Shown: positions 1 through 64,000 of the stretch, one piece after another
Layout of the letters: every line of letters starts with the position of its first letter
How positions within the stretch are numbered: position 1 is the first letter of the stretch
Assembly (NCBI GenBank): GCA_029256705.1
Contig: JAQSXK010000007.1
Location: forward strand, 4,606 to 68,605
DNA from: Clostridia bacterium
GTDB taxonomy: Bacteria; Bacillota; Clostridia; TANB77; CAG-465
Reading direction: 5' to 3'
Length of the DNA stretch: 64,000 nucleotides
Notes under the pieces: model-generated
Databases searched by the model: none
The model's input: the letters and a program-made list of their open reading frames with translations, nothing else
Told to the model about the DNA's origin: nothing
Position numbers and translations under genes: made by a program

Positions 1-360
1 TTAAATAATAATATAATAGAAAAAGATGAAAAAAAAGTAATAAGTGATAACTTAAAACCTTTTAAAAATTATGAAGATTTTAAAAATATTATACTTTCAA
101 AAGGAAATATTAAGTTGTTCTCTAATTTAGCAGGATCAAATATGTTTTTAACTGATGAAAATGTAGTAATTGTCACAGTTAATGAATTTGCATATAAAAT
201 GTTAGCACTTGAAGAACAAAAAATTATATTTTCTAATCTTTTAAAATCTGAGTATAATATAGAAAAGCCTTTAATAATAAAGCTAAAGAAACAAGTCAAA
301 GAAAGTAAAATGGAAAAAATACTTAAAGATAGTAGTGTAGAATATACAAATTTGGATTAA
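1..360 (+). CDS. dnaX: DNA polymerase III subunit gamma/tau, C-terminal fragment (gene starts upstream of window)
   Basis: Frame 1 is open from position 1 to the stop at 358-360. Its position immediately upstream of ybaB-recR matches the conserved dnaX-ybaB-recR synteny of Firmicutes. The tail itself is poorly conserved, so identity is by synteny. Confidence 0.45.
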   Translation, partial: LNNNIIEKDEKKVISDNLKPFKNYEDFKNIILSKGNIKLFSNLAGSNMFLTDENVVIVTVNEFAYKMLALEEQKIIFSNLLKSEYNIEKPLIIKLKKQVKESKMEKILKDSSVEYTNLD

Positions 361-369
361 GAAGGGAAT

Positions 370-711
370 GTGAATTTAATGGGTAAATTTGGTGGATTTA
401 ACGGTGGAGGCATGGGAAATATGCAAAACCTAATGAAACAAGCACAAAAAATGCAAGCGGATATGTTAAAAAAGCAACAAGAGGTTGGTGAAAAGGAATT
501 TGAAGCATCAGCAGGTGGCGGTGCAGTAATAATAAAATGTAATGGAGATAAGATAGTAAAAGAAGTAATAATTAAACCAGAAGTTATAGCGGATGGGGAT
601 GTAGAAATGCTACAAGATTTAATAAAAGCTGCTACTAATGAAGCTCTTGGTAAGGCTGAATCTGCTATGCAATCAAATCTAGGACAATTTAATATACCTG
701 GACTTATGTAG
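370..711 (+). CDS. ybaB: nucleoid-associated protein YbaB/EbfC
   Basis: 113 aa. The Gly-rich N-terminus, 'MQNLMKQAQKMQ' and the conserved YbaB core give a typical YbaB family signature; located between dnaX and recR. Confidence 0.85.
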   Translation: MNLMGKFGGFNGGGMGNMQNLMKQAQKMQADMLKKQQEVGEKEFEASAGGGAVIIKCNGDKIVKEVIIKPEVIADGDVEMLQDLIKAATNEALGKAESAMQSNLGQFNIPGLM

Positions 712-719
712 GTATAAAT

Positions 720-1313
720 ATGTATTCAGATATAATAAATAAATTAATTAAACAGTTTGAAAAATTACCAGGAATAGGTCATAAGACTGCAGTAAGACTT
801 GCCTTTTATATATTAGAGTCTCCAATAGAAACAGCAGAAGAAATGGCAAAAGTTTTAGTTGAGGCCAAGCAAAAGGTTAAACTTTGTTCGAAATGTTTTA
901 ATATAACTGAGAAAGATCCATGCGAAATTTGTTCAAATACAAAAAGGGATGAAACTATTATATGTGTTGTTGAAAGTGTTAAAGATGTTATTGCGATGGA
1001 AAGAACACATGAATTTAATGGTACATACCACGTATTACATGGGAGTATTTCACCGATGAACAATATAACAGCTGGGGATATAAAGGTTAAAGAACTATTA
1101 GAAAGACTAAAAGAAGTTGATGTTAAAGAAGTAATAATAGCTACAAATCCTACTATTGAAGGTGAAACTACAGCTATGTATATTTCGAGATTAATTAAAC
1201 CACTTAATATATCTGTTAGTAGAATAGCTCATGGTATTCCAGTAGGTGGAGATATAGAGTATACAGATGAAATTACATTAATAAAGGCATTAGAAGGCAG
1301 AAGAGAAATGTAA
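720..1313 (+). CDS. recR: recombination protein RecR
   Basis: 197 aa with an HhH N-terminus 'LPGIGHKTAVRLAF', a C4 zinc finger (CSKC...CEIC) and a Toprim domain. Confidence 0.92.
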   Translation: MYSDIINKLIKQFEKLPGIGHKTAVRLAFYILESPIETAEEMAKVLVEAKQKVKLCSKCFNITEKDPCEICSNTKRDETIICVVESVKDVIAMERTHEFNGTYHVLHGSISPMNNITAGDIKVKELLERLKEVDVKEVIIATNPTIEGETTAMYISRLIKPLNISVSRIAHGIPVGGDIEYTDEITLIKALEGRREM

Positions 1314-1319
1314 AAAAAT

Positions 1320-1565
1320 TACGCTAACCATAAGATTATAAAATCTTATGGCTAGCAACCTTATTCTCGGGTATAAAAAATACTTTAGAGAAACCAAGGG
1401 CAGTTATACTATCCAACATGTATTAAATATTAATTAAAATAATCAACAATAAATTAAACAATCAGGACTTGTATAACAAAGCTATATATTAACTATATAT
1501 ATAGACACTAATATTATGGTTTGTTTTTTGAAACATATACATATAATATAAAAAGAAAGGTGATA
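1320..1565 (+). promoter_or_regulatory. structured 5' leader / possible cis-regulatory RNA upstream of the PP-loop/MurD-like operon
   Basis: A perfect 10-bp stem CCATAAGATT-ATAAA-AATCTTATGG (1329-1352), extended by flanking GCTAACC/GGCTAGC, has no U-tract. A second hairpin pairs CCTTATTCTC (1363) with GAGAAACCAAGG (1390). A promoter-like TTGAAA is near 1536 and the RBS AGGTGA lies before the TTG start at 1570. Confidence 0.3.
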
Positions 1566-1569
1566 TTTT

Positions 1570-2946
1570 TTGAAATATAATAATGTAAAATATAATGAGT
1601 TAAGAGAAAAATATAAAGAATTTAATTATGATAATTATTCATATGTTTTCGTAGATAATAAATTAGAAATTACATTTGAGTTTTCACAATATGATGGTAT
1701 AAATTTTAAACCAAAATGGACAATACCGATAAGTGAAGATGAATATATAAAAAAGGATAGATCGTTCCTAGATAAAATAATATTTAATCTAGGCTTAGTT
1801 GAGGTTATAAGTTATTGGAAAGCTACATGTTCACCAATTTTAAATGTAAAATGTTCGACTTTAAATGAACATCAAAAGAAATGGTGGAAAAAATTATATT
1901 TTAATGGGTTAGGCGAATTTTTTTATACAAATCATATTTCCGTAAATGAAAGTGATTTTATTGATATTATATGCAAGGATGAATTAGAACAAAATAAAAT
2001 TATTTTAAAAGATGATTTTGAGGGATGTTTAATCCCAATAGGTGGAGGAAAAGATTCAATAGTAACATTAGAAACTTTAAATAAATCAAAACAAAAGTTA
2101 GATAATTTGTGTTATATTGTAAATCCAAGGGGAGCAACTATAGAAGCAGCAAAAATTTCAGGTTATATAGATAAAACTGTTTCTGTAAATAGAACTATAG
2201 ATAAAAAGTTATTAGATTTAAACAATAATGGATTTCTTAATGGACACACTCCTTTTTCTGCAATTTTAGCATTTTCATCATATTTAACAGCATATTTATA
2301 TAACAAGAAATTTATAACATTATCCAATGAATCTAGTGCTAATGAATCTAACGTTGAAGGAACTAATGTTAATCATCAATATTCTAAAAGTATAGAATTT
2401 GAAAATGATTTTAGGGAATATGCACAAATTTATCTGTCTGATAAAATACAATATTTCAGTTTGCTAAGACCACTTAATGAATTTAAGATTGTTCAAATAT
2501 TTTGTCAGTATAATAAGTATTTCAAAGTTTTCAAAAGTTGTAATGTTGGATCAAAAGAAGACATATGGTGCAATAATTGCCCTAAATGTTTATATGTGTA
2601 TATAATGTTATCTGCATTTTTATCTTCAGAAGAAATAAATGTTATTTTTGAAACTAATATGTTTGATAACATTGAACTTGCAAATATTTTAGATGGTTTG
2701 GTAAGTAGCAAATTTGATAAACCGTTTGAATGTGTTGGTACAAAAGAAGAAATAAATTATGCATTGTATATAAAAATTAATAAGTTAAAAGAAAATAAGA
2801 AGGAATTGCCACCATTATTATCATATTATATGAATAACTATTCTGATATATATGATAATATATTAAGGAATAATGTTAAAAATAATGTAGAAAATTATTA
2901 TGACTTGGAAAACAATATTCCAATTGAATTTAAGGGGTTAATATAG
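1570..2946 (+). CDS. PP-loop (adenine-nucleotide alpha-hydrolase-like) ATPase family protein, function unknown
   Basis: 458 aa with a TTG start after an AGGTGA RBS. The motif 'IPIGGGKDS' matches the SGGxDS PP-loop, and a CxxCxxC-like Cys cluster (CNNCPKC) is present. The stop overlaps/abuts the start of the murD-like gene (ATATAG ATG). Confidence 0.45.
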   Translation: MKYNNVKYNELREKYKEFNYDNYSYVFVDNKLEITFEFSQYDGINFKPKWTIPISEDEYIKKDRSFLDKIIFNLGLVEVISYWKATCSPILNVKCSTLNEHQKKWWKKLYFNGLGEFFYTNHISVNESDFIDIICKDELEQNKIILKDDFEGCLIPIGGGKDSIVTLETLNKSKQKLDNLCYIVNPRGATIEAAKISGYIDKTVSVNRTIDKKLLDLNNNGFLNGHTPFSAILAFSSYLTAYLYNKKFITLSNESSANESNVEGTNVNHQYSKSIEFENDFREYAQIYLSDKIQYFSLLRPLNEFKIVQIFCQYNKYFKVFKSCNVGSKEDIWCNNCPKCLYVYIMLSAFLSSEEINVIFETNMFDNIELANILDGLVSSKFDKPFECVGTKEEINYALYIKINKLKENKKELPPLLSYYMNNYSDIYDNILRNNVKNNVENYYDLENNIPIEFKGLI

Positions 2947-4314
2947 ATGGTAGAGCAAATGATTGATAATATATATAGTTTTTTAGATGGAAAAAAAATA
3001 TTGATATTAGGGTATAGTAGAGAAGGAAAATCTACATATAATTTTATAAGAAATAGATTGAAAAACATTAAAATATCTATATTAGATCATAATATTATTG
3101 ATAAAATTGATGATGATTATGTTGAAGTTTTTTGTGATAACGAATATGAAGATTATTTCAAAAAATTTGATATAATAATTAAAAGTCCAGGAGTACCTAT
3201 AAAAAGAGAACTGTATAATAAATATAAAGAAAAGATAGTGTCTCAAACTAGTTTATTTTTAGAGTATTCAAAAAATATAATAGTGGGTATAACTGGTACG
3301 AAAGGTAAAAGTACAACTTCATCATTAATACATCACATATTTAAAAATTGTAATTTAAATAGTATGTTGGTGGGTAATATAGGAACTCCTATTTTATCTC
3401 AAATTAATGATATAAGTGATGATACTATAATTGTATTTGAAATGTCATCTCATCAATTACAATATATTAACAAATCTCCTAAAATTTCAGTATTACTTAA
3501 TATTTACGAAGAACATTTAGATTACTATGAAACTTTTGAAGAATATATATTTTCTAAAGAGAATATATATAGATTTCAAAATGAAAATGATTTGGTAATA
3601 TATAATTCATCATTAGATACTATAAATGTTATTAATATATTAAAAATAGGGCAGAGAAGGTTACCTATATATATAAATAATGAAAATATAAAGGAAAATA
3701 ATTATGTTAATATAAAAGAAGATATAATATTATTTAAAACGGTCGAAAAAGAGTTATCAATTGATGTAGCAGATATAAATACTAACTTAAAAGGTGCACA
3801 TAATTTATATAATATAGTAATAGCTATATCTGTAGCTAATGAGATGAAATTAGAAATTAAAGATATTCTAAAGGCAATATCTTCTTTTGAAGGATTAGAA
3901 CATAGAATGGAATATGTCGGAAAGTTTAACGATATCAACTATTATAACGATTCTATCGCAACTATTCCGGAAGCTGCTATATGTGCTGTTAAAAGTCTTG
4001 TAAAAGTAGATACAATAATCATTGGGGGAAAAGACAGGGGAGTAAACTATTGCGAATTGGTAAACTTTTTGAATAAAAGCGAGATTGGTAAAGTATTGCT
4101 TATATCTGAAAGTGGAAAAAGAATATATGATATGTTAGAAAAAAATAATAATAAATATATATATGCCGAAAATTTGGAGAATGCAATTGAACTAGCAAAA
4201 TTAAATACTCCTAAAAATGGAATTTGTCTGTTATCACCAGCAGCAGCAAGCTATGGGTATTACAAAAACTTTGAAGAAAGAGGTAACAAATTCAAAGAAT
4301 TAGTTAAGAAATAA
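2947..4314 (+). CDS. Mur ligase family protein, MurD-like paralogue (UDP-N-acetylmuramoyl-L-alanine--glutamate ligase-like)
   Basis: 455 aa. It has an N-terminal Rossmann segment 'ILILGYSREGKST', the Mur ligase P-loop 'GITGTKGKSTT' and a MurD-type 'YYNDSIATIPEAA' (NDSKAT-like) motif. It lies outside any dcw cluster, so it is a second murD-like copy. Confidence 0.7.
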   Translation: MVEQMIDNIYSFLDGKKILILGYSREGKSTYNFIRNRLKNIKISILDHNIIDKIDDDYVEVFCDNEYEDYFKKFDIIIKSPGVPIKRELYNKYKEKIVSQTSLFLEYSKNIIVGITGTKGKSTTSSLIHHIFKNCNLNSMLVGNIGTPILSQINDISDDTIIVFEMSSHQLQYINKSPKISVLLNIYEEHLDYYETFEEYIFSKENIYRFQNENDLVIYNSSLDTINVINILKIGQRRLPIYINNENIKENNYVNIKEDIILFKTVEKELSIDVADINTNLKGAHNLYNIVIAISVANEMKLEIKDILKAISSFEGLEHRMEYVGKFNDINYYNDSIATIPEAAICAVKSLVKVDTIIIGGKDRGVNYCELVNFLNKSEIGKVLLISESGKRIYDMLEKNNNKYIYAENLENAIELAKLNTPKNGICLLSPAAASYGYYKNFEERGNKFKELVKK

Positions 4315-4325
4315 ATAATAAAGCA

Positions 4326-4357
4326 GAGGGAGAACGATTATTCAATCGTTCTCCCTC
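4326..4357. terminator. rho-independent terminator (bidirectional hairpin) after the murD-like gene
   Basis: GAGGGAGAACGATT-loop-AATCGTTCTCCCTC perfect 14-bp stem. Confidence 0.6.
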
Positions 4358-4643
4358 CATCTATATTAAATACTAAATTTTGGAAAATCCAAAATTTAGT
4401 ATATTTCAAAACGGTTTTTCTTATATTATTATTTCAATTTATTTTTTAAGTAAGAAAAAACTTCAGTAAACTAATATCTTTAAACACTAGGATCAGTCTT
4501 ATTATTTTTTAAATAATGTGTTATTTTAAATCTCGTATTATCAAACTTCCAAATTTGGGAGTATTAAAAAATTTTAATGAAGCTATTATATCACCAATGG
4601 AAGAAAATGTCAATAGTTTTAGACAATAAAGCAATAGAATATA

Positions 4644-4677
4644 AAAAAGGACGATTAAATTCTAATCGTCCCTTTTT
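4644..4677. terminator. rho-independent terminator for the minus-strand gene 4697-5218 (A/T tracts on both sides)
   Basis: AAAAAAGGACGATTA-AATTC-TAATCGTCCCTTTTT. Confidence 0.6.
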
Positions 4678-4696
4678 GTTTATCTGAATTAACTTT

Positions 4697-5218
4697 TTAA
4701 ATTTTAAAAAAATCAAAGTTCAAGAGTGTAGGGAAAGGATTTGATGCATATTCGGATTTGATTCTCGAAGTAAATTCGAGAGGTTCTTTTGTTAAAACAC
4801 ATCTTTCTCCTTTTAAATTGGTTTTTACAACCAGCTCGGTATCGATATTCTTACACCAATCGGCTAAGCCTGCAATATCATCTGTTTCAAATGTTGCTAT
4901 GATTGAATAATCATCAAGAACTAATGAAACAGTTTTTTCAATATACTGTGCAGTCATTCCAGCCATGTTTTGAATAATAAGTTTTTTTCCGGCCACAATG
5001 GCAGCGTCTACGTTTTCCTCCATAACACATATCAGGATTCTATCGTCAGACTTATACCAGTATACTTCAGCACCGATTTCTTCAGAAAGTTTAGCGCAGA
5101 TGCATGAATCAACCAGATCAAAATCTTCAAAGATTACAAATACATCAGTACACCGACCTTGGAACTTTTCATGCTTAACGCTTGAATCAACCAAAAAATG
5201 TTTTGCGACAATACCCAT
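4697..5218 (-). CDS. hypothetical protein (locally elevated GC)
   Basis: 173-aa ORF with coherent coding statistics and visibly higher GC than its flanks (e.g. CCGGCCACAATGGCAGCGTCTACG). It is bracketed by terminators and I recognise no family. Confidence 0.5.
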   Translation of the reverse strand: MGIVAKHFLVDSSVKHEKFQGRCTDVFVIFEDFDLVDSCICAKLSEEIGAEVYWYKSDDRILICVMEENVDAAIVAGKKLIIQNMAGMTAQYIEKTVSLVLDDYSIIATFETDDIAGLADWCKNIDTELVVKTNLKGERCVLTKEPLEFTSRIKSEYASNPFPTLLNFDFFKI

Positions 5219-5557
5219 AATAACAAACCTCCAATTTTGTAAGTTTTAAGTAATTTTTAAGCATTATAATTATATCATAGATTGCTTTGAAAGTCAATAA
5301 TATGGGTGTATTATTTAACATAATAATGATAAAATCGAAATAAAATTAAAAATTGAATGAATATAATAAAAATTATCGTAGGAATTTACTATAATTTATA
5401 TAAAATATAATAATTTTGTATAAAAATATTAAAGTTTTATTTAAATTACAACAATATTAAAAAAATTTAAGTAAAATTACACAAATATTTCAAAAAATAT
5501 AGAAAAATAAAAGTTTTATGATATAATGTATATAGAATATTTGTGGGGTGTTTTTGT

Positions 5558-6262
5558 ATGGAAGAGAGAAAAATTCTGATAGTAGATGATGAAAAGTCAA
5601 TAGTTGAAATTTTGAAATTTAATTTGGAAAAAGAAGGATATAAAACCTATGAAGCTTATGATGCTGATGAAGCTATTGAAAAGGCATTTGAAGTTAATCC
5701 AGATTTAATATTACTAGATGTTATGCTTCCTAAATCAGATGGCTTTACAGTTTGTAGAAGAATAAGACAAAAATTATCATGTCCTATTATAATGCTTACA
5801 GCAAGAGAAGATGTTGTTGATAAGATAATTGGACTTGAACTTGGTGCAGATGATTATATGACAAAACCTTTTAGCATTAGAGAGGTAATTGCTAGAATAA
5901 AAGCAAATTTAAGAAAATATGTTAAGACTGTTGAGAATAAGGTAGACGATGAAAAACAAAATGGATTTATGATAAAAGATATGTTTATTGACTCAAAAAA
6001 TTATCTTGCAACAATTAATGGAAAAATAATAGATTTAACAACTAAAGAATTTGATTTATTAAAACTATTATCAAGTTCTCCAAATGAGGTATTTACGAGG
6101 GAACAAATTTTAAAAACTATATGGGGTTATGATTATTACGGTGATGCAAGAACAGTTGATGTTACTGTAAGAAGATTAAGAGAGAAGATAGAAAATAATA
6201 CAGCAGCTCCAAAATATCTATTAACAAAAAGAGGAATGGGTTACTACGTAACACTAAAATAA
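5558..6262 (+). CDS. OmpR-family response regulator, WalR/YycF-like
   Basis: Receiver domain 'ILIVDDE...LILLDVMLP..DG' plus a winged-helix C-terminus. 'ILKFNLEKEGY' closely resembles YycF/WalR. An ATG at 5558 is preferred over the GTG at 5543. Confidence 0.8.
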   Translation: MEERKILIVDDEKSIVEILKFNLEKEGYKTYEAYDADEAIEKAFEVNPDLILLDVMLPKSDGFTVCRRIRQKLSCPIIMLTAREDVVDKIIGLELGADDYMTKPFSIREVIARIKANLRKYVKTVENKVDDEKQNGFMIKDMFIDSKNYLATINGKIIDLTTKEFDLLKLLSSSPNEVFTREQILKTIWGYDYYGDARTVDVTVRRLREKIENNTAAPKYLLTKRGMGYYVTLK

Positions 6263-6316
6263 CCTTTAGTGGTGCACATTTTGTACCACTATTTCTTTTA
6301 TAAAGAGGTGAAAAAA

Positions 6317-7693
6317 TTGAGAAGCTCAATAAAAAGAACTATAGTATTGCTTTCTATTGCTATAATTTTAATTGTTTATGTATCTATTTTTTATTTAACA
6401 AAACTAGGTATTATTCTAACTGATGATTTCTTTCACATTAATAACTTAATTATATTACTAGCTATATTTGTTATTGTAATGACAATATCTAGCGTAATAT
6501 CAAAGATGATTATATTTCCGCTTAGAAAAATAGAGAGAAATATGAAAAGTGTTGTAGATGGTAAATCAATTGAAACTAAACATTTAAAAGGATATAATAA
6601 ATTTAAAGAGATTGATGATTTAATTGATATATATTCTACTATGATGGAAGTAATTAAAAAGAATAATTTTGATTTAAACAGCCAAAAAAGTAAAACTGAA
6701 ATTATATTAGAACAAATGGCAGATGGAGTAATTGCATTTTCTGTTACAAAGGATGTTATCCATATTAACAAGTCAGCTATTAACCTTTTAGGTATATCTA
6801 AAGAATTTGATAATTTTGATAAAATAATAAGCAAGATTAACTTACAATTAGATTTTGATCAGATAATGTATTTGCCAAACTATAAAAGTATAGAATATAG
6901 AGCAGTGATAAATGAAAATATTTTAAACTTGATATTTGTACCTTTTTTTAGTGATAAGCTTATACCTATGGGTATAATAATGGTTGCAAGAAATGTTACA
7001 GAAAGTGTTAGATTAGATAATATGAGAAAAGAGTTTGTGGCTAACGTTTCTCATGAACTTAAAACGCCGCTTACTTCTATAAAAGGTTATTCGGAAACAA
7101 TGATGAGAGCAGATTTAACAGATGCTGAAATTTCAGAGTTTGCTAAAGTTATTAATCAAGAGGCTAGTAGAATGGACAGGCTAGTTGTAGATTTATTGCA
7201 ACTTTCTAAGTTTGATTATAGTAAGGCATCATTTAAAAAGACAACTTTTTCTTTATCAGATTTAGCAACTAATGTAACTGAAAAAATGAAATATAGTGCT
7301 AGTCAGAAAGAGCATACTTTAGATTGTGAAGTAATTGTACCAACTAAGGCATATGCAGATAAAGATTCAATAGAACAAGTAATAATGAACGTAGTTAGTA
7401 ATAGTATAAAATATACACCAGATGGTGGTAATATAATGGTATATGTAGGAAGTGTAAATAATAGTGCATATATTAAAATAGTCGATAATGGTATGGGTAT
7501 ACCTGAAAAAGATTTGCAAAGAATATTTGAAAGGTTCTATAGAGTAGATAAGGCAAGATCTAGACAAATGGGTGGAACAGGTCTTGGACTTGCAATAGTT
7601 AAAGAGATAGTAGATGGTAATGGTGGAACTATAGATATTAGAAGTGAAGTAGATAAGGGTACTGAAATAATTATAACTTTACCAGTTAAATAA
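6317..7693 (+). CDS. sensor histidine kinase (TM, PAS, HisKA, HATPase), WalK-like
   Basis: N-terminal TM helices, the H-box 'NVSHELKTPLTSIKGY' and G-boxes 'DNGMGIP'/'GGTGLGLAIVK'. It directly follows the regulator. A TTG at 6317 sits after an AGAGGTG RBS. Confidence 0.8.
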   Translation: MRSSIKRTIVLLSIAIILIVYVSIFYLTKLGIILTDDFFHINNLIILLAIFVIVMTISSVISKMIIFPLRKIERNMKSVVDGKSIETKHLKGYNKFKEIDDLIDIYSTMMEVIKKNNFDLNSQKSKTEIILEQMADGVIAFSVTKDVIHINKSAINLLGISKEFDNFDKIISKINLQLDFDQIMYLPNYKSIEYRAVINENILNLIFVPFFSDKLIPMGIIMVARNVTESVRLDNMRKEFVANVSHELKTPLTSIKGYSETMMRADLTDAEISEFAKVINQEASRMDRLVVDLLQLSKFDYSKASFKKTTFSLSDLATNVTEKMKYSASQKEHTLDCEVIVPTKAYADKDSIEQVIMNVVSNSIKYTPDGGNIMVYVGSVNNSAYIKIVDNGMGIPEKDLQRIFERFYRVDKARSRQMGGTGLGLAIVKEIVDGNGGTIDIRSEVDKGTEIIITLPVK

Positions 7694-7704
7694 AAGGAGA
7701 TAAA

Positions 7705-8472
7705 ATGGCATATATAGACACACATGCTCATTACAATGATGAAGTATATAAAGATAATTTAGATGAAGTATTAAATATAGTAAAAAAAGCAAATGTAGAT
7801 AAAATAGTAAATGTAGGTTACAGCATAGAAGGTTCCAAAGAGTGTATTGAACTTGCAAAGAAATATGATTATATATACTCTACAATAGGTATACATCCCG
7901 AAAATGTAGATGATAGTGTTGATGAACTTGAAAAATTATATAATGAAAATAGAGATGGTAAAATAGTAGCAATAGGTGAAATAGGTTTAGATTATGCCTA
8001 TGTACAAGATAACAAAGAAAAACAGATTAGTCAATTTATAAAGCAAATTAAATTAGCCGAAAAACTTAATCTGCCAATTGTAATACATTCAAGAGATGCT
8101 TCTTTGGATACATATAATGTAATAAGAGAAAATGTAATTGAAGGAACAAAATTGTTATTTCATTGTTTTGCGCCTACAGATGATTTAGTTAAATTAGTAT
8201 TAGAAAGAAAATATCTTGTTGCTTTTGGGGGGAATATAACATATCCCAGAAACGTATCTTTTAAAAGATACATTGAAATGATTCCAGTAGAGCAAATGGT
8301 ATTGGAAACAGACTCTCCATATTTAACCCCAATACCTTTTAGAGGTAAAATTAATAATTCTTCTAATTTAAATATTGTATGCAAGAAGCTTGCAGAATAT
8401 AAAAATATGAATGAAGAAGATTTAGCAAAGATATTGTATAAGAATTCAATAGAATTTTTTAATTTGAAATAG
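7705..8472 (+). CDS. tatD: TatD-family metal-dependent hydrolase/DNase
   Basis: 255 aa starting 'IDTHAHY', with the TatD motifs 'GEIGLDY' and 'HSRDA'. Confidence 0.85.
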   Translation: MAYIDTHAHYNDEVYKDNLDEVLNIVKKANVDKIVNVGYSIEGSKECIELAKKYDYIYSTIGIHPENVDDSVDELEKLYNENRDGKIVAIGEIGLDYAYVQDNKEKQISQFIKQIKLAEKLNLPIVIHSRDASLDTYNVIRENVIEGTKLLFHCFAPTDDLVKLVLERKYLVAFGGNITYPRNVSFKRYIEMIPVEQMVLETDSPYLTPIPFRGKINNSSNLNIVCKKLAEYKNMNEEDLAKILYKNSIEFFNLK

Positions 8473-8536
8473 ATTAAATTATAAATATTAGATATTAATT
8501 GTCTAATATTTATATATAATTAGGGGGGGAGGTATT

Positions 8537-9034
8537 ATGAAAAATAAAAGATTAGTTATAGTGATAATTATATTAGTTATTTTAGTTATATCTTCAATAA
8601 TTATATTTTTTAGAGAAGATTATTCTAAGGTAAATGTAAAAACAATAGATATTATGGACAATATCTGTGAAACATTAGATGAAGATATTCCTAATATGAT
8701 TGACCTTACTGAAGAGGAACTTAAAAACAATTACAATATAGATGTTGATAAAATTGAAGAGTATGTTGTTAAAATGCCTATAATGAATGTTAGGGCGAAT
8801 GAAATTGCCATAATAAAAGTTAAGAATATAAGAGATATTGGATATATAAAAGATAAAGTTAATGATAGAATCAAAAATATTCAAGATAGTTTCGATGGAT
8901 ACCTACAAGATCAACTAGTAATTGCTAAAAGCCCTTTAATAATTGTAAAAGGCAGATACGTATTGATGTCAATATCTGAAAGTAATGATACAATTGAAAG
9001 TATATTTAATAGTTATTTTATAAATAATAAATAG
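8537..9034 (+). CDS. membrane-anchored hypothetical protein (DUF4358-like)
   Basis: 165 aa with an N-terminal TM helix; family assignment is from memory only. Confidence 0.4.
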   Translation: MKNKRLVIVIIILVILVISSIIIFFREDYSKVNVKTIDIMDNICETLDEDIPNMIDLTEEELKNNYNIDVDKIEEYVVKMPIMNVRANEIAIIKVKNIRDIGYIKDKVNDRIKNIQDSFDGYLQDQLVIAKSPLIIVKGRYVLMSISESNDTIESIFNSYFINNK

Positions 9035-9112
9035 TGAAATTACTAATAAATAAAAATAATGAATATTATTTCTTAATAAATAGTATAATATAAATAGAAA
9101 TGAGGTTGTCTT

Positions 9113-9364
9113 ATGCAATATTTAATTTTTTTTGGATGTATAATAGCGGTTGTAATAATAGCTAAGATATTATCTTGGCCTTTTAAAATAATATTTAAAT
9201 TACTGATCAATATTGTTATTGGTGGATTACTTTTACTAGTAGTTAACATATTTGGAGCTGGATTTGGATTACATATACCGTTTAATACCATAACAGCACT
9301 TGTATCAGGAATATTAGGTTTACCAGGTGTATTACTTCTAATTGCACTTCAATATATAATATAA
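9113..9364 (+). CDS. bofA: pro-sigma-K processing inhibitor BofA family protein
   Basis: 83-aa two-TM protein with a Gly-rich C-terminal half 'GGLLLLVVNIFGAGFGLHIPFN...GLPGVLLL', located downstream of recR as in the Bacillus dnaX-yaaK-recR-yaaL-bofA arrangement. Confidence 0.7.
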   Translation: MQYLIFFGCIIAVVIIAKILSWPFKIIFKLLINIVIGGLLLLVVNIFGAGFGLHIPFNTITALVSGILGLPGVLLLIALQYII

Positions 9365-9437
9365 ATATAATTTACATATAGTAAAATTGTATATTTTTTT
9401 AGAATTTGCTAAAAATATTACTAAAATAGGAGGTAAT

Positions 9438-9977
9438 ATGAAAGCATATAGTTTTAAGAAATATACAATTTTTTTATGCGTATTAACTTTTTTGGTATTT
9501 TCACTTTACTTATCTATTAACAATATTAGTATAAAAATACCTGAAATATATGCTGCAAAGGAGACTAAAGCAAGTTCACTTTCTACTAAAAATCCATCAT
9601 CTGGCTCTGATGTTACGGGTTTATTAGCAAGATTAATTAATGGTGAGGCAAGAGGAGAACCATATCAAGGGCAAGTAGCAGTTGGTGCAGTAATTTTAAA
9701 TAGAGTTAAAAGCGCAGAGTTTCCTAATACTATATCTGGTGTAATATATCAAAAAGGACAATTTTCTTGCGTTACAGATGGACAATTTGATAAACCAATA
9801 GATAAAAACTCTACTATATATAAAGCAGCTAAAGAGGCAATGAATGGTGCTGATCCAACTAATGGAGCTTTATTTTTTTATAACGCCAAAACTACAAAAA
9901 GCAAATGGCTATTTACACTTAAAACAGTTAAGGTAATTGGAAAACATACATTTGCAATTAGTGGAGGTAAAAAATGA
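9438..9977 (+). CDS. sleB: spore-cortex-lytic / cell wall hydrolase, SleB/CwlJ catalytic-domain family
   Basis: The Hydrolase_2 signature 'ARLINGEARGEPYQGQVAVGAVILNRV...FSCV' is present, with an N-terminal signal/TM. An ATG at 9438 follows a GGAGG RBS. Confidence 0.8.
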   Translation: MKAYSFKKYTIFLCVLTFLVFSLYLSINNISIKIPEIYAAKETKASSLSTKNPSSGSDVTGLLARLINGEARGEPYQGQVAVGAVILNRVKSAEFPNTISGVIYQKGQFSCVTDGQFDKPIDKNSTIYKAAKEAMNGADPTNGALFFYNAKTTKSKWLFTLKTVKVIGKHTFAISGGKK

Positions 9978-11353
9978 TAGAACAGATTGAAAATAGAATA
10001 TTAAAATTCAAAAGAAATATAGATCCTAGAGTACTATCATTAATATTTTTTTGTATATTTGGATTTTTTACTATATTTAGTATGGAAATGACTAATAACT
10101 TTAAAAGACAAAAACAACTTGTACAAGATGAATATAATAGAAGCATGTATGAAATGACTTCATATATAAAGAATGTTGATCTACAATTATATAAAGTACA
10201 GTTAACATCAGATAAAAGATTAATAATAGCTACACTTGCAGATATATGGAGACAATCTAATTTAGCAAAAGAAAATTTAGCTAATCTACCAATACTACAA
10301 GATAATATGGCAAATACATCAAAATACTTAACCCAAGTTAGTGATTTTTCACATTTTCTAATGGATTCTGTTTCTAGAGGTAAAGAAATAACTAAAGAAC
10401 AATATGAGGATATCGCTAAACTTAACACAAGTAGTACAGAGCTTTTAATCATTACTAATAAAATATATGATGATCTTAATACTGGAAGATTAAAATGGGA
10501 TGAAGTTGAAAAGTCTGGTAACGAAAACTTAGATGAAAATGTTGCTGTATCTAATATTAATAGTATTTCTGAAACATTTGTTGAGTATGAAGGTCTAATT
10601 TATGATGGTGCATATTCAAATCATATTATAGAGATTACACCTAAAAGTTTAAGTGAAAAAGTTGTTACTCAAGAAGAGGCAAAAGCTAATTTAATTAATA
10701 TATTTGGAGAAAAAAATATAGAATATGTAAATTTTACTGGTGAAAATAACAATAGATTAGAATTATATGGATTTCAATTGAAGTTAAAAGATAACCCTAA
10801 TATACGCGATATATATATGACTAAAAAAGATGGGAAGTTGTATTTGATGATAAGTGATAAAAAAGTAGAAGAACAAAAAATTACGGTAGACAGTGCTAAA
10901 GATTTGGGAGAAGATTTTCTAAAAAAAATTGGAATAGATAATGTTGTAGATACCTACTATATTATAACAGAAAATCTTGTTACTATTAATTATGCTGCAG
11001 TTCAAAATGAGATAATATTATATCCGGATTTGGTTAAAGTAAAAATTGCACTTGACGATGGTGAAATTTGCTCAGTTGAAACTGGAGGATATACCTTTAA
11101 TCACATAACACGAGATAATATATCTCCAAAATTAACTATTGAAGAGGCACAAAGTAAAATAAATAAAAATATTAAAATAGAAAGTAAAAATTTGGCTATA
11201 ATTCCTACTGAATCTAAAAAAGAGCTACTAGTATACGAATTTAAAGGTACAGTAAATGAAAAGAAATGTATACTATATATAAATGCCTTAACGGGAGAAG
11301 AAGAGAACATTTTGATGGTTATAGAAACTCCTAATGGTAGTTTGACAATGTAG
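9974..11353 (+). CDS. ypeB: germination protein YpeB
   Basis: 459 aa with an N-terminal TM, overlapping the sleB stop (operon). Length and architecture match the YpeB partner of SleB. Confidence 0.7.
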   Translation: MIEQIENRILKFKRNIDPRVLSLIFFCIFGFFTIFSMEMTNNFKRQKQLVQDEYNRSMYEMTSYIKNVDLQLYKVQLTSDKRLIIATLADIWRQSNLAKENLANLPILQDNMANTSKYLTQVSDFSHFLMDSVSRGKEITKEQYEDIAKLNTSSTELLIITNKIYDDLNTGRLKWDEVEKSGNENLDENVAVSNINSISETFVEYEGLIYDGAYSNHIIEITPKSLSEKVVTQEEAKANLINIFGEKNIEYVNFTGENNNRLELYGFQLKLKDNPNIRDIYMTKKDGKLYLMISDKKVEEQKITVDSAKDLGEDFLKKIGIDNVVDTYYIITENLVTINYAAVQNEIILYPDLVKVKIALDDGEICSVETGGYTFNHITRDNISPKLTIEEAQSKINKNIKIESKNLAIIPTESKKELLVYEFKGTVNEKKCILYINALTGEEENILMVIETPNGSLTM

Positions 11354-11600
11354 TAATATATATATAATAATGTTACATATAATAAATTAAAATATTAATA
11401 TACCAAAATAGTTATATTAACTACTTTGGTATATTTTTTAAAATTAGTTTTCGGATAAATATCTAATGTAAATTAAAAAGTATGTAATTCATTTTATTTA
11501 ATTTACTAATATATATTATGTAAAAAAAATACGTTTGACAGTAATATTTAAAAATACTATTCATATATTGTAATATAAAAATATATGAGGAGGAAATATT

Positions 11601-13136
11601 ATGTTAGTAAATACAGAAAATAAAGGTTTAAATCTACATACGGTGCCAATAAGAGAAAATGTAAGTGTGTGGATAGAGCAAGACATACTTGTTCCAGATA
11701 CTAAACCAGATGCAATTAAAATAATAAATGTTACAGTTAATCCATATGTAACAGATGTAGAGGTTATGGATAATAAAGTTAAGGTTACGGGTAAGCTTAA
11801 CTATTATGTAATATATAGGACAAATGAAACTAATATGGGTACAAGAGGACTATTCGTATCACTCCCATATACACAAATATTAAATGTCAAAGGTATAAAA
11901 AAAGATACTGATGTTAGAGTAAGACCTATGGTTAAAAATGTTATTTATTCTCTTCCAAATGAGAGAAAAATAGCAATTAAAACTGAGATTATATTTAGAG
12001 TTAAAGGATTAGAATCTACATATATAAACCTGATACAAAGGTTTTCTCCTGATCATAAGGTAGAAACTAAGTTAAGTCAAAATACGTTTAACAATATAAT
12101 AAGAAGTAAATATAATGTTATTGCATCAAGAGAAGATATTATGATTCCAAATGAAAATGAAGATCTATATGAAATATTAAAAGTTGAACCATTTATTATA
12201 AACACAGAATATAAAGAAAGTTATAATAAAATTATGGTTAAAGGTGATATATCTGTTAATCTACTGTATCTAGTAGATAAACAAGAAACTGAAATCAAGA
12301 AAATAACTCTTCAAATACCCTTTACAGGTATGATTGAAATGGATAACATAACAGATAAATCAAAATTCAGCATAGATTTCGTAATAAATGACTTTAATAT
12401 CAGACCTAATATAGAAATGTCTGCTTCAAAAACAATGAGCGTAGATTATCAAATTGGTGTATATGTAAATATGTTTGAACAAGAAGAAATATCATATGTA
12501 GATGACTTTTATAGTGAAGAAAAAAAATTAAAATGTGAACAATGTATCAAAAGAGCAGTTAGAGATGAAATAGTAATACAAAAAAATATAGATATTAAAG
12601 AAACTTTAAATAATATTTTACCGGATAATACAAAATTATTAGATTATACCATTGATACAAGTTACATAGTACTTAAGCAAGTAGCAAATAATGTACATGT
12701 GGATGGTAATGTGAAAATAGGTATTCTAGTTCAAAATATAGATACATTAGAGATTGAAAATAAGGTTGTTGATGTATTAGTAAATGAAGAATATAATTTA
12801 GAAGATGTAAACCAAGATACTAATATCAGTCTTAACATATATGCAGATAAAATAAGTATTTCTCAAACCGGAAATGATATGGATGTAAAACTAAAACTAA
12901 ATTTAGATATAAAAACTGAAAGTATAGTTGATCTTAATGTTTCAGATAATATAGAAGAGGAAGATTTAGATATATCTAATATGGATAGTATGAACATATA
13001 TATAGTAAAACCAAAAGATACATTATGGTCTATAGCTAAAAAATATAATACAACTGTAGAAAAAATAATTCAAACTAATGATTTAACAGATCAAAGTATA
13101 ATTAATGTAGGGCAGAAAATTCTTATTATCAGGTAA
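11601..13136 (+). CDS. DUF3794 repeat / C-terminal LysM domain protein (SipL-like spore morphogenetic protein)
   Basis: 511 aa whose C-terminus 'YIVKPKDTLWSIAKKYNTTVEKIIQTNDLTDQSIINVGQKILI' is a LysM domain. The architecture matches clostridial SipL. Confidence 0.55.
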   Translation: MLVNTENKGLNLHTVPIRENVSVWIEQDILVPDTKPDAIKIINVTVNPYVTDVEVMDNKVKVTGKLNYYVIYRTNETNMGTRGLFVSLPYTQILNVKGIKKDTDVRVRPMVKNVIYSLPNERKIAIKTEIIFRVKGLESTYINLIQRFSPDHKVETKLSQNTFNNIIRSKYNVIASREDIMIPNENEDLYEILKVEPFIINTEYKESYNKIMVKGDISVNLLYLVDKQETEIKKITLQIPFTGMIEMDNITDKSKFSIDFVINDFNIRPNIEMSASKTMSVDYQIGVYVNMFEQEEISYVDDFYSEEKKLKCEQCIKRAVRDEIVIQKNIDIKETLNNILPDNTKLLDYTIDTSYIVLKQVANNVHVDGNVKIGILVQNIDTLEIENKVVDVLVNEEYNLEDVNQDTNISLNIYADKISISQTGNDMDVKLKLNLDIKTESIVDLNVSDNIEEEDLDISNMDSMNIYIVKPKDTLWSIAKKYNTTVEKIIQTNDLTDQSIINVGQKILIIR

Positions 13137-13140
13137 TGAT

Positions 13141-13830
13141 ATGAGATTAAAATATTATACAAGAACATTAAGACAAATGAGTTTAAACAAACCATTTGTC
13201 TTTATTTTTATAACAGTAGTAATTATAATTTCAATTTGTATATATATGTATAGTAAAGCAGCACCAATAATAAATGCTGTATGTGAATCTAATGCTAAAT
13301 ATATTGCCCTAGAAGTAACTAATAAAGCTGTATCTGAAAGTATAGATGATATTAAATATGAAGACTTGGTAATATTAAAACAAGATACAACAGGTAAAAT
13401 AATAGCAATAAACGCTAATGTTATGGAACTGAATAGATTATCTACTAATATATCAACAACTGTATCAGAAAAGTTAGCCAATATAAAGGATAGATATATA
13501 ACAATACCACTTTCCAGCTTATTTAATATGGGACTATTTAGTGGTTATGGACCTAAATTACCACTTAGTATAATTCCTTCTGGAAATGTAACAGCAAAAT
13601 TTAAATCTGAATTTGAAGAAGCTGGTATAAATCAAATAAGACATAGAATATTTATTGAAGTAACTACTAAAGTAAGATTAATAGCGCCGTTTTATACATC
13701 ATCACAAGAGTATATTAATGAGGTTACAGTTGCTGAATATGTTATAGTAGGAGATACACCTAGTACATATTATAACATAACAGGTATAGAAGATTTAAAT
13801 AAAGATACTACAACTAACTTAATAAAATAA
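13141..13830 (+). CDS. yunB: sporulation protein YunB
   Basis: 229 aa with an N-terminal TM and a YunB-like core. Confidence 0.65.
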   Translation: MRLKYYTRTLRQMSLNKPFVFIFITVVIIISICIYMYSKAAPIINAVCESNAKYIALEVTNKAVSESIDDIKYEDLVILKQDTTGKIIAINANVMELNRLSTNISTTVSEKLANIKDRYITIPLSSLFNMGLFSGYGPKLPLSIIPSGNVTAKFKSEFEEAGINQIRHRIFIEVTTKVRLIAPFYTSSQEYINEVTVAEYVIVGDTPSTYYNITGIEDLNKDTTTNLIK

Positions 13831-13922
13831 TAATATATTATTAAGAATATTCTTTAAAACAAATAAATTTTATACATTCCTATTTGAATTTTTATCAATA
13901 AATGGTATAATTCTAACAGGAA

Positions 13923-14654
13923 GTGATAGAATTGAAAAAAAGAATATTCTTAATTGCTATAATAACATTAATTATCCTAATAATAACTTTAACAGTTATA
14001 TATGTCAAAAATATAGGTACTGATCAAAAACAAGAAGAAATAGAAAAGCAAGTAGATGAATTAGAAAATGTAGTAGTTGAAGAACCAAAACCAGAAGTAT
14101 ATAAAGATGATAACCCAATAAAAATTGGTTTATATATAAATAGTAATAATGGTAAAAAATTAATAACAGAATACTCTTCTATATGGAATGCCGAAGAGAT
14201 AATGGGAATGTTTTATGCAATTCCTACAAATGATCCTGTAATTAGTGGAAAATCATTTGAAACTGTTTGGGAAAAGTATTGGAATGAATATTCAAATATT
14301 GAAAAATACAGAATAGGATATAATATTAAATTTACTCTAAATACTGGAGAAATAATTGATCAAAAAATATTAAATCCTGATCATGCATATTTAATGTTTC
14401 CTAAAGTACAATTTTATTTATATGATGATGTTAATTTAATTCCTGGTAGAAGATATTATCACGTAACACAAGGAGAAATGACAGAAAATACACAATGTAC
14501 CTCTGTGAAGATAGTTGGAGATAAATCAACTAAAAATATTATATCACCAATTGAATTAACTGTATATACTTTTGATGGTGAGGAAGACTTTGACCCCATG
14601 ACTGGTAAATATCGCGGAAACAGCTATTATACTATTTTGATTAATAAAAAATAA
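13923..14654 (+). CDS. membrane-anchored hypothetical protein
   Basis: 243-aa ORF with an N-terminal TM and an acidic linker; no recognised family. Confidence 0.5.
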   Translation: MIELKKRIFLIAIITLIILIITLTVIYVKNIGTDQKQEEIEKQVDELENVVVEEPKPEVYKDDNPIKIGLYINSNNGKKLITEYSSIWNAEEIMGMFYAIPTNDPVISGKSFETVWEKYWNEYSNIEKYRIGYNIKFTLNTGEIIDQKILNPDHAYLMFPKVQFYLYDDVNLIPGRRYYHVTQGEMTENTQCTSVKIVGDKSTKNIISPIELTVYTFDGEEDFDPMTGKYRGNSYYTILINKK

Positions 14655-14672
14655 CTAATGAAAGGAAAAAAT

Positions 14673-15044
14673 ATGAATACAATTTTATTGTCTATAAATC
14701 CAGAGTATATAGAAAATATATTTAATGGAATAAAGCAATATGAATATAGAAAAATTAAATGTAGGAAAGATATAGAAAAAATAATAATATATTCTACATA
14801 TCCGGTAAGAAAGGTTGTAGGAGAAGCAAGGGTAGAAAAAATATTAGGAGATACACCAAACAATATATGGAAAATTACAGAAAAATATTCAGGTACTAGT
14901 ATACATTTTTATAACGAATATTTTAAAGGTAGAGAAAAGGCTATAGCATATAAATTAATAGATGTTAAAAAATATAATAAACCTAAACAACTAAGTGAGT
15001 ATGGTATAAAATGTGCACCACAATCTTTTATATACATTAAATAA
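14673..15044 (+). CDS. ASCH (PUA-like) domain protein
   Basis: About 123 aa; the 'ILLSINPEYIENIFNGIKQYEYRK' beta-barrel start is typical of ASCH/YqfB-like proteins. Confidence 0.55.
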   Translation: MNTILLSINPEYIENIFNGIKQYEYRKIKCRKDIEKIIIYSTYPVRKVVGEARVEKILGDTPNNIWKITEKYSGTSIHFYNEYFKGREKAIAYKLIDVKKYNKPKQLSEYGIKCAPQSFIYIK

Positions 15045-15060
15045 ATATAAAAACAAAAGT

Positions 15061-15105
15061 GAAAACACCTTGAAAATATATAGTTTCAAGGTGTTCTTTT
15101 TTTTC
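15061..15105. terminator. bidirectional rho-independent terminator
   Basis: GAAAACACCTTGAAA-loop-TTTCAAGGTGTTCTTTTTTTTC. Confidence 0.65.
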
Positions 15106-15127
15106 TTTACTCACTGGTAAAGTAGTT

Positions 15128-15301
15128 TCATGAAGGTTGTGATGCATTTGTAACATTTTGTTCTTCAATTTGATTTGTTTCATCTTCACTTACAATTTCA
15201 GGTTCCTCATATCCTTGGTAAATTGCACATGACACAACATGACACTCTCCGTTGTAGCAATCTCCTGGTTTACAATTTGGATGATCTTTAATATATGCCA
15301 T
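15128..15301 (-). CDS. small Cys-rich hypothetical protein (58 aa)
   Basis: A GGAGGTG RBS precedes an ATG on the minus strand; the protein 'MAYIKDHPNCKPGDCYNGECHVVSC' is followed by an acidic tail. Confidence 0.4.
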   Translation of the reverse strand: MAYIKDHPNCKPGDCYNGECHVVSCAIYQGYEEPEIVSEDETNQIEEQNVTNASQPS

Positions 15302-15542
15302 ACAAAACACCTCCTTAATTAATACACTTATTAAAGGTAAAATAGAAAATTGAAATATACAGTATAATTATACCATATATTTTATAAAATTCAATATGAT
15401 ATATATAAATATTCCTTATTTTTCCAAATAAATTAATAGTAAGAATTTAGCATTTAAATATACTTAAAAAGAATTACTGTTAATATTTACTTTTATAAAA
15501 ATAAGTTATATAATATTAATAAAAAACAAAAGGAGATTATAA

Positions 15543-16103
15543 ATGGATAACAAAAAAATAGATTTAATCAGTAAAGAAGTATATAAAAGATGTATTAGTG
15601 AAGACAATTTTTTTGGTATAGGAGCATTCTACCATATAGAAGCAGTAGTCAAAAATGCTGTATTTCTTGCAAAAATATATAATGCAGACATAGAAATAGT
15701 TACGCTAGCTGCATGGCTTCATGATATAGCTTCAGTAACAAACTATGAATTATATGAAGATCATCATATACATGGAGTTGAAATTGCAGAAAAAATATTA
15801 TCAGATTTAGAATATGATAATGAAATAATTGAACATGTGAAAAAATGTATATTAAATCATAGAGGAAGCGTATTAAATGAAAAAGAAACAGTAGAAGAAA
15901 AATGCATTGCTGATGCTGATTCAATATCGCATTTTGATAATGTACCATCATTATTTAATCTTGCTTTTGTTGTAAGAAAATATTCAATCAGCGATGGAGA
16001 GAAATTTGTTAAAGATAAACTAATAAGAAGTTACAATAAACTATCTCCTGAAAGTAAAAAAATATATAAGAATAAATATAATAGTGTAATGGAAATATTT
16101 TAG
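15543..16103 (+). CDS. HD-domain phosphohydrolase
   Basis: 'AAWLHDIASV' and 'HHIHGVEIA' give the H...HD...D signature. Confidence 0.75.
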   Translation: MDNKKIDLISKEVYKRCISEDNFFGIGAFYHIEAVVKNAVFLAKIYNADIEIVTLAAWLHDIASVTNYELYEDHHIHGVEIAEKILSDLEYDNEIIEHVKKCILNHRGSVLNEKETVEEKCIADADSISHFDNVPSLFNLAFVVRKYSISDGEKFVKDKLIRSYNKLSPESKKIYKNKYNSVMEIF

Positions 16104-16273
16104 TATGACATTGTATCATATAACATCTTAGTGGATTACAAGTTAAGTTTTTTAATAGTTTTAAATAGTATGTATAACATTTTATATAATTTGACATCAG
16201 GCATATATTTATATGTAAATATATGGTATAATAAGTTTAATAAAAAACTTTATTTTATTGGAGGTGTTAGAAA

Positions 16274-16630
16274 TTGAAAAAAGAAAAAATATATAAAATT
16301 TTACTTGTAATTTCTTTTTTGCCATATGTTTTGTTAATATTAATTTCATTATATCATTCAATTTTTGGGTATGACGTATATACTTTAATATTACCAACAT
16401 ACGTTAAAACAATATATGGTATGGAGGCTTTCATATCAACTTTGTCTTGGAATGCGTTATTATTATGTTTTCTTCCAATTTTACCTATATGTTTGTTATA
16501 TCAAATAATATATTTAACTACCTGTATTATTAACAAAATAAAACATAATAAATATAAACACATTAGTATTTATTTAATTGCAATTTGTGTTGTACTTGTA
16601 GTTTGTGTGCTAATTTTCATTAGACTTTAG
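16274..16630 (+). CDS. hypothetical multi-pass membrane protein
   Basis: 118 aa, three to four hydrophobic helices. Confidence 0.45.
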   Translation: MKKEKIYKILLVISFLPYVLLILISLYHSIFGYDVYTLILPTYVKTIYGMEAFISTLSWNALLLCFLPILPICLLYQIIYLTTCIINKIKHNKYKHISIYLIAICVVLVVCVLIFIRL

Positions 16631-16718
16631 AAAATTGAAAATATTGTTGTTATGTAATTTATAAATAAATTGTGATATAATATAAATTATTAGTAAAAAA
16701 TAAAATTGAGGTGATAGT

Positions 16719-17249
16719 TTGAAAAAATTAAGAAAAATGTTAGGCAAATATAATGATGAACATATGATTCAACTTATGACTCTGATTTCAAGTCAAAGTA
16801 AAGAAACTATTGCTAATTGGTGTATTGATTATGCTGAAAGAGAAATTCTACCAATATACTTAAAGTATTATCCAAATGATTATAGACCTAAAATGGCTTT
16901 AGACGCTTCTCGTGATTGGTTAAAAGGATTAAAGAAACTTCCAGAAGTTAAAAATATAATCTTAAACGAATGTCATCAGGCAGCGCGAGAAGCAGAGAAT
17001 AATCCAGCAGCTCAAGCAGCGGCAAGAACTCTTGGACAAGCGGCAGCTTGTTTTCATACTCCAACACATTCAATGGGATTAGCATTCTATGGTGGAGCAG
17101 CCGTTGCTTATGATAGATTAGGACTTGAAGCTAGTAATGGGGAATATGAAGAGGTAGCCTATCAGGAAGTTATTAAAATGACTAATGAGTTAAAGAAAGT
17201 TGCAGTAGAAAATGAACCAAATAAGGCAAAATTAAATTGGCACTGTTAA
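16719..17249 (+). CDS. hypothetical protein (Ala-rich, locally GC-rich; possibly immunity-type)
   Basis: 176 aa with an 'AQAAARTLGQAAACFHTPTHSMGLAFYGGAAVAY' core. GC is clearly above the flanks; a terminator lies at 17271-17305. Confidence 0.45.
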   Translation: MKKLRKMLGKYNDEHMIQLMTLISSQSKETIANWCIDYAEREILPIYLKYYPNDYRPKMALDASRDWLKGLKKLPEVKNIILNECHQAAREAENNPAAQAAARTLGQAAACFHTPTHSMGLAFYGGAAVAYDRLGLEASNGEYEEVAYQEVIKMTNELKKVAVENEPNKAKLNWHC

Positions 17250-17270
17250 TAAATTATAATAATAAATATA

Positions 17271-17305
17271 AAAACCCAGTAAATTTAATCATTTACTGGG
17301 TTTTT
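17271..17305. terminator. rho-independent terminator
   Basis: AAAACCCAGTAAAT-ttaatc-ATTTACTGGGTTTTT. Confidence 0.65.
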
Positions 17306-17315
17306 ATAAATAATT

Positions 17316-17333
17316 TTTATCTTTTTTGAAAAT
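17316..17333. repeat. degenerate copy of the rpsI 3'-end core (TTATCTTTTTTGAAAATA) - leftmost cassette junction
   Basis: Compare the rpsI end TTATCTCTTTGAAAATTGT at 24162-24180. Confidence 0.35.
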
Positions 17334-17344
17334 AAATGCAATAT

Positions 17345-17373
17345 ATAGTTGACATTATGTAAGATATAGTATA
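17345..17373 (+). promoter_or_regulatory. sigma-A promoter TTGACA-17-TATAAT of cassette 1
   Basis: TTGACAttatgtaagatatagtaTATAAT. Confidence 0.55.
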
Positions 17374-17400
17374 TAATATTATTATCAAATGAGGTGAAAT

Positions 17401-17601
17401 ATGAAGAATAGGAAAATGAAAATAGCACGATTAGAACTAGATATGAAACAAGAAGATCTAGCAACTATTGTAGGAGTTACACGCCAAACAATTGGTATGA
17501 TTGAGTCTGGAAATTATAATCCTACTTTAAATCTTTGTATTGCAATCTGCAAGGCACTTGGAAAAACTTTGGATGAATTATTTTGGGAGGTAGAGAAATG
17601 A
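17401..17601 (+). CDS. XRE-family HTH transcriptional regulator
   Basis: 66 aa with the classic Cro/C1 HTH 'QEDLATIVGVTRQTIGMIESG'. Confidence 0.85.
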   Translation: MKNRKMKIARLELDMKQEDLATIVGVTRQTIGMIESGNYNPTLNLCIAICKALGKTLDELFWEVEK

Positions 17602-18086
17602 AAAAACAAATTATACAAGACGAAAGAGTAGTAGCACAAAAACAAAAAATATTAAGTGAATCATATGTCATTTTAATGATAATTCTTATTATATCTATAT
17701 TTATACAGCAAAATTTATTAAATGCACCTTTTAAGCAATATGCAGTTGAATTTATATGTTTTTTTGGAATATCAATTTACATTTTAATACGTAATTTAAC
17801 ACTTGGAATTGATATGTTTGGGGAGAAGAAAAAGGCAAAAATAATAGCTCTTAGAAATAGTATAATAGCTGGAATTGCTGTAACCGTTGTAACAGGTATT
17901 TCAAACTATATTGAATACGCTGAAAAATATGAAGGAAAATTAATTTTTTTTGTAATTTCACTATTGATTACATTTGTTAGTGCAGTTATTTGCACATTTG
18001 TTGTTTTTGCATTGATAGGTTTTATTAATAATATGAAAATAAATCAACTTGAAAAAAAATTAGATGAAGAAGAAAAAAGGAATTAA
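17598..18086 (+). CDS. membrane protein partner of the XRE regulator
   Basis: Overlaps the XRE stop; three TM helices; GGGAGG RBS. Confidence 0.55.
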   Translation: MKKQIIQDERVVAQKQKILSESYVILMIILIISIFIQQNLLNAPFKQYAVEFICFFGISIYILIRNLTLGIDMFGEKKKAKIIALRNSIIAGIAVTVVTGISNYIEYAEKYEGKLIFFVISLLITFVSAVICTFVVFALIGFINNMKINQLEKKLDEEEKRN

Positions 18087-18124
18087 TGGCTAAATTAGAA
18101 TTTATGAGTCAACTAACAATATAT

Positions 18125-18159
18125 AAAAAAGCTTTAAAACACTGTGTTTGGGGCTTTTT
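18125..18159. terminator. cassette terminator hairpin
   Basis: AAAAAAGCTTTAAAACAC-tg-TGTTTGGGGCTTTTT. Confidence 0.5.
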
Positions 18160-18167
18160 ATATTTTA

Positions 18168-18195
18168 TTGTCTTACATTTTGATAGTTGTAAATT
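18168..18195. repeat. cassette junction repeat (TTGTCTTACATTTTGATAGTTGTAAATT), homologous to the rpsI 3'-end core
   Basis: Aligns with TTGCTTATCTCTTTGATAGTTACAAAT of the other junctions. Confidence 0.45.
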
Positions 18196-18221
18196 AAGTC
18201 TTATCAGTAATTATACATATT

Positions 18222-18256
18222 TTGTATATTATGAGTATGCTAAGTGAGAGTTTGAT
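18222..18256. repeat. GTATATTA-containing junction motif (degenerate copy)
   Basis: TTTGTATATTATGAGTATGCTAAGTGAGAGTTTGATAG. Confidence 0.4.
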
Positions 18257-18284
18257 AGTGTCTTGTACTAAATAGTCCTTGAAA

Positions 18285-18313
18285 TATTATGTAAAATATG
18301 ATATAATACATAT
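18285..18313 (+). promoter_or_regulatory. sigma-A promoter TTGAAA-17-TATAAT of cassette 2
   Basis: TTGAAAtattatgtaaaatatgaTATAAT. Confidence 0.55.
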
Positions 18314-18343
18314 AGTTAAATTTATATTAATGGAGGGATGAAT

Positions 18344-18712
18344 ATGTCATTGACAATTTATCGAGTGTGTCAACCGGTGATTATCCGGGAAGAGAATATT
18401 ATTGATGTAAAATCTGTAACTTTGGCTTGTAATTTTTCATACTCATTGAGTTATTCGGCTGTAGAATTTGTCAAAAAAGCAGGTGAAAATGCAGTTGCCT
18501 ATGTGGAAGAAAGCTGCGGTGCTAAATTACTATTGCTATGCAATGCGGAGACGGGTGAAGTTTTTATACCAGATGATTATCCTGAAGTAATAAGGTTTGA
18601 AATAAAGCAACAGTTTATAGCATATTTGCTATCTAACATTCAATTTAAAGACATAAAATTCATGAAATTCAAACGAGATAGACTGATCGAACAAAAAGCT
18701 AACAAACTTTGA
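18344..18712 (+). CDS. hypothetical protein
   Basis: 122-aa ORF with a GGAGGG RBS. Confidence 0.45.
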   Translation: MSLTIYRVCQPVIIREENIIDVKSVTLACNFSYSLSYSAVEFVKKAGENAVAYVEESCGAKLLLLCNAETGEVFIPDDYPEVIRFEIKQQFIAYLLSNIQFKDIKFMKFKRDRLIEQKANKL

Positions 18713-18733
18713 AAAAATATTTAGGAGGTTTTT

Positions 18734-19183
18734 ATGTCTAATAAAGAAAAACGGATTTTTAAAAAGGGTGAGGTATTATATGTAATTGATTGTTGGGGCA
18801 CTACATGCGGCATGCATGCTTTTGAGGCTTCAGCTAGAATTATTCATATTGATGAAGAAATAGGAAGTTTCGATGCAGTTCTATATGGTGATACATATCA
18901 GAGATATAATGTTAAAGATTATGGTCGTTTGATTTTTGATGATGAATCAGAAGCGCTAAAAGCTGCATATAAATTACCAAAGCCTACTTCACTTGTATAT
19001 CAACTAATAGGTAATAGAGTTTTTAAAAAAATTGTTGTAGGAGTACGAAATGAAAACATTAATAACTTCACAGATCTAGTTGTTCATTTAAATAAAGGGA
19101 AAAGCGTGCCTATAGGAAGAATAGGCATTGAACTTTTTCTTGATGAATCATCTGCGAGAGAAAAAATAAGAAAAATTGATTAA
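18734..19183 (+). CDS. hypothetical protein
   Basis: 149-aa ORF with an AGGAGG RBS. Confidence 0.5.
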   Translation: MSNKEKRIFKKGEVLYVIDCWGTTCGMHAFEASARIIHIDEEIGSFDAVLYGDTYQRYNVKDYGRLIFDDESEALKAAYKLPKPTSLVYQLIGNRVFKKIVVGVRNENINNFTDLVVHLNKGKSVPIGRIGIELFLDESSAREKIRKID

Positions 19184-19251
19184 TTTTCTTGGTTTTTCTA
19201 AAAGAACTTATATATTTGAGTAGAGTTTTTCAAAAACTTCAACTGTAAAAA

Positions 19252-19285
19252 GAAAAAGCACCAAACCATTGAGGTTGGTGCTTTT
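19252..19285. terminator. cassette terminator hairpin (CCAAACCATTG-loop family)
   Basis: AAAAAGCACCAAACC-attga-GGTTGGTGCTTTTT. Confidence 0.6.
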
Positions 19286-19298
19286 TCTATATATTTTA

Positions 19299-19322
19299 TT
19301 ATCTCTTTGATAGTCACAAACG
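19299..19322. repeat. rpsI 3'-end core copy TTATCTCTTTGATAGTCACAAACG
   Basis: 12/12 identity to TTATCTCTTTGA at the rpsI stop region. Confidence 0.6.
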
Positions 19323-19348
19323 TAGTAATATCAGTAGTTATATAGATT

Positions 19349-19379
19349 TTTGCATATTATATGTATATTACGTAGAGAG
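19349..19379. repeat. GTATATTA quasi-palindromic motif TTTGCATATTATATGTATATTACGTAGAGAG
   Basis: Conserved at 6 junctions. Confidence 0.55.
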
Positions 19380-19479
19380 TTTTATAGAGTTAGAGTAATC
19401 ATATTTTTTATATATTAAATAGAAAATGTAAAAAACTATTTACATTAAATTCATTTTATGGTATTATAAAAATGTATAC

Positions 19480-19508
19480 TTCAAATTTATTTAATATTAT
19501 GATATAAT
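19480..19508 (+). promoter_or_regulatory. sigma-A promoter TTCAAA-17-TATAAT plus the conserved leader AATTAAACAAATGATAATTTGTATAGGAGG
   Basis: Spacing is 17 bp; the leader/RBS is shared with cassettes 4-6. Confidence 0.55.
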
Positions 19509-19549
19509 CAATTAAACAAATGATAATTTGTATAGGAGGTAATCGAAAT

Positions 19550-20011
19550 ATGGCAAAGGCAGAATGGTATGATGGAAAAGAAGGAAAGGCTGAACATTTA
19601 GTATATCTAAATAGTAAGGCAAAAGAATTAGAAAAATTAGAATGTAAAGAAAAAACAATGATTATTAGAGGTGCAGCAGGCAAAAAATGTCCTTTAGGTG
19701 GTCGTGCTAAATTAAATGATAATATATATTTTGTGGAAACTGGTGGAGATATGACAGTTACTCATAAAGGTATTATTTCAAATATAATAGAAAGTGAAAA
19801 AATGACTCCAGAGGAATCTGTTAATTTCATAAAAAAATATGAAAAACAGTTAAATCTATCAAAAGATCAATATGATAGATGGGCAGGTAAAAAGTTTCTT
19901 GCCGTTTATGAAATATCTAATTTAGAAAAGATTATTCCTTTTAAATATAACAGAGAGAACAATATGGATGATTGGATTATTACAGATGATATTAACAAAA
20001 TAAAAATATAA
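19550..20011 (+). CDS. hypothetical protein (cassette 3 cargo)
   Basis: 153 aa starting 'MAKAEWYDGKEGK...'; AGGAGG RBS. Confidence 0.5.
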   Translation: MAKAEWYDGKEGKAEHLVYLNSKAKELEKLECKEKTMIIRGAAGKKCPLGGRAKLNDNIYFVETGGDMTVTHKGIISNIIESEKMTPEESVNFIKKYEKQLNLSKDQYDRWAGKKFLAVYEISNLEKIIPFKYNRENNMDDWIITDDINKIKI

Positions 20012-20065
20012 TAAATTACAATTTATGAGTTAATAAAAAATATATATAAAATCAAACTATCAAAT

Positions 20066-20102
20066 ATAAAAAAGCCCCAAACCATTGCGGTTGAGGCTTT
20101 TG
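20066..20102. terminator. cassette terminator hairpin
   Basis: AAAAAAGCCCCAAACC-attgc-GGTTGAGGCTTTTG. Confidence 0.6.
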
Positions 20103-20116
20103 TTGTATGTTTTTGC

Positions 20117-20140
20117 TTATCTCTTTGGTAATTGCAAATA
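20117..20140. repeat. rpsI 3'-end core copy TTATCTCTTTGGTAATTGCAAATA
   Basis: 11/12 match to the core; the flanking TTGC also matches the rpsI context. Confidence 0.55.
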
Positions 20141-20165
20141 TATTATTATCAATGTTTATTGGCAT

Positions 20166-20198
20166 CTTTGTATATTATACGTATATTACGTAGAAAAT
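20166..20198. repeat. GTATATTA motif CTTTGTATATTATACGTATATTACGTAGAAAAT
   Basis: Tandem GTATATTA x2. Confidence 0.55.
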
Positions 20199-20244
20199 TT
20201 TATGGGACTTTGCAGATACCTCTTTTTCATAATAAAGTGTATAC

Positions 20245-20273
20245 TTGAAATTTATATGAAATTATGATATACT
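20245..20273 (+). promoter_or_regulatory. sigma-A promoter TTGAAA-17-TATACT of cassette 4
   Basis: TTGAAAtttatatgaaattatgaTATACT. Confidence 0.55.
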
Positions 20274-20309
20274 TAGTTAATTAAATGGTAATTCATGGAG
20301 GGAAAGTAA

Positions 20310-20786
20310 ATGTTTAAAATGAAATATATTATTTTAGGAATAGTAATTGTTATAATTGGAATATTTATTTGTGTATTTCTTTATGATAAAAAAGGTCTAA
20401 TTTTAGAAAATGAATCTAAATTGATTTACGAAATAAGTGAATGTCCAAACTCTAAGGTTGTTGCAAACGAAAATGAAAAAGTATATTATTATATTAAAAT
20501 TTATCAAGAAAAGGATAATACAATTATAGTAAAGGCAACATCTAATTCAGAATTAATGAAAGGCTTGCAATATACAATTAAATATGATAAAGTAATTACA
20601 CAAGATAATATAGAAATAAAATGGTTAACTTTAATGGGACAAAATAATGCAAGTGAGAATAATCAGGCAGCAATCGCAGATATAATTATATCAGATAATA
20701 AAGAAGTAGTTAGCGAAAGAAAGATAAATTTTGTATCAAAAATTATAGAGATAATAGTTGATAGAATTAATAAAAATAGCAAGTAA
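20310..20786 (+). CDS. membrane-anchored hypothetical protein (cassette 4 cargo)
   Basis: 158 aa with an N-terminal TM; GGAGGG RBS. Confidence 0.5.
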   Translation: MFKMKYIILGIVIVIIGIFICVFLYDKKGLILENESKLIYEISECPNSKVVANENEKVYYYIKIYQEKDNTIIVKATSNSELMKGLQYTIKYDKVITQDNIEIKWLTLMGQNNASENNQAAIADIIISDNKEVVSERKINFVSKIIEIIVDRINKNSK

Positions 20787-20815
20787 ACTATAATTTATGA
20801 GTTAGTCAATAATAT

Positions 20816-20850
20816 AAAAAGCACTAAATATAATATTTGGTGCTTTTAAG
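20816..20850. terminator. cassette terminator hairpin 1
   Basis: AAAAGCACTAAATAT-aat-ATTTGGTGCTTTT. Confidence 0.5.
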
Positions 20851-20890
20851 ATATGTTGATGTTATTAATAAGTATGAAGAAACATATAAT

Positions 20891-20927
20891 AAAAAACCCG
20901 AAAATCGTTGTGATTTCTGGGTTTTTA
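20891..20927. terminator. cassette terminator hairpin 2
   Basis: AAAAAACCCGAAAATC...GATTTCTGGGTTTTT. Confidence 0.5.
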
Positions 20928-20938
20928 AGCTTTTCTTC

Positions 20939-20962
20939 TCTATCTCTTTGATAGTTACAAAT
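20939..20962. repeat. rpsI 3'-end core copy TCTATCTCTTTGATAGTTACAAAT
   Basis: 11/12 match to the core. Confidence 0.55.
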
Positions 20963-20988
20963 CCATTATTATCAGTAAATGTATAGAT

Positions 20989-21027
20989 TTTTGTATATTA
21001 TGTGCATATTGTGTAGAGAGCTTTATA
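20989..21027. repeat. GTATATTA motif TTTGTATATTATGTGCATATTGTGTAGAGAGCTTTATAG
   Basis: Conserved junction motif. Confidence 0.5.
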
Positions 21028-21098
21028 GCTTCTAAAAAATTAATAAATATAATTATTTACTTTAGATTATGTTTATTTATTATTTAGTAAAATTAGCT

Positions 21099-21126
21099 TT
21101 GAAAATCAGTTTGAACATGATATAAT
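21099..21126 (+). promoter_or_regulatory. sigma-A promoter TTGAAA-16-TATAAT of cassette 5
   Basis: TTGAAAatcagtttgaacatgaTATAAT; followed by the leader TAGTAATTTGTGAGTAGAGGAAAG. Confidence 0.45.
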
Positions 21127-21185
21127 TATACTGATTAAACAAATTTAATAAATAGTAATTTGTGAGTAGAGGAAAGTGAAATTAT

Positions 21186-21734
21186 ATGATGCGATATGTA
21201 GCTTTATTAAGGGGAATAAATATTAGTGGTAAAAATAAAATAGCGATGTTAGAATTAAAAAAAGAATTTGAAAAATTAGATTTTTTTGAAGTTCTTACTT
21301 ATATCAATAGTGGAAATATTATTTTTTCTAGTAATATAGAGGATACAGACATTATAGAAAATAATATTAAATTAATGATACAAAATAAATTTAATTTAAA
21401 TATTCCTGTATTTATAATAACAATAGAAAAATTAGCAATGATATTAAAAAATGCACCAGATTGGTGGGGAAATGATAACAAAGAAATATATGACAATATT
21501 ATTTTTATAATTCCGCCTACAACATATGAAGAAGTATTCTTAGAAATTGGCGAGGCTAAACAAGAGTATGAAAAAATAAGTAACTATAAAAATGTAATTT
21601 ATTGGTCTTTTGACTTGAAATCTTATTCTAAAACAAATTGGATTAAGACAGCAAATTCAAAAATAAATAATAAAGTTACAATAAGAACAGCAAATACTAT
21701 GAAAAAATTATTTGAACTTAGTAAAACAGTGTAA
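21186..21734 (+). CDS. DUF1697 family protein
   Basis: The N-terminus 'MMRYVALLRGINISGKNKIAMLELK' is the hallmark DUF1697 signature (RGINVGG). Confidence 0.7.
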   Translation: MMRYVALLRGINISGKNKIAMLELKKEFEKLDFFEVLTYINSGNIIFSSNIEDTDIIENNIKLMIQNKFNLNIPVFIITIEKLAMILKNAPDWWGNDNKEIYDNIIFIIPPTTYEEVFLEIGEAKQEYEKISNYKNVIYWSFDLKSYSKTNWIKTANSKINNKVTIRTANTMKKLFELSKTV

Positions 21735-21792
21735 AAGACAAATTAAAATTTAATTGATTAGTTATAAAAATAGTAATTTGTGGAGGTGTAAG

Positions 21793-22140
21793 ATGTTTAA
21801 TGAAATATGTATATACGAAGTAAAATTAAATAAACAAGATGAAGTTGAAGAACTTATGAGAGAAGTTGCTGATTTTTATAAATTCCAACCGGGTGTTATT
21901 GAAGTTAAGTATATAAAAAGAACTCATAGGCAAAAAGACTTTAATACAGTTAAAGAAGGTCAAGTACCGGTTGAATTAACTAGATATGTAGATAAAGTTA
22001 CTTATGTGTTATATTGGGTATTAGAAAGTAAAGAAGCACACGCAGCAATATATCCAATTGCTCTAGAAAAGTTTTATAAAAGATGGACTAGATGTTTAAC
22101 TACAATGCCTAGAATTATATTAGGCGAAAATATTGTTTAA
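21793..22140 (+). CDS. hypothetical protein (possibly ABM/Dabb-like small alpha+beta protein)
   Basis: 115 aa; the GGAGGTG RBS and leader resemble the cassette leader. Confidence 0.4.
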   Translation: MFNEICIYEVKLNKQDEVEELMREVADFYKFQPGVIEVKYIKRTHRQKDFNTVKEGQVPVELTRYVDKVTYVLYWVLESKEAHAAIYPIALEKFYKRWTRCLTTMPRIILGENIV

Positions 22141-22157
22141 GAAAGGAAGTCAGAGTT

Positions 22158-22481
22158 ATGCATGAAATATTATTAACATTATTAATAGGATTTATTGTAG
22201 GAATTATAGATATAGCACCAATGATTAAAATGAAACTTGATAGATACGCTTTATCATCTGCATTTACTTTTTATTTTATTATGCCTTTTATTATTTATAA
22301 TTTAGATTTTTTAAATACTTTATGGTGGTTAAAAGGGGAACTTATAACCCTCATATTATCTATTCCTACAACAATTCTTATAGCAAAAACAGATAAGAAA
22401 GGTTGTATCCCAGTTGTTATTATGTCTATTGTACTTGGAACTATAATAGGTATAGCTGGACATTTATTAGGGATTATGTAA
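22158..22481 (+). CDS. hypothetical membrane protein
   Basis: 107 aa with four hydrophobic segments. Confidence 0.5.
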   Translation: MHEILLTLLIGFIVGIIDIAPMIKMKLDRYALSSAFTFYFIMPFIIYNLDFLNTLWWLKGELITLILSIPTTILIAKTDKKGCIPVVIMSIVLGTIIGIAGHLLGIM

Positions 22482-22517
22482 AAGATAAATTACAATTTAT
22501 AAGTTAATTAATAATAT

Positions 22518-22551
22518 AAAAAAGCTCCAAACCATTGAGTTTGGGGCTTTT
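22518..22551. terminator. cassette terminator hairpin
   Basis: AAAAAAGCTCCAAAC-cattgag-TTTGGGGCTTTT. Confidence 0.6.
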
Positions 22552-22562
22552 GAACATCTTTT

Positions 22563-22593
22563 TGCTTATCTCTTTGAAAATTGTAAATAAAGT
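22563..22593. repeat. rpsI 3'-end copy TTGCTTATCTCTTTGAAAATTGTAAATAAAG (22/23 identity to 24158-24180)
   Basis: TTATCTCTTTGAAAATTGT is identical to the rpsI terminal 19-mer. Confidence 0.7.
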
Positions 22594-22616
22594 ATTATCA
22601 GTGTTTACTATTATAT

Positions 22617-22645
22617 TTGTATATTATATGTATATTACGTATAGT
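22617..22645. repeat. GTATATTA motif TTTGTATATTATATGTATATTACGTATAG
   Basis: Conserved junction motif. Confidence 0.55.
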
Positions 22646-22689
22646 AATTTAGAAAATTTTTAAAGTAGTTCTTGTTAAAAAATGTATAC

Positions 22690-22718
22690 TTGAGATTTAT
22701 ATCATATTGTGATATACT
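22690..22718 (+). promoter_or_regulatory. sigma-A promoter TTGAGA-17-TATACT of cassette 6
   Basis: Followed by the leader AATTAAACATATAGTGATTTGTAAAGGAGAG. Confidence 0.5.
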
Positions 22719-22765
22719 TAATTAAACATATAGTGATTTGTAAAGGAGAGATTGTTTTGGATAGA

Positions 22766-23320
22766 ATGAGATTTGAATTATATTGGAGTTATTATTTGTC
22801 AATTGAAAAAATGTTAAGTAATACAAGTCAATATGTATCACCTTCAAGTGAAAATAAAAAAACATATTCTGACGAATTTACAAAAATAATATTATTATCA
22901 TGTTCAGAAATAGACTCTATATTAAAATTAATTTGCAAATGTAAAGGAATAGAATATGATCAAAGAAAATATAATATGAATATTTATTCCGAAGTTTTAT
23001 TGCAATTTAAAGATATTAAAAAAATTTCTTACGCTTCAAATTCAAATACCTCGATGAATGAAAATAGTCTAAGTGTTACTCCATTTGAAAAATTAAATAG
23101 CAATACAAAATACGGGGGATTAAGTTGGTGGGAAGATTATCAATCGCTAAAACATAATAGATTAGATAATGCAGAAAAAGGAAACCTATTCAATGCGGTA
23201 TCTTCAATTTCAGCACATTACATTTTATTAAGATTTTTAATAGAATTTTTAGATGAGTATGCTGGAAAAAGCTATGTAATAGATCATAATCTTTCTGAAT
23301 ATTTAATACCATGTGTATAA
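22766..23320 (+). CDS. hypothetical protein (upstream partner of the HEPN-like gene)
   Basis: About 185 aa; AAAGGAGAG RBS. The start is the ATG at 22766 or the TTG at 22757. Confidence 0.45.
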   Translation: MRFELYWSYYLSIEKMLSNTSQYVSPSSENKKTYSDEFTKIILLSCSEIDSILKLICKCKGIEYDQRKYNMNIYSEVLLQFKDIKKISYASNSNTSMNENSLSVTPFEKLNSNTKYGGLSWWEDYQSLKHNRLDNAEKGNLFNAVSSISAHYILLRFLIEFLDEYAGKSYVIDHNLSEYLIPCV

Positions 23321-23382
23321 TGATAATATAATACTGGTTACAATTCTTAGGATATATAAACATATTAGGAGGGAGATATTTA

Positions 23383-23916
23383 ATGGATACAGTATTAGAG
23401 TATATGATTAATAAAGAATGGGAAAAGGATTATAAAGCCAAAAGAAAAATTTATTTAATAAATTTAGCTGAAAAAAGTAAAAGAGAAAAAGATATATCAA
23501 ATAAAATAGGAAGTATGTTAATATATAATCAAGTTATTGAACAAATATTAAAAGAGGTAATTATATGTAGTGTAGGTTATATAAAAGCAGAAATATGGCC
23601 AAGTTCTATACAGTTAGATATAAATTTAGATAGGGCAACTTTTGGTGTGTTGATAGAATATTTTAAACAATATGCTGTAAAAGAATACAATAGAGATATA
23701 ATATTAGAATATTTACAAAAATTAAATATAGAAAGAAATAAAGTTGTACACAAACTTTTTGATATTGAGGATATAAGAAAATTAAGTAAACAACTAAATG
23801 AATATGGTGATTTAGCATATGAATTAATAATACTTTTAAACGAATATTATGATCAAATTTGCTGGCGATTATATGACCTAAATGATAGAGTTGATTTCGA
23901 GTCTTTAAGTGAATAA
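23383..23916 (+). CDS. HEPN-like protein (Rx4H motif 'RNKVVH')
   Basis: 177 aa, all-alpha character, with 'ERNKVVHKLF' matching the HEPN Rx4-6H motif; AGGAGGGAG RBS. Confidence 0.45.
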   Translation: MDTVLEYMINKEWEKDYKAKRKIYLINLAEKSKREKDISNKIGSMLIYNQVIEQILKEVIICSVGYIKAEIWPSSIQLDINLDRATFGVLIEYFKQYAVKEYNRDIILEYLQKLNIERNKVVHKLFDIEDIRKLSKQLNEYGDLAYELIILLNEYYDQICWRLYDLNDRVDFESLSE

Positions 23917-23970
23917 AAGGAATTAAACATGGCAGTGGATATATGAAATAAATAACTATAATTATAAGTG

Positions 23971-24013
23971 TATTTGTATATTGCTTGTATATTATGTGTA
24001 TATTGTATAAAAA
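23971..24013. repeat. GTATATTA motif (three tandem GTATATT units) immediately left of the rpsI terminator
   Basis: TATTTGTATATTGCTTGTATATTATGTGTATATTGTATAAAAAC. Confidence 0.5.
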
Positions 24014-24107
24014 CTTTAGTAATATTATAATTGATTAAATGTACTTAAATTAACATTTATGATTAAATTGAAATTATATGAATAGCTATAAGTAATATAT
24101 AATAAAA

Positions 24108-24147
24108 AACCTTAAAAGTATTGATACTTCTAAGGTTTTTAATGCTT
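24108..24147 (-). terminator. rpsI rho-independent terminator
   Basis: AAAACCTTAGAAGTATCAATACTTTTAAGGTTTTTT read on the minus strand. Confidence 0.7.
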
Positions 24148-24162
24148 CTTGAAAAAGTTTGA

Positions 24163-24555
24163 TTATCTCTTTGAAAATTGTGGTGCTTTTCTTGCTTTCT
24201 TAAGACCATATTTTCTTCTTTCTTTAACTCTTGAATCTCTAGTTAGTAAACCATTTCTTTTTAGAACTGTACGAGTATCTAAGTCAGTTGTTGAAAGTGC
24301 TTTTGCAATACCATGAGCAATAGCTCCTGCTTGACCTGCAAATCCACCACCATGAACTGTAGCCTCAACATCATATTTTTCCATTAAGTTTGCTACGTTA
24401 AAAGGTTTTAATATTATTGCTTTTAATGTATCTAGGTTAAATACTTCGTTAATGTCTTTTTTATTTATAGTTATTTTACCTGTACCTGGTATTATGTTTA
24501 CTCTTGCAATAGATGATTTTCTTTTACCTGTTGCATAAATATATTCTTTTGCCAT
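24163..24555 (-). CDS. rpsI: 30S ribosomal protein S9
   Basis: 'ATGKRKSSIARV...GGGFAGQAGAIAHGIAKAL...RDSRVKERRKYGLKKARKAPQFSKR' is near-identical to the S9 consensus. Confidence 0.95.
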   Translation of the reverse strand: MAKEYIYATGKRKSSIARVNIIPGTGKITINKKDINEVFNLDTLKAIILKPFNVANLMEKYDVEATVHGGGFAGQAGAIAHGIAKALSTTDLDTRTVLKRNGLLTRDSRVKERRKYGLKKARKAPQFSKR

Positions 24556-24567
24556 TTCCAATGCCTC

Positions 24568-25002
24568 CTAATAATTCCATATTTCAGGTTTTTGAGCTGA
24601 TTGTGTATGCTCTCCACCTTTATATATTTTTAATTTTGTTAACATAGCTCTACCTAAGCTATTTTTAGGTAACATTCCTTTTACAGCAAGCATAAGTGCT
24701 TTATCTGAACATTTATCCATCATTACAGTGTAAGGAGTTTCTTTCATTCCACCAATGTAACCAGAATGTTGTCTGTATACTTTTTGATTTAGCTTATTAC
24801 CAGTTAAGATAATTTTATCGCTATTTAAAACTATTACATAGTCACCACAATCTAAATGTGTAGAATATGTAGGTTTATGTTTTCCTTTTATTAGTTTTGC
24901 TACTTCTGTTGCAACTCTGCCTAATGGCTTATCTGCAGCATCTATAACATACCATTTTTTTTCAATTTCGTTTAGCTTAACGCTATGTGTAGTATTGTTC
25001 AT
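24568..25002 (-). CDS. rplM: 50S ribosomal protein L13
   Basis: 'WYVIDAADKPLGRVATEVAKLIKGKHKPTY' is canonical L13; a GGAGG RBS precedes an ATG at 25002. Confidence 0.95.
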   Translation of the reverse strand: MNNTTHSVKLNEIEKKWYVIDAADKPLGRVATEVAKLIKGKHKPTYSTHLDCGDYVIVLNSDKIILTGNKLNQKVYRQHSGYIGGMKETPYTVMMDKCSDKALMLAVKGMLPKNSLGRAMLTKLKIYKGGEHTQSAQKPEIWNY

Positions 25003-25264
25003 AAAATCCTCCAAAAATATTAAAATAATATAACTAATGTAATCTTCCGGGACCAATTACTTAATTATTTTTCACGTTTAATATTATACAATTAAAAAGG
25101 TGTAAAGTCAAGAAAATGTGTGCATTTTACATAAAAAAACTGTAAAAATAATTTGTAGTGTAAAAAAAAGGATAAAAACAATCAATTTTTAGTATTAATA
25201 TTGTAAAAAAAATAAATAAATGATATAATGTTTTCAAATCAAATTATAAACTAGGAGGTTTGGA

Positions 25265-26923
25265 ATGCAGAGTTTTGAAGGGCTAATTGACATGGAAACT
25301 ATAAATATAAAAGCCGGTATTGAAGATGCAAAAGCAGAGACACAAATAAATAATATAATATCTAGCTTATATTCAACAAATGACTCACATGCTTTAACTG
25401 AGATATATTCAAATATATTATGTGATGATAATGTAGTATATATTTTAAATAGAATATCTAAAGAACAATGTTTCCTAAAACATTTTCCGGAAATTTACGT
25501 AAAAAATAAATATGGTGAAAATGTTATCAATTGTACTCAAAATAGTACATATCATAGATATGGAGTTTTTAAACATATATTGGTTACAATAGAGGAAGTT
25601 GGAAAATATAACAAAACAATAGGGGATTCCCAAAGAAAAATTTTAAACTGGACAATGTTATTACATGATATAGGTAAGCCTTATGTTAAAGTTGTAACAG
25701 ATAAAAACACTGAAAGTTTTGCAGGTCATGATGAAATGTCTGTAGAGCTTGCGGAGGTTATTTTAAATAGATTTTATTTTACTGAAGAAGAGAAACACCT
25801 TATTTTAACGCTTATCAAATATCATGATAAATTTTTAAATGAAGGTGAAATAACATATGATAATTTAAAGACATTAGCAGAAGAATTAGGCAATAAAAAA
25901 GAATTATTTTATATGTTAATAGATGTTAAAGATGCTGATGCTGCTGCAAAAAGCATTGAAGTATATAACAAATACAAACTAACTAAATCTAAATATTTAG
26001 ATTTTGCAAATACATATTTTGAGAATGTTATAGTAAATTCTAGAACTCAATCTAATATTGTAACAAATTCTTCAGATATAATCTCGCATGTTAATATGGC
26101 TACTTCAGGTAAAATTGAAGATGTATTACAAGAAATGAGAATGAGTGAAGTATCTACAATGGAATATGATAAACTTATAGAAGAAGTACTGGATAAAAAG
26201 AGAATGTGTCCGTTATATCAACCTATAGTAGATATTGTTACAAGAAGTGTATTTGGATATGAAATTTTAACAAAAATTGAATATTCAAAAAGAATAGATA
26301 CAGAATTATTTTTAAAATATGCTGAAGATACTAAAAGATATGATAAACTTCAACAGGTATTATTTACTAATTGTATAGATAGTTTTATAGATATACGTAC
26401 TAAAGAGTCTAAAAAGGCTTTCGTAAACGTGAATTTATCTAGTTATGAAAAATATGTGAATAAACCTAGAATATATGACGCAATGAGTAAAGTTCATTTA
26501 GTATTAGAATTACATGGTTACGAAAAATATGACTTAACATCATTACAACAATTTATAACTACTGTTCATAATAATAACGGAAAAGTATTACTTGATCATT
26601 TTGGAATAGGTATATTAAGTATCGATGATATGAAACTTTTAACTCCAGATTATATCAAATTGGATAGAAGTTTAGTTATAGATTTATTAGAAAATGTTAA
26701 TAAACAAAAATATATTATGGAACTTCAAACATTATGTGTAGCCAAAAGTATAGATTTAATTGCAGTTGGTGTAGAAACAAAAGAAATATATTCAAAATTA
26801 AAAAGTTTAGGCATAAGACATATGCAAGGATATTTCTTAGCTTATCCAGCATATTCAATTGATGTATTAAATGATATACTTCCAAGTATATTAAACGATA
26901 TATCAGAAGATAGCATTGTATAG
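25265..26923 (+). CDS. HD-domain + EAL-like domain protein (possible c-di-GMP phosphodiesterase; EAL motif reads EIL)
   Basis: The N-terminal half has an HD signature 'LLHDIGKP...GHDE'. The C-terminal half has EAL-domain motifs 'QPIVD', 'GYEILTKI', 'DHFGIG', 'KLDRSL'. Confidence 0.6.
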   Translation: MQSFEGLIDMETINIKAGIEDAKAETQINNIISSLYSTNDSHALTEIYSNILCDDNVVYILNRISKEQCFLKHFPEIYVKNKYGENVINCTQNSTYHRYGVFKHILVTIEEVGKYNKTIGDSQRKILNWTMLLHDIGKPYVKVVTDKNTESFAGHDEMSVELAEVILNRFYFTEEEKHLILTLIKYHDKFLNEGEITYDNLKTLAEELGNKKELFYMLIDVKDADAAAKSIEVYNKYKLTKSKYLDFANTYFENVIVNSRTQSNIVTNSSDIISHVNMATSGKIEDVLQEMRMSEVSTMEYDKLIEEVLDKKRMCPLYQPIVDIVTRSVFGYEILTKIEYSKRIDTELFLKYAEDTKRYDKLQQVLFTNCIDSFIDIRTKESKKAFVNVNLSSYEKYVNKPRIYDAMSKVHLVLELHGYEKYDLTSLQQFITTVHNNNGKVLLDHFGIGILSIDDMKLLTPDYIKLDRSLVIDLLENVNKQKYIMELQTLCVAKSIDLIAVGVETKEIYSKLKSLGIRHMQGYFLAYPAYSIDVLNDILPSILNDISEDSIV

Positions 26924-26935
26924 TCAAAACAAAAT

Positions 26936-26972
26936 AAAAAGCTCATCAAGTAAATTACTTGATGAGTTTTTT
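26936..26972. terminator. bidirectional rho-independent terminator
   Basis: AAAAAGCTCATCAAGTAAATTACTTGATGAGTTTTTT. Confidence 0.7.
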
Positions 26973-26983
26973 ATTACATGAAA

Positions 26984-28621
26984 TCAGATATATAGCTTTT
27001 CAAAATATTCAGACATCATACGTTTCGTATTGTAGTAATTGTCTACTGTGTAAATTGATTCGAACATCATCCTTTCCCATGCACTTTTATTATTCATGTA
27101 CATTGGTAATATTTCGTTATTTAAATAGTACATTAGAGATTGACAATCCCGTATATCACGTTCATTAGTATCTTGAATTTCATCGTGAATATGAATTTCA
27201 AAACCATTTATACCATGAAAACAAGCTTCTTTCCACCATCCATCTAAAGTGCTAAAATTTATACAACCATTAGCTGCAGCTTTCATGCCACTTGTTCCGG
27301 ATGCTTCTAAACCATTAGGAGTGTTTAACCAGATATCTGATCCACCTTCTAATTTTTTAGCAATATTAATATCATATCCTTCTATGAACACAATATTATT
27401 AGGATACTTACATGAAAGATCATAAATGTTTTGGATATATTTACGTCCAACATAATCATTTTTATGACACTTTCCTGCAAATACAAATTGAACATTAAAT
27501 GCTTTAATTACATAATCAAGTGCTTCAGGAATCTTTGCAAATAAATCCCAACGTTTGTAATCTGTAGCGCGGCGAGCAAAGCCTATGAGTAAGCTGTTTT
27601 CATCAAGTTTAACACCATTTTTATAATATATAAAATCTATGAGGTCTTTCTTGTGAAGAGAATGTAATTTACCTATTTCTTGTATATCGTTCTTCTTAAA
27701 TGCTTCTGCAATATCCTCATGTTGCCAAGTTGATAGATGTACTCCATTAGTTATAGGAAATATTTGTGGAACATCAGGTATATACTTCCAAAGTATATTA
27801 GCCGTTTCACTGTGAACTTTTGCAACAGCATTTACTTTGCCGGAAACATGAAGAGCAGCAACTGTCATACCATAAGGTTCCCCACCAATTTTTTCAAGCA
27901 TACGATACTCTAAACCACAATTAGCACTATAGCACATAAGGGTAGCAATATCATGTTTCTCATTTCCACTTGCAACATTTGTATGGGTAGTGAATCTAAC
28001 TGTTTTTTTAACCATATTTAGTGCATCGTTGAAAGATATGCCCCTATTAATATACTCATTAATTATACCGTGGACAGCAAAAATTGCATGACCATCATTA
28101 AAATGGTAGAAAGATATATCTTTGCCTAATGCCTGCAATGCATAAAGCCCACCAATTCCTAAAATAATCTCTTGACATATTCTTTCTTTTTCAGCTTGGT
28201 TTTCAAATTTTTCATTACCGCCATATAGATTGTATGTGAGATATCTGTAGTCATAGTTGCAATCTAGATCTGCATCTAGCATGTAGAGTTCACCATTATT
28301 AAATTTCCAAATCTTTAGCGTAAGATCAAAATCTTCAATTTTAACTGTTACAGTTTTACCGGTGTAAGTAACATAATTTTGCCAGTTATCATTTGAATTA
28401 GATACATCAATAACATTTCCATCTTTAATTTCTTGCTTATTGTAACCATTCTTCCATAGTATAGATATAAATGTTATTGGACGTTTCTCATCCGTTGCCT
28501 GTTTGAAATAGTCTCCGGCCAGCACACCTAGTCCACCAGAATAGGTCCGGAAATCTTTACAATAATCATTTGATATTAATGTAGGCGCAATTTCCATAGT
28601 AAAATATGCAATATTCCCCAT
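26984..28621 (-). CDS. alpha-glucan (glycogen/maltodextrin) phosphorylase family protein, short GT35 type
   Basis: 'EASGTSGMKAAANG' is the PLP-site signature of GT35 phosphorylases. A GGAGG RBS precedes an ATG at 28621. Confidence 0.75.
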   Translation of the reverse strand: MGNIAYFTMEIAPTLISNDYCKDFRTYSGGLGVLAGDYFKQATDEKRPITFISILWKNGYNKQEIKDGNVIDVSNSNDNWQNYVTYTGKTVTVKIEDFDLTLKIWKFNNGELYMLDADLDCNYDYRYLTYNLYGGNEKFENQAEKERICQEIILGIGGLYALQALGKDISFYHFNDGHAIFAVHGIINEYINRGISFNDALNMVKKTVRFTTHTNVASGNEKHDIATLMCYSANCGLEYRMLEKIGGEPYGMTVAALHVSGKVNAVAKVHSETANILWKYIPDVPQIFPITNGVHLSTWQHEDIAEAFKKNDIQEIGKLHSLHKKDLIDFIYYKNGVKLDENSLLIGFARRATDYKRWDLFAKIPEALDYVIKAFNVQFVFAGKCHKNDYVGRKYIQNIYDLSCKYPNNIVFIEGYDINIAKKLEGGSDIWLNTPNGLEASGTSGMKAAANGCINFSTLDGWWKEACFHGINGFEIHIHDEIQDTNERDIRDCQSLMYYLNNEILPMYMNNKSAWERMMFESIYTVDNYYNTKRMMSEYFEKLYI

Positions 28622-28779
28622 AATATACTCCTCCTTTAAATTATTAGTAGGATTAAAAATATTTTTCATATATTATATTAACACACATTGCAAAACTTGT
28701 CAACATTTGTCGTTAATAAATGAATTTATTAAATTTGACAAATATGTTATAATATAATTTATATATTTAGGAGTAGAGT

Positions 28780-29676
28780 ATGGATAATATATTAGAAAAA
28801 TGTGAGGTATGTCCACATAAATGTAAAACAAATAGAACAAAAAGTATGATTTCAAGATGTAAAGCTACAGATAAAATAAAAATAGCTCTTGCATCAATTC
28901 ACAATCACGAAGAACCATGCATAAGTGGAACAAAAGGTTCGGGTACTATATTTTTTTCTAATTGTAATTTGAATTGTATATACTGCCAAAATTATGAGAT
29001 TAGTCAAGAAGGCTATGGAAAAGAAATTACGATAGAACATTTAGCAGATATTTTCATATCTCAGCAAAATAAAGGAGCTCATAATATTAATTTAGTATCG
29101 CCTACAATATATTCAATTCAAATTTTAGAAGCAATTAAAATTGCTAAAAGTAAAGGGTTAACTATACCTATTATATATAATACAAGTGGATATGATTCAG
29201 TAGAAACATTAAAATTATTAGAAGGATATATAGATGTGTATTTGCCAGATTTTAAATATTCTAATAATGAAATTGCCTATAAATATTCAAAAATTAATAA
29301 GTATTTTGATGTTATAAAGGATTCTATTGTTGAAATGTATAGGCAGGTTGGAAATCCAGTTTTTGATGAAAATGGAATTATACAAAAAGGTATTATAATA
29401 AGACATATGATATTACCAAATAATTTAAAGAATACAAAAGGAGTTTTAGATAATATATATAATATGTTTGGAAATAAAATATATATAAGTATAATGGCTC
29501 AATATTTTCCTACGCATCTTGCTAAACAAACTAATGATTTAAATAGGAAAATAACTAGAAAAGAATTGATATCTATAGAAGATTATATGTTTAAATTGGA
29601 TTTTGAAAATGGTTATATTCAAGAATTGGGAAAACATGAAGAAGAGTATGTTCCTATATTTGATTTAAGTGAATAA
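28780..29676 (+). CDS. radical SAM protein, PflX-like (activating-enzyme family)
   Basis: The 'CNLNCIYCQN' motif (CxxxCxxC) follows an N-terminal Cys cluster CEVCPHKC; 298 aa. Confidence 0.65.
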   Translation: MDNILEKCEVCPHKCKTNRTKSMISRCKATDKIKIALASIHNHEEPCISGTKGSGTIFFSNCNLNCIYCQNYEISQEGYGKEITIEHLADIFISQQNKGAHNINLVSPTIYSIQILEAIKIAKSKGLTIPIIYNTSGYDSVETLKLLEGYIDVYLPDFKYSNNEIAYKYSKINKYFDVIKDSIVEMYRQVGNPVFDENGIIQKGIIIRHMILPNNLKNTKGVLDNIYNMFGNKIYISIMAQYFPTHLAKQTNDLNRKITRKELISIEDYMFKLDFENGYIQELGKHEEEYVPIFDLSE

Positions 29677-29684
29677 AAATAAAT

Positions 29685-29720
29685 AGAAGAAGATGTAATA
29701 GTTTTTTACATCTTCTTTTT
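29685..29720. terminator. bidirectional terminator
   Basis: AGAAGAAGATGTAA-tagtttt-TTACATCTTCTTTTT. Confidence 0.65.
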
Positions 29721-29724
29721 AAAA

Positions 29725-29970
29725 TTATTTCGAAATTGCGTTTTTAACTTGTTCTATATCTGCTTCTCCAGCTGGTGCAGCAGGAATATAGTAACCTTTT
29801 TCTTTTGCAATTGCATATGTATCCCATTTTAAATTATCCAGTTTGTTTCTAGACTCTATTAAAGTTTGTCTGAATTGTTCGTTATCACTATGTTCTATTG
29901 CATGATTAATCATAGTAATTGACATGTTTAGGCAGCTTAAAACATCACCTACAGCAAGTTTCTCATTCAT
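29725..29970 (-). CDS. Coat F-domain small spore coat protein
   Basis: 81 aa whose 'NHAIEHSDNEQFRQTL...WDTYAIAKEKGYY' pattern matches CotF; AGGAGG RBS. Confidence 0.5.
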   Translation of the reverse strand: MNEKLAVGDVLSCLNMSITMINHAIEHSDNEQFRQTLIESRNKLDNLKWDTYAIAKEKGYYIPAAPAGEADIEQVKNAISK

Positions 29971-29971
29971 A

Positions 29972-30163
29972 TTACATACCTCCTAAAAGATTTGAAAGTT
30001 GTGTTTTTAGGTTATTAAAACCATCACAAACATCTTCGAAATTTTTCACTACACTTTGATCAGAAGTTAGTGTTTTGTAATAAGTAATCTTATCACAAGC
30101 AGCAGTAGAAGCAAAAGCTAGATGTCTAATGTTTTGAATTTCTAATTGATTTAAAGAATTCAT
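29972..30163 (-). CDS. small helical protein, DUF1657-like (spoVA-associated)
   Basis: 63 aa with an AGGAGG RBS, immediately downstream of spoVAE. Confidence 0.35.
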   Translation of the reverse strand: MNSLNQLEIQNIRHLAFASTAACDKITYYKTLTSDQSVVKNFEDVCDGFNNLKTQLSNLLGGM

Positions 30164-30236
30164 AATAATACCTCCTAAAATTAGATACATATATATTATT
30201 AGTAAATCATATTTTTTTATACTTGAAAAATAAAAA

Positions 30237-30596
30237 TTATTTGATTTTGGGTTTTGCAAAAAGTGCAGCTAGGTATCCAAAAGCTATAGCGGCTGCTATA
30301 CCTGCTGAAGTAGCTTTAACTCCACCCGTAAATATACCAATAAATCCTTTATCTTTAACTTCCTCTATAACACCATTTGCTAAAGCATAACCAAAACCAG
30401 ATATAGGAACTGTTGCACCAGCTTTACCATAATCTACGAGGGGTTTGTAGACTCCAATAGCAGTGAATATAACACCAAGTGTTACAAAAATAACCAATAT
30501 TCTAGCAGGAGTTAATTTAGTTTTATCTATTAAAATTTGACCGATTGAACATATTATACCGCCAGTTATAAAAACTTTTAAATATTCTATAATCAT
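30237..30596 (-). CDS. spoVAE: stage V sporulation protein AE (SpoVAEb)
   Basis: 119-aa membrane protein with 'PISGFGYALANGVIEEVKDKGFIGIFTGG'. Confidence 0.8.
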   Translation of the reverse strand: MIIEYLKVFITGGIICSIGQILIDKTKLTPARILVIFVTLGVIFTAIGVYKPLVDYGKAGATVPISGFGYALANGVIEEVKDKGFIGIFTGGVKATSAGIAAAIAFGYLAALFAKPKIK

Positions 30597-30600
30597 GTAA

Positions 30601-31626
30601 TTACACCTCGTTTTCTATTGCTGCAGCATGAGCAATTGATGGAATAGATTCACCCTGACCAATAGAAATGGGACTCATTAATGCTCCAGTTGCAACTATT
30701 AAAACTCTATTTAATCTTTTTTCTTTTAGTTCCTGGTAAAAATATCCAGAAAATACTGATGCCATACAAGCACAACCGCTTCCGCCAGCATTCATATCTC
30801 TTTTAGTTAAGTCATATATTTCTTTGCCACAATCCCTGTGTACTTTAGAAATATCTACTCCATAATCTTTGCATAAATCTATTAAAATATCTGTACCTTC
30901 TACACCTAAATCCCCAGTAATTATTGCATCGTAATATTCAGGCTTTCTTTCAGTATCTTTAAGATGTGTTATGATAGTATCAAATGCAGCAGGGGCCATA
31001 GCAGCTCCCATATTATTCATATCTTTAATTCCCATATCTACTATTTTTCCTGGTGTAACATAAGTTACAACTGGAACTTTTTTTTCAAAAGTATGTGGTA
31101 CTAATAAAGCGGCTCCACAACCTGTCACAGTTGATTGAGCAGTGGGAGGTTTTTGATTGCCATGTTCTAGGGGCATTCTAAATTGTCTTTCTGCACTACA
31201 AAAATGTGAAGAAGCAGAAGCTATTACTTTAGTTCCATATCCTGCGTTTATAAAGAGTGAAGATAAAATTATGGATTCAACAAATGTTGAACATGCACCA
31301 TATAAACCAAAAAAAGGTATATTTAAATCTCTTATACAATATCCTGAAGCTATGCATTGGTTTAATAAGTCACCTGCAAATATATAATCTATATTATCAT
31401 TTTGTAAATTTAGTTTGTAAAGCAAATTATCTATTGCAGCTTTCATATATTTACTTTCAGCTTTTTCAAAAGTTTTTTCACCATAGAATACATCACTACA
31501 TTTAATATCAAAATATATACCAAGTGGACCATCACTCTCTTTTGGACCAACTGCAGCTGAAGTTTCCAAAATTTTAGGAGTACTTTCTAATTTTAATGTT
31601 TGTTTACCAATTTTCATCCTTATCAC
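30601..31626 (-). CDS. spoVAD: stage V sporulation protein AD
   Basis: 341 aa with a thiolase-like fold, placed between spoVAC and spoVAE. Confidence 0.8.
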   Translation of the reverse strand: MIRMKIGKQTLKLESTPKILETSAAVGPKESDGPLGIYFDIKCSDVFYGEKTFEKAESKYMKAAIDNLLYKLNLQNDNIDYIFAGDLLNQCIASGYCIRDLNIPFFGLYGACSTFVESIILSSLFINAGYGTKVIASASSHFCSAERQFRMPLEHGNQKPPTAQSTVTGCGAALLVPHTFEKKVPVVTYVTPGKIVDMGIKDMNNMGAAMAPAAFDTIITHLKDTERKPEYYDAIITGDLGVEGTDILIDLCKDYGVDISKVHRDCGKEIYDLTKRDMNAGGSGCACMASVFSGYFYQELKEKRLNRVLIVATGALMSPISIGQGESIPSIAHAAAIENEV

Positions 31627-31627
31627 C

Positions 31628-32089
31628 TCATCTTACTAATAACATTAGCCAATATACGAAACCTACAATAACTGAAGTGAGTATACCGTATACTAAAACA
31701 GGACCTGCAATTTTAAACATATTTGCTCCAAGCCCAAGTACAAATCCCTCTGACTTATATTCGATAGCAGGTGCAACAATAGAATTTGAAAAACCAGTGA
31801 TAGGTACAACAGATCCAGCACCCGCATATTTACCAATTTTAGAATATAAATTTACAGCAGTTAAAAAAGCACCTAAAAATATAAGTGAAATTGTAGAAAT
31901 TATAATTGCATCTTTACTTTCTATTCCATAATTGATACATAGATTAGTTATTATTTGTCCTATTACACAAATTAATCCACCAGAAATAAATGCAAGAAAT
32001 ATATTTTTTATTATTGGACTTTTTGCAGATTTACTTTCAACATACTCAGAATATTCTTTAACCGTCATTTTTATTTTATCGTTTTCCAT
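31628..32089 (-). CDS. spoVAC: stage V sporulation protein AC
   Basis: 153-aa membrane protein with 'NIFLAFISGGLICVIGQ' and 'PITGFSNSIVAPAIEYKSEG'. Confidence 0.8.
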   Translation of the reverse strand: MENDKIKMTVKEYSEYVESKSAKSPIIKNIFLAFISGGLICVIGQIITNLCINYGIESKDAIIISTISLIFLGAFLTAVNLYSKIGKYAGAGSVVPITGFSNSIVAPAIEYKSEGFVLGLGANMFKIAGPVLVYGILTSVIVGFVYWLMLLVR

Positions 32090-32331
32090 AAAATCACCTG
32101 TTAATATTATTAGATGAAAAAAATTTTTTATACTAACTTTTAAATTATGATTTTTTAAAAAATAAATCGACTAATTTTTCATTTTATTCTTTAAAATGTA
32201 TATATATTATCCAAATTTTATTAAAAATCTTGCATTTGCAATAAAAATGTAATATAATTGTAACATAAATAATCATATCGTTGAAAGGTGGTGGATTTTC
32301 TAATTTTAATTAATTAAGATTAGAATGTATT

Positions 32332-33348
32332 ATGACATTTGGACAAGATATAGCAATAGATTTAGGAACTGCAACAATACTGGTATACGTTAAAGGCAAA
32401 GGAATCGTACTTAGAGAACCATCTGTAGTTGCAATAGATAAAAATACAAATGAAGTTTTAGCTGTAGGTTCAGAAGCAAGAAAAATGCTAGGAAGAACAC
32501 CAGGTAATATAGTAGCAATTAGACCACTAAAAGACGGAGTTATTTCGGATTATACAATAACAGAAAAAATGCTTAAGTACTTTATAAATAAAGTATGTGG
32601 CAAATTTGTATTTGCACCAAAAGTTATGATTTGTGTACCATCTTGTGTAACTGAAGTTGAAAAAAAAGCTGTAATAGATGCAGCTAGTCATGCAGGAGCA
32701 AAAAAAGTATATCTAATAGAAGAACCAATTGCAGCAGCAATTGGAGCAGGGATAGATATAACAAAAGCATACGGTAGCATGATACTAGATATAGGAGGAG
32801 GAACCTCAGATATAGCGGTTATATCACTTGGTGGCGCCGTAAAAAGTAGAACAATAAAATTAGCTGGAGACAAATTTGATGAAGCAATAATGAGGTATGT
32901 AAAGAAAAATAGAAACTTAATTATTGGTGAAAGAACAGCAGAAGATATAAAAATAAATGTAGGATGCATGTATCCTAAAACAACAATTGAAAAAATGGAG
33001 ATAAAAGGTAGAGATGTAACTACTGGATTACCAACAGAAATAGAAATAACATCTGAAGAAACATTAGAAGCATTAAAAGATGCTGCAGAAGAAATAGTTG
33101 AATGTGTACATGGTGTACTAGAAGAAACTCCACCTGAATTACTTGGTGATATAACAGCAAGAGGAATATATATAACTGGTGGCGGTGGTTTAGTATATGG
33201 ATTAGATAAGTTAATTGCTGAAAGAACAGGAATACCGGTTATGATAGCTGAAGATCCTATTTCATGTGTTGCAATGGGAACTGGTAAAGCATTAAATCAT
33301 ATTGAATTACTTGAAACTGGTAATGCGATCAAGATAAAGAAATTTTAA
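32332..33348 (+). CDS. mreB: rod shape-determining protein MreB/Mbl family
   Basis: 'IAIDLGTATILVYVKGKGIVLREPSVVA' matches actin-like MreB throughout. Confidence 0.85.
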   Translation: MTFGQDIAIDLGTATILVYVKGKGIVLREPSVVAIDKNTNEVLAVGSEARKMLGRTPGNIVAIRPLKDGVISDYTITEKMLKYFINKVCGKFVFAPKVMICVPSCVTEVEKKAVIDAASHAGAKKVYLIEEPIAAAIGAGIDITKAYGSMILDIGGGTSDIAVISLGGAVKSRTIKLAGDKFDEAIMRYVKKNRNLIIGERTAEDIKINVGCMYPKTTIEKMEIKGRDVTTGLPTEIEITSEETLEALKDAAEEIVECVHGVLEETPPELLGDITARGIYITGGGGLVYGLDKLIAERTGIPVMIAEDPISCVAMGTGKALNHIELLETGNAIKIKKF

Positions 33349-33577
33349 TGTATTAAATATAAAATAATACATTTAATTAAAAAGATTTACATATAAAATT
33401 TTATAAATGAGTGCAGCATAAATCTGATAAAATATTCAGTAGTTTTGCTGCATTATCTATATCTATAGATAGAAAAATGTATATTTTAAAGTTGCATGTA
33501 TAACAATTTAATAATTTAATATATAATCAATATTATTGGTATAATTAAAATAAAATTGTTTTAAGTAAGGAGGAAAT

Positions 33578-34267
33578 ATGATAAATAGTATAGAAATATA
33601 TTTTTTATTATTTTTAATATATTCTTTCATAGGATGGGGTATGGAAGTAATAGCTGATTTAATAAGAACAAAGAAGTTTGTTAATAGAGGGTTTTTAATA
33701 GGTCCATGCTGCCCGATATATGGGGTAGGCGTTATTTTAATAACGTTTTTATTGGAAAGATATAAAACAGATACTGTTATTACTTTTGTTTTAACTATAT
33801 TGCTTTGTGGTACTTTAGAATATATTACAAGTTACTTAATGGAAAAGTTATTTAATGCAAGATGGTGGGACTATAGTAATCACAAATTTAATATTAATGG
33901 AAGGATTAGTTTAGCAATACTACTTTTCTTTGGTATAGGTGGATGTTTTGTAATATATGTGCTTAATCCAATAATGTTAAATTATTTATGTCTAATACCT
34001 GGTTTCGTTTTGAATATAATATCTATTATAGCGCTTATTGCAATAATAATTGATACTATAGTTTCGTTTGAAATAATATTAGATTTTAAAAGCGCAACAG
34101 TACAATTTAAAGATAGCACAGAGGAGATTTCTAGAAAGGTAAAAGAAATAATAAGTCAAAAATCAGCTGCAGGAAAAAGATTAATTGATGCTTTTCCAGA
34201 TCTTGAAATGATAAAAACAACAATAAAAAATAAAATTCAAGAAGGTAAAGAGGCAATGAAAAAATAA
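33578..34267 (+). CDS. multi-pass membrane protein (GW..E motif; possibly PF06541-like)
   Basis: 229 aa, six or more hydrophobic helices; 'YSFIGWGMEV'. Confidence 0.4.
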   Translation: MINSIEIYFLLFLIYSFIGWGMEVIADLIRTKKFVNRGFLIGPCCPIYGVGVILITFLLERYKTDTVITFVLTILLCGTLEYITSYLMEKLFNARWWDYSNHKFNINGRISLAILLFFGIGGCFVIYVLNPIMLNYLCLIPGFVLNIISIIALIAIIIDTIVSFEIILDFKSATVQFKDSTEEISRKVKEIISQKSAAGKRLIDAFPDLEMIKTTIKNKIQEGKEAMKK

Positions 34268-34323
34268 TAGAAAAATTATAATGAAGTATAATATAGAAAG
34301 TAGAAGTAAAGGGGAATATTAAT

Positions 34324-34785
34324 TTGGTAGAAATAAGAAGTTTTTATGATTATATTGAAGAATTAGAAAGTGTACAGGAAGTTCATAAGATGAAGAACTA
34401 TGTTCAGCATGGTAAATCAAGTACATATTCTCATTGTAAAATAGTGGCATATTATAGTTATTGTTTGGCAATAAAAATAAATTTGAAATTAGATTATGCA
34501 AGTCTTGTTAAAGGTGCATTTTTACATGATTTTTATTTATATGATTGGCATATAAAAAATGATGGTCATAATTTACATGCTTTTACTCATCCTAAAAAAG
34601 CAGTTGAAAATGCATCAAAAAATTTCCAACTTAATTCAAAAGAAATAAATATAATTGAAAGTCATATGTGGCCACTTACAATAAATAAGATTCCAAAATC
34701 TAAAGAGGCAATTATTGTGTGTATTGTGGATAAATTTTGCGCAATAATTGAGGCGGTAAAAATAAGAAATGAATTAACCTTTTAA
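34324..34785 (+). CDS. HD-domain phosphohydrolase
   Basis: 'HCKIVAYYS...FLHDFYLYD' HD signature; TTG start after AAAGGGG. Confidence 0.65.
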   Translation: MVEIRSFYDYIEELESVQEVHKMKNYVQHGKSSTYSHCKIVAYYSYCLAIKINLKLDYASLVKGAFLHDFYLYDWHIKNDGHNLHAFTHPKKAVENASKNFQLNSKEINIIESHMWPLTINKIPKSKEAIIVCIVDKFCAIIEAVKIRNELTF

Positions 34786-34892
34786 AAATAGTTTAATTTA
34801 CATAATATTTGACAATTTGTTTTGAATATGATATAATATAATCGAAAAGTTAGTTGGTTATACTTTATCACATTATTATGGAGGTATTATAA

Positions 34893-35195
34893 ATGGAAGA
34901 TATGTTTTTTCCGAAAGATGTTAATATTTCAAATGGATTAATGGGTAGTAAATTGAGGCGGAGTGAATTTGAAACGATAGCAAGAAATCTTGTTATTGTA
35001 AGTAGAGTCAAAAATGAATGGCTTGAGAATTTTACTTTAGCTGAATACAAAAAAAGATGTTCACACACTGTCTCTGATAGAGAAATCGTGGAATTGAATT
35101 CTATGGTCGATGAAGGTTTCTTAAAAATAAAGGATGGAACGTATATGTTCACAACTAAAATGTTTGAGGTATACAGAGATTTTATAAAAAAATGA
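34893..35195 (+). CDS. hypothetical protein
   Basis: 100 aa; a TTGACA-17-TATAAT promoter lies at about 34812-34840 and a GGAGG RBS precedes it. The minus-strand ORF overlapping it has no signals. Confidence 0.5.
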   Translation: MEDMFFPKDVNISNGLMGSKLRRSEFETIARNLVIVSRVKNEWLENFTLAEYKKRCSHTVSDREIVELNSMVDEGFLKIKDGTYMFTTKMFEVYRDFIKK

Positions 35196-35345
35196 TAAAT
35201 GGACAATTCTGCAAATTATATTGCAGGATTGTTTTTTATTTAAAATATTTCCTTTAAGAAGAAAAAACTTAAAATATTTTTTATTTCTTTATTGTATTAT
35301 CATTGTATAGGTGATATAATAAATTCAGTTAATGGAGGTTAGTTT

Positions 35346-35810
35346 ATGAGTAATAATGTTGAAGAAAGAAACGAAAAATATATTGAAAATTTAATGAGTA
35401 AAAAAAGTACAAAAAATGTAAATGATATTCATGATAAAACACTTGGTTTTGGAGATAAAATAGCAGATAAAATTGCTGAAGTCGCAGGTAGTTGGCCGTT
35501 TATAATTTGTTTTATATTATTTATAGTTTTATGGATTGGGTTAAATGTATCACAATTATTTTTCCGTTTTGATGAGTATCCTTTTATATTACTTAATCTT
35601 GCTCTATCTTGTGTAGCAGCTTTACAAGCTCCTATAATTATGATGAGTCAAAATCGTCAAGAAGAAAAAGATAGAATAAGAAGCGAACAAGATTATCAAA
35701 CTGATGTTAAGGCTGAAGTTTTAATTGAGGAAATATTAAAACATACTAAAAAGATTGAACAAATTGAAAAGAAACAAAATGATATTTTAGAATATTTAAA
35801 AAACAAATAA
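35346..35810 (+). CDS. DUF1003 membrane protein
   Basis: 'WPFIICFILFIVLWIGLN...QAPIIMMSQNRQEEKDR' is typical of DUF1003. Confidence 0.6.
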   Translation: MSNNVEERNEKYIENLMSKKSTKNVNDIHDKTLGFGDKIADKIAEVAGSWPFIICFILFIVLWIGLNVSQLFFRFDEYPFILLNLALSCVAALQAPIIMMSQNRQEEKDRIRSEQDYQTDVKAEVLIEEILKHTKKIEQIEKKQNDILEYLKNK

Positions 35811-35832
35811 GATGAAAAGAGGAGAGATATTT

Positions 35833-36312
35833 ATGAAAACTGCTGTAGTGTATTATTCATTAGAAGGAAATACAAAGAAGATTGCAAATCAGATATCTGT
35901 TAAATTAAATGCAGATATCTATGAATTAAAAGAGATTAAATGCAAGGTTCCTAAAGAAGGTTTTTCAAAATTTTTTTGGGGAGGAAAACAAGTTTTTATG
36001 AAGGAAACCCCAGATTTAGAAAAATTAAATTTTAATGTTGATGAATATGACTGCATTTTTATTGGAACACCAGTATGGTCATTTACTTATTCACCAGCTA
36101 TCAGAAGCTTTTTTAAAAAATATACTTTGAAGGGGAAGAAGATTGGTATTTTTTGTTCACATAGTGGGGGACTTAAAAATACTATTCAAAACATGAAAGA
36201 CCAATTGGTTGGAAATGAGTTTATAGCTGAAATTGATGTAATAGACCCAATTAAAAATGATGTTGAATCTACTAAAAAAATAGAGCAATGGTTAAGCAAT
36301 ATAAATATATAA
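35833..36312 (+). CDS. flavodoxin-family protein
   Basis: 'MKTAVVYYSLEGNTKKIANQI' flavodoxin N-terminus; AGAGGAGAG RBS. Confidence 0.75.
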   Translation: MKTAVVYYSLEGNTKKIANQISVKLNADIYELKEIKCKVPKEGFSKFFWGGKQVFMKETPDLEKLNFNVDEYDCIFIGTPVWSFTYSPAIRSFFKKYTLKGKKIGIFCSHSGGLKNTIQNMKDQLVGNEFIAEIDVIDPIKNDVESTKKIEQWLSNINI

Positions 36313-36442
36313 AATTATAACGAAATTAGTATTATGTAATAACATTCCAAAAGAAGCAAAAAACTTAAAAAGTTTTTGCTTTTTTGTTGTATTGTTGAGT
36401 TATAGATGGTATAATAATACCAAAATAATGGAGGTTGTACAA

Positions 36443-37387
36443 ATGATAGAAGTATTAAAAACAAACACAGTGACAGGCAAATTAGAAAACGTTTCAAGTA
36501 TAACAAAAGGTGTATGGATAAATATAGTTGATCCTTCATCTGATGAGATACAAAGCATAGCTCATAAATTGAATTTAGCAGAAAATTTACTTAGATATCC
36601 ACTAGATATTGCTGAAAAAGCCCATATTGATACTGATGAAGAAAATGTTCTTATTGCAATAGATGTGCCAATAACTGAGTACAAAGGTACTAAAAAAGTA
36701 TATTCTACAATACCACTTGGAATGATACTTGTAAGAGATGATTATTTTGTAACAATATCTCAAAGTAGAATTGATGTTATTAATGAAGTTTTAACTTCAG
36801 TGAAAATGTTTGATATATATACAGACAAAAAATCTAGATTAGTGTTTCAAATATTATATAAAGTTGCTTCGGATTATATTAGATATATAGGTTATATAAG
36901 TAAAGATATTGATTCATTTGAAAAGAGCATGCATAAAGCTATGAAAAATGACGAATTATTATCTTTATTAGATTTTGAAAAAACTATGATATATTTTAAT
37001 GCATCTATTAAAGCAAACCAAACAGTTCTGCAAAAAATAAATAGAGGAAAGTATATTAAATTATATGAAGAAGATGAAGACATACTTGATGATACAATAA
37101 TTGAGAACACACAGGCTATGGAAATGGTTCAGACTTACAGTGAAATACTTAATGGGATAATAGATATATTTGGTACTATAGTATCTAATAATCTAAATAC
37201 AGTAATGAAATTTTTAACTTCAATAACTATTATTATAGCAATACCAACCATGATTTCAAGTTTCATTGGTATGAACGTAGAATTTCCATTTAATACTACT
37301 ACAATAGGTTTTTATACTGTAATGGGAATAGCAATTTTGTCTACAATAATAGCTACTCTATGGTTTAAAAAGAAGGATATGTTATAG
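36443..37387 (+). CDS. corA: CorA-family magnesium/cobalt transporter
   Basis: Two C-terminal TM helices with the 'GMN' signature (FIGMNVEFP). Confidence 0.8.
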   Translation: MIEVLKTNTVTGKLENVSSITKGVWINIVDPSSDEIQSIAHKLNLAENLLRYPLDIAEKAHIDTDEENVLIAIDVPITEYKGTKKVYSTIPLGMILVRDDYFVTISQSRIDVINEVLTSVKMFDIYTDKKSRLVFQILYKVASDYIRYIGYISKDIDSFEKSMHKAMKNDELLSLLDFEKTMIYFNASIKANQTVLQKINRGKYIKLYEEDEDILDDTIIENTQAMEMVQTYSEILNGIIDIFGTIVSNNLNTVMKFLTSITIIIAIPTMISSFIGMNVEFPFNTTTIGFYTVMGIAILSTIIATLWFKKKDML

Positions 37388-37388
37388 A

Positions 37389-38096
37389 ATGCAAGTTATA
37401 ATTGACGAAAGAGTTAATACTGAAATTAAAAAATATTTTTTAGAGTTAGGTTATGAAATAATTAAAATAAAAAAACACGATAATATATATAGTGAGATAT
37501 CTAGTCATACAGATATATTTTGTTTGAAATTAGGTAATACCGTTATATATGAAAAAGATGCTGTTTCAGATATGTTATATAATAAATATGATTATTTTCA
37601 TGGGGATAATGTGGAAAACATTTACCCTAAAACAGCTGCATATAACGTTTGTGTTATAGATAACTTTGTAATACATAATTTTAAAATTACGGATAAAAAA
37701 ATATTAGAAAAGTTAAACGAAATGAAATATACCTTTATTGACGTTAAACAAGGTTATTCAAGGTGTAGTATACTTCCACTTGATAATAGATGTTGTATAA
37801 CTTCAGATAAAGGAATATATAATAAATTAATTCAAAATGATTTTGATGTGTTATATGTTGATTCGTCTGAACTAGATATTAAGTTGTTTAATGAAGATGG
37901 AACATATTCAAATATGTCTGGTTTTATTGGTGGATGTAGTTGTGTTTTGAATGATACGGTTATATTTTTTGGAGATGTAGACAAGCTTAAATGTAAAGAA
38001 AAATTAATAAATTATATAAATTCAAGGGGATATAAAATAAAAGATTTTAAGAAAATGGACGTTATAGATTATGGTTCATGTATATTTTTAGATTGA
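37389..38096 (+). CDS. hypothetical protein
   Basis: 235 aa with 'SHTD' and 'GGCSC' motifs; no confident family. Confidence 0.45.
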   Translation: MQVIIDERVNTEIKKYFLELGYEIIKIKKHDNIYSEISSHTDIFCLKLGNTVIYEKDAVSDMLYNKYDYFHGDNVENIYPKTAAYNVCVIDNFVIHNFKITDKKILEKLNEMKYTFIDVKQGYSRCSILPLDNRCCITSDKGIYNKLIQNDFDVLYVDSSELDIKLFNEDGTYSNMSGFIGGCSCVLNDTVIFFGDVDKLKCKEKLINYINSRGYKIKDFKKMDVIDYGSCIFLD

Positions 38097-38109
38097 AGGG
38101 GTAATAGGG

Positions 38110-40374
38110 TTGAGTAGATTTTTAGAAGGATTAAATGATAGACAATTAGAGGCAGTTTCATATACAGAGGGACCACTTCTTATTTTAGCTGGTGCTGGAA
38201 GTGGAAAGACTAGAGTATTAACATATAAAATAGCTTATTTGATAGAACAAGAGATAGTTAAACCATGGCAGATATTAGCTATAACCTTTACAAATAAAGC
38301 AGCTAAGGAAATGAAAGAAAGAGCTTTGAGTCTTATAGATAGTGCAAGTGATGTATGGCTTGGAACATTTCATTCTATATGTGTTAAAATATTGAAAAGG
38401 GAAATAGAATTATTAGGATATGGAAAAGATTTCAATATATTTGATGAATTAGATAAAGAAAAGTTAATTAAAGAAGTACTTAAAAAATTAAATTTAGATG
38501 ACAAGAAATTTATTCCGAGTTCTATTGGTTATGAGATTTCTAAGGCTAAAGATAACATGATATCTGCTGAACAATATAGTAGAGAGAACTCTGGAGATTA
38601 TAGAAAAGAGCAAATAGCAAAAATTTATAGTATATACCAAAGTGAACTTAAATCGTACAATGCAATAGACTTTGATGATATTATAATGCTTACTGTTAAG
38701 TTGTTTGTAGATAACCCAGATAGATTGGCATTTTACCAGAATAAGTTTAGATATGTGCTTGTAGATGAATATCAAGATACCAATAAGTTGCAGTTTACTT
38801 TAATAAGTTTAATAGCCAGTGCACATGGAAATATATGTGTTGTTGGTGATGAATCACAAAGTATATATGGTTGGAGGGGTGCAGATATTGCTAACATATT
38901 AAACTTTGAAAAAGAGTTTTTTAATGCTAAGGTAATAAAACTTGAGGAAAATTATAGAAGTACACAAACAATTTTAAATGCTGCAAATGAAGTTATTAAA
39001 AATAATTCCGCTAAAATAGATAAGAATTTATGGACAAAAAACGTTGAAGGGGAAAAGATAAAATATTTTAGTGCTAATAATGAGTATGCAGAAGTTGAAT
39101 ATGTTATTGATCAAATAGATAATATATGTAGAAAAGAAAATAAAAAATATTCAGATTTTGCTGTGCTTTTTAGAACTAATGCACAAGCCAGGGTAATAGA
39201 AGATGTTTTTATGAAAACAGGTACGCCATATAAACTAATTGGTGGTCTTAAATTCTATTCAAGAAAAGAAATAAAAGATTTAACGTCGTATTTAAAATTA
39301 TTGCAAAATCCTAATGACGCTATTGCTCTTAAAAGGATAATAAATGTACCAAAAAGAGGTATTGGAGATTCTGCTTTAGATAAATTAGAAGAAATAGCAG
39401 CAGAAAAAAATATTTCCTTATTTGATGTTATAAAAGACAGTAGTAATTATAGAGATTTGAGAAGTAGTGGAAATATTTCATTCTTTAGAGAAATAATGAT
39501 AGATTTAGTAGATAAAAAAGATAAACTTTCTGTTTCACAGCTTATGAAAGAAATTTTAAAAGTTACTGGATATGAAGCTATGCTTAATGAAGAAAAAACT
39601 AAAGAGGCAGAAAATAGATTCGATAACTTAATGGAATATATAGGTGTGGCTATTGAGTTCGAAAAAGAAAATGCAGAAAATACATTAGCAGATTTCTTAG
39701 ATAGTATAGCTTTGGTTGCAGATGTAGATAAACTAGATGATGAAGCAGAAGCTGTTACTTTAATGACATTGCATAGTGCTAAAGGATTAGAATTTGACGT
39801 TGTATTTTTAGTTGGTATGGAAGAGGGTTTATTCCCTTCTAGTAGATCTATAAATGAAGATGAAGATGCAGAGGAAGAAAGAAGATTATGCTACGTTGGA
39901 ATTACACGTGCTAGAAAAAATGTCTTTATTACATCGGCAAGTAAGAGAACAATGTATGGTTCAACATCATATCCAATACCGTCAAGATTTATTAATGAGA
40001 TACCTGATAATTTATTTGAAGAAGTATCTAAAAGTGAAAGACCTAGTAAAAATAATGAATTTTTAAATAATGAATATGCTAGAAGTAGCGCTGTCACAAC
40101 GAGTAAAATATCTGGTGGTTTTGTAAGTAGTAGTAAAAATAACTTTGGACAAAGTGTTGAAAGTTTCTTTAAAAATATTACTAATAAACCAGAAGAACCA
40201 AAAGATATATCAAATTACAAAGTAGGAAGTAAAATAAAACATAAAAAGTTTGGAATTGGAGTAATATGTAATATAGAGCCAGAAGGCGATGATTTAAAAC
40301 TTGAAATTAATTTTGAAGGATCAGGTTTTAAAAGATTAATGGCAAAATACACTCCTCTTGAAATATTAGATTAA
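38110..40374 (+). CDS. pcrA: ATP-dependent DNA helicase PcrA (UvrD family)
   Basis: 'LNDRQLEAVSYTEGPLLILAGAGSGKTRVLTYKIAYLI' and UvrD motifs throughout; TTG start. Confidence 0.9.
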   Translation: MSRFLEGLNDRQLEAVSYTEGPLLILAGAGSGKTRVLTYKIAYLIEQEIVKPWQILAITFTNKAAKEMKERALSLIDSASDVWLGTFHSICVKILKREIELLGYGKDFNIFDELDKEKLIKEVLKKLNLDDKKFIPSSIGYEISKAKDNMISAEQYSRENSGDYRKEQIAKIYSIYQSELKSYNAIDFDDIIMLTVKLFVDNPDRLAFYQNKFRYVLVDEYQDTNKLQFTLISLIASAHGNICVVGDESQSIYGWRGADIANILNFEKEFFNAKVIKLEENYRSTQTILNAANEVIKNNSAKIDKNLWTKNVEGEKIKYFSANNEYAEVEYVIDQIDNICRKENKKYSDFAVLFRTNAQARVIEDVFMKTGTPYKLIGGLKFYSRKEIKDLTSYLKLLQNPNDAIALKRIINVPKRGIGDSALDKLEEIAAEKNISLFDVIKDSSNYRDLRSSGNISFFREIMIDLVDKKDKLSVSQLMKEILKVTGYEAMLNEEKTKEAENRFDNLMEYIGVAIEFEKENAENTLADFLDSIALVADVDKLDDEAEAVTLMTLHSAKGLEFDVVFLVGMEEGLFPSSRSINEDEDAEEERRLCYVGITRARKNVFITSASKRTMYGSTSYPIPSRFINEIPDNLFEEVSKSERPSKNNEFLNNEYARSSAVTTSKISGGFVSSSKNNFGQSVESFFKNITNKPEEPKDISNYKVGSKIKHKKFGIGVICNIEPEGDDLKLEINFEGSGFKRLMAKYTPLEILD

Positions 40375-40421
40375 TATTTTATATTATAAACCAAATAGAT
40401 ACCTAGAATGGAGGAAATAAA

Positions 40422-41189
40422 TTGAATATAAATATTAAAGATATAAATTTAAATTATGAGATATTAGGAGAAGATAATACTTCTTCGGTAGTAATATTAC
40501 ATGGTTGGGGAGCAAATCTACAAACATTTGCACCTGTTTCTAAACATTTATCTAAAAATTATAAAGTATATTCAATTGATTTACCTGGGTTTGGATTAAG
40601 TAGTGAACCTAACTTTATGTATAGTGTTACAGATTATGCAAGGGTTATATTGGAATTTATAGAAAAAATGAAAATAGAAAATCCAACTTTAATAGGGCAT
40701 TCTTTTGGTGGAAGAGTTATTATAAAAATGGTTGGAGAATTAGAATATACTCCAAAAAATATAATATTTGTAGATAGTGCAGGTATTAAGCCAAAAAGGA
40801 GTATTAAATATTATTTTAAGGTTTATTCTTACAAGTTAACAAAGAGAATTATACAGCTTTGCAATAGTAAAGAAAAAGCAGAAAAAATAATTTCAAATTT
40901 AAGAAAAAATGCGGGTTCTACAGATTATAGAGCCGCTTCTGAAAATATGAAAAAAATATTTATTAATGTTGTAAACGAAGATTTAAAAAAATATTTACCG
41001 AAAATAAAGGTACCTACCTTACTTATATGGGGTGAAAATGATAAAGATACACCAGTAAAAGATGCAAAAATATTCGAAAAGTTAATTCCAGATAGTGGAC
41101 TTATTGTCTTTAAAGGTGCAGGACACTATAGTTATTTAGATAAACTTGGAGATTTTTTAGTTATAATTTCAAAGTTTTTGGAAGGGTGA
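40422..41189 (+). CDS. alpha/beta-fold hydrolase
   Basis: 'HGWGAN' and the nucleophile elbow 'GHSFGG'. Confidence 0.75.
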   Translation: MNINIKDINLNYEILGEDNTSSVVILHGWGANLQTFAPVSKHLSKNYKVYSIDLPGFGLSSEPNFMYSVTDYARVILEFIEKMKIENPTLIGHSFGGRVIIKMVGELEYTPKNIIFVDSAGIKPKRSIKYYFKVYSYKLTKRIIQLCNSKEKAEKIISNLRKNAGSTDYRAASENMKKIFINVVNEDLKKYLPKIKVPTLLIWGENDKDTPVKDAKIFEKLIPDSGLIVFKGAGHYSYLDKLGDFLVIISKFLEG

Positions 41190-41198
41190 AAGTATTAA

Positions 41199-42800
41199 AT
41201 GATAACTACAATTTTAGAAATTAGTATTATAATATTAGGACTTGTGTTATTACATGTGAACTTAGATAAATTTTTACATATACTACAACAATCTTTTTAC
41301 CACAATTCAGAATTAATATCTGTACTGAAAAAAACGGATGCATTAAAAATTGGTACATTTGAAATAATTCTTACAGCTTTATCATTAATAAGTATTGCAA
41401 CATTTAAGGATGTGATGTATGTATTATGGATTATTGCTGCAATACTTGCAATAAACTTTGCTATAATGAATAAACCAAAAGTAAAGAAAAAGTTTGTTAT
41501 TACAACAAGAGTAAAAATAACTTATGTTGCTGTATATCTGTTAATACTTTTATTTGTTATATTACCATATATATTAATGAAAACAGACATTGTAACAACT
41601 TCTATTTTTTCTGCATTACTAATATTATTATCACTGAGCAAATATTTAGCTATTTGTATAAGTATGATTGCAAATGTAATAATTATGCCAATACTTAATC
41701 TAATTAATTTAAGATATATTAATGAAGCAAAAAAGATAATAAGTTCAAATAAAAAGTTAAAAATTATTGGTATTACTGGTAGTTATGGTAAGACTTCCAC
41801 TAAGAATATTATATACCAAATTTTATCTCAAAAATTCTCTGCTGTAATGACTCCTAAAAGTTATAATACAACACTTGGTGTTGTAAAAAGTATAAGAGAA
41901 AGTATTAAGCCATATACAGAAGTATTTGTTTGTGAGATGGGTGCAGCAAGACTTGGTGAAATTAAAGAAATATGTGAAATAGCACCTCCAGATTATTCTG
42001 TTATAACCTCTATTGGACCACAACATTTGAGTACATTTAAATCTATGGAAAATATTGTTCAAGGTAAATTTGAAATTGTTAATTATGCTAAAGAAGATGC
42101 ATTGGCTATTTTAAATACAGATAACGAATATATAAGAAAAAATATGGATAAACAAATAAATGGTAAAAAGGTTATACAGTATAGTATATTAGATAAAAAA
42201 CAAAAGTACTATGTAGAAGATATACATATGAATGACACAGGTAGTACTTTTACAGTTGTTTGCGAGGATAAAAAAATAGAGTTAGAAACAAAGCTACTTG
42301 GTAAGCACAATATATATAATATAGTTTGCGCGGTGGCAATTTCTAAAGAACTTGGTATGACAGATGTTGAAATACAAAAGAGTATTAAGAGATTAAAACC
42401 AGTGGAACATAGATTACAACTTAAGTCAATGAATGGAATACTTGCTTTAGATGATGCTTTTAATTCTAATCCTGAAGGTTCTAAGATGGCAATAGAATGC
42501 TTAGCAATGTTTGAAGATAAATATAAAGTATTGGTTACTCCAGGAATGATAGAACTTGGTGAACAAGAATATGAATTAAATAAAAAATTAGGTGAGTATG
42601 CGACTAAATGTGATTATGTATTTTTGGTTGGAGATAAAACAACTAAGGCAATAAAGGATGGAATGGATGAGCAAAAATATACTAATTATGAAACTGTAAA
42701 AGATGTATATGAAGCTTTTGAAAAATTAACAAAAATAAAAGAAAACCATCCTAATTTAATTGCTTTATTTGAAAATGACTTGCCGGATAGTTATTCTTAA
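41199..42800 (+). CDS. murF: UDP-N-acetylmuramoyl-tripeptide--D-alanyl-D-alanine ligase (MurF) with an N-terminal ~170-aa membrane extension
   Basis: Mur ligase P-loop 'GITGSYGKTSTKN'; lies upstream of ddl. Confidence 0.75.
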   Translation: MITTILEISIIILGLVLLHVNLDKFLHILQQSFYHNSELISVLKKTDALKIGTFEIILTALSLISIATFKDVMYVLWIIAAILAINFAIMNKPKVKKKFVITTRVKITYVAVYLLILLFVILPYILMKTDIVTTSIFSALLILLSLSKYLAICISMIANVIIMPILNLINLRYINEAKKIISSNKKLKIIGITGSYGKTSTKNIIYQILSQKFSAVMTPKSYNTTLGVVKSIRESIKPYTEVFVCEMGAARLGEIKEICEIAPPDYSVITSIGPQHLSTFKSMENIVQGKFEIVNYAKEDALAILNTDNEYIRKNMDKQINGKKVIQYSILDKKQKYYVEDIHMNDTGSTFTVVCEDKKIELETKLLGKHNIYNIVCAVAISKELGMTDVEIQKSIKRLKPVEHRLQLKSMNGILALDDAFNSNPEGSKMAIECLAMFEDKYKVLVTPGMIELGEQEYELNKKLGEYATKCDYVFLVGDKTTKAIKDGMDEQKYTNYETVKDVYEAFEKLTKIKENHPNLIALFENDLPDSYS

Positions 42801-42819
42801 AATGAAAGGAAGTAGTGTT

Positions 42820-43983
42820 ATGAAAACAGTAGTAGGAGTATTTTTTGGAGGAAAAACAGTAGAACATGAGGTATCTATATTATCCGCTTTACAGACAATA
42901 TATGCAATAGATAAAGAGATATACGAAGTCGTTCCAATATATATAACAAAAAATAATGAATTCTATTATTCAGAAAAATTATTAGATATAAATATATATA
43001 AAGATATTGAGAAATTAAAAAAAGAATGTAATCAAATATATTTTACACATAAAAATGGCCAAATGATAGTTAATTCTCTAGATGGAGTATTTAAAAAAGA
43101 ATTAATAAAAATTGATATTGCATTTCCTGTAGTTCACGGACTAAATGTAGAAGATGGTACACTTCAAGGATTTTTAGAGATGTATAATATCCCTTATGTT
43201 GGATGTGATATTACTTCTTCAGCTGTTGGAATGAATAAAATAATATTTAAGAAAGTTTTGGTAGCTTCAGACATACCAGTAATAGACTATTATGAAGTAC
43301 ATTTAGAAGATTTTGAAGAAAATGAAGAAGAAGTTTTAAATAATATAATTAATAAACTTTCTCTTCCAATTATATTGAAACCAGCTAATTTGGGATCAAG
43401 CGTTGGAATAAAAATAGTTAGAAATAAAGAGGAATTTTCTGAAGCAATGAATTTTGTTTTTGAATTTACAGATAAAATATTAGTTGAAAAGTGTATTGTA
43501 AATTTAAAAGAAATTAACTGTTCTGTATTAGGTAATTTTGAATCACAAGAGGTTTCAGAATTAGAAGAACCTGTAAAGGCAGATGAGATTTTAAGTTTTA
43601 AAGACAAGTATATGTCAGCTGGCGGTGGTAAGGGTTCTAAATCTGGTGGAATGGCTTCTTTAACAAGAAAAATACCAGCTGAAATTAGTTCTGAGATGAA
43701 AATTGAAATAGAAGAATTATCTAAAAAGGTATTTAAAATTTTAGATTGTGAGGGTGTTTCAAGAATAGATTATATAATAGATAATGATACGAATAAAGTA
43801 TATGTAAATGAAATAAATACTATTCCAGGTTCACTTGCTTTTTATCTATGGGAAGCAAAAGGAGTAAGTTTTGATATTTTATGTGATAAATTAATAAAAC
43901 TTGCAATTAAAAGAAGAGATAAAAGGTCAAATATAATATATTCAAATGATGTTAACTTACTTAGTATGCATTCAAAGAAATAA
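42820..43983 (+). CDS. ddl: D-alanine--D-alanine ligase
   Basis: 'VGVFFGGKTVEHEVSILSA' and the ATP-grasp region; AAAGGAAG RBS. Confidence 0.9.
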   Translation: MKTVVGVFFGGKTVEHEVSILSALQTIYAIDKEIYEVVPIYITKNNEFYYSEKLLDINIYKDIEKLKKECNQIYFTHKNGQMIVNSLDGVFKKELIKIDIAFPVVHGLNVEDGTLQGFLEMYNIPYVGCDITSSAVGMNKIIFKKVLVASDIPVIDYYEVHLEDFEENEEEVLNNIINKLSLPIILKPANLGSSVGIKIVRNKEEFSEAMNFVFEFTDKILVEKCIVNLKEINCSVLGNFESQEVSELEEPVKADEILSFKDKYMSAGGGKGSKSGGMASLTRKIPAEISSEMKIEIEELSKKVFKILDCEGVSRIDYIIDNDTNKVYVNEINTIPGSLAFYLWEAKGVSFDILCDKLIKLAIKRRDKRSNIIYSNDVNLLSMHSKK

Positions 43984-44040
43984 TATTAAATAAATCAATC
44001 TTAGTACATAATATACTAATATAAATAGTAGGAGGATATT

Positions 44041-44751
44041 ATGAAAGATAAAAAATTATTAGTTATTTTTGCATTCATATTAATAATTGCTTTTGTATTT
44101 TGTGGGATATACTTATACAAAGAGTTTATTGAGATAGATGATGAAAATAGTGAGAATGATATTTATAAATCTGACGAAAAAATTAATTTAATAAATAACG
44201 TTGAACCGTTTTTGTTTATAAGAGATGATATTAAATTAATTTATGAAGGAGGACCATCTCATTGGGGTTCTAAGACTGTTACATTGTCTGATGTTCAAAA
44301 CACATCAAATGGTAAAATTGTGAATTTGCATGTAGTTGATGAAAGTGATATGAAGGGTGAGTCTCCTAAAAAAGAGTGGAATCAAAAGTGGGAAGTAACA
44401 AAAGATGGATCATTATATATAGATAATAAATTGATGTTAAAAACACCGGTTATAGTTGGTCAAACTTGGTTTATAGAAGACTATACCCCAGTTGTTAATG
44501 CAGAGAAAAAGTATAAAGCAAAGGTAAAGATAACTAGTGTTCAAGATAATTTAGGTGTTGCTGATTCAGTAATTAGAAATATAATTACTACTTTAACTAT
44601 TGAAGATTTAAAAACTATAGATGGTAATGTATATACTGAAATTAGAGAATTTGAATATGGAAAGGGTTTAATAAAATTTGTAGCTACTGAACCTACCATT
44701 TCAGATTTCACACTTAGTTATTGGCTAGATAGGACTAGTGATGTTGAATAA
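44041..44751 (+). CDS. membrane-anchored hypothetical protein
   Basis: 236 aa with an N-terminal TM; AGGAGG RBS. Confidence 0.5.
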   Translation: MKDKKLLVIFAFILIIAFVFCGIYLYKEFIEIDDENSENDIYKSDEKINLINNVEPFLFIRDDIKLIYEGGPSHWGSKTVTLSDVQNTSNGKIVNLHVVDESDMKGESPKKEWNQKWEVTKDGSLYIDNKLMLKTPVIVGQTWFIEDYTPVVNAEKKYKAKVKITSVQDNLGVADSVIRNIITTLTIEDLKTIDGNVYTEIREFEYGKGLIKFVATEPTISDFTLSYWLDRTSDVE

Positions 44752-44776
44752 AATTATGTAAAAGATTATATTAAAG

Positions 44777-44804
44777 TAAAAAGATAGAAGAAATTCTATC
44801 TTTT
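44777..44804. terminator. rho-independent terminator
   Basis: AAAAGATAGAA-gaaa-TTCTATCTTTTTT. Confidence 0.65.
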
Positions 44805-44941
44805 TTATATGTTTAAAATCTAAAAAAATGAAAATATTTACAAAAAATAATATTTTTTGTTGACATATATAATTCATTATGATATAATTTTATATATCGT
44901 TAGACGATATATCGTAAAACGTTATAAAGGATGTGAAAGAA

Positions 44942-45265
44942 ATGGAAGGAAATATTGATAAAATAGTTTTAACAGAGGCAGTATATTATATTTTGTTATC
45001 AATATATACACCAATGCATGGATATGGAATAATGCAAAATGTTTCTGAACTTAGTAATGGAAGAGTTAATCTTGGACCGGGTACTTTATATGGAGCAATT
45101 AATACTTTACTTGAAAAAAAGTGGATTTTACCGTTAATAGAAGATTTGAATTCACGAAAAAAAGAATACTTAATAACAGATTTGGGTAAAGAAATTGTAA
45201 AAAATGAAATAGTTAGACTAGAAGAACTTGTTAAAAACGGTAAAAAGATAAGAGGTGAAAATTAA
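44942..45265 (+). CDS. PadR-family transcriptional regulator
   Basis: 'YYILLSIYTPMHGYGIMQNVSELSNGRVNLGPGTLYGAINTLLEKKWI' is a textbook PadR wHTH. Confidence 0.85.
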   Translation: MEGNIDKIVLTEAVYYILLSIYTPMHGYGIMQNVSELSNGRVNLGPGTLYGAINTLLEKKWILPLIEDLNSRKKEYLITDLGKEIVKNEIVRLEELVKNGKKIRGEN

Positions 45266-45810
45266 TGAAAAAAGTTGTATACAAATTTTATTATGATTTT
45301 GAGAAAGAAGAAAAATGGCTAAATGAAATGTCTTCAAAAGGATTTGCGTTAGTCGATTTCTTTATGGGTAAATATACATTTGAAGAATGTGAAAAAGGTG
45401 AATACATATATAGGATAGAATTACTTGAAAATTTAGTATCAGATCCTAAAAGTATAGAGTATATTAATTTTTTAGAGGAAACGGGTGTGCAGCATGTTGC
45501 ATCTAGTTTTCGATGGGCGTTTTTTAGAAAAAAAGCAAGCTTAGGTCAATTTGATATATATTCAGATGTGGATTCAAAAATCGGACATTACAAGAAAATA
45601 GTAGGATTTTTTAGTGTATTAGCATTTGCTGAAATAACTATAGGAATTAGTAATATTAATCTTGGAACACATGTTCATACAGAAATTTCAGGAGTAAATT
45701 CTGTTCTAGGGTTATTCTGTTTTCTTATTGGAATCGTTTTTGTATCAATAAGTTTGAGGTTTTCAGGTAAAATAAATAAGCTCAAGAAAGAAAAAATAAT
45801 TAAAGAATAG
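45265..45810 (+). CDS. DUF2812 membrane protein (PadR partner)
   Basis: 'FEKEEKWLNEMSSKGFALVDF' N-terminus; overlaps the PadR stop. Confidence 0.65.
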   Translation: MKKVVYKFYYDFEKEEKWLNEMSSKGFALVDFFMGKYTFEECEKGEYIYRIELLENLVSDPKSIEYINFLEETGVQHVASSFRWAFFRKKASLGQFDIYSDVDSKIGHYKKIVGFFSVLAFAEITIGISNINLGTHVHTEISGVNSVLGLFCFLIGIVFVSISLRFSGKINKLKKEKIIKE

Positions 45811-45931
45811 TATATAAAATAGTAATTTTAATAGAATGTAAAATAAGATTAAGATTTATGTTTTTGATTTAAAAAATTGACTTTTAAAAGTTGATAGTAT
45901 ATAATTATATTTATTTAAATGGAGGTAAATT

Positions 45932-46828
45932 ATGGGACTTAAGGTAGAAAACGTTTCTAAAAGCTTTGAATCCAAAAATGCAGTAAGTAACATTTCTTTT
46001 GAGATGAATGAACCGGGTGTGTTTGGATTGCTTGGTACAAATGGGGCTGGTAAAACTACTACAATTAGAATGATATTAGGAATATTAGAAAAAAATTCGG
46101 GAAATATTTCATGGAATGGAAAAAGTGTAACAAGAAAAAATGTTAACTTTGGATATTTACCAGAGGAAAGAGGAATATATCCAAAAACAAAAGTAGGACA
46201 ACAACTTATATATTTTGCTAAACTAAAAGGAATGAAACAAAAAGATGCTGAAGAATCGTTGAAATATTGGGCAAAAAAACTAAAAATAGAGGAATATATA
46301 AATACGCAAGCAGAAAAATTATCAAAAGGAAATCAACAGAAAGTACAATTTTTGACTTGTGTAATGCATAACCCTGAATTAATTATATTAGATGAACCTT
46401 TTAGTGGATTAGATCCAATTAATTCAGATATTTTAAAAAATGTAATAAAAGAATTGATTAGTGAAGGAAAATATATTATTATGTCTAGCCATCAAATGGC
46501 ATCTATTGAAGAATTTTGTGACGATATATTGATTATTAACGCTGGAAAAACAATACTTAAAGGTAATTTAAAAGATATAAAAAACGGATATGAAATTAAA
46601 AAGATATTTGTTGAATCTGATGAAAAAATTGATGATATTATTAATAAATTGGGATTAACAATAATTACAAATAATGAAAATGAATATTTATTAGAAATTA
46701 ATAATATAGAGAAAGCTGAAGAATTATTAAAAGATATTGTTAATCAAGGGATAAGAGTCAAAAAATTTGAATTAGTGAAACCAACACTACATGATATATT
46801 TGTTGAGAAGGTAGGTGAAGACAAATGA
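45932..46828 (+). CDS. ABC transporter ATP-binding protein
   Basis: Walker A 'GTNGAGKTT', 'LSKGNQQK' signature, Walker B 'ILDEP'. Confidence 0.85.
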   Translation: MGLKVENVSKSFESKNAVSNISFEMNEPGVFGLLGTNGAGKTTTIRMILGILEKNSGNISWNGKSVTRKNVNFGYLPEERGIYPKTKVGQQLIYFAKLKGMKQKDAEESLKYWAKKLKIEEYINTQAEKLSKGNQQKVQFLTCVMHNPELIILDEPFSGLDPINSDILKNVIKELISEGKYIIMSSHQMASIEEFCDDILIINAGKTILKGNLKDIKNGYEIKKIFVESDEKIDDIINKLGLTIITNNENEYLLEINNIEKAEELLKDIVNQGIRVKKFELVKPTLHDIFVEKVGEDK

Positions 46829-48048
46829 GAGATACAATAATTGTAATGACACACACAATTAAAGAGCGTTTGATGAAAAAGTCATTTATTATTTCAAATT
46901 TAATAATGTTTGCTATAATAATACTTATGTTTAATATTCCAAATATAATGGAAAAAACAAAAGGTGATGAGACTAAAGATGTTTTAATTGTAGACAGTTC
47001 TAATATATTTGAGAATAGTTTATCAACATTAAATAGTATGGGATTAGAATACAACTTTTTAATTGAGAATAATTCAACAAGTGATGAAGATATAAAAAAT
47101 AGAATAGATAATAAAGAAATTCTAGGATCAGTAACAATATTTAGAGATGGTAAAGATGTAAAATTTAATTATGTAGTATCTGAGATAGGTAAAGGACCTG
47201 ACCCAAAAGTTTTACAAAGTTTATTTTCAAAAATAATTTTCAATGTAGAGGTTTCAAAATTAAATTTGACTTCGGATCAATTGGGTAGTATTAATACACA
47301 AGTCATTTATGATGTAAAGACAGTAACAGGTGAGGAAGCACCAGAAATTTCATTTGCTATAATAATACTTTCTATAGGATTATTCTTTGCAATATATTTT
47401 TGTGCGTATCAAGTTTCTGCGGAAGTTACTATGGAAAAAACTTCAAAGATAATGGAAACTTTAGTTACTTCAACTAGTCCAAAACATATTGTATTAGGAA
47501 AGACAATAGGAACCGGTATAGTTGGATTAATTCAACTGCTGGCAACTACAATTGTTTCACTTATATCATACAAAGTATTTGCGGAAGGAAAGAGTACATT
47601 AGATTTCTTAGACTTTTCACAAGTTACACCAGCTATAATTATTGCTGCATTTGCCTACTTTATATTAGGTTATACGTTATATGCATTTTTATATGCTTTA
47701 GTAGGTTCTACAGTAAGTAAGCCAGAAGATATTCAATCAGCAAATGCACCAGTAGCTATGCTTTCTATGTTCGGATTTTATTTTGGATATTTTACAGTAA
47801 TATTTGCCCCAGCTGGCATGATGACTAAAGTTGCTTCTTTACTACCATTTTCATCACCATTTAGTATGCCTTTTAGAATGATGATGGTTACTGTACCTAC
47901 ATGGGAAGTACTTACTTCAGTAGGAATTTTAATTGTAACTATAATACTAGTTATTCAAATTTCAATCAGGATATATTCTGCTGCAGTATTACATTATGGT
48001 AGTAGAATAAGCATAAAAGATTTGTTTAAATTATATAAACAAAAATAA
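46825..48048 (+). CDS. ABC-2 family transporter permease
   Basis: 407 aa, six TM helices, overlaps the ATPase stop. Confidence 0.7.
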   Translation: MRDTIIVMTHTIKERLMKKSFIISNLIMFAIIILMFNIPNIMEKTKGDETKDVLIVDSSNIFENSLSTLNSMGLEYNFLIENNSTSDEDIKNRIDNKEILGSVTIFRDGKDVKFNYVVSEIGKGPDPKVLQSLFSKIIFNVEVSKLNLTSDQLGSINTQVIYDVKTVTGEEAPEISFAIIILSIGLFFAIYFCAYQVSAEVTMEKTSKIMETLVTSTSPKHIVLGKTIGTGIVGLIQLLATTIVSLISYKVFAEGKSTLDFLDFSQVTPAIIIAAFAYFILGYTLYAFLYALVGSTVSKPEDIQSANAPVAMLSMFGFYFGYFTVIFAPAGMMTKVASLLPFSSPFSMPFRMMMVTVPTWEVLTSVGILIVTIILVIQISIRIYSAAVLHYGSRISIKDLFKLYKQK

Positions 48049-48199
48049 AAGTTATAGAGGGTTATAAGAAAAGCTTAATATTTTAGATATTAAGCTTTTT
48101 GTTATGTGAATAATAGTTTTTATACTATTGTTATAAAGTACATTGAAAATACTTTTAAAATCTTTACATTTAATATATTTTACTATATAATATACGCAG

Positions 48200-49105
48200 G
48201 TGATAAATGTGTTAGAAGTTAAAAATATGACAAAAAAATTTGGTGACTACTTAGCAATAGATAATATTTCTTTTACTGCTAAAGAAGGTAGAATACTTGG
48301 GATATTAGGCAGAAATGGTGCAGGCAAGTCTACACTTTTTAGAAGTATTTTGAATATTGTTCAAAAAGATAAAGGAGAAGCTTTGTTAGATGGAGAATCT
48401 ATAAATTACTCTATACTAGACAGAGTTGGATATTTAATAGAAGAAGGATCTTTAACTCCTGAATATACTGTATATAATCAATTTTCTACTTTTGGAATAT
48501 TGAAAAATATGAGTGATGATGAGATAACAACTTCATTAATATACTGGCTTAAAAAATTTGATATGTTAGAATATCTAAATATGAAAATAAAAAATATTTC
48601 TAAAGGGAACAGGCAAAAATTACAGTTTATAGTTTCTGTTTTGCATAGTCCAAAATTATTAATACTAGATGAACCTTTTTCTGGACTTGATCCAGTAAGT
48701 GTTGATGAATTAAAGAATGTTATATTAGAATTAAAAAAAGAAGGAATAACTATAGTTTTCTCATCTCATCAAATGGAACATGTGGAACTTTTATGTGATG
48801 ATATATTGCTTATAAACAAAGGTAAAATGATACTTTATGGAAATTTAAATGAAATAAAAAATGGCTATGATAAAAAGAAAATTAGTGTTGTGGGCTGTTT
48901 AAATATAGATAAGTTAAATAATGAAAATATATTTAAGATTGTAAATGACAAACTTAATACTTATGAAATATATGTAAATGGATCAAATAATGTAACAGAT
49001 ATTTTAGATCTAATAAAAACATTTGATGTTCAAAGTATAAATATTAATAATTTAAGTTTGGAAGATATCTTTATGGATAAGGCGGGTATTAAATATGAAG
49101 AATAA
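48200..49105 (+). CDS. ABC transporter ATP-binding protein
   Basis: 'GRNGAGKST', 'ISKGNRQK', 'ILDEP'. Confidence 0.85.
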   Translation: MINVLEVKNMTKKFGDYLAIDNISFTAKEGRILGILGRNGAGKSTLFRSILNIVQKDKGEALLDGESINYSILDRVGYLIEEGSLTPEYTVYNQFSTFGILKNMSDDEITTSLIYWLKKFDMLEYLNMKIKNISKGNRQKLQFIVSVLHSPKLLILDEPFSGLDPVSVDELKNVILELKKEGITIVFSSHQMEHVELLCDDILLINKGKMILYGNLNEIKNGYDKKKISVVGCLNIDKLNNENIFKIVNDKLNTYEIYVNGSNNVTDILDLIKTFDVQSININNLSLEDIFMDKAGIKYEE

Positions 49106-51248
49106 ACTATATAGATTAACAGTTTTGGGTATTGAACAAACATTAAAAATGAAATTTTTTGTTATATTAAATATAATAATGTTAGTAGGAATTATTGGAG
49201 TTGTAAACTTTGGAACTGTAAAACAAATAATTGAAAAAAATACAGGAAAGGGTATAGATAAAAATATACTAAAAGTAATGGTTCAGGATGAAACTGAAAG
49301 ATTTGTTGATCTTGTAAAACTAAAAGAAATAAAAGACATAGAAGTTGTAGATTATTCTGAGCAAGGAGTAACTGAAGGTAAATCTTTAGTAGAAATTAAA
49401 TATAGCAATGTTAGTATTATAAGTGCAAAGATAACATCTAATGAATATATTGAAGATAATAAATATACAGAGTTGCAGAATATAATAAATGAAATAAGAA
49501 CTGATATATTTGTAGATAAATATGATGCTAATTTAAATGAGGTTCAGGAACTAGGCAGTAATGTAAAAATAGAAAGAATAGTTCTTACATTAAATGCTAC
49601 AGATTATGTTAAATATGAACCAGTAGTAATGGTAATTGCATTTATAATGTATATGTTGTTTATATTTGTAGCAGCAACTATCTCATCAACAATAGGTATA
49701 GAGAAAATCAGTAAAACAACAGAATATATGTTAACAGGAATAAGTGAAAAGGCATATTTATGGTATAATATCTTGCAAGTAAATATAGTGTTTTTGATTC
49801 AAATGATATTAAGTGGTGTATATTATGTTTTTGCTAATATAATTAGTAGTTTACTTATAATTAAATTTTTAGATGGTAGTGTAGGGAAAATAGGAGAAAT
49901 AGCAACTTTTAGTATGGACCCTATATTATTTAAGATAGTAGTACTTACACTTGTTCAAACCGTGCTTTGTGTACTGATATTGTCTATAGTACAAGCTATT
50001 ATGACATCTAAAGTTAATAATATGACAGATATCTCAAATTCAAGTATGCTTGTAATTATGATAGTTGTATTAGTATGTTTTGTAAGTCCTAATATAATTA
50101 ATGTATCTGAAACTGTAAATATTTTTATTAAAATTGTATCTTGTCTTCCAGTGTTATCTATTGTAATGGTACCAAAATTAATACTTCTTCACCAAATAAG
50201 TAATATAGGAATAGTATTAGCTGTTCTTGCTAATGTTGCTACACTAACGTTTTTATCTATATTTGGTTCTAGATGGTTTAAAAGAGGATTACTAGATTCA
50301 GGCAATAGTAAAAAATCTGATAAACGTAAAAAAGACGAAATATATGATATGAATAAATCTAAATTTAAAGAAACAATATTTAAAGTTAGTATTGCTATGC
50401 TAATGTACTTAGTAATTTCTAGTGCTTTAGGATTTATATTAATATTTATTAAGGGAGCATTTATATTAAGTACAAATATTGCAAGTTTAATTAATATTAT
50501 TATTTGGGTTGCTAGTATATTACCTCCATATTTCTATTTAAAACCTTTACATGTTAAAAGTAAAGAGGCAAATAAGAAAGTAGCGATTAAAGATAAAATT
50601 AATCTGCTATTCAGTTGTGCATTTTTAGTTATTGTTATACAGTTTATTATATCTTTTATAATAAAGGATAATTCAAAATTTGATATAGTAGACTTGATAG
50701 GTGCAGATTTTAAATCTATAATAGGAATTTTACTATTTACAATTCAAGTTGCAATACTTCCAGCAATATTTGAGGAGTTACTATTTAGGGGTGCTATGCT
50801 TAAAGTACTTAATAAGTTTGGGAATTTAGCTTCGATATTAATAACTGCCTTTTGCTTTGGTTTAATGCACCAAAACTTAACACAAGGAATATTTGCGTTT
50901 TTACTAGGAATAATTTTAGCATTTATAACAATTAAAACAAAATCAATAATTCCAGCTATGATAATTCATTTCTTAAATAATTTTGTTTCTGTAATAGCTG
51001 TAATAGCTGCTGAAACAAATAATAATATAATGATAAATATTATTAATATATCAGTATATGCAGTTGTGTTAATGTCTGGTTTATATTTTGCTAAAAATAT
51101 ATTAGTTAATAGAAAAATATTTAAGTTAGAAAATACTGGAATTAAAATTAAAAATATACTTAGTTGTATATTTACACAATATATAGTTGTAATTACATTA
51201 TTGCTATACGTTATAATTACAATATATATGGAAATGTTACTATTTTAA
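49095..51248 (+). CDS. fusion: ABC-2-type permease + C-terminal CPBP (CAAX protease/Abi) intramembrane metalloprotease domain
   Basis: 717 aa, more than 12 TM helices. The C-terminal region carries the CPBP motifs 'EELLFRG' and 'FGLMH' followed by 'HFLNN'. Confidence 0.65.
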   Translation: MKNKLYRLTVLGIEQTLKMKFFVILNIIMLVGIIGVVNFGTVKQIIEKNTGKGIDKNILKVMVQDETERFVDLVKLKEIKDIEVVDYSEQGVTEGKSLVEIKYSNVSIISAKITSNEYIEDNKYTELQNIINEIRTDIFVDKYDANLNEVQELGSNVKIERIVLTLNATDYVKYEPVVMVIAFIMYMLFIFVAATISSTIGIEKISKTTEYMLTGISEKAYLWYNILQVNIVFLIQMILSGVYYVFANIISSLLIIKFLDGSVGKIGEIATFSMDPILFKIVVLTLVQTVLCVLILSIVQAIMTSKVNNMTDISNSSMLVIMIVVLVCFVSPNIINVSETVNIFIKIVSCLPVLSIVMVPKLILLHQISNIGIVLAVLANVATLTFLSIFGSRWFKRGLLDSGNSKKSDKRKKDEIYDMNKSKFKETIFKVSIAMLMYLVISSALGFILIFIKGAFILSTNIASLINIIIWVASILPPYFYLKPLHVKSKEANKKVAIKDKINLLFSCAFLVIVIQFIISFIIKDNSKFDIVDLIGADFKSIIGILLFTIQVAILPAIFEELLFRGAMLKVLNKFGNLASILITAFCFGLMHQNLTQGIFAFLLGIILAFITIKTKSIIPAMIIHFLNNFVSVIAVIAAETNNNIMINIINISVYAVVLMSGLYFAKNILVNRKIFKLENTGIKIKNILSCIFTQYIVVITLLLYVIITIYMEMLLF

Positions 51249-51339
51249 ACATTCAATTACAAAAATCTCCATTATCTCTTGATAATTAAACCAAATTAAT
51301 ATATAATATAGTTATTAATATGGAATTGAGTGATATAAA

Positions 51340-51741
51340 TTGGATGAATACATAGATAAAATAGATTTACAAATTGTTTCTAATCAAACATTAGCTTTTA
51401 TTGGTGATGCAGTATTTAATATATATATAAGAACTTATCTAGCAAGTAAAAGCAATTTGCAAACAGGACTTCTACATAAACAGTCTATAAAATACGTAAG
51501 TGCCAAAGCGCAATCTAAAATTATAGATCATATAGTAGAAAATTTAAGTGAAGATGAAGTAAATATATATAAAAGAGGTAGAAATACTAATATAACAACA
51601 GTATCTAAGAATGTTGATGTTGTTGAATATAAAAAAGCAACTGGATTTGAGGCTTTAATAGGTGAATTATATATACAAAAAAAAATAGATAGATTAGAAG
51701 AAATTATAAAAATATCTATAAAAATAGTTGAAACTAATTAG
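51340..51741 (+). CDS. mrnC: Mini-ribonuclease 3 (Mini-III)
   Basis: 'LAFIGDAVFNIYIRTYL' RNase III catalytic signature in a ~130-aa protein; TTG start. Confidence 0.75.
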   Translation: MDEYIDKIDLQIVSNQTLAFIGDAVFNIYIRTYLASKSNLQTGLLHKQSIKYVSAKAQSKIIDHIVENLSEDEVNIYKRGRNTNITTVSKNVDVVEYKKATGFEALIGELYIQKKIDRLEEIIKISIKIVETN

Positions 51742-51777
51742 TATATATTTAAGTTGATAAATGTGGGAGTGTAGTGT

Positions 51778-52323
51778 ATGAGTGAAAAGATTAAGGTAGA
51801 AGAAAATTTAGATGAAATTATAAAAAATGTAGTAAAAGATATCAAAAAAAATAAGAGTTTATCTGCTCAAGACATAGATAAACTTATGAATGATGCAAAT
51901 GAGAATATAGAATTTACAAAAGTAATAAGTGATATAAAATTAGAATCACCGGATAACAGGGTTATCTTTGTAGACGGTAATGAACAATTAATGTATGATC
52001 ACGGTGAATTTTTTATCTGTGATACAGTAGATTCTAGAAAACTAAAGAAAAAAATTAAAAGAAAAGAAGCTACGGAAAGATATATTGAGTATTTTATACG
52101 TTATCAATTGAATCCTATAATTGAACAAAAAAATATGTATAATATTAGTAAAACTATAACTAAAAATGAGAATGAAAAGTCAGCTGTAAATAAAGTTAAA
52201 ACTGTTGAAAAAACGGTAGATAAAAAAGTAGAAGTTAAGCCTAAAGTTGAAATTAAACAAAAAACTGAAACAGAAAAAGTTAAAGTAGTATCTAAAAAAG
52301 TTAAAGATGATTTAACAAGATAA
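51778..52323 (+). CDS. hypothetical protein with Lys/Val-rich C-terminal tail
   Basis: 181-aa ORF. Confidence 0.5.
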   Translation: MSEKIKVEENLDEIIKNVVKDIKKNKSLSAQDIDKLMNDANENIEFTKVISDIKLESPDNRVIFVDGNEQLMYDHGEFFICDTVDSRKLKKKIKRKEATERYIEYFIRYQLNPIIEQKNMYNISKTITKNENEKSAVNKVKTVEKTVDKKVEVKPKVEIKQKTETEKVKVVSKKVKDDLTR

Positions 52324-52338
52324 AAGGAGATAATATTT

Positions 52339-52644
52339 ATGGAAAAATCATATTTTGATGGTAAATTACTTCAATATATTGGATGGTTAATATTAGGAGC
52401 TTTAGTAACGTTTTGTACCTTAGGAATTTGCTATCCATGGGCATTATGCATGATATATGGATGGAAAATACGTCATACTGTAATAAATGGAAAGAGACTT
52501 GAATTTGATGGTAGTGCAATAGGACTTTTTGGACAATGGATAAAATGGTTTTTATTGTGTATAATTACTTTAGGTATATATTCATTTTGGTTACAAATAG
52601 CTTTAGAAGAATGGAAAGTAAAACATACTTACTTTGCTAACTAG
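52339..52644 (+). CDS. small two-TM membrane protein
   Basis: 101 aa with an AAGGAG RBS, immediately upstream of the Bce-like module. Confidence 0.5.
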   Translation: MEKSYFDGKLLQYIGWLILGALVTFCTLGICYPWALCMIYGWKIRHTVINGKRLEFDGSAIGLFGQWIKWFLLCIITLGIYSFWLQIALEEWKVKHTYFAN

Positions 52645-52751
52645 AAAATAAGAACTTGTGGTAATTTTTATCGCAAGTTTTTTTATACAATTATACTATT
52701 GAAATTAAAAGGTTTTAATAGTATAATTATATTTAATACTGGAGGAAATTT

Positions 52752-53420
52752 ATGTATAAAATTTATATTGTTGAAGATGATGATAAAATTAAAAATGAGC
52801 TGGGTATTTTCTTATCTAAAAACGGATATGAAATAGAAAAAATAGGGACTTTTAATAATGTTTTAGAAAATATTATAAATTCTAATTCTGATTTAGTTTT
52901 ATTAGATATAAATCTTCCTAGATATGATGGATATTACATATGTAAAGAATTAAGAAAAGTATCTGATATTCCAATAATAATAGTTACTAGTAGAAATAGT
53001 GAAATAGATGAACTTATGAGTATGAATATTGGGGCAGATGATTTTATAACAAAACCATATAGCGTGCAAATACTACTAGCAAGAATTGAAGCTATATTTA
53101 AACGTGTTAACAAAATAAATAATAATTCTATTATAAACTTTAATGGAATTAAGTTTGATCTTTCAAAAAGTATTATAGAATTTGAAAAAGAAACTATTGA
53201 GCTTAGCAAAAATGAAACAAAAATATTACACTATTTACTTAAAAATAAAGGTGTTATAGTTTCAAGAGAAGAAATAATGGTATATTTATGGGATAGTGAA
53301 ATGTTTGTAGATGATAATACTCTTACGGTTAATATTAATAGACTTAGAAAAAAGTTAAGTGATATAGGAAAAAAAGATATTATTGAAACCAAGAGAGGCC
53401 AGGGTTATATAATAATATGA
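52752..53420 (+). CDS. OmpR-family response regulator (BceR-like)
   Basis: 'IYIVEDDDKI...LLDINLP..DG' receiver plus winged helix. Confidence 0.85.
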   Translation: MYKIYIVEDDDKIKNELGIFLSKNGYEIEKIGTFNNVLENIINSNSDLVLLDINLPRYDGYYICKELRKVSDIPIIIVTSRNSEIDELMSMNIGADDFITKPYSVQILLARIEAIFKRVNKINNNSIINFNGIKFDLSKSIIEFEKETIELSKNETKILHYLLKNKGVIVSREEIMVYLWDSEMFVDDNTLTVNINRLRKKLSDIGKKDIIETKRGQGYIII

Positions 53421-54427
53421 AATTAATAGATTATTTAAAAGATAGAATAATAGAAATATTAATGTATTTATTGCTTATGACTTTTGTAATAGTAGTATTA
53501 AAAATTTTTGATGTAAATATTTTTCTTATTGTATATATTCCTATATTTATTACAATAGCTGCTATTATTGTTTTATTTCATGACTACTTTAGAAAATCTT
53601 ATTTTTATAATGAATTAATTTCAAATTTAGAAATTTTAGATAAGAAATTTTTAATACAAGAAATGATAAAGAAACCAGATTTTTTAGATGGTAAAATATT
53701 ATATGAAATAATACATGAATCTAATAAATCTATGCTTGAAAATGTTAATTCATATAGATATACTCAAGAAGAATTTAGAGAATATATAGAGATGTGGGTT
53801 CATGAAATTAAAACCCCAATTTCTTCTAGTAAATTAATAGTTGAAAATAATAAAAATGATGTAACTTCTAATATAGATGAAGAACTTGATAAAATAGATA
53901 ATTATATAGAGCAAGTACTGTATTATTCAAGGAGCGATAATGTAGAAAAAGATTATACAATAAAGGAAATAATATTAGAACAAGTTGTAAATAATGTCAT
54001 ATTAAAAAACAAAAAAGATTTTATATATAAGAATATATTGTTAGATATAAAAGATTTAAACATTAATGTAAACAGTGATAGTAAATGGTTAGAATATATA
54101 ATAAATCAGATAGTAACAAATAGTATAAAATATTCTAAACAAGAAAATGCTATGGTTAGAATATACGCTACAAAAAATAAAGAGAATGTACAGCTATTTA
54201 TTGAAGATAATGGTATTGGAATAGATAAAAAAGATTTGAGTAGAGTATGGAATAAAAGTTTTACAGGAGAAAATGGTAGAAAAAAATATAATTCAACAGG
54301 AATGGGGCTATATCTTTGTAAAAAATTAATTGAAAAGTTAGGACATAGTATAGATATAGATTCTAAATTAGATAAAGGCACAATTATTAAGATTACTTTT
54401 CCGATAGGTAGTTTCAATAAAATATAA
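53417..54427 (+). CDS. intramembrane-sensing histidine kinase (BceS-like)
   Basis: Two N-terminal TM helices with no extracellular domain, the H-box 'HEIKTPISS', and HATPase 'DNGIGI' / 'GMGLYLCKK'. Confidence 0.8.
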   Translation: MKLIDYLKDRIIEILMYLLLMTFVIVVLKIFDVNIFLIVYIPIFITIAAIIVLFHDYFRKSYFYNELISNLEILDKKFLIQEMIKKPDFLDGKILYEIIHESNKSMLENVNSYRYTQEEFREYIEMWVHEIKTPISSSKLIVENNKNDVTSNIDEELDKIDNYIEQVLYYSRSDNVEKDYTIKEIILEQVVNNVILKNKKDFIYKNILLDIKDLNINVNSDSKWLEYIINQIVTNSIKYSKQENAMVRIYATKNKENVQLFIEDNGIGIDKKDLSRVWNKSFTGENGRKKYNSTGMGLYLCKKLIEKLGHSIDIDSKLDKGTIIKITFPIGSFNKI

Positions 54428-54558
54428 TTTTAAAAATATGCTAGTAAAATAGCATGTTTTTTTATCTTACAAAATTGTAAGATAAATGTAAGATAAATAG
54501 ATTGTTAAAATGAATATATAGTAGTATAATGTACGTATAAAATAAAGGAGATATGTAT

Positions 54559-55326
54559 ATGAGCAAAGTATTAAAAATAGAAAAAGTAGAAAAATGTTAT
54601 GGTAATAAGGGAAATTTAACAAAAGCTGTAAACAACATTAGCTTTGAAGTAGAAAAGGGTGAGTTCATTGGTATTATGGGAGTATCTGGTAGTGGTAAAA
54701 CAACATTACTTAATTGTATATCTACCATAGATAATGTTACTAGTGGACACATTTATGTAAATGATGAAGATATAACAAAATTGAAAGGTTCTAAACTTAC
54801 TAAATTTAGAAGAGAAGAATTAGGATTTATATTTCAAGATTTTAACCTTTTAGATACACTAACTGCATATGAGAATATAGCTTTAGCTTTGACAATACAA
54901 AGGATAAAACCAAAATTAATAGAAGAAAAAGTAAAAGATATATCCAAAAAACTTGGTATATATGATATCTTAGAAAAATATCCATACCAATTATCCGGTG
55001 GACAAAAACAAAGAGTAGCATCTGCTAGAGCTATAATTACAGATCCTGCTTTAGTACTTGCTGACGAACCAACAGGTGCACTTGATTCAAAATCTGCAAG
55101 AATGCTTTTAGAAAGCTTCGAAATTTTAAATAGAAATTTAAATACTACTATATTAATGGTGACACATGATGCATTTACAGCAAGTTATGCAGATAGAATT
55201 GTATTTATTAAAGATGGAGAAGTTTTCAATGAAATAATAAAAGGTCAGGATACTAGAAAAGAGTTTTTTGATAAAATTATAAATGTAGTTACGCTTCTTG
55301 GGGGTGAACTAAATGATGTCATTTAA
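54559..55326 (+). CDS. ABC transporter ATP-binding protein (BceA-like)
   Basis: 'GVSGSGKTTLLN', 'LSGGQKQRVASARA', 'LADEPTGALD'. Confidence 0.85.
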   Translation: MSKVLKIEKVEKCYGNKGNLTKAVNNISFEVEKGEFIGIMGVSGSGKTTLLNCISTIDNVTSGHIYVNDEDITKLKGSKLTKFRREELGFIFQDFNLLDTLTAYENIALALTIQRIKPKLIEEKVKDISKKLGIYDILEKYPYQLSGGQKQRVASARAIITDPALVLADEPTGALDSKSARMLLESFEILNRNLNTTILMVTHDAFTASYADRIVFIKDGEVFNEIIKGQDTRKEFFDKIINVVTLLGGELNDVI

Positions 55327-57391
55327 ACTATCTTGTAAAAATATACAAAAAAGTTTTAAAGACTATTCTATATATTTTATTACACTTATTTTTGGCGTTG
55401 CTATATTTTATGTGTTCAATTCAATAGATGCTCAGAGTTCAATGTTAGAACTTAATAGTTCTAAAAATGAAATGGTTAAAAATCTAGTTGAGATTATAGG
55501 AACAATTTCAATATTTGTATCTATTATATTAGGTTTTTTGATTGTATATGCCAACAATTTTTTGATTAGAAGAAGGAAAAAAGAATTAGGACTGTATATG
55601 ACACTTGGAATGGGAAAAGGAAAAATTTCTAAATTATTACTAACTGAAACAATAATAATTGGTGTAATATCTCTAGTTTTAGGATTAATAATTGGTATAT
55701 TTTCATCTCAACTTTTATCTGTTTTAATAGCAAAAATGTTTGAAACTGATATGAGTAAGTTTACATTTGTATTTTCTAAAGAATCTTTAATTAAGACTTG
55801 TATGTATTTTGGTATAATATATTTTTTAGTTATGATTTTTAATATTATAACAATATCTAAATATAAATTAATAAATTTAATTAATGCGAATAAGAAGAGT
55901 GAAAAAATAAAAATAAAAAATAGATTTGTAACTATGATATTATTCATACTTTCTATTGTATTTATTGGTTATTCATATTACTTATTAAAAAATGATGCGT
56001 TAATGCAGCCAGATAGCAAGTTTTTAACTATGATAATATCTGGTAGTATGGGAACTTTATTGTTTTTTGCCTCACTTTCAGGATTTTTACTAAGAGTAAT
56101 ACAAATGAATAAGAAAATATATTTTAAAGACTTAAATATGTTTGTTTTAAGACAAATAAATAGTAGAATAAATACTAATATGATATCTATGAGTCTTATA
56201 TGTATAATGTTACTTTTAACAATAGGAATTTTATCAGGTTCGATGTCTTTGAGTAATAGTTTTAATACTGATCTTAAAGAAAATAATCTTACAGATGTAA
56301 CAATGGTGAATTATGTAACTCTAGAAGGAAATTCAGAATATGATAAAGATGAAATATTAAATTTAGAAGAAAGATTTATAAAAGATAATTTTGATATATC
56401 TAAATATATCAAAGAATATGTACAATACAATGTATATAATGTACAAGAAGAAAATACTTTAATGTCTAATTTTTTATTAAAGGAAGATATAGATAAATTT
56501 AAAGATGAGTATGGAGATATGTTTAATTTAGATGGTGAATATTTAAGATTTATGAAAGAATCTGAATATAATAAGTTAATGGATATATATAATAAGGAAA
56601 ATTTTAGAATCAATTTAAAAGATAATGAATATGTTGTAGTTGCAAATTTTGAAAAAGTACTACCTGCATATAACAATTCTTTAAAAAATAGTAGGATTAT
56701 AACAATAAATGGGAAAGAATATATACCACAGAGAGAAAATTGTATAGAAGTGACAACACAAAATGCTAGTTTCAAAATGAATCTTGGAATTATAGTCATA
56801 AAAGATGAAGCAATAAAAGGATCAAAATTAATAGAAAATATTATATGTGGTAATTATTTGGCTAAAAATGATAATGAAGCTGAAAAAACAGAGGAGAATT
56901 TTATAAAAGATATATCTACTTTCTATAAATCACATGAGTCAGAAGGATTATATAGACCGTATGAACAATTTTTTACTAAGATAATAATGAATGCCTCAAG
57001 TTTAGGGATAAAAACAATACTAACATTTATTGGACTATATCTAGGAATAATATTTTCTATAACTTCTGCTGCAATACTTGCAATACAGCAATTATCTCAA
57101 AGTTCAGATAATAAAGAAAGATATGAAATACTAAGAAAAATAGGTGCAGATACGAAGATTATAAATAGATCATTATTTATACAAATTGCAATATTTTTCA
57201 TGTTGCCGCTTTCGTTAGCTCTTGTACATAGTATAGTAGGACTTTCAGAAATAAATAAGATTATAGCTATTTATGGTGAAATAGATTTGACTTCTAATAT
57301 AATAATAACAACTTTATTTATATTACTAGTATATGGTGGTTATTTTATAGCTACATATTTAGGAAGTAAATCAATTATAAAAGAAAGATAG
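55313..57391 (+). CDS. FtsX-like ABC permease with large extracellular domain (BceB-like)
   Basis: 692 aa, 10 TM helices with a central ~200-aa extracellular loop; overlaps the ATPase stop. Confidence 0.8.
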   Translation: MMSFKLSCKNIQKSFKDYSIYFITLIFGVAIFYVFNSIDAQSSMLELNSSKNEMVKNLVEIIGTISIFVSIILGFLIVYANNFLIRRRKKELGLYMTLGMGKGKISKLLLTETIIIGVISLVLGLIIGIFSSQLLSVLIAKMFETDMSKFTFVFSKESLIKTCMYFGIIYFLVMIFNIITISKYKLINLINANKKSEKIKIKNRFVTMILFILSIVFIGYSYYLLKNDALMQPDSKFLTMIISGSMGTLLFFASLSGFLLRVIQMNKKIYFKDLNMFVLRQINSRINTNMISMSLICIMLLLTIGILSGSMSLSNSFNTDLKENNLTDVTMVNYVTLEGNSEYDKDEILNLEERFIKDNFDISKYIKEYVQYNVYNVQEENTLMSNFLLKEDIDKFKDEYGDMFNLDGEYLRFMKESEYNKLMDIYNKENFRINLKDNEYVVVANFEKVLPAYNNSLKNSRIITINGKEYIPQRENCIEVTTQNASFKMNLGIIVIKDEAIKGSKLIENIICGNYLAKNDNEAEKTEENFIKDISTFYKSHESEGLYRPYEQFFTKIIMNASSLGIKTILTFIGLYLGIIFSITSAAILAIQQLSQSSDNKERYEILRKIGADTKIINRSLFIQIAIFFMLPLSLALVHSIVGLSEINKIIAIYGEIDLTSNIIITTLFILLVYGGYFIATYLGSKSIIKER

Positions 57392-57403
57392 ACATATAAT
57401 TAT

Positions 57404-57446
57404 AAAAAAAATTAACAGCACTGGTATAACAGTGCTGTTAATTTTT
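57404..57446. terminator. rho-independent terminator
   Basis: AAAAAAATTAACAGCACTG-gtataa-CAGTGCTGTTAATTTTTT. Confidence 0.7.
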
Positions 57447-57521
57447 TACTTGAAATAAAATGAATACTCCGAACTATTGTATTTATATATAAATATAATA
57501 AATTAGAGAGGGGTGAATTAT

Positions 57522-57821
57522 ATGGATATATTATCAATAGCAGTTATTGTAGTAGGCGCTATTATAGTTTTAGGTACTTTATATATTTCAATTAAAAATA
57601 AAGGACTTAGAGAAGTAGCTATTATTCTTATAGTTGAAGCAGAAAAAGCTTTTGAATATGGTAAAAACTCAGAGAAGTTTAATTATGTATTTGAAAATTT
57701 TTATGAAAGACTTCCAATTATTTTTAAGTTATTATTAACAAAACAGAATGTCATTAATTTCATACAAATGGTTTTTGATGAAATTAAGATATCTTTAGAC
57801 TATAAAAATACAGATGTTTAA
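57522..57821 (+). CDS. small single-TM protein (holin-like?)
   Basis: 99 aa with an N-terminal TM and a charged C-terminus; AGAGAGGGG RBS; sits upstream of an amidase. Confidence 0.4.
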   Translation: MDILSIAVIVVGAIIVLGTLYISIKNKGLREVAIILIVEAEKAFEYGKNSEKFNYVFENFYERLPIIFKLLLTKQNVINFIQMVFDEIKISLDYKNTDV

Positions 57822-57950
57822 AAAATAAATAAGAGCTAGATTAAAGTAAATTAAAAAAACTTTAGTCTACTACATATAAAAGAATAATAATTTTTATAAA
57901 CTTGAATAATATAAATAAAGATAATAATTTTTGATAAGGTGGAAGAGTTT

Positions 57951-58502
57951 ATGATTATTGTGAATGATTTTTTGACTTTAGGAAGTATAAATAGACCAGG
58001 CGAAAAAATAAAAGAAATTAAAGGATTAATAATACACTATGTTGGTATAGCTGAAAAATCCGCAAATGTTATACGAAATAGTTTTGAAAATACAACTAGA
58101 TATGGTGCTACTCAATACGTTTGTGATTATAATGATGGACATATAATAAGAACTATGCCTGAAAATGAAGTGACTTACCATTGTGGTTCTAATGTATATA
58201 AACCACTTAAATTTGAAATAGCAGGAGAAGATAATCCAAACTATTACTTAGTTGGTATTGAAACCTGTATAGAAAGTGTGCAAAACTCAAAACCTTCAAA
58301 CGTACAGTGGAAATCGTTAATTGAATTTTCAGCAGATTTTCTATCTAGAAATGGACTGGATTCTAAAAACTTATATTTACATAATCAAATAACATATACG
58401 CAATGCTATAAATGGTTTATAGATCATCCTAAAGATTGGGAAAAATTTAAAAGGGAAGTTCAAAATAGGATAAATTTAAGTAATAAAAAAAACTTGGTAT
58501 AA
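57951..58502 (+). CDS. N-acetylmuramoyl-L-alanine amidase (Amidase_2/PGRP fold)
   Basis: 'NRPGEKIKEIKGLIIHYVG...YGATQYVCDYNDGHIIRTMPENEVTYHCG...YLVGIETC' matches CwlA-type amidases. Confidence 0.65.
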   Translation: MIIVNDFLTLGSINRPGEKIKEIKGLIIHYVGIAEKSANVIRNSFENTTRYGATQYVCDYNDGHIIRTMPENEVTYHCGSNVYKPLKFEIAGEDNPNYYLVGIETCIESVQNSKPSNVQWKSLIEFSADFLSRNGLDSKNLYLHNQITYTQCYKWFIDHPKDWEKFKREVQNRINLSNKKNLV

Positions 58503-58532
58503 TATTATTATACCAAGTATAAAAAAGCAGTG

Positions 58533-58658
58533 TTATTTCTTTTTAGATGTGTTTTGAGAAAAGTTAGTAGCTTCAGCTGTTTTAGAAGTTTTAGAAGATC
58601 TATCATCTTGCATACCATTAGATGCTACTTTATTAGAGTTTTTATTATGACCCATCAT
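58533..58658 (-). CDS. small hydrophilic protein (41 aa), possible minor small acid-soluble spore protein
   Basis: Not in the supplied ORF track. An AGGTGA RBS precedes an ATG; the protein MMGHNKNSNKVASNGMQDDRSSKTSKTAEATNFSQNTSKKK has SASP-like composition. Confidence 0.3.
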   Translation of the reverse strand: MMGHNKNSNKVASNGMQDDRSSKTSKTAEATNFSQNTSKKK

Positions 58659-58757
58659 GATCACCTCACTTGTTAGTAATTATACAATAGTACAAATGAT
58701 AATAATGTTGAAAGTAGTCGACATTAAAAATTATTTTCAAAATTTTGAAAATAATTT

Positions 58758-59639
58758 TTATTTGCTGAAAATTTCAAAATTTACAGTTTTCTTTTTATGT
58801 GATTTTATTATATCAAGCCATATTGTATCTTCAACGTTTCTCGCTTTTTTAGGGTGAACAAGATATCTTATATATAATTCAATATGATCTTCTACAATAG
58901 ATGTATATATAATTGGTTCTAAATTATTAAAGTATATTCTATAATTTTTACTTGAATCATTTACTTGAGACTTCATTTTACTAGGAATTTCTTGAATAAT
59001 ACTATTTTTTGTAATTATTTCATAAAGCATAGATTTTAACTTGGGAATATCGCTATCCAAAGTTACTTTTAGGTTTATTTCATTCCATATATATTTAAAT
59101 GCCTCAACATAATTTTTTACTGGATGTGTAAATACAATTGAACTTGGTATATGAACTATTCTACCAGTACTTTGTTCCCCATATACTCTATCTCCTATTT
59201 CTAAAACATCAAAACTTGCAGCGTTAATATTTACAACGTCACCTTTTAAACCATTTATTTCTATACGATCTTCTAGCACAAAGGGTTTACTTACTCTAAT
59301 ATATATTCCAGCAAAAAAGTTTAAAATTATTTCTCTTAATGCTATAGCAAAACCAGCTGAAATAAAACTAATAAGAGTCATGAAACTTTTTATATGACTT
59401 TCCCAAATTATAAATACAGCAACTAAAATTAAACTAGTGCATACAATTTGAATTTTTCTATTATATAGATATTTATCTCTTCCTGTTTTATGATTTCTAG
59501 TGTATATTTTAAAGCAAATCACTTTTGCTAATTGTATCGTAGTTATACTGATTAATGTTAACGTAACCAGTTTTATATATTCAGCAGGAATACTTGTTAT
59601 TCCTTCTAAAAAACTACTTAAACTATTTGACCATTTCAT
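58758..59639 (-). CDS. mechanosensitive ion channel, MscS family
   Basis: Three N-terminal TM helices and the 'FFAGIYIRVSKPFVLEDRIEINGLKGDVVNI' beta-domain signature. Confidence 0.75.
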   Translation of the reverse strand: MKWSNSLSSFLEGITSIPAEYIKLVTLTLISITTIQLAKVICFKIYTRNHKTGRDKYLYNRKIQIVCTSLILVAVFIIWESHIKSFMTLISFISAGFAIALREIILNFFAGIYIRVSKPFVLEDRIEINGLKGDVVNINAASFDVLEIGDRVYGEQSTGRIVHIPSSIVFTHPVKNYVEAFKYIWNEINLKVTLDSDIPKLKSMLYEIITKNSIIQEIPSKMKSQVNDSSKNYRIYFNNLEPIIYTSIVEDHIELYIRYLVHPKKARNVEDTIWLDIIKSHKKKTVNFEIFSK

Positions 59640-59744
59640 TTTATCACCTTACATTTCTTTTATTTATAGTATTCTAATATTATTTATTATGATACTTTAT
59701 ATTTCATATTATTTGTTTACTTATTTTTAATTTTCATTTTGGGG

Positions 59745-59784
59745 TAAATAAAGAAACTAGTTAAGAAACTAGTTTCTTTATAAT
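59745..59784 (-). terminator. terminator of the tRNA gene
   Basis: AAAGAAACTAGTT-tctt-AACTAGTTTCTTT read on the minus strand. Confidence 0.55.
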
Positions 59785-59860
59785 TGGTGCACCATCTGGG
59801 ACTCGAACCCAGGACCAATTGCTTAAGAGGCAACTGCTCTACCAACTGAGCTAATGGTAC
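59785..59860 (-). tRNA. tRNA-Lys (anticodon CTT), CCA encoded
   Basis: Manual fold: acceptor GTACCAT/ATGGTGC, D-arm GCTC-AGTTGGTA-GAGC, anticodon stem GTTGC/GCAAT with loop CTCTTAA, T-arm CTGGG-TTCGAGT-CCCAG, discriminator A. Confidence 0.85.
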
Positions 59861-59993
59861 ATCATTAATATTATATCAAAAAAATATATAAAAGTAAATA
59901 AAAAGTCGTTAATTTATGAAAAAAATTATTTATTGCTTGAAATAAGATAATTTATATAGTATTATGATATATGTAATAAAGGGAGTGATTCTT

Positions 59994-61433
59994 TTGAATA
60001 ATAAATATGATTTAATAATAGTTGGGGCAGGTCCAAGTTCAATTTTTCTTGCTTATGAATTGATAGAGCTTAAGGTAAATAAAAAGATTTTGATAATTGA
60101 ACAAGGAAGAAAAATTGAACAAAGATACTGCCCAGCTGAGGGAAGTAAGTGTATAAAATGTAAACCACTTTGCCATATTACAAGTGGATTTTCTGGAGCA
60201 GGAGCTTTTTCAGATGGCAAGCTTTCACTATATAACAAAGATGATGATAAAATAGAAGTAGGAGGAATGATTCATGAATATATAGGTATAAAACATACAA
60301 AAGAATTAATTGACTATACTGACAAAATATATTTAAAATTTGGTGCAGATGAAAAATTAGAAAGAACTGAATACAAAGAAGAAGTTAAAAAGATAGCAGA
60401 TGTTGCAAGTATAAACAATATAGATTTGATTAGTATACCTATAAGACATTTGGGTACAGAAAAAAGTCATGAATTATATAAAAAATTACAAGATTACATT
60501 TTAAACAATAATATAAATATACAATTTGAAACTTCAGTTACAGATTTAATAATTGAAGATAATAGAGTAAAAGGTGTTAAGATTAGATCAACTAAAGATT
60601 TAAAAAATAATAGTTTAGAAGATGAATATTTATATGCAGATAAGGTTGTTTTGGGTATTGGTAGAAAAGGTGCTAATTGGTTATCAGATATGTGTAAAAA
60701 ACATAAAATACATAATAAATCTGGAGTTGTAGATATAGGTGTTAGATATGAACTTCCAGATAGTGTCATGAGTGAAGTTAATAAGTATATGTACGAAGGG
60801 AAATTTGTTGCACATTTAGAACCATATAAAGATAAAGTTAGAACTTTTTGTCAAAATCCTAGTGGTTTTGTATCTAACGAGGTTTATGACAACAATTTAA
60901 CTTTAGTTAATGGACATTCATATAAACATAAGAAAAGTATAAATACTAATCTTGCTATACTTTGTTCACACAGCTTTAATCATCCATTTAATGAACCAAT
61001 AAAATATGGTATGAATGTAGCTGAAAACTCTAATCAGTTAGGTAATGGTAATGTTTTGGTACAAAGACTAGGAGATATACTAAATGGTAAAAGAACATGG
61101 GATTATGAGCTTAGTTCAAATAGTGTGGTTCCTACTTTAACCTCCGCAGTTGCAGGAGATATAACATATGCAATAGGATATAGAACGATGGTAGATATAT
61201 TAGAATTTATTAAAACTATGGATAAAGTAATTCCAGGTTTTGCGAATCCAGATAATCTGCTTTATGGGGTAGAAATTAAGTTTTACTCTAATCAAGTTCT
61301 AATAGATAATAACTTTAAAACAAGTATAGATGGACTTTATTCGATAGGTGATGGTGGGGGTCTTACTCGTGGACTTATGATGGCATCTTGTAGTGGAGTG
61401 CATATGGCAAGATTAATATTTAAGAGTATTTAA
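59994..61433 (+). CDS. FAD-dependent oxidoreductase, COG2509-like
   Basis: 'YDLIIVGAGPSSIFLA' dinucleotide fold plus a 'CPAEGSKCIKCKPLC' Cys cluster; TTG start after AAGGGAGTG. Confidence 0.6.
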   Translation: MNNKYDLIIVGAGPSSIFLAYELIELKVNKKILIIEQGRKIEQRYCPAEGSKCIKCKPLCHITSGFSGAGAFSDGKLSLYNKDDDKIEVGGMIHEYIGIKHTKELIDYTDKIYLKFGADEKLERTEYKEEVKKIADVASINNIDLISIPIRHLGTEKSHELYKKLQDYILNNNINIQFETSVTDLIIEDNRVKGVKIRSTKDLKNNSLEDEYLYADKVVLGIGRKGANWLSDMCKKHKIHNKSGVVDIGVRYELPDSVMSEVNKYMYEGKFVAHLEPYKDKVRTFCQNPSGFVSNEVYDNNLTLVNGHSYKHKKSINTNLAILCSHSFNHPFNEPIKYGMNVAENSNQLGNGNVLVQRLGDILNGKRTWDYELSSNSVVPTLTSAVAGDITYAIGYRTMVDILEFIKTMDKVIPGFANPDNLLYGVEIKFYSNQVLIDNNFKTSIDGLYSIGDGGGLTRGLMMASCSGVHMARLIFKSI

Positions 61434-61620
61434 TATGTATTAAATTTTATAAAATAATAGATAGTACTTGAATTTGTATATTTTTTGTAGTATTATTTAT
61501 ACATGAAATATAGAAAATTATTTATAAATAATTAAATAGCGTAAAGGATATAGTCAATATTTCATATTTGACTATATTTTTTAGTAGAATTTATTAATAA
61601 ATTTACTAGGAGGCATTATA

Positions 61621-62172
61621 TTGAAATCATTTAAAACGGGGCTTGTTGTTGGTAGGTTTCAACATATTCATACAGGTCATGAAAAGCTTATTAACATTGG
61701 ACTTGGCTTGTGTGATAAACTAGTTATATTTGTCACATATAGAGATAATGTAGAAACAAGTAAAAATCCATATAGTGTTGAATATAGAATTAAGTTATTA
61801 AATATAGTATATGAAAAAGAAATAAAAGAAAACAAAATTGTCATATATCCTTTTCAAGATATAAATTTAGAAGATGGAGTAACACATTTATGGGGAAAAT
61901 CTATAATAGATACATATGTAAAATGTATAGGCACTAGACCAGAATGCATAATATATGGAAAAGATAAGAACATAAATAAGTGTTTTGAACCCAATATTGT
62001 ATCTAATATAACTGAAGTTTTTGTAGATAGATTATCACTTAAAATATCTGCTACAGAAATGAGAGGATTTTTAATAAATAATAATTATGAAGAGTGGAAA
62101 AAGTATGCAAATAGTAAAATACATAAAGAGTATGATACTATTAGGAATAAATTAATGAAAGTAGAGGTATAG
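61621..62172 (+). CDS. cytidylyltransferase-like nucleotidyltransferase (HxGH motif; NMN/NaMN adenylyltransferase-like)
   Basis: 'GLVVGRFQHIHTGHEKL' (H/T-x-GH); TTG start after AGGAGG. Confidence 0.6.
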   Translation: MKSFKTGLVVGRFQHIHTGHEKLINIGLGLCDKLVIFVTYRDNVETSKNPYSVEYRIKLLNIVYEKEIKENKIVIYPFQDINLEDGVTHLWGKSIIDTYVKCIGTRPECIIYGKDKNINKCFEPNIVSNITEVFVDRLSLKISATEMRGFLINNNYEEWKKYANSKIHKEYDTIRNKLMKVEV

Positions 62173-62236
62173 TGTCATGATATAATTTGTATAGTTTAAA
62201 TGATTTATTAAAATAATTTGAATGGGGGATTTTAAA

Positions 62237-63493
62237 ATGGAAAATTTGAAAAATTATGATGAAGAAATATTTAATGCTATAGAAAAAGAAAATCAAAGAC
62301 AAAAAAATAACATAGAGCTAATTGCTTCAGAAAACTTTGTATCACAGGCTGTATTAGAAGCAGTAGGAAGTAAACTAACAAATAAATATGCCGAAGGATA
62401 TCCAAATAAAAGGTATTATGGTGGATGTGTTAATATAGATGCTGTTGAAACTTTAGCAATTGAAAGAGCAAAGAAATTATTTAATGCTGAACATGCAAAC
62501 GTACAGCCACATTGTGGTAGTAGCGCTAACATGGGAGTATATATGGCAGTATTACAGCCAGGAGATACAGTTTTAGGTATGGATTTATCTAATGGAGGTC
62601 ATTTAACTCATGGAAGTAAAGTGAGCTTTTCAGGTAAGTTATACAATTTTGTATCATATGGTATAGATAGCAATGGATATATAGATTACAAAGATGTAGA
62701 AGATAAAGCAATAGAATGTAAACCAAAAATGATTGTTGCAGGAGCAAGTGCATATCCAAGATCAATAGATTTTAAAAAATTTAGAGAAATAGCAGATAAA
62801 GTTGGAGCTTATCTTATGGTAGATATGGCACACATTGCAGGACTAGTATGTACAGGTAATCATATGTCACCAGTTCCTTATGCAGATTTTGTGACTTCAA
62901 CTACACATAAAACTTTACGTGGACCACGTGGTGGGCTTATACTTTGTAAAGAAAAATATGCTAAAGATATAGACAAAACAATATTTCCTGGAACTCAAGG
63001 TGGACCATTAGAACATGTTATAGCTGGTAAAGCAGTTTGTTTTAAGGAAGCATTAGAACCAGAATTTAAAAAATACATTGACCAAGTTGTTCTAAATTGT
63101 AGAGTACTTGCAGAAGAATTAATTAAAAGAGGATTTAAATTAGTTTCTGGTGGAACAGATAATCATTTAATGCTACTAGATTTAACTGTTAAAAATTTAA
63201 CTGGTAAAGAGGCTGAACATTTATTAGAAGAAGTTCATATAACATGTAATAAGAATTCAATTCCAAATGATAAAGAAAAACCTACTGTAACAAGCGGAGT
63301 AAGAATTGGGACTGCTGCATGTACTTCAAAAGGTTTGAACGAAAAAGATATGGTACTTTTAGCTAGAGCAATGGAACTTGCACTATCTAAAAATATGAAT
63401 AATATAACAGAAGAAGAATATATAAAGAATAAAGAAGAAGCAAAAAGTATAGTTAAAACATTAACTAAAGGGGTTGAAAATAGTGCCAGATAA
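62237..63493 (+). CDS. glyA: serine hydroxymethyltransferase
   Basis: '[18 protein letters not shown]' and '[12 protein letters not shown]' PLP-lysine region. Confidence 0.95.
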
Positions 63494-64000
63494 ATTAGTA
63501 ATAGTAGAATCACCATCTAAAGCGAAAACTATAAAAAAATATTTAGGAAGTGAATTTGAAGTCATAGCATCACAAGGACATATAATAGATTTGCCTGCAA
63601 GTAAGTTTGGTATTGATGTTGCAGATAATTTTAAACCCGAATATATTACCATGAAGGGTAAAACTAAAATAATTAGTGAAATAAAAAAGGAAGCAAAAGG
63701 TAAAGATATAGTTTATTTAGCAACCGATCCGGATAGAGAGGGTGAGGCTATTGCATGGCATTTAAAAAATTTACTTAAGATTAAAGATGATACTAAATGT
63801 AGAATTGAATTTCATGAAATAACGGAAAGTGCAGTGAAAAAAGCTATAAAATCTGCTAAAAAAGTAGATTTTAATCTGGTAAATGCACAGCAAACTAGAA
63901 GAGTTTTAGATAGAATAGTTGGATATAAGATTAGTCCATTACTTTGGAAAAAAATTAAAAAAGGATTAAGTGCAGGTAGAGTCCAATCAGTTGCTCTAAA
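63481..64000 (+). CDS. topA: DNA topoisomerase I (type IA), N-terminal Toprim part; continues beyond the window
   Basis: GTG start; '[18 protein letters not shown]...[13 protein letters not shown]' Toprim signature. Not in the ORF track because there is no ATG and no stop. Confidence 0.7.

What the first reader, a model, noticed from the sequence alone, without database searches (positions are those of the whole stretch)
1570..4314. Second MurD-like ligase translationally coupled to a PP-loop ATPase-like gene - candidate alternative peptidoglycan-precursor modification pathway
The MurD-like protein has every hallmark of a MurD (Rossmann N-domain, GITGTKGKSTT, NDS-type motif), but murF-ddl lie elsewhere in the window, so this is a paralogue. 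It is fused by a stop/start overlap to a 458-aa protein with an SGGxDS-type PP-loop (IPIGGGKDS) and a CxxCxxC cluster. A MurD paralogue paired with an ATP-dependent partner recalls the MurD2/MurL route (L-Glu addition, then ATP-dependent epimerisation) and the MurT/GatD logic, but the partner here belongs to neither known family.
Basis: partly seen in the sequence, partly recalled or inferred. Interest (0 to 1): 0.65.

Follow-up and report, generated by a model that had tools for sequence, protein, structure and literature searches.

The report
MurL epimerase plus L-glutamate ligase operon
This two-gene operon in a spore-forming Clostridia genome is a new example of a cell-wall route already described in Xanthomonas, in which L-glutamate is attached first (MurD2) and then flipped to the D-form by an ATP-consuming epimerase (MurL); the same pair turns up in hundreds of gut Clostridia and Bacteroidales species, far more widely than the reviews I could read report.

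Summary
Its key interpretive claim is wrong: the 458-aa partner is not an orphan family.

**The partner is MurL.** It matches NCBIfam MurL (E 4e-67) and Pfam MurL_N plus MurL_epimerase_C. It is 32% identical to the annotated Xanthomonas sacchari MurL. It keeps 70 of the 105 residues invariant in a 22-member set of Clostridial homologues.

**The ligase is MurD2-type.**
- It has Glu189 and Arg364 at the two positions whose reversal converts Xanthomonas MurD2 into a D-Glu ligase.
- It has Ile337 where every canonical MurD examined (123 of 123) has the Lys of NDSK.
- It groups with MurD2 in a tree.

**The pairing is conserved.**
- The order murL then murD is the same as in Xanthomonas.
- The pair is adjacent in 78 of 78 testable genomes.
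- The two are fused into one protein in 40 of the 150 best family representatives.

**Mechanism.** MurL's core resembles PP-loop ATP pyrophosphatases and carries a QueC-like Cys4 motif. This fits the published ATP-to-AMP chemistry.

**Not testable here:** whether the genome lacks murI and a second murD.

**Verdict:** a new member of a known kind, ordinary in mechanism. What is notable is how widespread the pair is: at least 596 species genomes, mostly gut Clostridia, with some Bacteroidales.

The parts
1322..1357 (.). Hairpin terminator after recR. It marks the upstream boundary of the operon.
   Evidence: 16-bp stem followed by a T-run. recR ends at 1313.
1489..1517 (+). Weak candidate sigma-70 promoter (TTAACT-17-TATTAT) in the 256-nt leader.
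   Evidence: Consensus scan, 9 of 12 matches. Promoter-like sites are not enriched over shuffles, so this is only a candidate.
1556..1563 (+). Shine-Dalgarno AAAGGTGA for murL.
   Evidence: Read from the sequence, 6 nt before the TTG at 1570.
1570..2946 (+). [quoted passage not shown]
   Evidence: NF041275 E 4.4e-67, covering 5-391 of 447. Pfam MurL_N plus MurL_epimerase_C. 32% identity and E 9e-54 to X. sacchari murL. 70 of 105 invariant residues shared.
2041..2058 (+). PP-loop variant GGGKDS (residues 158-163). Invariant in the family, including Xanthomonas.
   Evidence: It aligns to the SGGKDS PP-loop of TtuA. The fold hits are all PP-loop enzymes.
2539..2589 (+). Cys4 motif C324-x9-C334-x2-C337-x2-C340: a probable metal (Zn) site, QueC-like.
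   Evidence: All four Cys are invariant, including in Xanthomonas. hhalign puts the motif in register with the E. coli QueC motif C-x8-C-x2-C-x2-C, E 0.016. The loop at 326-328 has low pLDDT.
2719..2739 (+). KPFECVG motif (residues 384-390) with the universally conserved Cys388, a candidate catalytic residue.
   Evidence: Invariant in the 22 Clostridial sequences and in X. sacchari MurL. A catalytic role is inferred only.
2932..2937 (+). Shine-Dalgarno AAGGGG for murD2, inside the 3' end of murL.
   Evidence: The TAG stop (2944-2946) abuts the ATG at 2947.
2947..4314 (+). [quoted passage not shown]
   Evidence: TIGR01087 345.8 bits. MurD2 signature residues. Groups with X. sacchari MurD2 in a neighbour-joining tree.
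3511..3513 (+). Glu189, at the position of E. coli MurD Asp182 and X. oryzae MurD2 Glu197.
   Evidence: Glu in 70 of 77 MurL-linked MurDs and in 0 of 120 controls.
3955..3957 (+). Ile337, at the position of E. coli MurD Lys319 (NDSK becomes NDSI).
   Evidence: Ile in 76 of 76 MurL-linked MurDs and in X. sacchari MurD2. Lys in 120 of 120 controls and in 3 PDB MurDs. The E. coli K319T mutant accepts L-Glu (PMC8788868).
4036..4038 (+). Arg364, at the position of E. coli MurD Lys348 and X. oryzae MurD2 Arg358.
   Evidence: Arg in 76 of 77 MurL-linked MurDs. In controls, Lys in 118 of 120 and Arg in none.
4326..4357 (.). Strong bidirectional hairpin terminator 12 nt after the murD2 stop. It marks the downstream boundary of the operon.
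   Evidence: 14-16 bp stem with 7 GC pairs.

Best explanation
This is a bicistronic murL-murD2 operon, the Clostridial version of the alternative D-glutamate installation route first found in Xanthomonas oryzae.

**Proposed steps**
1. MurD2 (2947-4314) uses ATP to ligate L-glutamate, not D-glutamate, onto UDP-MurNAc-L-Ala.
2. [quoted passage not shown]
3. MurL's PP-loop domain adenylates the alpha-carboxylate of the terminal Glu (ATP to AMP plus PPi). This acidifies the alpha-proton.
4. [quoted passage not shown]

The net effect is ordinary peptidoglycan made without free D-Glu, so no glutamate racemase is needed. Translational coupling, and outright fusion in many relatives, keeps the two activities stoichiometric.

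**Shown here:** homology of both proteins, the specificity-determining residues of MurD2, conserved adjacency and fusion, and the PP-loop-like fold and motif of MurL.

**Inferred:** the enzymatic activities, taken from the characterised Xanthomonas, Micromonospora and Salinispora enzymes. Adenylation of the alpha-carboxylate is the published hypothesis, now supported by the PP-loop assignment. Absence of murI in this genome is also inferred.
For: **MurL identity**
- NF041275 at E 4.4e-67.
- Pfam MurL_N and MurL_epimerase_C on the exact protein.
- 32% identity over 328 aa to PGAP-annotated murL of X. sacchari.
- 70 of 105 Clostridial-invariant residues are identical in Xanthomonas MurL. These include GGGKDS, NGH, SNE, NHQxSK, RP, four Cys and KPFECVG.

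**MurD2 identity**
- Glu189, Arg364 and Ile337 sit at E. coli positions 182, 348 and 319.
- Published mutagenesis: the E197D/R358K double mutant turns MurD2 into a D-Glu ligase, and E. coli K319T gains L-Glu use (PMC8788868).
- MurL-linked MurDs have Glu in 70 of 77, Arg in 76 of 77 and Ile in 76 of 76.
- The 120 control MurDs have Asp or Asn, Lys (118 of 120) and Lys (120 of 120) at the same positions.
- Two sampled controls sit in classical dcw clusters with no murL.
- In a neighbour-joining tree the MurL-linked MurDs form a clade (bootstrap 0.935), and the clade plus X. sacchari MurD2 has bootstrap 0.795.

**Linkage**
- Gene order is the same as in Xanthomonas.
- 78 of 78 testable loci from different species have murD immediately downstream, while the flanks are not conserved.
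- 40 of the 150 best family representatives are MurL-MurD fusions.
- Terminators bracket the pair.

**Mechanism**
- AF2 model with pLDDT 86.7.
- The Foldseek PDB hits assigned high homology probability (0.8-0.99) are PP-loop ATP pyrophosphatases: NadE, LarE, argininosuccinate synthase and TtuA.
- The family profile hits the TtuA PP-loop.
- Published work reports that MurL consumes ATP and forms AMP (PMC8788868, PMC5808125).
Against: - No enzymology on any Firmicute member.
- The NF041275 score (226 bits) is far below that model's clade-specific equivalog cutoff of 700.
- The ligase is only 22% identical to X. sacchari MurD2, and it scores higher against canonical Streptococcus and Thermotoga MurD.
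- The Pro433 position of MurD2 is Ala here.
- 7 of 77 MurL-linked MurDs have Asp rather than Glu at position 182.
- The control MurDs come from other phyla. No canonical Clostridial MurD was compared.
- Absence of murI, of D-amino-acid aminotransferase and of a second murD in the source genome could not be tested. Only 64 kb were examined.
- The structural match to PP-loop enzymes is weak numerically (E 7e-3 to 5e-2, TM 0.2-0.4).
- MurL-like genes also occur without a MurD neighbour, on Pseudonocardia plasmids. Family membership alone therefore does not fix function.
Confidence: 0.85

Rival explanations
1. Redundant paralogue pair. The genome also has a housekeeping murD and murI, and this operon is a back-up or condition-specific route (for example during sporulation or D-Glu limitation).
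For: - It cannot be excluded, because only 64 kb of the genome was available.
- The window holds many sporulation genes: sleB, ypeB, sipL, yunB, spoVAC and spoVAD.
- The operon is not in a dcw cluster.
Against: - In the characterised organisms MurD2 is the only MurD and murI is absent (PMC8788868).
- This is the only MurD-like ORF in the window.
- No MurI-motif ORF was found in the window or in about 1.3 Mb of related flanks.
- In L067, mraY is followed by secDF with no murD, and the pair lies 6 kb downstream.
- At least 596 species keep the pair, which is more typical of an essential gene than of an accessory one.
Confidence: 0.12
2. The partner is not an epimerase here but a PP-loop amidating or other modifying enzyme. 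For example, it could convert the Glu alpha-carboxylate to iso-glutamine at the nucleotide-precursor stage, a MurT/GatD-like outcome. The ligase would then be a normal D-Glu MurD.
For: - PP-loop enzymes typically adenylate a carboxylate and then transfer ammonia (NadE, QueC, asparagine-synthetase-like enzymes), and these are the fold hits.
- Many Gram-positive bacteria amidate D-iGlu.
- MurL-like proteins exist outside the MurD context.
Against: - The ligase carries the L-Glu signature Ile337, Glu189 and Arg364, which was never seen in the 123 canonical MurDs.
- 70 of 105 invariant residues are shared with a MurL family whose members were shown to be epimerases (PMC8788868).
- No glutaminase partner lies in the operon.
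- The same pair occurs in Bacteroidales and Xanthomonas.
- The MurT model scores only 18 bits against a cutoff of 800.
Confidence: 0.03

Closest known systems
MurL / MurD2 of Xanthomonas oryzae (XOO_1319 / XOO_1320), with orthologues in Micromonospora and Salinispora (Feng et al. 2017, 2019; reviewed in PMC8788868)
   Same: - Both proteins are homologous.
- Gene order is the same (murL then murD2) and the genes are tightly coupled.
- MurL motifs match: GGGKDS, the four Cys and KPFECVG.
- The MurD2 specificity residues Glu, Arg and Ile are the same.
   Different: - The host is a low-GC (about 25%) spore-forming Clostridia MAG. This is outside the taxa listed in the reviews (some Gamma- and Alphaproteobacteria, and rare actinomycetes).
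- Identity is only 32% for MurL and 22% for MurD2.
- Position 433 is Ala, not Pro, and position 435 is Tyr, not Phe.
- The spacing from the first Cys to the CxxCxxC is 9 residues here and 14 in Xanthomonas.
- No biochemistry exists for this clade.
PP-loop ATP pyrophosphatases (adenine nucleotide alpha-hydrolase fold): QueC, NadE, LarE, TtuA, argininosuccinate synthase
   Same: - A glycine-rich xGGxDS loop follows the first strand of a Rossmann-like domain.
- The chemistry is ATP to AMP.
- A QueC-like C-x8/9-C-x2-C-x2-C motif lies C-terminal to the nucleotide-binding domain.
   Different: - The first Ser of SGGxDS is Gly.
- There is an extra N-terminal domain of about 130 aa and a C-terminal helical domain.
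- The adenylate is resolved by epimerisation and hydrolysis, not by transfer of ammonia or sulfur.
- The similarity is at superfamily level only (E about 1e-2).
Canonical MurD plus glutamate racemase MurI
   Same: [quoted passage not shown] The Mur-ligase fold, P-loop, and His and carbamyl-Lys region are shared.
   Different: - Stereo-inversion happens after ligation, not before it.
- One extra ATP is spent.
- NDSK becomes NDSI, Asp182 becomes Glu and Lys348 becomes Arg.
- The gene lies outside the dcw cluster.
MurT / GatD lipid II isoglutaminyl synthase
   Same: A Mur-ligase-family protein is paired with a second enzyme that acts on the stem-peptide glutamate.
   Different: - MurT carries a DUF1727 domain and GatD is a glutaminase. 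Neither is present here.
- The MurT model scores 18 bits against a cutoff of 800.
- MurT/GatD acts on lipid II and amidates. It does not epimerise.

Membership tests
[quoted passage not shown] | Sequence homology to characterised MurL across the core (Pfam MurL_N plus MurL_epimerase_C; NCBIfam NF041275) | tested here: met
   NF041275 E 4.4e-67, covering 5-391 of 447. PF26299 and PF26298 on record for this exact protein. BLASTP 32% over 328 aa, E 9e-54, against X. sacchari murL.
[quoted passage not shown] | Score above the NCBIfam equivalog cutoff of NF041275 (700 bits) | tested here: not met
   226.5 bits. The model is named MurL_Xanthmoales and is tuned to that order, so failing it excludes the Xanthomonadales equivalog, not the family.
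[quoted passage not shown] | Conservation of family-invariant motifs (GGGKDS, NGH, SNE, NHQxSK, four Cys, KPFECVG) | tested here: met
   70 of 105 residues invariant in 22 Clostridial members are identical in X. sacchari MurL, including all the listed motifs.
[quoted passage not shown] | Co-oriented MurD2 gene immediately downstream | tested here: met
   Zero-nt spacer in the window. Same order in X. sacchari. 78 of 78 testable loci. 40 of 150 representatives are fused.
[quoted passage not shown] | ATP/Mg2+-dependent unidirectional L-to-D epimerisation with AMP formation | not testable with these tools
   This needs an enzyme assay. It is known only for the Xanthomonas, Micromonospora and Salinispora enzymes (PMC8788868).
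MurL / MurD2 pathway | Genome lacks glutamate racemase (murI) and D-amino-acid aminotransferase | not testable with these tools
   Only the 64-kb window was available. No MurI motifs were found in it or in the flanks of 80 loci, and no racemase or class-IV aminotransferase Pfam hit appeared among the 52 window ORFs scanned.
[quoted passage not shown] | MurD-type Mur ligase architecture | tested here: met
   TIGR01087 345.8 bits, above the 212 cutoff. Mur_ligase_M and Mur_ligase_C domains present. Xanthomonas MurD2 is itself annotated as murD by the same models.
[quoted passage not shown] | Glu at E. coli Asp182 (Xo Glu197) and Arg at E. coli Lys348 (Xo Arg358), the pair that sets L-Glu specificity | tested here: met
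   Glu189 and Arg364. None of 120 controls has Glu or Arg at these positions.
[quoted passage not shown] | Loss of the Lys of NDSK (E. coli Lys319; the K319T mutant accepts L-Glu) | tested here: met
   Ile337. Ile in 76 of 76 MurL-linked MurDs and in X. sacchari MurD2. Lys in 123 of 123 canonical MurDs.
[quoted passage not shown] | Pro433 and Phe435 of X. oryzae MurD2 | tested here: not met
   Ala434 and Tyr436. The published P433A and F435L mutants keep L-Glu specificity (PMC8788868), so these residues are not decisive.
[quoted passage not shown] | Phylogenetic grouping with characterised-type MurD2 rather than canonical MurD | tested here: met
   Neighbour-joining tree of 69 sequences. The linked clade has bootstrap 0.935. 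The linked clade plus X. sacchari MurD2 has bootstrap 0.795. Support is moderate.
[quoted passage not shown] | Preference for L-Glu over D-Glu in vitro | not testable with these tools
   An enzyme assay is required.
PP-loop ATP pyrophosphatase superfamily | SGGxDS-type loop in a Rossmann-like alpha/beta domain | tested here: inconclusive
QueC-like zinc site | C-x8-C-x2-C-x2-C metal-binding motif after the PP-loop domain | tested here: inconclusive
   hhalign aligns the motif in register with E. coli QueC 168-216, E 0.016 but probability only 2.9%. Metal binding was not tested.
MurT / GatD | MurT (Mur ligase plus DUF1727) with a GatD glutaminase partner | tested here: not met
   The MurT model scores 18.2 bits against a cutoff of 800. 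No glutaminase lies in the operon.

The most novel reading that the evidence does not exclude
The MurD2/MurL route may not be a curiosity of a few proteobacterial and actinomycete genera, as the reviews I could read say. It could be the standard, and possibly the sole, way of putting D-Glu into peptidoglycan in a large share of gut and rumen Clostridia and in some Bacteroidales and Erysipelotrichaceae. The supporting counts are at least 596 GTDB species genomes and 3,366 50%-identity clusters. The pair is often a single fused MurL-MurD2 enzyme, and MurL would be a QueC-like PP-loop metalloenzyme. If so, MurD2/MurL inhibitors would not be narrow-spectrum anti-Xanthomonas or anti-Stenotrophomonas agents, because they would also hit major commensals.
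Probability: 0.5. Interest if true: 0.5.

Novelty: new member of a known kind. Interest (0 to 1): 0.3.

Why it matters
- **Annotation.** The ligase is auto-annotated everywhere as a D-glutamate ligase, and the partner appears in GenBank as 'hypothetical protein'. Recognising the pair corrects the annotation and any metabolic model built on it, because no free D-Glu pool or murI is needed.
- **Distribution.** The pair is present in hundreds of gut and rumen Clostridia and in some Bacteroidales. This contradicts the narrow distribution on which the 'pathway-specific, narrow-spectrum antibiotic target' argument rests (PMC8788868).
- **Mechanism.** The PP-loop and QueC-like assignment gives a concrete structural frame for MurL, which the reviews describe as lacking known domains. 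It also points to testable residues: GGGKDS, the Cys4 motif and Cys388.
- **Classifier.** NDSI versus NDSK is a simple one-residue marker separating MurD2 from MurD.

Tried and rejected
- **PDB sequence search with MurL:** no hit at E up to 1. No solved MurL structure was found.
- **Local Pfam copy:** it does not list the MurL families and gave only a weak DUF6395 hit. The family names came from precomputed hits.
- **Rfam:** nothing in the leader or the downstream spacer, at either gathering or E up to 1 thresholds. No riboswitch explanation for the 256-nt leader.
- **Promoter scan:** no enrichment over shuffles. The promoter remains unassigned.
- **MurI motif scan of the window and 80 loci:** none found. 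This is a weak test and says nothing about the rest of the genome.
- **Literature searches** for MurL in Clostridia or Bacteroidales, or for a MurL structure or PP-loop assignment: nothing found in the held library.
- **Chance adjacency:** considered and rejected on the basis.
- **MurT/GatD:** considered and rejected on the basis.
Full report
**1. What is in the sequence**

The window is low-GC (about 25%) and has positive GC skew almost throughout. At the flagged coordinates there are two abutting + strand ORFs.
- ORF A, 1570-2946, 458 aa. It has a TTG start with an AAAGGTGA ribosome-binding site 6 nt upstream.
- ORF B, 2947-4314, 455 aa.
- The TAG stop of A (2944-2946) is followed directly by the ATG of B. 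AAGGGG lies 9 nt upstream of that ATG.

So the two genes abut with no spacer.

Hairpin terminators sit just after recR (1322-1357) and 12 nt after the stop of ORF B (4326-4357). The pair is therefore its own bicistronic unit. It lies downstream of dnaX-ybaB-recR and upstream of a two-component system (ORFs; domains), tatD, sleB, ypeB, sipL and yunB.

- IPIGGGKDS at residues 155-163.
- CNNCPKC at residues 334-340.
- GITGTKGKSTT at residues 114-124.
- NDSIAT at residues 334-339.

The exact ORF A protein is in GenBank as 'MAG: hypothetical protein K0R72_1003 [Clostridia bacterium]'.

**2. ORF A is a MurL**

- ORF A hits NCBIfam NF041275 (MurL_Xanthmoales, UDP-N-acetyl-alpha-D-muramoyl-L-alanyl-L-glutamate epimerase) at E 4.4e-67 over model positions 5-391 of 447. 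The score of 226 bits is below that order-specific equivalog cutoff of 700.
- Precomputed Pfam hits on this exact protein are PF26299 MurL_N and PF26298 MurL_epimerase_C. The local Pfam copy lacks these models and returned only a weak DUF6395 hit.
- A tblastn search of the plasmid collection found a Xanthomonas sacchari record with PGAP-annotated murL followed by murD. ORF A is 32% identical to that MurL over 328 residues (E 9e-54).
- Of the 105 residues invariant among 22 diverse Clostridial homologues, 70 are identical in the Xanthomonas protein. These include GGGKDS, NGH, SNE, NHQxSK, FE, RP, Cys324, Cys334, Cys337, Cys340 and KPFECVG.

**3. ORF B is a MurD2-type ligase**

ORF B passes the murD equivalog model (345.8 bits, cutoff 212). 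Xanthomonas MurD2 is also annotated as murD, so that model does not separate the two kinds.

The review of the Dairi group's work (PMC8788868) reports three relevant results:
- X. oryzae MurD2 differs from E. coli MurD at Asp182 (Glu197 in MurD2), Lys348 (Arg358), Ala414 (Pro433) and Leu416 (Phe435).
- The E197D/R358K double mutant switches MurD2 completely to D-Glu.
- E. coli K319T gains L-Glu use.

I verified the E. coli numbering on the PDB alignment. ORF B has Glu189, Arg364, Ala434 and Tyr436 at those positions, and Ile337 at position 319. X. sacchari MurD2 has Glu, Arg, Pro, Phe and Ile in the same alignment positions.

The table compares the 77 MurL-linked MurDs with a control set. The control set is 120 MurDs retrieved with Thermotoga maritima MurD, plus the E. 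coli, Streptococcus agalactiae and T. maritima structures.

| E. coli position | MurL-linked MurDs | 120 retrieved controls | Three PDB MurDs (E. coli / S. agalactiae / T. maritima) |
|---|---|---|---|
| 182 | Glu 70, Asp 7 | Asp 100, Asn 20 | Asp / Thr / Asp |
| 348 | Arg in 76 of 77 | Lys 118, Thr 2 | Lys / Arg / Lys |
| 319 | Ile in 76 of 76 | Lys in 120 of 120 | Lys in all three |

- Two controls looked up in context lie in classical pbp-murE-mraY-murD-ftsW-murG-murC clusters with no murL.
- In a neighbour-joining tree of 69 sequences, the MurL-linked MurDs including ORF B form a clade (bootstrap 0.935). That clade plus X. sacchari MurD2 is separated from all controls (bootstrap 0.795).

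Caveats:
- Overall identity to Xanthomonas MurD2 is only 22%.
- The controls are from other phyla.
- Canonical streptococcal MurD also has Arg at position 348.

**4. The two genes are a conserved module**

- A scan of one genome per GTDB species, using two MurL motifs, found at least 596 genomes encoding a relative.
- The best 80 are mostly Clostridia: Lachnospiraceae, Oscillospiraceae, Ruminiclostridium and Ruminococcus. They include the cultured Fumia xinanensis, Mordavella massiliensis and Pseudobutyrivibrio xylanivorans.
- The set also contains an Erysipelotrichaceae MAG and several Bacteroidales or Alistipes genomes, one of them a complete 3.9-Mb chromosome.
- In 78 of the 80 loci a MurD-like ORF follows MurL immediately on the same strand. 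The other two loci end at a contig edge.
- Nothing else in the flanks is conserved.
- An exhaustive profile search found 3,366 clusters at 50% identity (1,533 at E up to 1e-30).
- 40 of the 150 best representatives are fusions carrying both parts: 36 in the order MurL-MurD and 4 in the reverse order.
- One of the 80 genome loci (L021) also has a single fused ORF.

**5. How MurL probably works**

- An AlphaFold2 model built on the 22-sequence alignment is confident (mean pLDDT 86.7, pTM 0.89).
- Foldseek against the PDB gives no strong hit. The hits assigned high homology probability (0.8-0.99) are PP-loop ATP pyrophosphatases: NAD synthetase, LarE, TtuA and argininosuccinate synthase. Carbapenam synthetase also appears, at probability 0.21-0.66 (E 7e-3 to 7e-2).
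- The family profile picks out the PP-loop of TtuA (vGGGKDS against vSGGKDS; E 0.027).
- hhalign places the Cys324-x9-Cys-x2-Cys-x2-Cys motif in register with the C-x8-C-x2-C-x2-C motif of E. coli QueC (E 0.016 but probability only 2.9%, so weak). From memory, that motif is the zinc site of QueC.

PP-loop enzymes adenylate a substrate oxygen and release PPi. This fits the published finding that MurL needs one ATP and forms AMP, and the published hypothesis that the Glu alpha-carboxylate is adenylated before inversion and hydrolysis (PMC8788868, PMC5808125). Both reviews state that MurL 'lacks known conserved domains'.

Which residues abstract and return the alpha-proton is unknown. Cys388, His226 and Lys273 are universally conserved and are candidates by inference only.

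**6. What could not be shown**

The defining physiological feature of the pathway is absence of murI and of D-amino-acid aminotransferase, with MurD2 as the only MurD. This needs the whole genome.
- In the 64-kb window ORF B is the only MurD. The only other Mur ligase is murF, next to ddl.
- No racemase or class-IV aminotransferase was found among the 52 window ORFs scanned with Pfam.
- No MurI motifs occur in the window or in the flanks of the 80 loci.
- In one locus (L067), mraY is followed by secDF rather than murD, and the pair lies 6 kb downstream. This is anecdotal.

The 'second MurD / paralogue' reading is therefore neither supported nor excluded. MurL-like genes without a MurD neighbour exist on Pseudonocardia plasmids, so the family is not confined to this context.

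**7. Comparison and verdict**

This is the known MurD2/MurL alternative route for installing D-Glu. It is seen here in a sporulating Clostridia MAG, with the same gene order, the same motifs and the same specificity residues as in Xanthomonas. It is a new member of a known kind, not a new pathway. [quoted passage not shown]

Three points go beyond the papers I could read:
- **Breadth.** The distribution covers hundreds of gut and rumen Firmicutes and some Bacteroidales. The reviews list a handful of proteobacterial and actinomycete genera.
- **Fusions.** Natural MurL-MurD2 fusions are frequent.
- **Fold and marker.** MurL has a PP-loop and QueC-like assignment, and NDSI versus NDSK separates MurD2 from MurD.

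The held library lacks most subscription-journal papers, so some of this may already be published. Pfam already names the family.

Confidence that the pair functions as MurL/MurD2 is 0.85. Interest is 0.3.

Noticed in passing
window 4324-4613, minus strand: A perfect sigma-70 consensus promoter (TTGACA-17-TATAAT, with a TG extension) at 4613 to 4585 points toward the bidirectional terminator at 4359-4324. The unit is about 230 nt. It has no ORF longer than 41 aa and no Rfam match. It could be a small RNA antisense-adjacent to the 3' end of the operon.
   Followed up: partly
window 4697-5218, minus strand: A 173-aa ORF convergent with murD2. It has no Pfam hit and no homologue in the flanks of 80 related loci. 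It has its own terminator-like hairpin at 4643-4677.
   Followed up: partly
L021 9863-12550; proteins P0246, P0251, P0252, P0254, P0277 and others: Natural single-chain MurL-MurD fusions. 40 of the 150 best 50%-identity representatives of the family carry both parts: 36 as MurL-MurD and 4 as MurD-MurL. Some may be gene-calling or assembly artefacts.
   Followed up: partly
L087 5764-7164 (Pseudonocardia alni plasmid pPaSha1, NZ_CP052772.1); also NZ_CP010991.1 and NZ_CP011869.1: Stand-alone MurL-like genes annotated 'hypothetical protein' on mobilizable actinomycete plasmids. They are 25-29% identical to ORF A and have no MurD neighbour. The family therefore has members in another, unknown context.
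   Followed up: partly
L067 596-12599 (Erysipelotrichaceae MAG): The order pbp2B-mraY is followed by secDF rather than murD-ftsW-murG. The murL-murD2 pair lies about 6 kb downstream. This is consistent with MurD2 being the only MurD there, but it is a single case.
   Followed up: partly
window 41199-43983: The murF ORF as listed is 533 aa, about 80 aa longer than usual, and overlaps the 407-aa ddl ORF by 41 nt. The true start codons are probably further downstream. They were not verified.
   Followed up: no
L081 (NZ_CP010410.1, Xanthomonas sacchari, 508 kb): This record is labelled 'plasmid' but carries essential-looking chromosomal genes: murL-murD, aspartate kinase/diaminopimelate decarboxylase, and ssb. 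It looks like a chromosome fragment or chromid rather than a plasmid.
   Followed up: no
window 37389-38096 and 17583-18086: Two conserved proteins of unknown function score strongly: DUF6873 (E 1e-55) next to pcrA/uvrD, and DUF6773 (E 4e-43). An Imm5-like immunity protein lies at 16719-17249.
   Followed up: no

What the first reader, a model, noticed from the sequence alone, without database searches (positions are those of the whole stretch)
17250..24185. Tandem array of six or more promoter-bearing mini gene cassettes accreted at the 3' end of rpsI, each junction re-creating the rpsI terminal sequence
Seven copies of the rpsI 3' terminal sequence are seen. The rpsI stop region TTGATTATCTCTTTGAAAATTGT (24158-24180, encoding ...FSKR*) recurs at 22563-22585 (22/23 identical), 20939-20962, 20117-20140, 19299-19322, 18168-18195 and, degenerately, at about 17316-17333. 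Between successive copies sits a unit of 0.8-1.6 kb with a fixed scaffold and variable cargo. The scaffold is: core copy, then a GTATATTA quasi-palindrome, then a sigma-A promoter (TTGAAA-17-TATAMT), then the conserved leader AATTAAACAAATnnTAATTTGTnnAGGAGG, then 1-3 unrelated ORFs, then (after 4 of the 6 cargo blocks) TAAATTACAATTTATGAGTTA, then a homologous terminator (loop CCAAACCATTGNGGTTGG). Cargo comprises XRE+membrane protein, two hypotheticals, a 153-aa soluble protein, a membrane-anchored protein, DUF1697 plus two small genes, and a two-gene HEPN-like module. All cargo is convergent with rpsI. Repeated duplication of a gene 3' end is the footprint of site-specific integration, and rpsI 3' ends are known targets of streptococcal ICE/IME tyrosine integrases. 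Yet no integrase/recombinase exists in the 64 kb. This therefore looks like serial accretion of miniature cis-mobilisable (CIME-like) or integron-like cassettes, with own promoters and defence/immunity-type cargo, using a trans-encoded recombinase. I have not seen this organisation described.
Basis: partly seen in the sequence, partly recalled or inferred. Interest (0 to 1): 0.92.

Follow-up and report, generated by a model that had tools for sequence, protein, structure and literature searches.

The report
Promoter-bearing gene cassette array at rpsI
Between the ribosomal gene rpsI and the sporulation gene yunB, this uncultured gut Clostridium carries a row of six small self-expressed gene cassettes, each starting with a copy of the last bases of rpsI; related strains carry different cassettes there, so it looks like a gene-capture site fed by a recombinase encoded elsewhere.

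Summary
Six cassettes (17315-24162) lie between rpsI and older accessory genes. Each junction holds a terminator, a copy of the rpsI 3' end (invariant TATCTCTTTG), direct GYATATTA repeats, a strong promoter and a conserved leader. These junctions occur only here in the 64 kb, all in one orientation.

- Relatives share the flanks (rpsI-rplM and yunB-sipL-ypeB) but carry different cassettes: a complete type II CBASS, a PDC-S01 ATPase, CYTH, Ppx/HAD, Arr-family, a methyltransferase.
- One lineage has an empty site, with yunB 85 bp from rpsI.
- One cassette is inserted exactly within the 19-nt core.
- In a distant species whose rpsI ends differently, the junction copies that variant.
- No recombinase lies in the window or in any array examined.

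Best reading (about 0.6): serial site-specific integration of small non-autonomous elements at the rpsI 3' end. The att architecture looks tyrosine-integrase-like and the enzyme would be supplied in trans. Decay, fusion and scaffold/cargo reassortment followed.

This is a new variant of known accretion at rpsI (streptococcal IME/CIME) and works like an integron, but it is not an integron. The recombinase and actual excision remain unshown. The "defence cargo" label is unsupported for this window's own genes.

The parts
24163..24555 (-). rpsI (ribosomal protein S9, 130 aa); its last 19 nt form the core
   Evidence: ORF list. The exact protein is found on contigs annotated Ribosomal_S9.
24163..24181 (.). 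Core at the rpsI stop, TTATCTCTTTGAAAATTGT. This is the proximal junction: the P' arm of cassette F joined to rpsI.
   Evidence: It is identical to 22566-22584. TATCTCTTTG is invariant in 13 junctions and also present at the rpsI ends read in the window, L001, L005, L092, L102, L111 and L125.
24104..24140 (.). Bidirectional terminator next to rpsI, supplied by cassette F; it differs between strains.
   Evidence: Terminator scan. L001, L102 and L125 have a CCAAACCATTG-type hairpin here instead. This hairpin resembles the one in L019.
23976..24008 (+). Three GTATATT boxes on the P' arm of cassette F
   Evidence: Repeat family D3 and box-pair scan. The same arrangement occurs in L019 and L013.
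22566..24162 (+). Cassette F: core 22566-22584, boxes 22616-22639, promoter 22690-22718, leader, ORFs 22757-23320 (187 aa) and 23383-23916 (177 aa)
   Evidence: Neither protein has a family hit. The cassette assembles as separate 1.6-1.9 kb contigs in two samples.
20940..22565 (+). Cassette E, a fusion of two cassettes: boxes 20990-21020, promoter 21099-21126, DUF1697 gene 21189-21734, 3' palindrome remnant joined to a leader remnant at about 21737-21790, then ORFs 21793-22140 (115 aa) and 22158-22481 (107 aa), palindrome 22486-22499, terminator 22517-22551
   Evidence: Pfam, repeat family D16. L092 has the 115+107 aa genes alone, with their own junction, directly next to rpsI.
20117..20939 (+). 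Cassette D: core, boxes 20167-20197, promoter 20245-20273, membrane-anchored 158-aa ORF 20310-20786, palindrome-like motif 20784-20797, two terminators
19299..20116 (+). Cassette C: core 19299-19321, boxes 19349-19379, promoter 19480-19508, leader, 153-aa ORF 19550-20011, palindrome 20012-20025, terminator 20067-20103
   Evidence: The promoter-to-palindrome module (19464-20027) is 93-94% identical to L113/L102, against about 80% in the core genes.
18168..19298 (+). Cassette B: decayed core 18168-18194, boxes 18221-18245, promoter 18279-18307, ORFs 18344-18712 (122 aa) and 18734-19183 (149 aa), terminator 19253-19286
   Evidence: Shared with L001. L102/L113 have the first gene only, behind an intact junction.
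17315..18167 (+). Cassette A: degenerate core remnant 17315-17339, promoter 17349-17377, XRE HTH gene 17401-17601, DUF6773 gene 17598-18086, palindrome 18091-18104, terminator 18124-18159
   Evidence: Shared with L001.
17267..17308 (.). Terminator at the distal end of the recognisable array (J0)
   Evidence: It resembles the yunB-type terminator seen in L113, L118 and L125.
13831..17266 (+). Other accessory genes of the same variable interval: 243-aa membrane protein, 128-aa protein, 60-aa ORF on the minus strand, HD protein, 118-aa membrane protein, Imm5-like protein. They have no recognisable junctions and may be old, decayed cassettes.
   Evidence: Their presence and order differ in L113 and L001.
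13141..13830 (+). yunB, the conserved distal flank of the variable interval
   Evidence: Same position and length as the Spore_YunB genes of the relatives. DNA homology to the window stops at about 13800.

Best explanation
The rpsI-yunB interval of this clade of uncultured Clostridia is an attachment site. Small non-autonomous elements of 0.8-1.6 kb have integrated there one after another.

Each element, seen as a circle, carries these parts in order:
- a core identical or nearly identical to the last 11-19 nt of rpsI;
- a P arm with 2-3 direct GYATATTA(C) repeats;
- a strong sigma-A promoter and a conserved leader/RBS;
- 1-4 cargo genes;
- a 14-bp palindrome directly after the stop codon, and in some cassettes three more boxes;
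- a terminator that afterwards serves rpsI.

Recombination within TATCTCTTTG between this attP-like site and the rpsI end inserts the element and rebuilds the gene end. The older cassettes are pushed towards yunB, so internal junctions are P'-core-P hybrids. The enzyme is not in the array, so it must act in trans. The architecture (a core with imperfect dyad symmetry, plus repeated boxes on the arms) is most like that of a lambda-type tyrosine integrase.

Afterwards junctions decay (J1, J0), deletions fuse neighbours (cassette E), and recombination among the similar scaffolds reassorts arms, promoters and cargo.

Shown: the anatomy, the strain polymorphism, the empty site, the precise boundary at the core, and the co-variation of core and host rpsI. 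Inferred: the recombinase, its class, and present-day activity.
For: 1. The anatomy is regular and confined to this interval, in one orientation.

2. The flanks are the same but the content differs.
- L001 has a CBASS cassette next to rpsI and shares only the distal cassettes A and B.
- L113/L102, L110, L111, L117, L125, L178, L180 and L005 each have other cargo.
- L125 has three single-gene cassettes, each behind a junction (E 1e-18 to 1e-21).

3. An empty site exists: rpsI stop, one terminator, then yunB 85 bp away.

4. The boundary is precise. L092 reads ..TTTTTGCTTATCTCTTTGAAAATTGT|GGTGC (rpsI). The window reads ..TTTTTGCTTATCTCTTTGAAAATTGT|AAATAAAG.. (cassette F), and the core recurs at rpsI.

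5. The distal junctions of L113 and L125 are yunB terminator + core + P arm, as expected for a B'-O-P junction.

6. L019's rpsI ends TTATCTCTTACTAAATT, and the junction 1 kb downstream carries the same 17 nt, followed by boxes.

7. Boxes lie on both arms in L019, L013, window cassette F and L001 cassette H.

8. The same 20-nt rpsI end plus a terminator is duplicated at the far end of a prophage in another Firmicute. The rpsI 3' end is a documented target of several tyrosine integrase families, with tandem accretion, in streptococci (PMC5357655).

9. In two samples the rpsI contig stops at the core and cassette F is a separate small contig.
Against: - No recombinase was found in the 64 kb or beside any array. 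No integrase-bearing element with this junction turned up in phage, plasmid or IMG/VR data.
- No circular form or clean excision product was seen.
- The same P arm/promoter/leader occurs with unrelated cargo, and P arms reassort with promoters. Recombination at the core alone does not explain this.
- Cassette C sits on the other side of B in L113, without a core.
- Some arrays (L117, L178, L110) have few or no recognisable junctions.
- The boxes on both arms have the same orientation; whether that fits an arm-binding integrase is unknown.
- All comparative sequences are MAG or metagenome contigs.
Confidence: 0.6

Rival explanations
1. This is a recombination hot spot without a dedicated site-specific enzyme. 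One ancestral unit (rpsI end + terminator + promoter) was duplicated. Since then, cargo has been swapped and arrays exchanged by homologous or illegitimate recombination within the conserved scaffolds and the conserved flanking genes, for example after transformation. The scaffolds would be kept because they work as terminator/promoter/insulator modules or regulator binding sites.
For: - Scaffold and cargo reassort: L001 cassette G and the L125 DUF5677 cassette share about 93% identical P arm, promoter and leader, yet their proteins are unrelated.
- Homology of cassette C ends at the 3' palindrome.
- The J2 P arm is 91% identical to that of L092, but promoter and cargo differ.
- Deletion fusions occur.
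- No recombinase was found.
Against: - It does not explain why every junction begins with coding sequence of rpsI.
- It does not explain why the new cassette F is bounded exactly by the 19-nt core.
- It does not explain why the junction core follows the host's own rpsI codon variant in L019.
- It does not explain why distal junctions are yunB terminator + core + P arm.
- Scaffold copies within one genome are only 62-83% identical, which is poor substrate for RecA.
- The box spacing to the promoter varies from about 50 to 110 nt, which argues against an operator role.
Confidence: 0.2
2. The cassettes are the last remnants of full-size integrase-bearing elements (IMEs, ICEs or prophages) that integrated at rpsI one after another. 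Each then lost everything except one att-proximal accessory module. In this view they are CIMEs in the strict sense, and the cassettes never moved as cassettes.
For: Accretion followed by deletion is documented at rpsI in streptococci (PMC5357655). A prophage that duplicates the same rpsI end exists. An IS3-family element and decayed junctions show that the region erodes.
Against: - Independent deletions would not leave the same layout each time, with both ends conserved: P arm, promoter and leader on one side; palindrome, boxes and terminator on the other.
- That layout recurs in at least 25 cassettes from at least 8 lineages.
- No fragment of an integrase, relaxase or phage gene is present in any array.
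Confidence: 0.12
3. The cassettes move as single-stranded DNA through a folded site, either integron-attC-like or recognised by an HUH/Y1 enzyme. The conserved hairpin about 20 nt from the core would be the recognised structure, not merely a terminator.
For: A hairpin with compensatory changes lies at a fixed distance from the core in all junctions. The array is integron-like in size and cassette length.
Against: - The hairpin followed by a T run is a standard intrinsic terminator, and a homologous one stands next to rpsI itself.
- There are no RYYYAAC/GTTRRRY pairs at the junctions.
- Junction sequence, not only structure, is conserved, unlike attC.
- No intI or Y1 transposase gene is nearby.
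Confidence: 0.05
4. The repeats are a dispersed repetitive extragenic element (REP, BOX, RUP or MITE-like) that merely accumulates in intergenic regions and has no relation to rpsI.
For: The repeats are short, AT-rich, intergenic and numerous.
Against: - There are no copies outside 17.3-24.2 kb in the 64-kb window, nor on the rplM side of rpsI in about 15 related 20-kb loci.
- All copies share one orientation.
- There is no Rfam family.
- The core co-varies with the rpsI end.
Confidence: 0.02

Closest known systems
Tandem accretion of IMEs, ICEs and CIMEs at the 3' end of rpsI in streptococci (tyrosine integrase families Tyr_4, Tyr_5, Tyr_7; PMC5357655; CIME concept of Pavlovic 2004 and Bellanger 2011 as cited there)
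   Same: Same target gene end. Direct repeats rebuild the gene end. Elements stack in tandem, with decayed members that lack an integrase. Internal junctions are hybrid att sites.
   Different: - Here the units are 0.8-1.6 kb rather than about 10-40 kb.
- They have a uniform expression scaffold (own promoter, leader, palindrome, terminator).
- They carry no trace of integrase, relaxase or oriT.
- No parental element is known.
- The host is an uncultured Clostridium.
Integrons (intI, attI, attC cassette arrays)
   Same: An array of about 1-kb cassettes with unrelated cargo at one chromosomal site. Content differs between strains. The distal cassettes are shared between window and L001 while the rpsI-proximal ones differ.
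   Different: - There is no intI and no attI next to an integrase.
- Junctions are conserved in sequence and lack attC core sites.
- Each cassette has its own promoter instead of depending on Pc.
- The attachment site is the end of a housekeeping gene.
SCC, pseudo-SCC and composite islands at the 3' end of rlmH (orfX) in staphylococci (from my own knowledge, not checked here)
   Same: Serial integration at the 3' end of a housekeeping gene. Each junction repeats the integration site sequence. Members without recombinase genes depend on Ccr supplied in trans.
   Different: SCC uses large serine recombinases (Ccr), targets a different gene, and has much larger, heterogeneous units without a common expression scaffold.
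Tycheposon-built genomic islands of Prochlorococcus (bioRxiv 10.1101/2020.12.28.424599)
   Same: Repeated integration at one site pushes older elements inward. This leaves partial copies of the target gene and degenerate, cargo-only remnants.
   Different: The targets are tRNA genes. The elements carry their own tyrosine recombinase and replication genes. They do not form miniature uniform cassettes.
pdif modules and other Xer-dependent elements (from my own knowledge)
   Same: Small cargo modules without their own recombinase, moved by an enzyme encoded elsewhere in the cell.
   Different: pdif sites are 28-bp XerC/XerD sites in alternating orientation, mostly on plasmids.

Membership tests
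Integron | An intI tyrosine recombinase gene adjacent to attI and the array | tested here: not met
   No Phage_integrase or any other recombinase domain in the window ORFs scanned, nor beside the arrays of the relatives.
Integron | attC sites: imperfect palindromes with RYYYAAC ... GTTRRRY core sites, conserved in structure but not in sequence | tested here: not met
   No such pair lies within 50-150 nt anywhere in 17000-24400. Junctions are conserved in sequence, at 62-83%.
Integron | Cassettes usually promoterless, expressed from Pc | tested here: not met
   There is one near-consensus promoter per cassette.
Site-specific accretion at the 3' end of rpsI (IME/ICE/CIME type) | Each unit is flanked by direct repeats that contain the 3' end of the target gene, and the gene stays intact | tested here: met
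   The core follows the host rpsI variant in L019.
Site-specific accretion at the 3' end of rpsI (IME/ICE/CIME type) | Presence/absence polymorphism, with an empty attB in relatives | tested here: met
   Different arrays occur between the same flanks. An empty site exists.
Site-specific accretion at the 3' end of rpsI (IME/ICE/CIME type) | A cognate integrase that recombines the att sites, in cis or in trans | not testable with these tools
   None was found in the sequence available. Whole genomes of the MAGs could not be fetched.
CIME in the strict sense | Derived by deletion from an ICE/IME with the same att sites; mobilised in cis when such an element integrates next to it | tested here: inconclusive
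   No parental element was found in plasmid, phage, IMG/VR or metagenome searches. There are no remnants of transfer genes in the arrays.
Dispersed repetitive extragenic element (REP/BOX/RUP/MITE) | Many copies at unrelated intergenic loci | tested here: not met
   All copies lie in the rpsI-yunB interval, in one orientation. No Rfam match.
Xer/dif-dependent modules | 28-bp dif-like sites bounding the modules | tested here: not met
Defence island / defence hot spot | Enrichment of known anti-phage systems among the cargo | tested here: inconclusive
   Window cargo: 0 of 9 proteins of cassettes B-F hit PADLOC. Relatives carry a complete type II CBASS, PDC-S01 and a PDC-M30B/M41B-like DUF5131, but also CYTH, Ppx-GppA, HAD, GNAT, NmrA and Arr-family genes.

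The most novel reading that the evidence does not exclude
This is a dedicated gene-capture platform of Clostridia that works like an integron but is built differently. Cassettes of about 1 kb are self-expressed and carry a lambda-like attP (rpsI-mimicking core plus arm boxes). An unlinked chromosomal recombinase inserts and excises them at the end of rpsI. A second level of exchange at the two palindromes that bracket the ORFs lets cargo be swapped into a constant promoter/terminator scaffold.
Probability: 0.3. Interest if true: 0.88.

Novelty: new variant of a known kind. Interest (0 to 1): 0.72.

Why it matters
Integrons have not been reported in Firmicutes as far as I know (from memory, not checked here). 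How these bacteria assemble small accessory genes at fixed sites is largely undescribed.

- This locus offers a compact, sequence-defined system: a roughly 100-170-bp junction, a 10-nt invariant crossover candidate and repeated arm boxes. It could be tested directly with a two-plasmid recombination assay once the enzyme is found.
- It already explains a strain-variable region that carries CBASS, candidate defence genes and an Arr-family gene in gut Clostridia.
- Practically, the junction profile is a tag for mining new accessory and defence genes from metagenomes.
- The scaffold is a natural portable expression cassette for AT-rich Clostridia.

Tried and rejected
- Known RNA or repeat family: Rfam at E up to 1 gave only sub-threshold chance hits.
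- Integron attC and dif sites: none.
- Source element: blastn of a junction against PLSDB plasmids and INPHARED phages found nothing. The IMG/VR scan with the degenerate core gave 0 hits. The IMG/VR scan with the box pattern gave only partial, chance-like hits.
- Linked recombinase: Pfam on window ORFs and precomputed Pfam on about 11 arrays found none. The only related hit is the rve domain of an IS3-family element in L118-L124.
The exact-protein look-ups were far more useful.
- Cargo function: PADLOC and PDB sequence search were uninformative for the window's cargo.
- HGT of cassette C: it is 93-94% identical to L113 against about 80% for core genes. However, the protein family is very conserved across Firmicutes (75-93%), and in another taxon it is an ordinary gene. 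I therefore do not count this as clear evidence of transfer.
- L008 box pair: it lies inside the sipL coding region and is chance.
- L177 core match: it is chance.

Full report
**What is there**

The window comes from an AT-rich (about 25% GC) uncultured Clostridium. The same RpsI protein is found only in metagenome assemblies and MAGs labelled Clostridia.

rpsI lies on the minus strand at 24163-24555. To its left, all on the plus strand, are six units. Reading left to right, each unit contains:
- a terminator;
- about 20 nt of spacer;
- a copy of the rpsI end (consensus TTATCTCTTTGATAGTTACAAAT; TTATCTCTTTGAAAATTGT in J5 and in rpsI);
- about 25 less conserved nt;
- two direct repeats TTTGYATATTAnnnGYATATTAC;
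- 50-110 nt of variable sequence;
- a near-consensus promoter with an extended -10;
- the leader AAACAAATnnnnATTTGTnnAGGAGG;
- one to three ORFs;
- in four of the six units, the palindrome TAAATTnnAATTTA directly after the stop codon.

The repeat families, their coordinates and their excess over chance are confirmed. A profile of core plus P arm finds five copies in the window (E from 9e-22 to 9e-07) and none elsewhere in the 64 kb. Paired boxes occur six times, all in 19352-23987 on the plus strand. The six best promoter-like sites of the region are one per cassette. The terminator hairpins keep their pairing through compensatory changes.

Pfam recognises only the XRE HTH and DUF6773 genes (cassette A) and DUF1697 (cassette E). 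PADLOC recognises none of the nine cargo proteins of cassettes B-F. There is no Rfam family.

**The locus in relatives**

Exact-protein look-ups with RpsI and its close homologues gave the same neighbourhood in many assemblies. On one side it is rplM-rpsI, EAL/HD, phosphorylase, radical SAM, cotF and spoVA. On the other it is yunB-sipL-ypeB-sleB-bofA. In the window yunB is 13141-13830, so the variable interval is about 13.8-24.2 kb. Its content differs in nearly every lineage:

| Locus | RpsI identity to window | Content between rpsI and yunB |
|---|---|---|
| L001 | identical (core DNA 95.6%) | Shares Imm5-like and cassettes A and B; then a 194-aa + 150-aa cassette and a complete type II CBASS next to rpsI |
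| L113/L102 | 95% | 436 aa, 118 aa, MBL hydrolase, 153 aa, HD, Rce1-like |
| L111 | 95% | One CYTH gene |
| L110 | 96% | Two genes |
| L117 | 95% | DUF5131, GNAT, AAA_18 and one other gene |
| L125 | 89% | DUF5677, Ppx-GppA and HAD, each behind its own junction (E 1e-18 to 1e-21) |
| L178 | 90% | Includes an Arr-ms gene |
| L180 | 92% | Includes an Arr-ms gene |
| L005 | 88% | One PDC-S01 (AAA_14/DUF4143) gene behind a junction |
| L118-L124 | 95% | An IS3-family element just beyond the rpsI terminator |
| P0037 lineage (human gut) | 91% | Empty: the yunB stop is 85 bp from the rpsI stop, with one terminator between |

The window's own array was recovered identically in two independent assemblies, L002 and L185, so it is not an assembly artefact.

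**Evidence that the rpsI end is the crossover site**

1. L092 has the 115-aa + 107-aa genes (the last two of window cassette E) directly next to rpsI, reading ..TTTTTGCTTATCTCTTTGAAAATTGT|GGTGC. The window has the same left side up to AAAATTGT, then the P arm of cassette F, and the core again at rpsI with a different left flank (GTTTGA). So F lies exactly within the 19-nt core.

2. The sequence immediately left of the rpsI core differs between strains (different terminators in the window, L001, L102, L111 and L118), while rpsI to the right is constant.

3. In L113 and L125 the most distal junction is the yunB terminator followed by core and P arm. This is what a B'-O-P junction should look like.

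4. In L019, a more distant Clostridiaceae MAG, rpsI ends TTATCTCTTACTAAATT (serine codon AGT instead of TCA). The junction 1 kb downstream carries the same 17 nt, followed by ACAAAAG, two boxes, a promoter and a methyltransferase gene. The core thus follows the host's own rpsI sequence.

5. TATCTCTTTG is invariant in 13 junctions from seven loci and is also present at the rpsI ends read in the window, L001, L005, L092, L102, L111 and L125. It sits in an imperfect dyad, TTTGTTTATC-TCTTTGA-TAGTTACAAA.

6. Boxes of the same type occur on both arms. One lies between terminator and core in many junctions (TTTGTATATTCTGTTTATCTC). Two or three lie on the P arm. Three lie on the P' arm in L019, L013, window cassette F (23976-24008) and, degenerate, in L001's CBASS cassette.

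7. Outside this clade, an IMG/VR provirus ends with lysis genes, then a terminator and a 20-nt copy of the same rpsI end without an rpsI ORF, then cas9. The literature documents rpsI 3' ends as targets of three tyrosine integrase families, with tandem accretion, in streptococci (PMC5357655).

8. In samples 3300042923 and SRR35179801 the long rpsI contigs stop at the rpsI stop/core. Cassette F is assembled as a separate 1.6-1.9 kb contig. The shared 19-mer is shorter than usual assembly k-mers, so this looks like heterogeneity within the sample at that point. It is not proof.

**What does not fit a simple model**

No recombinase gene lies in the window or next to any array. Searches for an integrase-bearing element with this junction found nothing.

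The scaffolds are mosaic.
- L001's 194-aa cassette and L125's DUF5677 cassette share about 175 nt of P arm, promoter and leader at about 93% identity. The homology stops just before the RBS, and the proteins are unrelated.
- The P arm of window J2 is 91% identical to that of L092, but what follows differs.
- Cassette C (promoter to 3' palindrome, 19464-20027) is found in L113 without core or arms, on the yunB side of cassette B.
- Cassette E is a deletion fusion: the 3' palindrome of the DUF1697 unit is joined to the leader of the next unit.

So recombination within the scaffolds (homologous, illegitimate, or at the two palindromes that bracket the ORFs) has acted in addition to whatever acts at the core.

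The distal part of the interval (13.8-17.3 kb) has promoters but no recognisable junctions. J0 and J1 are decayed.

**Interpretation**

The best-supported explanation is serial site-specific integration of small non-autonomous elements at the rpsI 3' end. The recombinase would be supplied in trans, and the architecture suggests a tyrosine integrase with arm-type sites. Decay and secondary recombination followed. I put this at about 0.6.

The rivals are:
- a hot spot maintained only by general recombination among conserved expression scaffolds (0.2);
- remnants of full-size elements (0.12);
- a single-strand/hairpin mechanism (0.05);
- a dispersed repeat family (0.02, contradicted).

**Comparison and novelty**

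The locus works like an integron array and like accretion of CIMEs or pseudo-SCC elements. It fails the defining tests for an integron: no intI, no attC, own promoters. It cannot be filed as a CIME, because no parental element is known.

The principle (stacking at a gene's 3' end, with non-autonomous members) is known. Four things are new, and I found no description of them:
- the miniature uniform cassette with its own promoter, leader and terminator;
- its spread across several lineages of uncultured Clostridia;
- the complete absence of a linked recombinase;
- the scaffold/cargo reassortment.

I rate it a new variant of a known kind, with interest 0.72.

'HEPN-like' is unverified.

Noticed in passing
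window 19509-19545, 20012-20025, 22486-22499, 18091-18104; L001 16089-16270; L125 11260-11452: Cargo ORFs are bracketed by two palindromes: the leader ACAAAT-nnnn-ATTTGT before the RBS, and TAAATTnnAATTTA right after the stop. Homology between the same scaffold carrying different cargo ends at these motifs. They may be a second exchange point or regulator sites.
   Followed up: partly
L006 12850-13000: Three copies of GTTTAACTTTAACAAGAGTTGTATTTAAAT, spaced like a mini CRISPR array, lie in the rpsI-downstream region of an 88%-RpsI relative that has no cassette scaffold.
   Followed up: no
L176 8650-9000 (IMGVR_UViG_2524614727_000001): A provirus end (tail fibre, amidase-SH3 lysin, SocA/Panacea) is followed by a terminator plus a 20-nt copy of the rpsI 3' end without an rpsI ORF, then cas9. 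This looks like the far junction of a prophage integrated at rpsI in another Firmicute.
   Followed up: partly
L118-L124 (e.g. L118 7495-8900): An IS3-family element (HTH_28 + rve) sits about 100 nt beyond the rpsI terminator in a 95%-RpsI lineage. All seven contigs stop in or just after it. The terminator there is the yunB type, so the site may otherwise be empty.
   Followed up: partly
L178 11084-11966; L180 6058-6944: Arrays of two lineages carry an Arr-ms family gene (rifampin ADP-ribosyltransferase family) next to a DUF5301 gene. From memory, arr genes are also known integron cassettes.
   Followed up: no
window 19550-20011: The 153-aa cargo protein of cassette C belongs to a very conserved family, 75-93% identical across many Firmicutes including Erysipelothrix, and named ASCH domain-containing by UniRef. 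In GCA_031556235.1 it is an ordinary gene upstream of rplM-rpsI.
   Followed up: partly
window 17267-17308 versus L113 15990-16020, L125 13770-13805, L118 7515-7550: The terminator at J0 (after the Imm5-like gene) resembles the yunB-type terminator of relatives, although yunB is 3.4 kb away in the window. Homologues of HD and Rce1-like genes lie on opposite sides of the distal junction in the window and in L113. The history of the distal part is unresolved.
   Followed up: no
L003 end (10393), L004 end (6467), L187, L188: In two samples the long rpsI contigs stop exactly at the rpsI stop/core, and cassette F is a separate short contig. This suggests mixed array variants within the sample.
   Followed up: partly
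L005 4279-4400 versus 2790-2900: Left of the single junction in L005 lies a roughly 110-nt duplicate of the 3' end of the AAA_14/DUF4143 gene. It is a remnant of an earlier copy of the same cassette.
   Followed up: no

What the first reader, a model, noticed from the sequence alone, without database searches (positions are those of the whole stretch)
19349..19379. Conserved GTATATTA-based quasi-palindrome at every cassette junction
The motif TTTGTATATTATAYGTATATTACGTAGAGAG recurs at 18222, 19349, 20166, 20989, 22617 and, as three tandem GTATATT units, at 23971-24013 directly left of the rpsI terminator. It is always 25-40 bp from the core copy, except at the rpsI junction where it lies on the other side of the terminator. 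Two or three tandem octamers with dyad character look like binding sites for a recombinase (arm or core type, possibly Xer/dif-like: compare Firmicute dif ...ATATATTATGTAAACT) or for a repressor acting on all cassette promoters. Its different placement at the chromosomal junction suggests it, rather than the rpsI core, may be the true crossover site.
Basis: seen in the sequence. Interest (0 to 1): 0.6.

Follow-up and report, generated by a model that had tools for sequence, protein, structure and literature searches.

The report
Integrase arm sites flanking rpsI cassettes
The repeated GTATATTA motif is most likely a set of accessory ("arm-type") docking sites for a lambda-like phage integrase, marking each junction of a strain-variable stack of small gene cassettes inserted at the end of the ribosomal gene rpsI in uncultured Clostridia, although no integrase is encoded in the stack.

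Summary
The motif is real and non-random: 9 matches against 0.86 expected, six of them in the array. It is two or three direct repeats of an 11-nt unit (TGYATATTAYN), not a palindrome. In 23 distinct junctions from two Clostridial lineages it starts 50 nt after a 12-nt core identical to the last 12 nt of rpsI. The same repeat, with the same period, lies directly after the stop codon of a family of tyrosine integrase genes in phages and small integrated elements, with a second pair further downstream. In one phage seen both free and integrated, the crossover block lies between the two repeat clusters. Other lineages of this family carry different 11-nt repeats at the same place, matching differences in the integrase N-terminal domain. 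I conclude that the motif is an arm-type integrase site. The pairs at 18221-22645 are P'-arm sites of hybrid att junctions, and the triple at 23973-24008 is the P arm of the rpsI-proximal mini-element. Strand exchange is in the rpsI core, not in the motif. The Xer/dif, repressor and "true crossover" readings are not supported. No integrase is encoded in any array examined, so the enzyme must act in trans or the sites are relics.

The parts
24163..24555 (-). rpsI (ribosomal protein S9), the target gene
   Evidence: Translation gives a 130-aa S9 protein. PF00380 is listed in the gene tables.
24163..24180 (.). Chromosomal core (attB-side): TTATCTCTTTGAAAATTG, which is the stop codon plus the last 5 codons of rpsI. 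The first 12 nt are shared with every junction.
   Evidence: Homology between the window and strain L001 resumes exactly here. Contigs L003 and L004 end at this point.
22566..22588 (.). Internal core copy TTATCTCTTTGAAAATTGTAAAT
20940..20962 (.). Internal core copy
20117..20139 (.). Internal core copy
19299..19321 (.). Internal core copy belonging to the junction named in the finding
18172..18194 (.). Internal core copy, decayed (CTTACATTTTGATAGTTGTAAAT)
19349..19378 (+). P'-arm pair of 11-nt units (the copy in the finding): TTTG CATATTATATG TATATTACGTAGAGA
18221..18250 (+). P'-arm pair, second unit decayed
20167..20196 (+). P'-arm pair
20990..21019 (+). P'-arm pair
22616..22645 (+). P'-arm pair, at the left end of the rpsI-proximal mini-element
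23973..24008 (+). Three tandem units, read as the P-arm sites of the rpsI-proximal mini-element. They lie 158-190 nt left of the core.
   Evidence: The same relative position holds a decayed copy in L001. The layout is equivalent to L052 491-523 and to the phage attP sites.
22566..24180 (+). rpsI-proximal mini-element: core, P' pair, promoter, two genes (203 and 177 aa), P triple, D6-like box, terminator, core. It has no integrase.
19246..19293 (.). Bidirectional terminator hairpin left of core 19299. Equivalent hairpins lie at 18125-18160, 20070-20101, 20892-20926, 22520-22551 and 24105-24140.
22486..22522 (+). Conserved box TAAATTACAATTTATRAGTTAAT after the cassette stop codon. Other copies lie at 18091, 20012, 20784 and 24046. 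It may be an accessory-factor site in the P arm.
   Evidence: family D6
19468..19538 (+). Conserved promoter plus 5'UTR module shared by cassettes with unrelated cargo. Other copies lie at 20233-20303 and 22678-22748.
   Evidence: D7; hexamers at 19480-19508, 20245-20273 and 22690-22718
17317..17337 (.). Possible older decayed core (TTATCTTTTTTGAAAATAAAT) after terminator 17267-17308, with no arm units. Low confidence.
   Evidence: read by eye
13141..13830 (+). yunB-like sporulation gene, the far boundary of the variable locus
   Evidence: PF09560 is listed for the orthologues. Synteny was checked.

Best explanation
The GTATATTA motif is a cluster of arm-type binding sites for the N-terminal domain of a lambda-like (heterobivalent) tyrosine integrase. 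Each array junction is a hybrid att site made of a terminator, a 12-nt core identical to the 3' end of rpsI, a 38-nt spacer and two 11-nt arm units. Strand exchange takes place in the rpsI-identical core. The arm units only hold and orient extra integrase domains while the DNA is bent. Elements that integrate at the core rebuild the rpsI stop codon and terminator and push older insertions towards yunB, and this builds the stack. The three units at 23973-24008 are the opposite (P) arm of the youngest, rpsI-proximal element. The window's part of the stack, and every relative's array examined, encodes no integrase. The enzyme must therefore come in trans from a phage or integrative element of this family, or the older junctions are no longer active. 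What is shown: the anatomy, the conserved spacing, the co-occurrence of the same repeat with one integrase family, and the position of the crossover block in a related phage. What is inferred: binding, and present-day mobility of the cassettes.
For: (1) Geometry. The distance from core to motif is 50 nt in 15 of the 19 group-1 modules (48-51 in three more; the decayed L001:3015 copy was placed at 64 nt by a loose match). It is also 50 nt in group 2, where RpsI is only 62-65% identical and the core is CTATCTTTTTG. Over 23 distinct modules, columns are most conserved in core positions 1-12 (0.86) and the units (0.85), less in the spacer (0.73) and least in the flanks (0.6).
(2) Core. Identity between rpsI and the junctions ends after TTATCTCTTTGA in group 1 and after CTATCTTTTTG in group 2, which is the same position. 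Window-to-L001 homology resumes exactly at 24162/3.
(3) The empty site in a gut relative has only a terminator between yunB and rpsI and no motif.
(4) Integrase link. In L071 the integrase stop codon is followed directly by TTTTGTATATTACTTGTATATTACGTA. L070, L072, L020 and L054 encode integrases only 34% identical to it and carry 3 units right after the stop plus a pair about 190 nt on. L090, L100, L109, L150, L169 and L173 show the same layout.
(5) Co-variation. Almost every lineage of the family has 3-4 repeats of 11-nt period 3-60 nt after int and 2 more about 190-230 nt on. The unit sequence changes with the N-terminal roughly 50 aa, and TGTATATT goes with the GSI[VI]xLGKxRRxP[YF]A[VI]R[VI]T...YRQKY type.
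(6) Natural experiment. The P0126 integrase is seen in a phage form (L204) and an integrated form (L203). The two are identical for 121 nt after int and then diverge. The P units are at +5 to +26 and the P' units start 35 nt after the divergence point, against 41-42 nt in the arrays.
(7) Protein. The family has PF00589 and PF14659 domains. The model has a beta-beta-beta-alpha domain at residues 9-69, a linker, then core-binding and catalytic domains. The closest folds are Tn1549 Int and full-length lambda Int.
(8) The locus turns over between strains and species, with 0, 1, 2, 4, 6 or about 20 genes. The same cargo appears in different contexts.
(9) The 3' end of rpsI is a documented target of tyrosine integrases with tandem accretion in streptococci (PMC5357655).
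Against: No integrase was found in the window: 31 ORFs were scanned with Pfam and tblastn with the L071 integrase gave no hit. None was found in any of about 12 related arrays. No phage or element carrying the rpsI core together with the arm pair was found in IMG/VR. The cognate enzyme is therefore unidentified. Most internal junctions lack P-arm units 100-200 nt left of the core, so they may be unable to excise. Similarity of the spacer and units between junctions is unlinked to the cargo on either side (Spearman 0.01 and -0.08). Some homology breakpoints fall at the edges of the units: window 19361 against L001, and L052 against L063. Arrays in L059 and L067 begin with the motif without a recognisable core. 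I attribute these last observations to gene conversion and decay, but a second recombination activity at the motif would also produce them. Binding has not been tested.
Confidence: 0.72

Rival explanations
1. The motif is the crossover (core-type) site. Cassettes would recombine motif-to-motif, and the rpsI-like sequence would only be a passenger copy of the chromosomal end.
For: Arrays in L059 and L067 start with the motif directly after the flanking gene or terminator, without a clear core. Orthology between the window and L001 ends after unit 1. L052 and L063:7775 share core, spacer and units and diverge right after unit 2. The unit number varies from 1 to 3.
Against: At rpsI itself the strains diverge at the left edge of the core, not at a motif. 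The segment between the last motif and rpsI differs between the window and L001. The junctions share only 12-17 nt with rpsI, not the longer stretch expected of a duplicated chromosomal end. In attP sites of the integrase family the units occur in two clusters 100-290 nt apart, and the identity block of L203/L204 ends between them. The breakpoints are explained by the module evolving as a block unlinked to cargo.
Confidence: 0.08
2. The motif is an operator for a transcription factor that co-regulates all cassette promoters. Candidates are an OmpR-type response regulator, which binds direct repeats of 11-nt period, or the XRE-type HTH protein encoded in the array at 17401-17601.
For: The motif always lies upstream of a cassette promoter. 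Direct repeats with 11-nt period suit winged-helix regulators (general knowledge). An HTH_3 gene in the array is 100% conserved between the window and L001.
Against: The distance to the -35 hexamer varies from about 30 to 100 nt, while the distance to the core is fixed at 50 nt. The copy at 23973 has no gene downstream. The same repeat sits after integrase stop codons in unrelated phages, where there is no cassette promoter.
Confidence: 0.06
3. The sites are fossil arm sites. The motif derives from integrase arm sites, but the array is a graveyard of decayed prophage or element ends that now changes only by homologous recombination, and the motif has no present function.
For: No integrase was found in any array. 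Most internal junctions lack P-arm units. Older copies are decayed (18221; core at 17317). Module similarity is unlinked to cargo, as expected from gene conversion.
Against: The units and the core are the best-conserved columns of the junction across two lineages with 62-65% RpsI identity, and the spacing is kept to the nucleotide. The rpsI-proximal elements of the window, L001 and L052 keep both arms. The cargo next to rpsI differs between strains that are 92-95% identical, and one cargo is 97% identical between genomes whose rpsI region is 91% identical.
Confidence: 0.2
4. The motif is a Xer/dif-like site used by host XerC/D, as in IMEX elements.
For: The array has no recombinase of its own, as with IMEX elements. 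The sequence is AT-rich and contains TATA-type stretches.
Against: The units are direct, not inverted. There are six copies at rpsI, not one at the terminus. The empty site has no motif. The repeat co-occurs with a phage-type integrase family that has an extra N-terminal domain.
Confidence: 0.02

Closest known systems
Arm-type sites (P1, P2, P'1-P'3) of phage lambda attP and the heterobivalent Int; likewise the Tn916/Tn1549 Int arm repeats (established knowledge; fold matches)
   Same: Short direct repeats distinct from the core lie on both arms at set distances from a short core shared with attB. The integrase has an extra N-terminal beta-sheet/helix domain. Crossover is in the core. The target is the 3' end of a gene, which the element rebuilds.
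   Different: The unit sequence and its strict 11-nt tandem spacing differ. The integrase family is uncharacterised (only PF00589/PF14659 hits, 15-20% identity to solved structures). In the window the sites occur without any integrase gene, and they are repeated at every junction of a stack of 0.8-4 kb cassettes.
Tandem accretion of ICEs, IMEs and decayed elements (CIME-like) at the 3' end of rpsI in streptococci (PMC5357655, PMC5090054)
   Same: The target gene and end are the same. Insertion is by tyrosine integrases. Tandem arrays are bounded by repeated att sites and include decayed elements without recombination genes.
   Different: The streptococcal elements average about 10 kb, usually carry their own integrase and mobilisation genes, and stack two or three deep. 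Here five or more units of 0.8-1.6 kb share a portable promoter/5'UTR and terminator and carry only cargo. The host clade (uncultured Clostridia) and the integrase family also differ.
Integron cassette arrays (attC sites)
   Same: Small cargo units lie in one orientation, each ending in a conserved recombination module. The cargo varies strongly between strains. The newest unit sits next to a fixed chromosomal site.
   Different: There is no intI or attI next to the array. The junction has no attC-type imperfect palindrome; its only strong hairpin is the terminator. The cassettes carry their own promoters. The sites are lambda-type core-plus-arm sites.
IMEX elements at dif; SCC elements at the 3' end of rlmH (established knowledge)
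   Same: Tandem stacks of elements form at one chromosomal site, and some members lack their own recombinase.
   Different: IMEX elements use XerCD and dif-like inverted sites. SCC elements use serine recombinases and short repeats without arm sites.

Membership tests
Arm-type sites of a heterobivalent tyrosine integrase (attP/attL/attR arms) | Two or more copies of a short repeat, different from the core, on the arm(s) of an att site | tested here: met
   Two 11-nt units occur at five junctions and three units at 23973-24008.
Arm-type sites of a heterobivalent tyrosine integrase (attP/attL/attR arms) | Fixed distance to a core that shares a short identity block with the chromosomal target | tested here: met
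   The distance is 50 nt from core start in 15 of the 19 group-1 modules and in the group-2 modules aligned with them, 23 distinct modules of two lineages in all. The identity block with rpsI is 12 nt.
Arm-type sites of a heterobivalent tyrosine integrase (attP/attL/attR arms) | The same repeat lies beside the integrase gene in the attP of elements of one integrase lineage and changes when the N-terminal domain changes | tested here: met
   L071, L070, L090, L100, L109, L150, L169, L173 and L204 carry TGTATATT units. Other lineages carry other 11-nt units at the same place.
Arm-type sites of a heterobivalent tyrosine integrase (attP/attL/attR arms) | Crossover lies in the core between the arm clusters, not in the repeats | tested here: met
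   Comparison of L203 with L204. Window-to-L001 divergence lies at the edge of the rpsI core. Breakpoints at the motif edges also exist, and I attribute them to gene conversion.
Arm-type sites of a heterobivalent tyrosine integrase (attP/attL/attR arms) | A cognate integrase with an arm-binding domain is present in the same genome or element | tested here: not met
   None was found in the 64-kb window or in about 12 related arrays. The rest of the genomes could not be searched.
Arm-type sites of a heterobivalent tyrosine integrase (attP/attL/attR arms) | Physical binding of the integrase N-terminal domain to the units | not testable with these tools
   This needs EMSA or footprinting.
dif / Xer recombination site | About 28 nt with two inverted 11-nt binding arms around a 6-8 nt centre, as a single copy near the terminus | tested here: not met
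   The repeats are direct and dyad symmetry is 45-78%. There are six copies within 6 kb at rpsI. The motif is absent from the empty site.
Integron attC | Imperfect palindrome (R''-L''/L'-R') that folds as a single strand, in an array next to intI/attI, with promoterless cassettes | tested here: not met
   The only strong inverted repeat is the terminator. No intI is present. The cassettes have their own promoters.
Operator of a cassette-promoter regulator | Fixed position relative to the -35/-10 hexamers | tested here: not met
   The distance from motif end to the -35 hexamer is 28, 101, 48, 79 and 44 nt at the five junctions (coordinates).
Tandem accretion of integrase-less elements at rpsI (CIME-like) | Elements bounded by att repeats at the 3' end of rpsI and lacking recombination and transfer genes | tested here: met
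   the literature definition is in PMC5357655. Mobilisation itself was not tested.

The most novel reading that the evidence does not exclude
The yunB-rpsI interval of these Clostridia may be an integron-like gene-capture platform built on lambda-type att sites. Its units would be small, self-expressing cassettes without an integrase, carrying cargo such as CBASS, HEPN-like proteins, immunity proteins or Arr. Each would carry a core plus arm sites and would be inserted, excised and exchanged between species by an integrase supplied in trans by a phage or integrative element. That would make them minimal 'att-only' satellites.
Probability: 0.3. Interest if true: 0.8.

Novelty: new variant of a known kind. 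Interest (0 to 1): 0.55.

Why it matters
If the reading is right, a short DNA word identifies both the recognition code of an uncharacterised but widespread integrase family and a new way in which accessory and anti-phage genes are stacked behind an essential gene. In that family the N-terminal domain and an 11-nt arm repeat co-vary lineage by lineage. The stacked units here are kilobase-sized cassettes that carry only att sites, a portable promoter and cargo. This gives a directly testable system for trans-mobilised 'att-only' cassettes. It also gives a practical marker (core + 38 nt + arm pair) for finding such arrays in metagenomes.

Tried and rejected
(1) Rfam on the whole window found only one tRNA at 59788 and nothing at the junctions.
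(2) The palindrome reading was rejected: the units are direct repeats, and the only real hairpin is the terminator.
(3) Most collection hits to the motif pattern are single copies without the junction context and were set aside as unrelated to the arrays. This applies to 6 of 15 genome stretches, 36 of 42 metagenome stretches and 1 of 4 viral stretches (L073). The other three viral stretches (L070, L071, L072) and L020 and L054 lie beside integrase genes.
(4) The core pattern in IMG/VR hit only a coding region of one phage family, with no motif. Two composite core+motif patterns gave nothing or chance hits.
(5) Eleven context look-ups through RpsI variants and integrase relatives found no integrase at rpsI.
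(6) A TTTTCAAAG string next to the L071 motif resembles the rpsI end but has the wrong orientation and distance, so I treated it as chance. That contig ends 158 nt after int.
(7) I first read the homology breakpoints as support for crossover in the motif. I dropped this after the segment-correlation analysis, the group-2 comparison and the L203/L204 comparison.
(8) PADLOC and Pfam left most cassette proteins unnamed.
(9) A second contig with the motif in MAG CAYJKK (L012) turned out to be the other end of the same array, not a second site.

Full report
OBSERVATION. The window is an AT-rich Clostridium-like chromosome segment. rplM and rpsI lie on the minus strand, with rpsI at 24163-24555. To their left lies a run of plus-strand genes separated by a repeated junction module. 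TTTG-started copies lie at 18221, 19349, 20167, 20990 and 22616, and a three-unit copy lies at 23973-24008. The pattern GTATATTATAYGTATATTA with up to 3 mismatches gives 9 matches against 0.86 expected, and no shuffle out of 100 reaches 9. Six of the nine are in the array. Exact TGTATATTA occurs 9 times in 64 kb, 7 of them in the array.

The motif is not a palindrome. It consists of two or three direct repeats of an 11-nt unit (TGYATATTAYN) with 7-9/11 identity between units, and its dyad symmetry is only 45-78%.

ANATOMY OF A JUNCTION. Read on the plus strand, each junction has the following parts:
- the cassette stop codon;
- a conserved box, TAAATTACAATTTATGAGTTAAT;
- a bidirectional terminator hairpin;
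- a core, TTATCTCTTTGA(T/A)A(G/A)TT, whose first 12 nt equal the stop codon plus the last three codons of rpsI;
- a spacer;
- the motif;
- a variable stretch;
- in several cassettes, a conserved promoter/5'UTR module, followed by the cargo.

The distance from core start to the TTTG of the motif is 50 nt in four of the five window junctions and 49 nt in the fifth. It is 50 nt in 15 of the 19 full modules found in the window and its relatives (48-51 in three more; the decayed L001:3015 copy was placed at 64 nt by a loose core match). The distance from the motif to the -35 hexamer varies from about 30 to 100 nt. The motif is therefore tied to the core, not to the promoter.

THE LOCUS IN RELATIVES. 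The exact RpsI protein is found on a sister strain (L001, MAG GCA_023460515.1). L001 shares window 15061-19388 at 90-92% identity. It then carries different cassettes, including a four-gene CBASS system next to rpsI. Homology resumes exactly at window 24162/3, the left edge of the rpsI core. Two other contigs carrying this RpsI end within 0-2 nt of the rpsI stop, as expected if co-existing strains diverge there.

Related species hold 1 gene (L067), 2 (L062), 4 (L069), 6 (L063) or about 9 (L183) genes between rpsI and the sporulation gene yunB. The window holds about 20. A gut relative shows the empty site: an 85-nt yunB-rpsI spacer with one terminator and no motif. The motif therefore arrives with inserted DNA.

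Scans of 185,579 species genomes and of the metagenome collection found junction-type copies only in a few uncultured Clostridium/Clostridia assemblies. These fall into two groups. Group 1 has the window's core. Group 2 (RpsI 62-65% identical) has a different terminator, core and spacer, yet the same layout. In group 2, rpsI ends CTATCTTTTTG|AGAATTG and the junctions read CTATCTTTTTG|TTAAAAAC. Identity with rpsI therefore stops at the same position as in group 1, and the motif again starts 50 nt from the core start.

Over 23 distinct modules of both groups, the best-conserved columns are core positions 1-12 (0.86) and the units (0.85). The spacer scores 0.73 and the flanks 0.6. The unit number varies from 1 to 3 by exact 11-nt steps.

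THE LINK TO AN INTEGRASE FAMILY. Among the motif hits outside arrays, five lie beside a tyrosine integrase gene. In viral contig L071 the integrase stop codon is followed directly by TTTTGTATATTACTTGTATATTACGTA. This is nearly the same sequence as the L013 and L001 junction copies. L070, L072, L020 and L054 encode an integrase only 34% identical to that of L071. They nevertheless carry three units immediately after the stop and a second pair about 190 nt downstream.

The N-terminal roughly 50 residues of these proteins are far more alike than the rest of the sequence. A survey of 80 relatives from IMG/VR shows a family-wide layout: 3-4 direct repeats with an 11-nt period starting 3-60 nt after int, and 2-3 more about 190-230 nt further on. 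The unit sequence is lineage-specific (TTACATAT, TTGTGCCA, TTGGCAAC, TGTAAGCA and others). TGTATATT goes with N-termini of the type GSI[VI]xLGKxRRxP[YF]A[VI]R[VI]T...YRQKY. Relatives also sit in small integrated elements next to the 3' end of ilvC or of a tRNA-like gene, with the pair of units right after int.

One integrase (P0126) was caught in two states. In L204 it is in a phage-form contig, with int, attP and then lysis genes. In L203 it is integrated, with int followed by a junction and a host gene on the opposite strand. The two are identical for 121 nt after int and then diverge. The P-arm units are at +5 to +26, and the P' units start 35 nt beyond the divergence point. In the arrays the first unit starts 41-42 nt beyond the point where the junctions stop matching rpsI.

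The proteins carry PF00589 and PF14659 domains. An AlphaFold model has a three-strand-plus-helix domain at residues 9-69 (pLDDT 83-86), a flexible linker, and then core-binding and catalytic domains. It is closest to Tn1549 Int and to full-length lambda Int. This domain order is that of heterobivalent integrases, which bind arm-type sites through the N-terminal domain (established knowledge).

INTERPRETATION. The motif is best read as arm-type integrase sites. The pairs at 18221-22645 are P'-arm sites of hybrid att junctions. The three units at 23973-24008 lie 158-190 nt left of the rpsI core and on the far side of the terminator. They occupy the position of P-arm sites and belong to the rpsI-proximal element 22566-24180. 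L001 has a decayed unit at the same relative place. L052 shows an internal junction with a complete set: three units, 88 nt, the core, 50 nt from core start, then two units. If element 22566-24180 excised core-to-core, the circle would carry three units, 187 nt, the core, 50 nt and two units. That is within the range of attP sites seen in the family.

The crossover is in the rpsI-identical core, for three reasons. Only 12-17 nt are shared with rpsI. The boundary is the same in two lineages. Strains diverge at the core edge.

OBSERVATIONS THAT DO NOT FIT NEATLY. Some homology breakpoints fall at the edges of the units. Window against L001 breaks after unit 1, and L052 against L063:7775 breaks after unit 2. 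Arrays in L059 and L067 start with the motif but show no clear core. One cargo shared by the window and L032 breaks at the 5'UTR and just before the terminator.

Over 153 module pairs, spacer similarity correlates with unit similarity (0.64) and core similarity (0.51) but not with the cargo on the right (0.01) or on the left (-0.08). The terminator-core-spacer-units block thus evolves as a unit that is homogenised within genomes. I read this as gene conversion or homologous exchange between the roughly 150-nt conserved scaffolds. A second activity at the motif cannot be excluded, and I give it 0.08.

THE MISSING ENZYME. No integrase was found in the window. Pfam scans of 31 ORFs were negative, and tblastn with the L071 integrase gave no hit. 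None was found in any related array. No phage carrying the rpsI core with the arm pair was found in IMG/VR. Most internal junctions lack P-arm units.

Two readings remain. Either the cassettes are moved in trans by a phage or element integrase that I could not locate, or the older part of the stack is a fossil. Conservation of the units and the spacing across two lineages argues for at least recent activity. So does the different rpsI-proximal cargo in strains 92-95% identical. So does a cargo that is 97% identical between genomes whose rpsI region is 91% identical.

COMPARISON WITH KNOWN SYSTEMS. The sites work like lambda or Tn916 arm-type sites. The locus behaves like the tandem accretions at the 3' end of rpsI described for streptococcal ICEs and IMEs (PMC5357655). 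It differs in that the units are kilobase-sized, carry only cargo, share a portable promoter and terminator, and stack five or more deep. In that respect it resembles an integron array without being one: there is no intI and no attC-type fold. It is not dif-like.

VERDICT. I classify it as a new variant of a known kind, with moderate interest.

Noticed in passing
L001 10668-14564 (locus coordinates; next to rpsI): The sister strain carries a four-gene CBASS system (Cap15-like effector, CD-NTase, E1/E2, JAB) as its rpsI-proximal cassette. It is bounded by three arm units on one side and a decayed unit plus the core on the other.
   Followed up: partly
window 19468-19538, 20233-20303, 22678-22748: A 70-nt promoter plus 5'UTR module (GTATACTTGAAA..N17..TATAMT..AATTAAACAAATGATAATTTGTAGGAGG) is shared at 75-83% identity by cassettes with unrelated cargo. 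It also occurs in L001, L013 and L052. It looks like a portable expression module.
   Followed up: partly
window 18091-18127, 20012-20048, 20784-20820, 22486-22522, 24046-24082: A conserved box, TAAATTACAATTTATGAGTTAAT, lies right after the cassette stop codons, 80-105 nt left of the core. It may be an accessory-factor (RDF or host-factor) site in the P arm. Relatives have a second variant, GCTAACTATCATATAG.
   Followed up: no
many junctions, e.g. L013, L059, L063 and L067 at 12-15 nt left of the core; group 2 TATTTGTATATATAAC: A unit-like sequence, TTTTGTATATTCTGT, sits between the terminator T-run and the core in many junctions of both groups. An inverted unit-like AATAATATAAAAA sits left of the terminator (window 22511-22522, 20063-20072). 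These could be extra integrase sites, or simply terminator A/T tracts.
   Followed up: partly
loci L081-L160 (IMG/VR integrase relatives): Across this integrase family, the 11-nt arm repeat after int changes lineage by lineage together with the N-terminal domain. This is a ready-made data set for reading an arm-site recognition code.
   Followed up: partly
window 23383-23916 and 22709-23320; L001 15495-16079: The 177-aa cassette protein has an ERNKVVH (Rx4H, HEPN-like) motif and a weak Csm6 hit (E=0.005). The 194-aa cargo found in L001, L013 and L052 has LRNYLVH. Several cassettes may be HEPN-type toxins or defence genes.
   Followed up: partly
window 17401-18086: An HTH_3 (XRE-type, 66 aa) gene and a DUF6773 membrane-protein gene form one cassette. 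The HTH protein is 100% identical in L001, while its neighbours are 90-97% identical.
   Followed up: no
window 16719-17249; L183 11084-11512; L063 13155-13778: Other cargo at this locus includes an Imm5-like immunity protein (window), an Arr-type rifampin ADP-ribosyltransferase domain (L183) and a metallo-beta-lactamase-fold protein with a weak anti-Pycsar Apyc1 hit (L063).
   Followed up: no
L005 (JAQUBO010000313.1): A 3.3-kb contig binned as 'Bacteroidales bacterium' consists of two typical group-1 junctions and is probably mis-binned Clostridial DNA.
   Followed up: no
L176-L182 (RpsI 95% relative): In one relative an IS3-family transposase (rve domains) lies about 200 nt beyond rpsI, and every contig ends there. 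The array in that population was not assembled.
   Followed up: no
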